Origin: a virus
DNA: 5,603 nt
Reading direction: 5' to 3' (one strand)
Virus record (IMG/VR): IMGVR_UViG_3300045988_013077
Span: 1 to 5,603 of that record
Shown here: in pieces, positions 1 to 5,603 of the stretch
How positions within the stretch are numbered: the first letter of the stretch is position 1
Layout: each line of letters starts with the position of its first letter
Made by a program: the position numbers and the translations under genes
The notes under the pieces: generated by a model
Databases searched by the model: none
What the model saw: only the letters and a program-made list of their open reading frames with translations
What the model was told of the DNA's origin: nothing

Positions 1-55
1 AACCCGGCAACACTGAACACAGGAGATGAAAATATAGAATACGCATCAGGCGGAG
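1..55. repeat. Terminal redundancy, copy 1. Bases 1-55 are identical to 5549-5603, an overlap left by assembling a circular genome of unit length 5548 nt.
   Basis: Direct comparison: aacccggcaacactgaacacaggagatgaaaatatagaatacgcatcaggcggag occurs at both window ends. The reading frame of the capsid ORF is continuous across the join (5548 mod 3 = 1, so 5018 and 157+5548 are in the same frame). Confidence 0.95.
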
Positions 56-1149
56 GAAAAGAAGACGAAATCAGTGAAGAAACAATTCTAGCGGACGCAC
101 AAAATGGCGGATACTGTTTACCTGTAAGCCGCTTCCACGATTATTTCTCATCCTGTATGCCCTTCCCTCAACGTGGGCCGGAAGTGACAATTGCACTAAC
201 CGGAAATGCACCTGTAAAAATGTTCGATGACGTACAAATGACCGACCCATATTTCGGAAGCATCTACTTAGGAAACGAACTGGGCAAGTTTGAAGCAAGT
301 GCATCAGACCCAACAGAAGTAGGCGGCCAAAATGTAACCGGCCAAGGAATCCCATATAAATACATGGGTGCAGACCTCCAGAACGTCGAAGCAACAACCA
401 TCAACCAGTTAAGGCAGGCCTTTGCAGTACAACACTATTACGAAGCGCTGGCGCGTGGCGGCAGCAGATACCGTGAGCAGGTGCGAGCACTTTTTGGCGT
501 AAGCATCAGCGACAAAACTGTTCAGGTTCCGGAATACCTAGGCGGTGGACGGTATCACGTCAACATGAACCAAATCGTACAGACCAGCGGTCAGGAAACA
601 GACAGCGGAACACCTATTGGTGAAACGGGCGCAATGTCAGTAACGCCTATCAATGAAAGTTCCTTTACAAAGAGCTTTGAGGAGCACGGCTTTATAATTG
701 GTGTTATGTGTGTGCGTCACGACCACAGCTACCAACAGGGAATTGAACGATTCTGGAGCCGAAGAGACCGATTGGACTACTATTTCCCGCAGTTCGCAAA
801 TATCGGAGAACAGCCTGTCAAAAAGAAAGAAATCATGGTGACCGGCACAAGCACAGACGATGAAACATTTGGATATCAGGAAGCTTGGGCAGACTATCGC
901 ATGAAACCGAACCGTGTAAACGGCAAAATGCGAAGCAATGCAGAAGGAACGCTGGACTTCTGGCACTATGCGGACAACTACGAAACCGTGCCGACACTCA
1001 GTCAAGAGTGGATGAACGAAGGTAAAACAGAAATCGCACGGACACTCATCGTACAGGATGAGCCGCAATTTTTCGGGGCAATTCGAGTGATGAACAAAAC
1101 GACACGTTGCATGCCGCTGTATAGCGTGCCGGGTCTAGAGAAACTGTAA
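1..1149 (+). CDS. VP1: Major capsid protein VP1, C-terminal 382 codons. It is 5'-partial only because of where the circle was cut. The track ORF 157..1149 is the same frame truncated to its first internal ATG.
   Basis: The frame is open from base 1 (NPATLNTGDENIEYASGGGKEDE...RFHDYFSSCMPFPQRGPEV...). Conserved microvirus capsid blocks are present: HDYF.SC.P.PQ.G, TINQLRQAFAVQHYYEALARGGSRYREQVRALFGV and PEYLGGG. TAA stop at 1147-1149. Confidence 0.93.
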   Translation, partial: NPATLNTGDENIEYASGGGKEDEISEETILADAQNGGYCLPVSRFHDYFSSCMPFPQRGPEVTIALTGNAPVKMFDDVQMTDPYFGSIYLGNELGKFEASASDPTEVGGQNVTGQGIPYKYMGADLQNVEATTINQLRQAFAVQHYYEALARGGSRYREQVRALFGVSISDKTVQVPEYLGGGRYHVNMNQIVQTSGQETDSGTPIGETGAMSVTPINESSFTKSFEEHGFIIGVMCVRHDHSYQQGIERFWSRRDRLDYYFPQFANIGEQPVKKKEIMVTGTSTDDETFGYQEAWADYRMKPNRVNGKMRSNAEGTLDFWHYADNYETVPTLSQEWMNEGKTEIARTLIVQDEPQFFGAIRVMNKTTRCMPLYSVPGLEKL

Positions 1150-1160
1150 AGAAAGGAGGA

Positions 1161-1188
1161 AGCCGGGCAAAAACCCGGCTATTTTCAA
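1161..1188 (+). terminator. GC hairpin plus T-rich tail between VP1 and VP2, an intrinsic terminator/attenuator candidate. It lies between the VP2 Shine-Dalgarno and the VP2 start codon.
   Basis: agccggg (1161-1167) / caaaaa / cccggct (1174-1180) forms a perfect 7-bp stem, followed by attttcaa. AAGGAGG lies at 1153-1159 and the VP2 ATG at 1189. Confidence 0.5.
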
Positions 1189-2073
1189 ATGCCAATTCCA
1201 TGGGGAACAATTCTAAAAGGAGTAAATGTACTCGGCAATGTTGCATCAAGTATAGGAAGCATAACAAACGCCACAAAAAACATTGCAGGAAGCTTTGGAG
1301 GTTGGGGAAACGAAGGAACAGGCCAAAGCAGTGGAGGAAGTGTAAGCCAAGGCGGTGGAGCATCTGTAAGCGGAAGCCAAAGCGGAACAAATGATGAACA
1401 AATCGCAAAATATTTGCAGCAAGCATACGGATACCAAAGCGCAGAAGGCATAGCACAGCAAAAATACAACCAAAAAAGTATGCTTCAACAGATGGGATAC
1501 AACACAATGCAAGCCATCACACAAGGCATATACAACCACATCGAAAACACAGCCGCAATGAATTATAACAGCGCCGAAGCGCTAGCAAACAGAGAATTCC
1601 AAGAGCGGATGAGCAACACAGCATATCAAAGAACGGTTGAGGACATGAAAAAAGCAGGTCTAAACCCAATTCTTGCATTTGCAAACGGCGGAGCGAGCAC
1701 ACCGGGAGGATCAGCAGCAACAATCAGCGGAGCAAGTATGGGACTAGCAAGTAGCAGCGCACTAGGAGTCAGCAGAAGCGGCGGATTTGTTCCAAACTCA
1801 TACAGCAGCACGAGCTGGAGTAAATCAGATTGGTATAACGCATCACAAAGCTGGAACCAGATGCTAAGTGAAACACATCTAAGTCCTTACGGCTTGCAGA
1901 AAGCACTAACAAATATCGGAAACAAAACAGACGAGACAATCGAAAATGTGACTGATAAAATGGGGAAAAAAGCAGCCGATAGTGACAAAAGAGGAAACAA
2001 ACCAAACAACCCAATGCAAGACAAAACAGGAGCATATGGACAAAAGAGAAAAGCGGGTGATTACCTAAAATGA
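1189..2073 (+). CDS. VP2: Minor capsid / DNA pilot protein (Microviridae VP2, gpH analogue), 294 aa.
   Basis: It sits directly downstream of VP1. The N-terminus is rich in Gly/Ser and small residues, followed by the block [24 protein letters not shown], which I recognise as the conserved VP2 signature of gokushovirus-like phages. No alternative in-frame start exists between the upstream TAA (1147) and 1189. Confidence 0.85.
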
Positions 2074-3089
2074 GTTGTTACAAGCCGTTAATACGACTGT
2101 ACAACCCGAATGATAGAGAACAGAGCGGGCGAGTATATTCACTCGCCCGCTTTTCTCAGTTATGCGGGAAACAGATGAAATACGAAGATTTAATGTATAA
2201 TCCAAAAGTCATGCTAATTCCATGCGGACAATGTATAGGATGCAGAATCAGACAAAGAGAGGACTGGACAACGCGCATAGAGCTGGAAGCACGAGACTAT
2301 CCGAAAGAAGAAGTATGGTTTATAACACTAACATATGATGACGAACATGTGCCGGGCATGATAGTAAAAACAGGTGAAATCATGCGAAAAGTACAATACA
2401 CGTGGAAACCGGGAGAGAAGCGCCCTAGCAGTGTTCAAATTTTACTGTATGAGGATATTCAAAAGTTTCTAAAACGCCTCAGGAAGGCTTACAGGGGCAA
2501 ATTACGCTATTTTGTAGCGGGTGAGTACGGAGAACAGACAGCGAGACCACATTATCACATGATTCTATACGGCTGGAAACCAACAGACCTAGAAAACCTA
2601 TACAAGATTCACCACAACGGATACTATACCAGTGAATGGCTAAAAGGTCTGTGGAGAATGGGTCAAATACAGATAGCACAAGCAGTTCCAGAAACCTATA
2701 GATATGTTGCAGGATACGTTACAAAAAAAATGTACGAAATAGACGGTAAAAAAGCTAATGCGTACTACAAGCTAGGGCAAACAAAACCATTCGCATGCAT
2801 GAGCTTAAAGCCGGGTCTAGGAGATCACTACTATCAAGAACACAAGGCAGAAATCTGGCGACAAGGCTACATTCAGTGTACCAACGGAAAAAGAGCACAA
2901 ATACCGAGATACTATGAAAAACAAATGGAAGCAGAAAACCCACAAAGATTGTGGAGAATTAAACAGAACCGACAAAAAAACGCAATGCAGCAGAAGAGAC
3001 TACAGGTAGAGAATCAAGATTATAAAACCGTCTTAGAGACCAAAGAGCGTGTCACGAAAAAACAAACGAAAAAGAGTGGTATTTTGTAA
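2070..3089 (+). CDS. VP4: Rolling-circle replication initiator (HUH endonuclease; Microviridae VP4 / gpA-like), 339 aa.
   Basis: The start overlaps the VP2 stop as ATGA (2070-2073). RCR motif 1 is FITLTYD (aa 84-90). The HUH motif is PHYHMILYG (H161/H163, nt 2550-2558). The Tyr motif is [11 protein letters not shown] (Y212/Y216). The Cys-rich N-terminus ([13 protein letters not shown]) is typical of microvirus Rep. Confidence 0.93.
2124..2156 (+). promoter_or_regulatory. Perfect 11-bp GC-rich hairpin with loop ATATTC and a TTTTCT tail, inside codons 19-29 of the rep gene. It is an attenuator or ori stem-loop candidate.
   Basis: agcgggcgagt (2124-2134) / atattc / actcgcccgct (2141-2151), then tttct. 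Checked base by base. Confidence 0.5.
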
Positions 3090-3102
3090 TCGGTGTCACC
3101 TA

Positions 3103-3140
3103 GCCCAGTACCTATCAAGTAAGGTACTGGGCATTATTAT
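3103..3140 (+). terminator. Hairpin 14 nt after the VP4 stop, a candidate terminator of the VP1-VP2-VP4 transcription unit. The U-tract is weak and interrupted.
   Basis: gcccagtacct (3103-3113) / atcaagta / aggtactgggc (3122-3132) forms a perfect 11-bp stem, followed by attattat. Confidence 0.55.
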
Positions 3141-3146
3141 TCTAAT

Positions 3147-3197
3147 CGCGCACACACGTGCACGCGAAAAGCCACACGCGCACGCGTGCGCACGTAT
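3147..3197. repeat. Two strictly alternating pyrimidine-purine (CG/CA/TG) tracts of 20 and 25 nt separated by AAAAGC. They contain nested palindromes.
   Basis: cgcgcacacacgtgcacgcg (3147-3166) and cacacgcgcacgcgtgcgcacgtat (3173-3197) alternate Y-R without a break. The palindromes are CGTGCACG (3157-3164), CACGTG (3155-3160) and GCGCACGCGTGCGC (3178-3191, 14 bp perfect). Confidence 0.85.
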
Positions 3198-3214
3198 TAT
3201 AATATAACTTGTTG

Positions 3215-3229
3215 TAGTAGTAGTAGTAG
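3215..3229. repeat. (TAG)5 trinucleotide microsatellite, preceded by (TTG)2.
   Basis: cttgttg tag tag tag tag tag gg, read directly. Confidence 0.95.
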
Positions 3230-3266
3230 GGTATGTGGAAAAGTTGAAAACTATAATTTTAAAACG

Positions 3267-3280
3267 TTATCACGTGATAA
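3267..3280. promoter_or_regulatory. Perfect 14-bp palindrome TTATCACGTGATAA, a candidate binding site (operator) for a dimeric protein.
   Basis: Its reverse complement equals itself. It lies between the solitary iteron copy and cluster A. Confidence 0.45.
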
Positions 3281-3344
3281 ATAAGAAAAATTCCTTGTTG
3301 AAAACTTTGTTGAAAACTTGTTGAATTGTTGAAACACTCTATTG

Positions 3345-3359
3345 TGTTAAAGTTTAACA
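3345..3359. promoter_or_regulatory. 15-bp palindrome TGTTAAA-G-TTTAACA centred between the two iteron clusters.
   Basis: 7+1+7 perfect dyad symmetry, checked base by base. Confidence 0.45.
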
Positions 3360-3436
3360 ATGTTGAAATGTTGAAAACTATGTTGAAAATGTTGAAAACC
3401 CAATAGAAGCAATCCGGAATCGGACGGGAAAGTCAC

Positions 3437-3483
3437 GGCCGCGCTTCGCTGGAAGTTGCGCCGCGTAGCGCGCAACAGCGGCC
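3437..3483 (+). other. Nested GC-rich stem-loop: a 6-bp outer stem enclosing a 7-bp inner hairpin. It is a structured ssDNA/RNA element immediately upstream of the promoter -35.
   Basis: ggccgc (3437-3442) pairs with gcggcc (3478-3483). gttgcgc (3455-3461) pairs with gcgcaac (3470-3476) around the loop cgcgtagc. By eye the local GC content is far above the rest of the genome. Confidence 0.5.
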
Positions 3484-3488
3484 ATTTG

Positions 3489-3517
3489 TTGACAACTCCG
3501 GGTTTTTATGTTATAGT
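3489..3517 (+). promoter_or_regulatory. Near-consensus sigma70/sigmaA-type promoter driving the peptidase gene.
   Basis: -35 TTGACA (3489-3494), an exact 17-nt spacer, and an extended -10 TGtTATAGT (TG at 3509-3510, TATAGT at 3512-3517). It lies 44 nt upstream of the ATG at 3562. Confidence 0.75.
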
Positions 3518-3528
3518 AAAAAAAAAAA
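3518..3528. repeat. A11 homopolymer directly abutting the -10 hexamer, covering the expected transcription start.
   Basis: Eleven consecutive A residues, counted from 3518 to 3528. Confidence 0.95.
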
Positions 3529-3561
3529 TCGCCTCGCTTCGCGCGGCAGAAAGGGGACCAC

Positions 3562-3945
3562 ATGAAGCACGTGAACTATGTAAAAGCAGACTTCGGAAAA
3601 GTAAGCGAGCACTTCAAAGCAAAGGAATTTCAGTGCAAAGACAAAACCGATGGAATACTGATCGCAACCGAACTGCTTGACACACTGGAAAAAATCAGAA
3701 ACCATTTCAACGCACCAGTCATCATAAACAGCGGATACAGAACACCAAGCTGGAACAGCAAAGTAAACGGAGCATCAAATTCATACCACTGCAAAGGAAT
3801 GGCCGCCGATATCGTAGTGAAAGGGCACAGCAGCAGAGAAGTCGCAAAATACACAGACAGTATCATGGAACAGGGCGGAGTAATCAGATACACAAATTTT
3901 ACGCACGTGGATGTGCGTGAAGAACGATACAGAAAGGGGGTGTAA
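3562..3945 (+). CDS. Zn-dependent peptidoglycan peptidase, Peptidase M15 (M15A / Peptidase_M15_3, VanY / L-alanyl-D-glutamate peptidase-like) single-domain endolysin candidate, 127 aa.
   Basis: SD AAGGGG (3551-3556) lies 5 nt before the ATG. The motifs in the family order are F.A.EF.C (aa 18-25), SGYR (57-60), NSYH-x6-D (H76...D83: SYHCKGMAAD) and FTHVD (H115, D117). This gives the H/D/H zinc triad spacing typical of this fold. There is no N-terminal hydrophobic segment. Confidence 0.85.
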   Translation: MKHVNYVKADFGKVSEHFKAKEFQCKDKTDGILIATELLDTLEKIRNHFNAPVIINSGYRTPSWNSKVNGASNSYHCKGMAADIVVKGHSSREVAKYTDSIMEQGGVIRYTNFTHVDVREERYRKGV

Positions 3946-3948
3946 CCA

Positions 3949-4053
3949 ATGGCACTAATCAAGGTGAAAGACCTGCGGGAAGCAATCCAGCTAATCAAAA
4001 CCGTGTTGGAAAAGCTCGACCAGATTTACCACATCCTGAAGGAAAAGGAGTAA
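3949..4053 (+). CDS. Small hypothetical protein, 34 aa, a predicted amphipathic helix. Below the ORF-track size cut-off.
   Basis: ATG at 3949 is preceded by AAGGGGG (3934-3940) with an 8-nt spacer. Translation: MALIKVKDLREAIQLIKTVLEKLDQIYHILKEKE. It fills the gap between neighbouring genes exactly. I recognise no homology. Confidence 0.4.
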   Translation: MALIKVKDLREAIQLIKTVLEKLDQIYHILKEKE

Positions 4054-4057
4054 AACA

Positions 4058-4279
4058 ATGTTACACAAGACATGGAACGTAAGAGACCAGACCGAAAAAG
4101 ATTTAAGGCTTGAAGCGGATAAATTATACCGCGAAATCGAAACCGGATACAAGTTGATAAAGAAAATTTCAGACAAAGAAGAAGCTCATAAAATCATTGA
4201 CAAAATATGGATAATGAAATCATGGGCCAACGATATACAGCTAGAACTAATCCGAAGGGAGTACAGCAATGAAGCATAG
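4058..4279 (+). CDS. Hypothetical protein, 73 aa, highly charged and helical, with no recognisable family.
   Basis: AAGGAG (4045-4050) lies 7 nt before the ATG. It is tightly packed with its neighbours and overlaps the next gene by 11 nt. Confidence 0.55.
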   Translation: MLHKTWNVRDQTEKDLRLEADKLYREIETGYKLIKKISDKEEAHKIIDKIWIMKSWANDIQLELIRREYSNEA

Positions 4280-4388
4280 AAAGAAAATGCCGATGAAAAC
4301 CGACAAGCGCATGTTCAACGTAACGGCACGAAAAACGAAGAGTATCAACCTGAGCCAGAAACCCATGCGGGGCGGCATCCGACTGTAA
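4269..4388 (+). CDS. Small basic DNA-binding/packaging protein (phiX174 J analogue; gokushovirus ORF8-like), 39 aa. Below the ORF-track size cut-off.
   Basis: GGGAG (4257-4261) lies 7 nt before the ATG. Translation: MKHRKKMPMKTDKRMFNVTARKTKSINLSQKPMRGGIRL. 12 of 39 residues are K or R. The K/R-rich N-terminus, the ...RMF..TA.KT... core and the C-terminal PMRGGIRL match the pattern I recall for these proteins. Confidence 0.7.
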   Translation: MKHRKKMPMKTDKRMFNVTARKTKSINLSQKPMRGGIRL

Positions 4389-4400
4389 AGGAGAAAAAAC

Positions 4401-4643
4401 ATGATTCACAATTACTACGGCATCTACGACAGCGTAGCAAAGAGCTACTGCTACATTGGTGAAAGCAAGAGCAACGAAACCTTCGCACGAATGTGCGAAA
4501 TTATGGCAAAAGACGATAAAACGTTCCTTGGACAGAGTCCCGAAGACTACAAAGGGTACCACATCGCAAACTTCGACGATGAAACCGGCACATTTAAGAG
4601 CATCGAGCCGGATAAGGTATGGGAGGGCAAACCGCATGATTAA
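4401..4643 (+). CDS. VP5: Conserved microvirus non-structural protein, VP5/ORF5-like (proposed gpC analogue), 80 aa.
   Basis: AAGGAG (4388-4393) lies 7 nt before the ATG. The pattern YGIYDSVAKSY...ARM...PEDYKGYHIANFDDETGTF resembles the remembered IYDSKA..Y...PEDY.L..IG.FDD.TG.F signature of gokushovirus VP5. The position immediately upstream of VP3 matches gokushovirus synteny. Confidence 0.6.
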   Translation: MIHNYYGIYDSVAKSYCYIGESKSNETFARMCEIMAKDDKTFLGQSPEDYKGYHIANFDDETGTFKSIEPDKVWEGKPHD

Positions 4644-5031
4644 ACGATACGAGGAAGGGCGCAAGCCCTTCTTTTCAAATCCAGGCGAAAAACTGCGAAA
4701 GCAATACGTCTGGAGCAAAGACGAAAAAGGCAACAAAAAACTAATCGAGACTGAACCGATTGACATTCAGGCAGAAATCGAAAGCTATGCAGACGAATGC
4801 GACATTAAAAACATCGTCCGCAAAGCAAGTTTCGACCCACAGTTTGCCAAAAGTCTGGCAGACAGCGCAAAAACAGACGAAATTATGGACATCACGGAAT
4901 GGCCTACGAACATTCACGAGTATCACGCCATGATGGCAACAGCACAGACCAAGGCAATGGAACTGCAGCAGATGCAAGAAAAGGCCGCAAACGATACAAA
5001 GAAGAAAGAGGAAGGCAATGAACCGGAATAA
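4636..5031 (+). CDS. VP3: Internal scaffolding protein (gokushovirus VP3-like), 131 aa. The start is reassigned from the track's TTG at 4456 to the ATG at 4636.
   Basis: GGGAGGG (4621-4627) lies 8 nt before ATG 4636, which overlaps the upstream stop (ATGATTAA). DIQAEIESYADECDIKNIVRKASFDP resembles the conserved VP3 core, and the tail is acidic/Lys-rich. It ends 14 nt inside VP1, the usual VP3-VP1 arrangement. Confidence 0.78.
   Translation: MIKRYEEGRKPFFSNPGEKLRKQYVWSKDEKGNKKLIETEPIDIQAEIESYADECDIKNIVRKASFDPQFAKSLADSAKTDEIMDITEWPTNIHEYHAMMATAQTKAMELQQMQEKAANDTKKKEEGNEPE
4654..4680 (+). terminator. Intragenic GC hairpin with a GCAA (GNRA) tetraloop and a TTTTCAAAT tail, in codons 7-15 of VP3. 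An attenuator candidate.
   Basis: gaagggc (4654-4660) / gcaa / gcccttc (4665-4671), then ttttcaaat. The same 9-mer tail follows the 1161 hairpin. Confidence 0.4.
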
Positions 5032-5603
5032 TGAAAGACACTTTAACAGTGTACCACAGACACATGTAAGTCGAACACGATTCAAACGAGACCAGAACAT
5101 TCTCACGACTTTTAACGCAGGCAAACTGATTCCGTTTTACGTTGATGAAGTTTTACCAGGCGACACATTCAGCGTGGATACAGCGGCAATTATCCGAATG
5201 ACAACACCGAAATATCCAGTAATGGACGATGCTTACATCGATTTCTATTACTTCTTCTGTCCAAACCGGATTTTGTGGGACAATTTCAAACGGTTCATGG
5301 GTGAAGCAGACGATGCACCGTGGATGCCGACAAAAACGTACACAGTACCACAAATCATAATCGGAAACAAAAGTGTATGGCCTAAACCGGACAGAGCATA
5401 CCCAGACGAAAACTCAATTTTGGACTATATGGGAATCCCAGCAAAAAGCATCAAAACAAACACAGAAGCAGAATACAGTATCAATGCACTACCAATCAGA
5501 GCTTATGTGAAAATCTGGAACGAATTTTTTAGAGATCAAAACGTAGGAAACCCGGCAACACTGAACACAGGAGATGAAAATATAGAATACGCATCAGGCG
5601 GAG
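5018..5603 (+). CDS. VP1: Major capsid protein (Microviridae VP1 / F-type jelly-roll), N-terminal part. It is open at the window end and continues at base 56 (equivalently base 1 after removing the duplicate 55 nt). The full protein is 559 aa.
   Basis: ATG at 5018 follows GAGG (5008-5011) with a 6-nt spacer. My hand translation has no stop to the window end: MNRNNERHFNSVPQTHVSRTRFKRDQNILTTFNAGKLIPFYVDEVLPGDTFSVD...DFYYFFCPNRILWDNFKRF...LPIRAYVKIWNEFFRDQNV. The G.LIP...EVLPGD, FF.PNR..W.N and RAY..IWNE.FRDQN blocks are hallmark microvirus capsid motifs. The ORF is absent from the supplied track because it has no stop inside the window. Confidence 0.9.
   Translation, partial: MNRNNERHFNSVPQTHVSRTRFKRDQNILTTFNAGKLIPFYVDEVLPGDTFSVDTAAIIRMTTPKYPVMDDAYIDFYYFFCPNRILWDNFKRFMGEADDAPWMPTKTYTVPQIIIGNKSVWPKPDRAYPDENSILDYMGIPAKSIKTNTEAEYSINALPIRAYVKIWNEFFRDQNVGNPATLNTGDENIEYASGG
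5549..5603. repeat. Terminal redundancy, copy 2 (identical to 1-55).
   Basis: Same 55-mer as at the window start. Confidence 0.95.

Follow-up and report, generated by a model that had tools for sequence, protein, structure and literature searches.

The repeats downstream of VP4 in this gokushovirus, which a sequence-only reading had taken for iterons, are probably (at roughly 0.7) host-type DnaA boxes, and positions 3195–3399 probably form a compact mimic of the basal unwinding system (BUS) and DnaA-box cluster of a host origin. Positions refer to the window, the whole 5,603-nt stretch of DNA that was analyzed. The module lies between VP4 and a peptidase gene in a circular gokushovirus genome of 5548 nt, which carries the Gokushovirinae set of VP1 (Phage_F), VP2 pilot, VP4 Rep, VP3 scaffold and VP5 (Pfam and PHROG) and has gut gokushoviruses as its nearest GenBank records. 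Read along the minus strand, it runs from about eight co-oriented TTTTCAACA-type boxes through the abutting pair GTTTTCAAC|TTTTCCACA and a 4-nt spacer to five CTA/TAG trios and an AT-rich tract; its motif and layout are those of bacterial oriC.

The array itself lies outside coding sequence and consists, as had been proposed, of conserved, specific and phased direct repeats of a protein-binding type found at replication origins. The nine same-orientation repeats reported within 157 nt are real, and a tenth, TGTGGAAAA at 3234–3242, had been overlooked; in relatives this position alternates between TGTGGAAAA and TGTTGAAAA. The + strand of the window holds ten copies of GT[T/G]GAA (3235–3396) and no others, and the core GTTGAA occurs nine times on the + strand, always inside 3243–3396, and three times on the minus strand, always outside the array. 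Five exact copies of GTTGAAAAC start at 3243, 3297, 3309, 3370 and 3391, all on the + strand. Among the four copies described as near-exact, those at 3328, 3362 and 3382 indeed differ from the 9-mer at only one or two positions, but the copy at 3320 (GTTGAATTG) has only the GTTGAA core in common with it. The start positions first given for clusters A and B are correct, and counted as TGTTGAA the copies start at 3296, 3308, 3319 and 3327 (cluster A) and at 3361, 3369, 3381 and 3390 (cluster B). Despite uneven start-to-start spacings (8, 54, 12, 11, 8, 34, 8, 12 and 9), the ten starts, placed on a helix of 10.5 bp per turn, all lie within ~2 bp of one phase (R = 0.78 for the window, with a median of 0.76 for 70 relatives), so the description of the array as helically phased holds.

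According to the rule of Pelliciari et al. (2021), a BUS comprises a DnaA box with at most two mismatches, a tandem box with at most four, a spacer no longer than 16 nt, ~4 bp of it GC-rich, and three or more trios (PMC8287927); DnaA-trios are defined in PMC8287927 and PMC6669920, with the B. subtilis trio region reading 5'-CTACTATTACTTCTACTA-3' on the top strand (PMC10201434) and that of C. difficile CACCTACTACTA... (PMC7561715). The window holds all of these parts within a conserved unit of ~205 nt (3195–3399) composed of an AT-rich tract, (TAG)5, GGTA, TGTGGAAAA, GTTGAAAAC and eight more TGTTGAAA boxes. The repeats of the feature first described are confirmed but its bounds are not, as the unit reaches left of 3243. 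At its left end, the AT-rich tract (3195–3214, + strand; TATTATAATATAACTTGTTG, 85% A+T) is a candidate DNA unwinding element lying just past the trios; it holds ACTTGTTG(TAG) and is kept as TATA(A/T)TAACTTGTTGTAG in every clade, with ACTTGTTGTAG exact in 108 of 158 distinct modules and a median A+T of 0.72 across modules in the 25 nt beyond the trio block. The (TAG)5 repeat that follows (3215–3229, + strand) reads as DnaA-trios (NAN, consensus 3'-GAT-5', written 5'-TAG-3') on the correct strand. The three box-proximal TAGs are invariant in relatives and the fourth is variable (NNG), while the other strand, CTACTAC..., corresponds to the TnnT repeats that DnaD recognizes. Between the trios and the proximal box, at the 'GC cluster' position, stands the 4-nt spacer GGTA (3230–3233, + strand), whose length is the same in 109 of the 109 modules that pass the strict rule and whose G-richness is partial, with GGTA in the window and GGGC or GGAG in relatives.

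The trio-proximal box TTTTCCACA (3234–3242, minus strand; TGTGGAAAA on the + strand) fits the relaxed consensus TTWTNCACA and has one mismatch to TTATCCACA. Abutting it in the same orientation is a second, host-type box at 3242–3251 (minus strand), which is (A)GTTGAAAAC with the reverse complement GTTTTCAAC(T); as the reverse complement of 3242–3250 it reads TTTTCAACT, with three mismatches to TTATCCACA. This tandem pair beside the trios matches host oriC. An A/T-rich spacer (3252–3295) with the palindrome TTATCACGTGATAA (3267–3280), differing in sequence among lineages, leads to cluster A (3296–3335), with four co-oriented host-type boxes on the minus strand (TGTTGAAAA twice, TGTTGAATT and TGTTGAAAC) at positions conserved in relatives. 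Cluster B (3361–3399) has four further co-oriented boxes on the minus strand, the last three of them in a 12+9 spacing that recurs as a unit in Oscillospiraceae genomes, and forms the right-hand end of the conserved, invertible module, DNA similarity to relatives ending at ~3399. The palindrome said to be flanked by the clusters, TGTTAAAGTTTAACA, is present at 3345–3359 and can be read as two convergent degenerate boxes, but it occurs only in the closest relatives of the window; other lineages have a different palindrome, CGTCAAAATGACG, at the same place. The single-strand folding of the module is no better than that of shuffles (z = +0.10), as expected of a duplex protein-binding array.

The combination of (TAG)≥3, a spacer of ≤6 nt and a box gave any match in only 9 of 20,000 shuffles of the window. 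The module and the BUS (B. subtilis incC; C. difficile oriC2) have the same parts in the same order and relative orientation, from the tandem box pair, 4-nt spacer, at least three trios and AT-rich tract to the further co-oriented boxes, and the CTA/TnnT repeats on the complement of the module resemble the DnaD recognition element. In contrast to the BUS, the module stands away from dnaA on a 5.5-kb ssDNA phage genome, is complete in ~205 bp, is built of TTTTCAACA-variant boxes and has the additional, phage-specific invariant ACTTGTTG. A chromosomal oriC lies on a bacterial chromosome, typically flanking dnaA, and the module is on a gokushovirus genome; it is oriC-like in layout and not a chromosomal oriC.

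The motif is also that of bacterial origins. When one genome per species was scanned for three tandem TGTTGAAA copies, 120 loci were recovered, 38 of which are named Oscillospiraceae, Ruminococcaceae, Ruminococcus or Acutalibacteraceae. At nine loci (L270, L275, L285, L298, L300, L312, L323, L351 and L367) arrays of up to at least 20 boxes adjoin dnaA, with DnaA and DnaN confirmed by Pfam in four of the nine; the bacterial oriC loci encode no microvirus protein. The unwinding ends of these host loci run AT-rich-(TAG)4–5-GGGG/GGGC/GGTA-TGT[TG]GAAAC-TGT[TG]GAAAAC, as in the phage (L275 carries TAGTAGTAGTAGTAGGGTATGTTGAAACTGTGGAAAAG), and the trios and boxes of the module have the strand relation seen in the dnaA-dnaN origins of L270, L275, L285, L323 and L351. 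In the predicted Ruminococcus/Oscillospiraceae oriCs from metagenome-assembled genomes (MAGs; dnaA-dnaN intergenic regions of L270, L275, L285, L323, L351 and L367) the box variant and its T/G ratio equal those of the phage: at position 4, T and G stand at 88/12 among the 660 boxes from phages and at 84/16 among the 133 from hosts, and flanking positions agree. The predicted Oscillospiraceae oriCs also match the module in the (TAG)n-GGGG/GGTA-box-box junction and in the 8–12-bp spacing of co-oriented boxes, whereas the host origins are larger (0.5–1.5 kb) and have 15–30 boxes in both orientations. By blastn, similarity between phage and host oriC is confined to motif-built stretches of ≤35 nt, which argues for mimicry or an ancient capture, without demonstrable recent transfer; recent capture of host oriC DNA was rejected on the same grounds, and descent is not demonstrable.

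From its position in the dnaA-dnaN region, beside trios, TTTTCAACA can be read as a DnaA box, and the comparison suggests that this DnaA-box variant predominates in Oscillospiraceae/Ruminococcus origins. At C6, a position that is normally conserved, it does not follow the relaxed TTWTNCACA; the literature searched contained no description of it as a DnaA-box variant of these bacteria and nothing relevant on Ruminococcus DnaA boxes. The box variant in turn indicates that the phage host is a gut member of the Oscillospiraceae/Ruminococcaceae, an assignment that is not exclusive because TGTTGAAA arrays and TAG runs also occur in a few non-Firmicute MAGs (Mesoaciditoga, Anaerolineae).

The motif also occurs widely in phages. 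Searching related genomes for it, as had been suggested, recovered homologous modules in at least 165 distinct gokushovirus contigs whose VP4 proteins are 35–97% identical to that of the window, and the module DNA is much better conserved in these contigs than the proteins. One contig that lacks the module, L069, was set aside as an 8.8-kb chimeric-looking sequence. Of 80 close relatives, five have the whole 3195–3399 unit in exact inversion, as does the entire clade with 35–40% VP4 identity; relative to the stem-loop that follows VP4, the array is found in both orientations and at variable distance. Noncoding arrays of the same motif are also carried by unrelated, larger phage contigs (L221, L210, L224, L228, L255 and L198): in L221 the order is AT-rich-TAGTAGTAG-GGGC-boxes, and in L198 the array lies beside an AT-rich tract and the repeats that belong to an HTH-domain gene, a candidate replication gene. 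As the motif is invariant across divergent VP4 proteins, stands in either orientation and recurs in unrelated larger phages, it tracks the host and not Rep. In the distant microvirus L391 (VP1 46% and VP4 27% identical) we found TAGTAG-TAA-TGTGGATAA-TGTGGATAA with canonical boxes, so the principle of the module recurs with another box type.

Several features adjoin the module. Directly after the VP4 stop is a conserved stem-loop (3092–3135, + strand; stem 3103–3113/3122–3132, loop ATCAAGTA) with a 5' GGTGTCACC box, which folds well (z = −4.77) and whose stem, in relatives and in microviruses from Ciona and Apis, varies by compensatory changes while loop and flank stay invariant; it lies outside the DnaA module and may serve as a terminator, as an element of the rolling-circle origin, or as both. 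The minus strand of its loop contains ACTTGATA, presumably an 8-mer of the phiX nick region, which is not found in the repeat array. Two GC-rich tracts of perfectly alternating pyrimidines and purines (3147–3194; Z-DNA/cruciform-prone, inverted repeats I1 and I9) abut the AT-rich end, and tracts of the GCGCAC type stand beside the module in relatives too. On the other side, a strong, TG-extended promoter of the sigma-70/sigma-A type (TTGACA-17-TATAGT, 3489–3517, + strand) precedes the peptidase M15 gene (3562–3945); it matches the consensus at 11 of 12 positions, which bears out the earlier mention of a promoter ~90 nt downstream. The Rfam scan of the whole window gave two sub-threshold chance matches and was empty over the array.

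Some further candidates were dropped. One was a XerCD dif site, for prophage integration of the kind described for enterogokushoviruses (PMC7062461); the partial resemblances to dif in the window (3186–3214 and the palindrome) are not conserved in relatives. A complementary-strand origin or packaging signal, that is, a single-stranded DNA structure, is disfavored by folding like that of shuffles, and the inversion of the module in a whole clade argues against any strand-specific role. The pMV158 nick-like sequence CTACTACGAC was discarded, as its G/A positions are the variable ones in relatives. An upstream bent-DNA activator of the promoter is unlikely because the module can flip relative to the promoter and retains the trios, the 4-nt spacer and the AT-rich end, all of them relevant solely to unwinding by DnaA.

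We infer DnaA binding, unwinding and the use of the opening from the sequence of the module. Incoming ssDNA would be converted to the double-stranded replicative form, on which host ATP-DnaA may bind the phased boxes through its domain IV. Starting at the box pair beside the trios, DnaA would then oligomerize onto their TAG strand and melt the adjoining AT-rich tract (3195–3214). The opened tract may recruit the helicase-loading proteins of Firmicutes, first DnaD (on the CTA/TnnT strand) and then DnaB and DnaI-DnaC, and the replicative form would replicate in a DnaA-dependent, oriC-like manner beside Rep-driven rolling-circle synthesis. With all parts in a fixed internal order, the module can be understood as a cassette that works in either orientation. 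What use is made of a DnaA-driven opening is conjecture, since to our knowledge the known Microviridae (phiX174, G4) need no DnaA. We also count against the origin mimic the invariant ACTTGTTG beside the trios; host oriCs have an AT-rich tract at this place, without ACTTGTTG or any counterpart of it.

The array could instead bind host DnaA without starting replication, an alternative that we regard as unlikely, though the most serious of those considered. As a sink, the many copies of the replicative form, each with ~10 boxes, would titrate DnaA in the manner of datA or the Bacillus DnaA-box clusters, and initiation in the host would be blocked or reprogrammed; as a switch, DnaA occupancy would tune the 3489–3517 promoter of the M15 peptidase (lysis) gene and couple lysis to the replication status of the host. 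The identity of the boxes is then the same as for an origin mimic, and the array does stand 90 nt upstream of a strong promoter. The 12+9 three-box units, moreover, occur at non-origin Oscillospiraceae sites, e.g. upstream of a conserved permease gene (L294, L334 and L338), so DnaA-type arrays of the host are also found in apparently regulatory settings. The box array is therefore explained equally well either way; the trios are not, as a sink or operator needs no trios, fixed 4-nt spacer or AT-rich end, yet no part of the module is better conserved across clades than the three box-proximal TAGs, the spacer and the AT-rich tract. A switch is further disfavored by inversion, which swaps the promoter-facing end while the module is retained, and by the gene downstream of the promoter, which varies among relatives.

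A DnaA-assisted Rep origin is improbable. DnaA would here melt the AT-rich tract for the HUH endonuclease VP4 to nick single-stranded ACTTG|TTG (3207–3214), HUH nucleases needing a single-stranded substrate, and a flip of the module would flip the displaced, packaged strand. ACTTGTTGTAG, which is invariant throughout the phage clades but missing from host oriCs, would be accounted for in this way, and it has AACTTG in common with the phiX174 nick site, which we take to be CAACTTG^ATA; a 6-mer match in AT-rich DNA is, however, weak. If orientation set the packaged strand, the asymmetry of four-fold degenerate sites should differ between forward and inverted modules, yet these sites are extreme on the coding strand (A ~0.51, T ~0.12) in both, with AT skews of 0.61 and 0.66 (forward and inverted, 80–88% VP4 clade) and 0.60 in the inverted <42% clade, so this prediction is unsupported. 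The separate conserved stem-loop at 3092–3135 is also a better candidate for the Rep site.

The original proposal, in which VP4 binds iterons flanking a dyad as in CRESS-DNA viruses, gemini/nanoviruses or pMV158-type plasmids, appears very improbable. Rolling-circle replicons with Rep-binding direct repeats exist, and the array resembles theirs: its direct repeats are short and phased, and they follow closely after the rep gene in the noncoding DNA of a small rolling-circle replicon. Iterons co-vary with their cognate Rep, whereas TGT[TG]GAAA remains invariant as VP4 identity falls from 97% to 35%, and the same motif and layout are found in bacterial oriC and in unrelated phage contigs without a microvirus Rep. 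Iterons also keep a fixed arrangement beside a nick-site stem-loop, but the array is untied to such a hairpin: its orientation and its distance to the conserved stem-loop vary and the dyad is not conserved. Two further readings, an array bound by some other host factor (for example Spo0A at 0A boxes, TGTCGAA) and a curved-DNA or UP-like element with a structural role alone, can practically be dismissed: TGTTGAA is one base from TGTCGAA and phased A-tracts could bend DNA, but the C that TGNCGAA has at position 4 occurs in 0 of 517 phage boxes and 0 of 145 host oriC boxes (T or G, with one A), the trio adjacency in dnaA-flanking origins points to DnaA, and curvature alone leaves the conservation of an exact 8-mer unexplained.

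The literature searched contains nothing like this architecture in Microviridae, in agreement with the earlier statement that it is undescribed there, and nothing relevant on iterons, DnaA boxes or DnaA-trios in Microviridae or phages. DnaA boxes are found in plasmid replicons (P1 oriR, pSC101, F and the R6K 'A site' of the ABC primosome), and phage T5 reportedly has them in its injection-stop region, according to a preprint (10.1101/866236). Like the module, such replicons are mobile and recruit the host initiator through DnaA boxes; unlike it, they have one or a few boxes, accessory to their own initiator, and none is a microvirus. We know of none that carries a trio-containing unwinding module. 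The phiX174-type origin, which occupies 30 nt within gene A, comes from the same virus family, and phiX174 has no counterpart of the repeat array; VP4 contains no 30-nt phiX-like origin.

The Microviridae are the textbook case of replication by a phage's own Rep nickase. If the module is functional, many gut gokushoviruses would also plug directly into host chromosomal initiation, a new route of replication or persistence for an ssDNA phage. The self-contained and inversion-tolerant design of the module (~205 bp) would also make it a handy minimal origin for genetic tools in hard-to-manipulate anaerobes. Few hosts have been identified for the gokushoviruses that abound in human and animal guts, and the box variant and layout give a concrete host prediction and, more generally, an approach in which the host is read from an origin mimic. 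More tentatively, and possible rather than probable, gut gokushoviruses may carry a functional, host-specific mini-oriC, making the replicative form a DnaA-dependent minichromosome coupled to the host cell cycle, with a plasmid-like carrier state without integration. If so, the box variant would be a readable host tag for uncultured microviruses, naming Ruminococcus/Oscillospiraceae here and another host for L391 with its canonical boxes, and a carrier state of this kind in 'lytic' ssDNA phages could explain their long-term persistence in the gut.

The window covers a complete, circular gokushovirus genome, and gut gokushoviruses from human, pig and monkey faeces are its closest GenBank records; its 55-nt exact terminal direct repeat (1-55 = 5549-5603) is a circular-assembly signature, giving a true genome length of 5548 nt. 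Every gene lies on the + strand: VP1 (559 aa; 5018, across the junction, to 1149), the VP2 pilot protein (1189-2073), the VP4 Rep (2070-3089), an M15 peptidase (3562-3945) that is probably a lysis enzyme, a small ORF, VP5 (4401-4643) and the VP3 scaffold (ending at 5031), with 472 nt of noncoding DNA at 3090-3561. Here, five exact same-strand copies of GTTGAAAAC, first noticed in a sequence-only reading, were confirmed at 3243, 3297, 3309, 3370 and 3391, and the two clusters it described were recovered by Tandem Repeats Finder and a repeat finder. The GTTGAA core is present nine times on the + strand, always inside 3243-3396, against only three times on the other strand, in each case outside that interval; TGTGGAAAA (3234-3242) is a tenth family member. 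The boxes are spaced locally by 8-12 nt and all ten starts share one 10.5-bp helix phase (R = 0.78 in the window, median 0.76 across 70 relatives), bearing out the suggested helical phasing.

The array as originally drawn was a sound observation but too narrow. In relatives gathered from IMG/VR via VP4 and from GenBank via the noncoding DNA itself, the conserved unit is a module at 3195-3399, with DNA similarity stopping sharply at ~3399. Alignment of 70 modules gives a common plan: TATA(A/T)TAACTTGTTG; TAG-NNG-TAGTAGTAG; a 4-nt spacer; TGT[G/T]GAAAA-GTTGAAAA; a variable A/T-rich spacer; four boxes; a palindrome; and four further boxes, the last being GTTGAAAAC. The palindrome does lie between two four-box groups, as proposed, but its sequence is lineage-specific. 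Folding of the module as single-stranded DNA is no stronger than that of shuffled sequence (z = +0.10); the stretch from the VP4 stop to the module has strong structure (z = −4.77). Close relatives differ in the gene that follows the module and promoter (the M15 peptidase in the window, other small ORFs in L034, L021 and L068), which makes the stretch past the module a variable accessory slot.

Read along the minus strand from 3251 to 3195, the module runs GTTTTCAAC, TTTTCCACA, TACC, five consecutive CTA triplets, and C AACAAGTTATATTATAATA. The basal unwinding system of bacterial oriC is defined by a DnaA box with no more than two mismatches, a second box in tandem, a spacer with a GC-rich part of 4 bp on average, and at least three DnaA-trios followed by an AT-rich element (PMC8287927; PMC6669920). 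TTTTCCACA agrees with the relaxed consensus for DnaA boxes, TTWTNCACA (PMC7561715). The published C. difficile trio sequence, 5'-CACCTACTACTATTACTACTATGA-3' (PMC7561715), and the B. subtilis trio-complementary strand, 5'-CTACTATTACTTCTACTA-3', a DnaD recognition element (PMC10201434), also fit the phage module, and the former shares the 12-mer CACCTACTACTA with the phage relative L034. Under a strict rule of (TAG)≥3, a spacer of ≤6 and a box with ≤2 mismatches to TGTGGATAA, just 9 of 20000 window shuffles contained any match. By the same rule 109 of 165 distinct phage modules pass, all 109 with a 4-nt spacer; among the failures inspected, most differ simply in having TGTTGAAAT, the host-type box, at the proximal position.

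The same arrangement is found at predicted bacterial origins. A scan of one genome per bacterial species for three tandem copies of TGTTGAAA returned at least 120 loci; among the matches listed, at least 38 are named Oscillospiraceae, Ruminococcaceae, Ruminococcus or Acutalibacteraceae, at least 10 further loci are other Clostridia, and in at least 9 the arrays adjoin dnaA, usually in the dnaA-dnaN interval, with up to 20 or more boxes. Pfam confirmed DnaA (PF00308, PF08299) and the beta clamp in four dnaA-adjacent loci, with only DnaA submitted for locus L275. No microvirus proteins are encoded in the array-bearing bacterial loci, which are therefore not prophages. From the dnaN side, the host origins read AT-rich-(TAG)4-5-GGGG/GGGC/GGTA-TGT[TG]GAAAC-TGT[TG]GAAAAC, followed by many more boxes; the L275 origin carries TAGTAGTAGTAGTAGGGTATGTTGAAACTGTGGAAAAG, and that of L367 shares the TAGTAGTCGTAGTAG variant with phage relatives. 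The position-weight matrices of 660 phage and 133 host boxes agree, with T:G at the sole variable core position being 88:12 in phages versus 84:16 in hosts. The sequence beside the trios sets the phages apart: ACTTGTTG there is invariant in their modules and has no counterpart in host oriCs. Every module-bearing gokushovirus clade has an invariant ACTTGTTGTAG (3207-3217; exact in 108 of 158) immediately next to the trios on their outer side, a phage-specific addition absent from the matching place in host oriCs. A three-box unit, TGTTGAAAAC-NN-TGTTGAAA-N-TGTTGAAAAC with 12+9 spacing (identical to window 3369-3399), recurs at Oscillospiraceae non-origin sites (L294 6318-6346, L334 3796-3825, L338 3779-3807, and L303, L320, L324 and L337), in several cases upstream of a conserved membrane permease gene, and may be a DnaA regulon site.

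We propose that host ATP-DnaA would bind the phased boxes on the replicative form and oligomerise outward, starting at the proximal box pair and extending along the TAG strand, opening the AT-rich tract at 3195-3214, where helicase could then be loaded by DnaD, DnaB and DnaI-DnaC. In this way the double-stranded form would be replicated or maintained in a DnaA-dependent manner, beside Rep-driven rolling-circle synthesis. The main rival, that the array serves purely for DnaA titration or as a DnaA switch, accounts for the boxes but leaves the conserved trios, spacer and AT-rich end unexplained. The sequence-only reading had favoured iterons of the phage Rep, which is not supported: homologous modules occur in gokushoviruses with VP4 identities falling from 97% to 35% and VP1 down to about 40%, while the motif stays constant, the central palindrome differs between lineages, and noncoding TGTTGAAA box arrays are found in unrelated larger phage contigs of 16-77 kb (L221, about 1770-2000; L210, about 3490-3800; L224; L255; L228/L234; L198, 2226-2254). 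L221 shows every part of the plan (AT-rich tract, TAGTAGTAG, GGGC and boxes); those of L198 are boxes that lie inside the gene of an HTH-domain protein, a candidate replication gene, beside that gene's own repeats and an AT-rich tract. A distant microvirus, L391 (4005-nt contig; VP1 46% and VP4 27% identical), builds the same plan from canonical TGTGGATAA boxes (about 40-150, plus strand, minus-strand offset 3853; TAGTAG-TAA-TGTGGATAA-TGTGGATAA and a further TGTGGATAAC), presumably reflecting a different host. Spo0A 0A boxes are excluded, as C occupies the variable core position in no box of the phage or host sets.

The whole 205-nt unit at 3195-3399 is precisely inverted in 5 of 80 close relatives (L021, L028, L034, L057 and L068; module about 50-420 nt after VP4), with the post-VP4 stem-loop and both GC-rich flanks unmoved, and also throughout a clade with 35-40% VP4 identity (L167, L173, L183, L202, L206, L231, L236, L241, L253 and L260). 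Its internal order is constant in both orientations, which fits a self-contained duplex-DNA cassette and argues against a one-strand role. The breakpoints are the two ends of the module, with homologous GC-rich flanks kept on either side; short GCGC-rich inverted sequences flank it and could mediate the inversion. At four-fold degenerate sites, taken over every long + strand ORF (≥150 aa) in the window and about 160 relatives, the coding strand has A at about 0.51 and T at about 0.12, an AT skew of about +0.6 in every clade, opposite in sign to that of the T-rich phiX174 viral strand. This skew is equal in both module orientations, so that orientation setting the packaged strand is not supported; candidate causes of its extremity are ssDNA mutation bias, selection, or the identity of the packaged strand.

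The VP4 stop is followed at once by a + strand stem-loop (3092-3135; GGTGTCACC-TA-GCCCAGTACCT-ATCAAGTA-AGGTACTGGGC) with an invariant loop and 5' box in relatives and compensatory stem changes (GCCCAG/CTGGGC to GCCAAG/CTTGGC; GTACC to GTGCC). Stem-loops ~90% identical to it occur in very distant microviruses associated with Ciona and Apis (L081 1363-1403; L082 1503-1544), where they face the other way with respect to the genes. The minus-strand loop of the window's element, TACTTGATA, contains ACTTGATA, a sequence shared with the phiX174 nick region; the element, whose strand is puzzling, may be a Rep origin, a terminator, or both. At 3147-3194, two GC-rich, perfectly alternating pyrimidine-purine tracts, CGCGCACACACGTGCACGCG and CACACGCGCACGCGTGCGCACGTAT, separated by AAAAGC and prone to Z-DNA or cruciform formation, directly adjoin the AT-rich end of the module, and similar GCGCAC tracts flank it in most relatives. 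Three contigs of ~10.7 kb (L152, 10711 nt; L047; L058) each carry two different gokushovirus modules and stem-loops; they may have been assembled as heterodimers or chimeras, or may be co-integrates joining two related phages.

Four features jointly point to hosts among gut Oscillospiraceae/Ruminococcaceae: the -35/-10 promoter in the window, strong Shine-Dalgarno sequences in relatives, the faecal sources and the box variant. The assignment is not exclusive, TGTTGAAA arrays with TAG runs also occurring in a few non-Firmicute MAGs. No account of iterons, DnaA boxes or DnaA-trios in Microviridae came up in full-text literature searches, in line with the earlier remark that such an architecture is not a described feature there, and none of trio-containing modules in phages or of Ruminococcus DnaA boxes. 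Plasmids and some phages are known to have DnaA boxes as accessory elements of their replicons; a predicted complete oriC-type unwinding module in a single-stranded DNA phage appears to be new, and mimicry of this host group's origin may be common among its phages.

Follow-up and report, generated by a model that had tools for sequence, protein, structure and literature searches.

The question raised by this locus is how a microvirus that encodes a putative peptidoglycan peptidase, and in which neither a holin nor an export signal was found, would bring that enzyme to the cell wall, and whether it would do so for the purpose of lysis. To our knowledge, no lysis mechanism is known for gokushoviruses. 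Phage phiX174 belongs to the same virus family and faces the same need to lyse its host with a tiny genome; its protein E acts non-enzymatically, as a membrane protein inhibiting MraY (PMC3394797), whereas the genome analysed here encodes a putative muralytic enzyme and no membrane protein was found in it.

Genome organization

The stretch of DNA that was analysed (the window, 5,603 bases) carries a terminal direct repeat of 55 bases and therefore represents a complete circular genome of 5,548 nt. The virus is a gokushovirus, and its closest GenBank genomes are faecal gokushoviruses from human, pig and monkey, with approximately 76–82% nucleotide identity over parts of the genome. Genes were assigned by Pfam and PHROG profile matches and by comparison of gene order, and every recognisable gene of the whole genome lies on the + strand. 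The major capsid protein VP1 (Pfam Phage_F) spans the junction of the circular genome (5018–5548 plus 1–1149) and is followed by the pilot protein VP2 (1189–2073, PHROG 8742) and the replication protein VP4, or rep (2070–3089, REP_ORF2-G2P). A non-coding region of 472 nt (3090–3561) separates rep from the peptidase gene, which runs from its ATG to a TAA stop codon at 3562–3945, encodes 127 amino acids and is annotated here as a putative endolysin. Downstream lie o34 (3949–4053, 34 amino acids), a conserved protein predicted to form an amphipathic helix; o73 (4058–4279, 73 amino acids), a conserved gene that is the next cistron after o34; the basic small ORF o39 (4269–4388); VP5 (4401–4643, Phage_ORF5); and the VP3 scaffold gene (within 4456–5031, Chlamy_scaf). 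The placement of the peptidase in an accessory slot between rep and the packaging genes, proposed from an initial sequence-only reading of this DNA, was borne out, as the gene sits between VP4 and the block of small ORFs, VP5 and VP3. In a sister clade the same slot holds other small ORFs and no peptidase, so that it constitutes a true accessory position.

The 127-residue protein belongs to the M15/LAS clan

Profile searches assigned the protein to Pfam PF08291 (Peptidase_M15_3, clan Peptidase_MD) with E = 3.6e-25 and 88.6 bits against a cutoff of 23.2, the match covering profile positions 2–108 of 108, and to PHROG 894, annotated as endolysin, with E = 8.7e-37. The protein consists of the catalytic domain only. 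A secondary Pfam match to DUF882/Peptidase_M15_2 reached 31.4 bits (cutoff 27), and precomputed annotations placed PF08291 on all of the 120 best homologs out of more than 660. The zinc-peptidase signature that the sequence-only reading had pointed out, namely SGYR, H-x6-D and H.D, is present in full: SGYR occupies residues 57–60, H-x6-D corresponds to H76 and D83, and the second motif is H115-V-D117. These residues (S57-G58-Y59-R60, H76, D83, H115 and D117) are invariant in an alignment of 32 close homologs, and likewise in 12 homologs with identities down to 35%. The gene is under purifying selection, with a median dN/dS of 0.147 over 28 pairs.

The only solved structure matched by the sequence was that of the Streptomyces albus G zinc D-Ala-D-Ala carboxypeptidase (PDB ID 1LBU, MEROPS M15A; E = 6e-5), with which the SGYR...NS-H-x-G-x-AAD block aligns. 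In this alignment R60, H76 and D83 of the phage protein correspond to R138, H154 and D161 of 1LBU, which we take to be the substrate-binding arginine and two zinc ligands, respectively. The likeness extends over just about 45 residues, and the Streptomyces enzyme differs in being a secreted, two-domain protein of 213 amino acids. An AlphaFold2 model of the phage peptidase had a pLDDT of 76.9, with residues 58–61 and 70–77 below 50. Foldseek searches of the PDB with this model, which is poor at residues 58–77, returned no match at E ≤ 0.001 and a best value of E = 0.02; the top matches, although weak (E = 0.02–0.4), were all LAS enzymes (VanY, VanXY, Ply500, LysB4, LysECD7 and ChiX). Their weakness is attributable to the poorly modelled loop at residues 58–77. 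Predicted structures of viral M15A proteins matched the model strongly, with E values down to 2.7e-19.

By profile and motif, the protein is classified as an M15/LAS-clan zinc peptidase with PF08291 as its best family, so that the earlier M15 assignment withstood the profile search. Its description as VanY/Ply500-like holds at the level of the clan and fails at that of the family, since Pfam VanY (PF02557) was unmatched at E ≤ 0.1 and the structural matches concerned reached only E = 0.02–0.06; a relationship to VanY at clan level only has also been stated in the literature (PMC3394797). The score against the MepK equivalog model (NCBIfam NF053624) was 44 bits, far under its cutoff of 185. Judged by its family and intact motifs, the enzyme would be expected to have muralytic activity. 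Activity data for microviral M15 peptidases were not found in the literature searched.

A known gene class that is fixed in this lineage

Peptidases of this kind have been known in microviruses since 2012, when Roux et al. (PLoS One 7:e40418; PMC3394797) described PF08291 peptidases in 11 human-associated Microviridae (5 gokushoviruses), showed that they had been acquired horizontally, proposed an endolysin role for them, found their closest homologs in prophage lysis cassettes with holins, and observed that four gokushoviral copies group with Faecalibacterium/Clostridiales. Peptidases have since been counted among the lysis-associated accessory genes (Kirchberger 2022, PMC9239249), microviruses bearing M15 peptidases have been isolated from the sea on Roseobacter hosts (PMC11499846), and M15 peptidases appear again in reports on amoyviruses and on a resurrected gokushovirus. 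In GenBank, the gut gokushoviruses KX513864, KX513868, KX513876 and KX513877, the MG945xxx series and Dulem viruses 178 and 189 are annotated with "peptidase M15" or "similar to peptidase". The gene described here shares with these the family PF08291, the subfamily, the gut habitat, the proposed endolysin role and the inferred horizontal origin with Clostridiales/Faecalibacterium affinity; there is no essential difference, and the window genome simply adds one more member to the clade. Both the gene class and the reading of it are thus already known, having been reported in 2012 and being routinely annotated, and for this reason its occurrence here adds nothing new.

What is added are statistics at the level of the clade: the gene is fixed and occupies the promoter-proximal position, and the search for a holin in about 100 genomes with the peptidase gave none. 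Identity of the peptidase ranges from 45–74% for GenBank relatives up to 95–97% for metagenomic ones. More than 660 close homologs were retrieved, on contigs of approximately 5.6 kb, and the best 120 of them all share 81% identity or more with the protein of the window; names given to homologs include "MAG TPA: peptidase [Microviridae sp.]" and, at JGI, "YcbK (DUF882 family)". When relatives were selected by their rep gene, 55 of the 57 carried the peptidase in the same slot; in the remaining two, the contig is broken at this very point. The peptidase gene is fixed in this gokushovirus lineage, and while the initial suspicion that the class might not be new proved right, the accompanying word "sporadic" was too low an estimate. 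A second, distant gokushovirus clade (VP1 approximately 40% and rep approximately 36% identical) carries the peptidase as well, sometimes in a different gene order. In a third clade (VP1 45–53% identical) the same backbone is found, including o34 and an o73-like gene, with no peptidase and with other, non-hydrophobic small ORFs filling the slot.

The nearest cellular homologs of the peptidase are 40–53% identical to it and all come from Clostridia, including Lachnospiraceae, Oscillospiraceae, Christensenellaceae, Faecalibacterium and Alkaliphilus. The M15_3 endolysins encoded by prophages of Clostridia and by tailed phages of the gut (e.g. Faecalibacterium phage FP_oengus and our loci L111–L125) have a catalytic domain that is likewise 40–53% identical, with the same invariant motifs, and some of them are also single-domain proteins of 120–133 amino acids. 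Several others possess extra domains (203–341 amino acids in all), some of them cell-wall-binding, of which the microviral peptidase has none. They adjoin small transmembrane proteins, including the holins phrog_199 and phrog_443, whereas the microviral gene is without such a neighbour. As a separate observation, Vibrio phage endolysins are 46–48% identical to the peptidase, about as close as the Clostridial homologs, which counts against the Clostridial account.

A conserved promoter heads a probable genome-length operon

A sigma-70/sigma-A-type promoter is located on the + strand at 3489–3517, 73 nt upstream of the peptidase gene, and consists of TTGACA (3489–3494), a 17-nt spacer ending in TGT and TATAGT (3512–3517). 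It matches the consensus at 11 of 12 positions and has a TGn extended −10 element. The claim that it is the only near-perfect promoter of its type was confirmed, as it is the sole + strand site in the genome scoring at least 10/12. Among 2,000 dinucleotide-preserving shuffles of the genome, 97 yielded any + strand site of at least 11/12, and 7 such a site together with the TG extension. In a set of 46 related genomes, 92 + strand sites reached 10/12 or better, and 36 of them are located in the 160 nt preceding the peptidase gene, where approximately 2.6 would be expected from length, and most of these relatives have a site of this quality inside the 160-nt interval. Further strong sites in relatives lie 245–340 nt upstream of the gene. 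The upstream regions of the relatives comprise several unrelated sequence types, yet the position of the promoter is kept. The promoter is real and positionally conserved.

The leader (3518–3561) is composed of an A11 run at the probable transcription start (3518–3528), a GC-rich segment and a Shine-Dalgarno sequence, AAAGGGGA, at 3550–3557, 4 nt ahead of the peptidase ATG; an alignment shows its sequence to be conserved among the type-A relatives. A regulatory leader RNA was considered and discarded, the fold having a non-significant z of −0.42 and Rfam giving no significant match in the window. Strong Shine-Dalgarno sites precede the peptidase gene, o34, o73, o39 and VP5.

A genome scan found no terminator after the peptidase gene. 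The only strong terminator-like hairpin on the + strand, with an 11-bp stem, lies just after rep at 3103–3132, 14 nt 3′ of the rep stop codon; it was present in 41 of the 46 genomes, with a near-invariant loop, compensatory changes in the stem and usually a T-rich tail behind it, and it is probably the terminator of a genome-length transcript and/or an origin-related structure. The gene order peptidase–o34–o73–o39–VP5–VP3–VP1–VP2–VP4 is fixed in the relatives compared. With a sole strong promoter, no terminator after the peptidase, a gap of 3 nt to the next ORF and a hairpin after rep, the promoter would drive the whole operon, and the genes most likely form one genome-length operon in which the peptidase, nearest to the promoter, is the first cistron. 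The sequence-only reading had described the promoter as the peptidase's own, a description that has to be abandoned, since this is the sole strong promoter, no terminator follows the peptidase and the next ORF begins 3 nt further on. As an observation in its own right, a lysis enzyme placed first in an operon leaves no obvious way to time lysis, a point that counts against the endolysin account.

Search for a holin and for an export signal

Every + strand stop-to-stop segment of at least 25 amino acids in the three frames of the circularised genome was scanned by the Kyte-Doolittle method with a 19-residue window (KD19). The scan was validated solely by its detection of holins beside the Clostridial homologs: the same procedure, used as a positive control, revealed small ORFs with 1–3 hydrophobic segments adjoining the nearest of them, and three of the small ORFs beside Clostridial homologs match PHROG holins (E = 1e-23, 2e-17 and 2e-5). 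In the window, the KD19 maximum was 1.69 and came from a GTA-repeat run without a start codon, and the second-highest value, 1.56, lay in the non-conserved o52. The scan detected no conserved hydrophobic + strand ORF in the window, in 46 peptidase-selected genomes or in 53 o34-selected genomes, and no overprinted ORF of the phiX174 E type with an N-terminal transmembrane helix in the three + frames of the circular genome; no small ORF of the window matched a PHROG holin. By this hydrophobicity scan, the earlier statement that no + strand ORF encodes a transmembrane segment stands for the window and extends to about 100 peptidase-bearing relatives. No canonical holin-endolysin cassette was thus detected, as the scan showed no holin encoded with the peptidase in either.

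Several candidates were examined and set aside. The ORF o52 (3049–3207, + strand), weakly hydrophobic with its KD of 1.56, does not stay open in many relatives, where stop codons or frameshifts disrupt it; it reads through the rep-proximal hairpin, and the conserved feature of this region is that covarying hairpin. Antisense ORFs, many of them long and hydrophobic owing to the T-rich complement, vary between genomes in their borders and presence and are not positionally conserved. For an ORF overprinted in VP1 ("LLSVLCVYAIITAISRV"), a few relatives show KD values as high as 2.3; in the window it lacks hydrophobicity, and it is not consistent from genome to genome.

The N-terminus of the peptidase (MKHVNYVKADFGKVSEHFKAKEFQCKDKTD) is polar and lysine-rich over its first 30 residues, which speaks for neither a signal peptide nor a SAR segment and agrees with what had been noted initially. 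Homologs of 136–176 amino acids with N-terminal extensions were considered as carriers of hidden signal peptides; they begin with "MTTPGFYVIVKKK..." and represent translated promoter and leader, polar in composition, in which TTGACA was read as a TTG start and followed by the A-run and leader, a gene-calling artefact. Lysins that act without a canonical holin include SAR endolysins (P1 Lyz), signal-peptide lysins (Lys44 of Oenococcus phage fOg44) and the chaperone-assisted LysA of Ms6. All of these have an N-terminal signal or a chaperone, whereas the peptidase described here has a polar N-terminus and no dedicated partner was found for it.

The closest candidate for such a partner was o34, whose start lies 3 nt after the peptidase stop codon in the window and −1 to +4 nt from it in 44 of 46 genomes. 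Its product has the core motif LxKLDxIYHAL, a muH of approximately 0.68, a net charge of approximately 0 and a mean hydrophobicity near 0. All of the 53 additional o34-bearing IMG/VR genomes, including ones of the second, distant clade, also have the peptidase. A role as dedicated partner, as suggested by the tight spacing and this co-occurrence, was refuted by eight GenBank genomes that carry o34 without a peptidase, so that o34 is a gokushovirus backbone gene. The o73 protein, 39–93% identical across the clade and fixed in position, looks coiled-coil-like from its sequence, and an o73-like ORF is also found in the peptidase-less clade. Neither o34 nor o73 gave a Pfam, PHROG or NCBIfam match.

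Proposed role of the peptidase and alternatives

We propose, with moderate confidence in the account as a whole, that the protein is a Clostridia-derived cytoplasmic M15_3 endolysin, made from the first cistron of the operon, which reaches the wall after membrane damage that does not depend on it. An ancestor of this gut gokushovirus lineage would have taken the gene from tailed phages or prophages, most likely of Clostridia, and the lineage would have retained it as an endolysin. The replicative form would be transcribed as a single genome-length operon from the one strong promoter in the long non-coding region and, as the first cistron of the sole operon, the peptidase would be made whenever phage genes are expressed. 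It would accumulate in the cytoplasm, where it would be harmless, and would probably reach the wall only once the membrane had been compromised by a peptidase-independent exit mechanism of the backbone, then speeding up or completing lysis. Since the sister clade has the same backbone without the peptidase and no hydrophobic ORF in the slot, the enzyme probably supplements an ancestral exit mechanism. We infer a role in lysis rather than in entry, and a dependence on a pre-existing membrane lesion.

The absence of both a holin and a signal sequence from what was found would also be explained if the peptidase served entry. Attached to the virion, enclosed in it or set free together with it, the enzyme could open peptidoglycan locally from outside and let the tail-less particle of 25–30 nm, or its pilot protein VP2, reach the membrane, which would matter most with a thick Gram-positive wall; as an enzyme acting from without it would need no holin. 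The phi6 protein P5 and the PRD1 protein P7 are precedents for virion-borne wall hydrolases, large virion-type proteins of tailed phages, tape-measure and Gp5-hub proteins among them, contain C-terminal M15A domains structurally like the peptidase, and the taxonomy of the homologs, the promoter type and the Shine-Dalgarno usage are compatible with a Firmicute host. We nevertheless regard an entry function as quite unlikely, given that the peptidase is free-standing and neither fused nor adjacent to VP1 or VP2, that a T=1 capsid such as that of a microvirus leaves hardly any space to spare, that the nearest homologs are free-standing or cell-wall-binding-domain-fused lysins located beside holins in prophage lysis cassettes, and that the sister clade manages without the gene. 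The same location of the homologs speaks against non-lytic remodelling of the wall, in which a MepK-like endopeptidase would loosen cross-links for chronic release or for effects on cell shape or superinfection. Such a role has in its favour the secondary matches to DUF882/Peptidase_M15_2 (31.4 against 27 bits) and to the NCBIfam MepK model, together with the "YcbK (DUF882 family)" name of homologs; as the MepK score falls far below its cutoff, phage endolysin families match best, and MepK is a periplasmic enzyme whereas the peptidase is without an export signal, we consider it highly improbable.

A holin could also be present in cryptic form, with o34, o73, the Gly/Ala-rich N-terminus of VP2 or an overprinted ORF permeabilising the membrane at a set time. 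The strong amphipathicity of o34, its near-universal spacing of no more than 4 nt from the end of the peptidase gene and its company with the peptidase in the 53 additional genomes would fit such a part, as would the uncharged Gly/Ala-rich run of 23 residues at the N-terminus of VP2, pilot proteins being known to insert into membranes during DNA delivery. We give this explanation a small chance: o34 and the o73-like gene also occur in the eight genomes without peptidase and are therefore backbone genes, the lack of net charge and hydrophobicity disqualifies o34 both as a transmembrane segment and as a cationic lytic peptide, o52 is broken in many relatives, the antisense ORFs are unconserved, and the small ORFs are without PHROG holin matches. 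The reading of the peptidase as a cytoplasmic endolysin that follows membrane damage caused by the backbone is thus the one that we favour.

Host range and outlook

Two gut gokushovirus clades carry a Clostridia-type endolysin without a holin or export signal, and a lysin is altogether missing from at least one sister clade that shares their backbone. This comparison of clades, together with the strong sigma-A-like promoter and the Shine-Dalgarno usage, makes the lineage workable for the study of two questions, namely by what route a minimal phage lets a lysin out of the cytoplasm and whether Gram-positive anaerobes of the gut are among the hosts of gokushoviruses. We tentatively infer a Clostridial host. 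A more specific proposal, that this abundant gut lineage infects Gram-positive Clostridia and uses its holin-less M15 peptidase, reduced to a catalytic domain, through a lesion made by a backbone protein (e.g. VP2), or for both entry and exit, seems to us doubtful; if true, it would represent a mode of peptidase use so far undescribed for any phage, in a setting, the infection of Clostridia by microviruses, that is almost undocumented. Only two microviral prophages have been recorded in Gram-positive bacteria in the literature, and a search of 185,579 species-representative genomes yielded no prophage of this rep lineage. The canonical −35 and −10 elements and the strong Shine-Dalgarno sites argue against a host among the Bacteroidetes. 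The sole whole-genome match found with the peptidase was a 5.7-kb contig binned into the "Bacteroides sp. CAG:545" MAG, and because of the sigma-70 promoters and the strong Shine-Dalgarno sites this match is probably a binning artefact.

Repeats and hairpins around rep and upstream of the peptidase gene

In the non-coding region upstream of the gene for the putative M15 peptidase, the motif (T/A)TGTTGAAAA(C) is repeated as an array at window positions 3294-3399, with eight copies of the heptamer GTTGAAA. Across the 46 genomes of peptidase-selected relatives, the 480 nt preceding the peptidase gene carried this heptamer at 9.96 copies per kb versus 0.28 per kb elsewhere, a roughly 36-fold enrichment, and in GenBank relatives the repeat block was conserved at the nucleotide level too. 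By its sequence, the array looks iteron-like or resembles a protein-binding array. The segments 3140-3229 and 3400-3485 hold GC/AC-rich inverted repeats (CGCGCACACACGTGCACGCG...CGCGCACGCGTGCGCACG), a (GTA)5 run (3214-3229) and a second GC-rich block located directly before the promoter, all of them candidates for ssDNA hairpins serving complementary-strand synthesis.

A hairpin, GCCCAGTACCT-ATCAAGTA-AGGTACTGGGC, was detected at 3103-3132, starting 14 nt past the stop codon of rep, the replication protein gene. Counterparts with a nearly invariant loop were found in 41 of the 46 relatives, usually followed on the 3' side by a T-rich tail, and the stem showed compensatory changes among them (GCCTAG..CTAGGC, GCCAAG..CTTGGC, GTCCAG..CTGGAC). 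The structure could be a terminator, an origin-related element, or both. Another hairpin, perfect, GC-rich and with a stem of 10-12 bp (GCGGGCGAGT-ATATTC-ACTCGCCCGC), lies at 2125-2150, within the 5' end of the rep (VP4) coding region, where it is overlapped by a sub-threshold match to the Rfam family 'Termite-leu'. Similar inverted repeats were present in 43 of the 46 relatives, with three poor matches; the variation consisted mostly of G-T wobble, with some compensatory changes (L011, L029, L044/L045). This element could act as an origin or in translational control.

Promoter variants and the peptidase leader

In several relatives (L003-L006, L013, L015, L017, L030), the -35 hexamer is placed in the loop of a perfect inverted repeat of 5-9 bp that is followed by a T-run, an arrangement terminator-like in sequence. 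Relative to the peptidase start, this repeat lies at roughly -80 to -40, equivalent to window positions 3475-3503, and its stems covary (CCGGAG/CTCCGG, CCGGGG/CCCCGG, GACGGAG/CTCCGTC). Most genomes with this configuration also carry a further strong promoter, located 245-340 nt upstream; in the window, neither the left arm of the inverted repeat nor this upstream promoter is present. One subclade (L001, L028, L030-L037, L043) has a strong promoter, TTGACA-17-TATACT (10-11/12), inside the peptidase gene at its 3' end, with TACACT replacing TATACT in two of its genomes. Located at +304 to +313 relative to the peptidase start, it is directed at the downstream genes, and several genomes of this subclade have no promoter shortly before the peptidase gene.

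Immediately 3' of the -10 element in the window, at the probable transcription start, is a run of eleven A residues (A11, 3518-3528), which could in principle support reiterative transcription. The length of the A-run differs between relatives, so that the frame initiated at TTGACA falls in or out of the peptidase frame, and this variable shift accounts for the 136-176 aa peptidases in databases, which are gene-calling artefacts.

The accessory slot in related clades

Downstream of the peptidase gene, the small ORFs o34 (3949-4053), with the motif LxKLDxIYHAL, and o73 (4058-4279), whose sequence looks coiled-coil-like, matched no family in Pfam, PHROG or NCBIfam. Both are conserved in three or more clades of gut gokushoviruses, one of them peptidase-less.

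The peptidase is also encoded by a second gokushovirus clade from IMG/VR (L182-L230), approximately 40% identical in VP1, the major capsid protein, and 36% in rep. Its gene order is pep-(x)-o39-o34, o39 being another small ORF, but o39-o34-pep in L182, L188 and L197. Between the clades, conservation is higher for the peptidase (about 57%) and for o34 (about 69%) than for capsid or rep, which fits the reported recombination of a peptidase region of about 700 nt (PMC9239249).

A sister clade with genomes of 5.2-5.5 kb lacks the peptidase (L235-L237 and L239-L243: MG945157, MG945136, MG945199, MG945423, MT135258, MG945391, KT264798, MG945135). In several members, the accessory slot is occupied by various small ORFs, among them one of 58-74 aa that is rich in Cys (..YKHCDRQCDKCPN..YYCSYIH..) and may encode a zinc ribbon; none of the ORFs seen in this slot in the clade was hydrophobic.

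Doubtful records and terminal repeats

In the UNVERIFIED record MT135277.1 (L234), the peptidase is broken into fragments in different frames, reflecting either sequencing error or a decaying copy. An entire microvirus genome of 5,739 nt (L110, CAVKUS010000079.1) lies inside a MAG bin of 'Bacteroides sp. CAG:545'. As the clade has sigma-70 promoters and Shine-Dalgarno usage, this is probably a binning artefact and no evidence of host. The exact 55-nt direct repeat at the ends of the window (1-55 and 5549-5603) is a signature of circular assembly; many IMG/VR relatives likewise have terminal repeats of 55 or 99 nt, lengths that mirror the assembler k-mer size.
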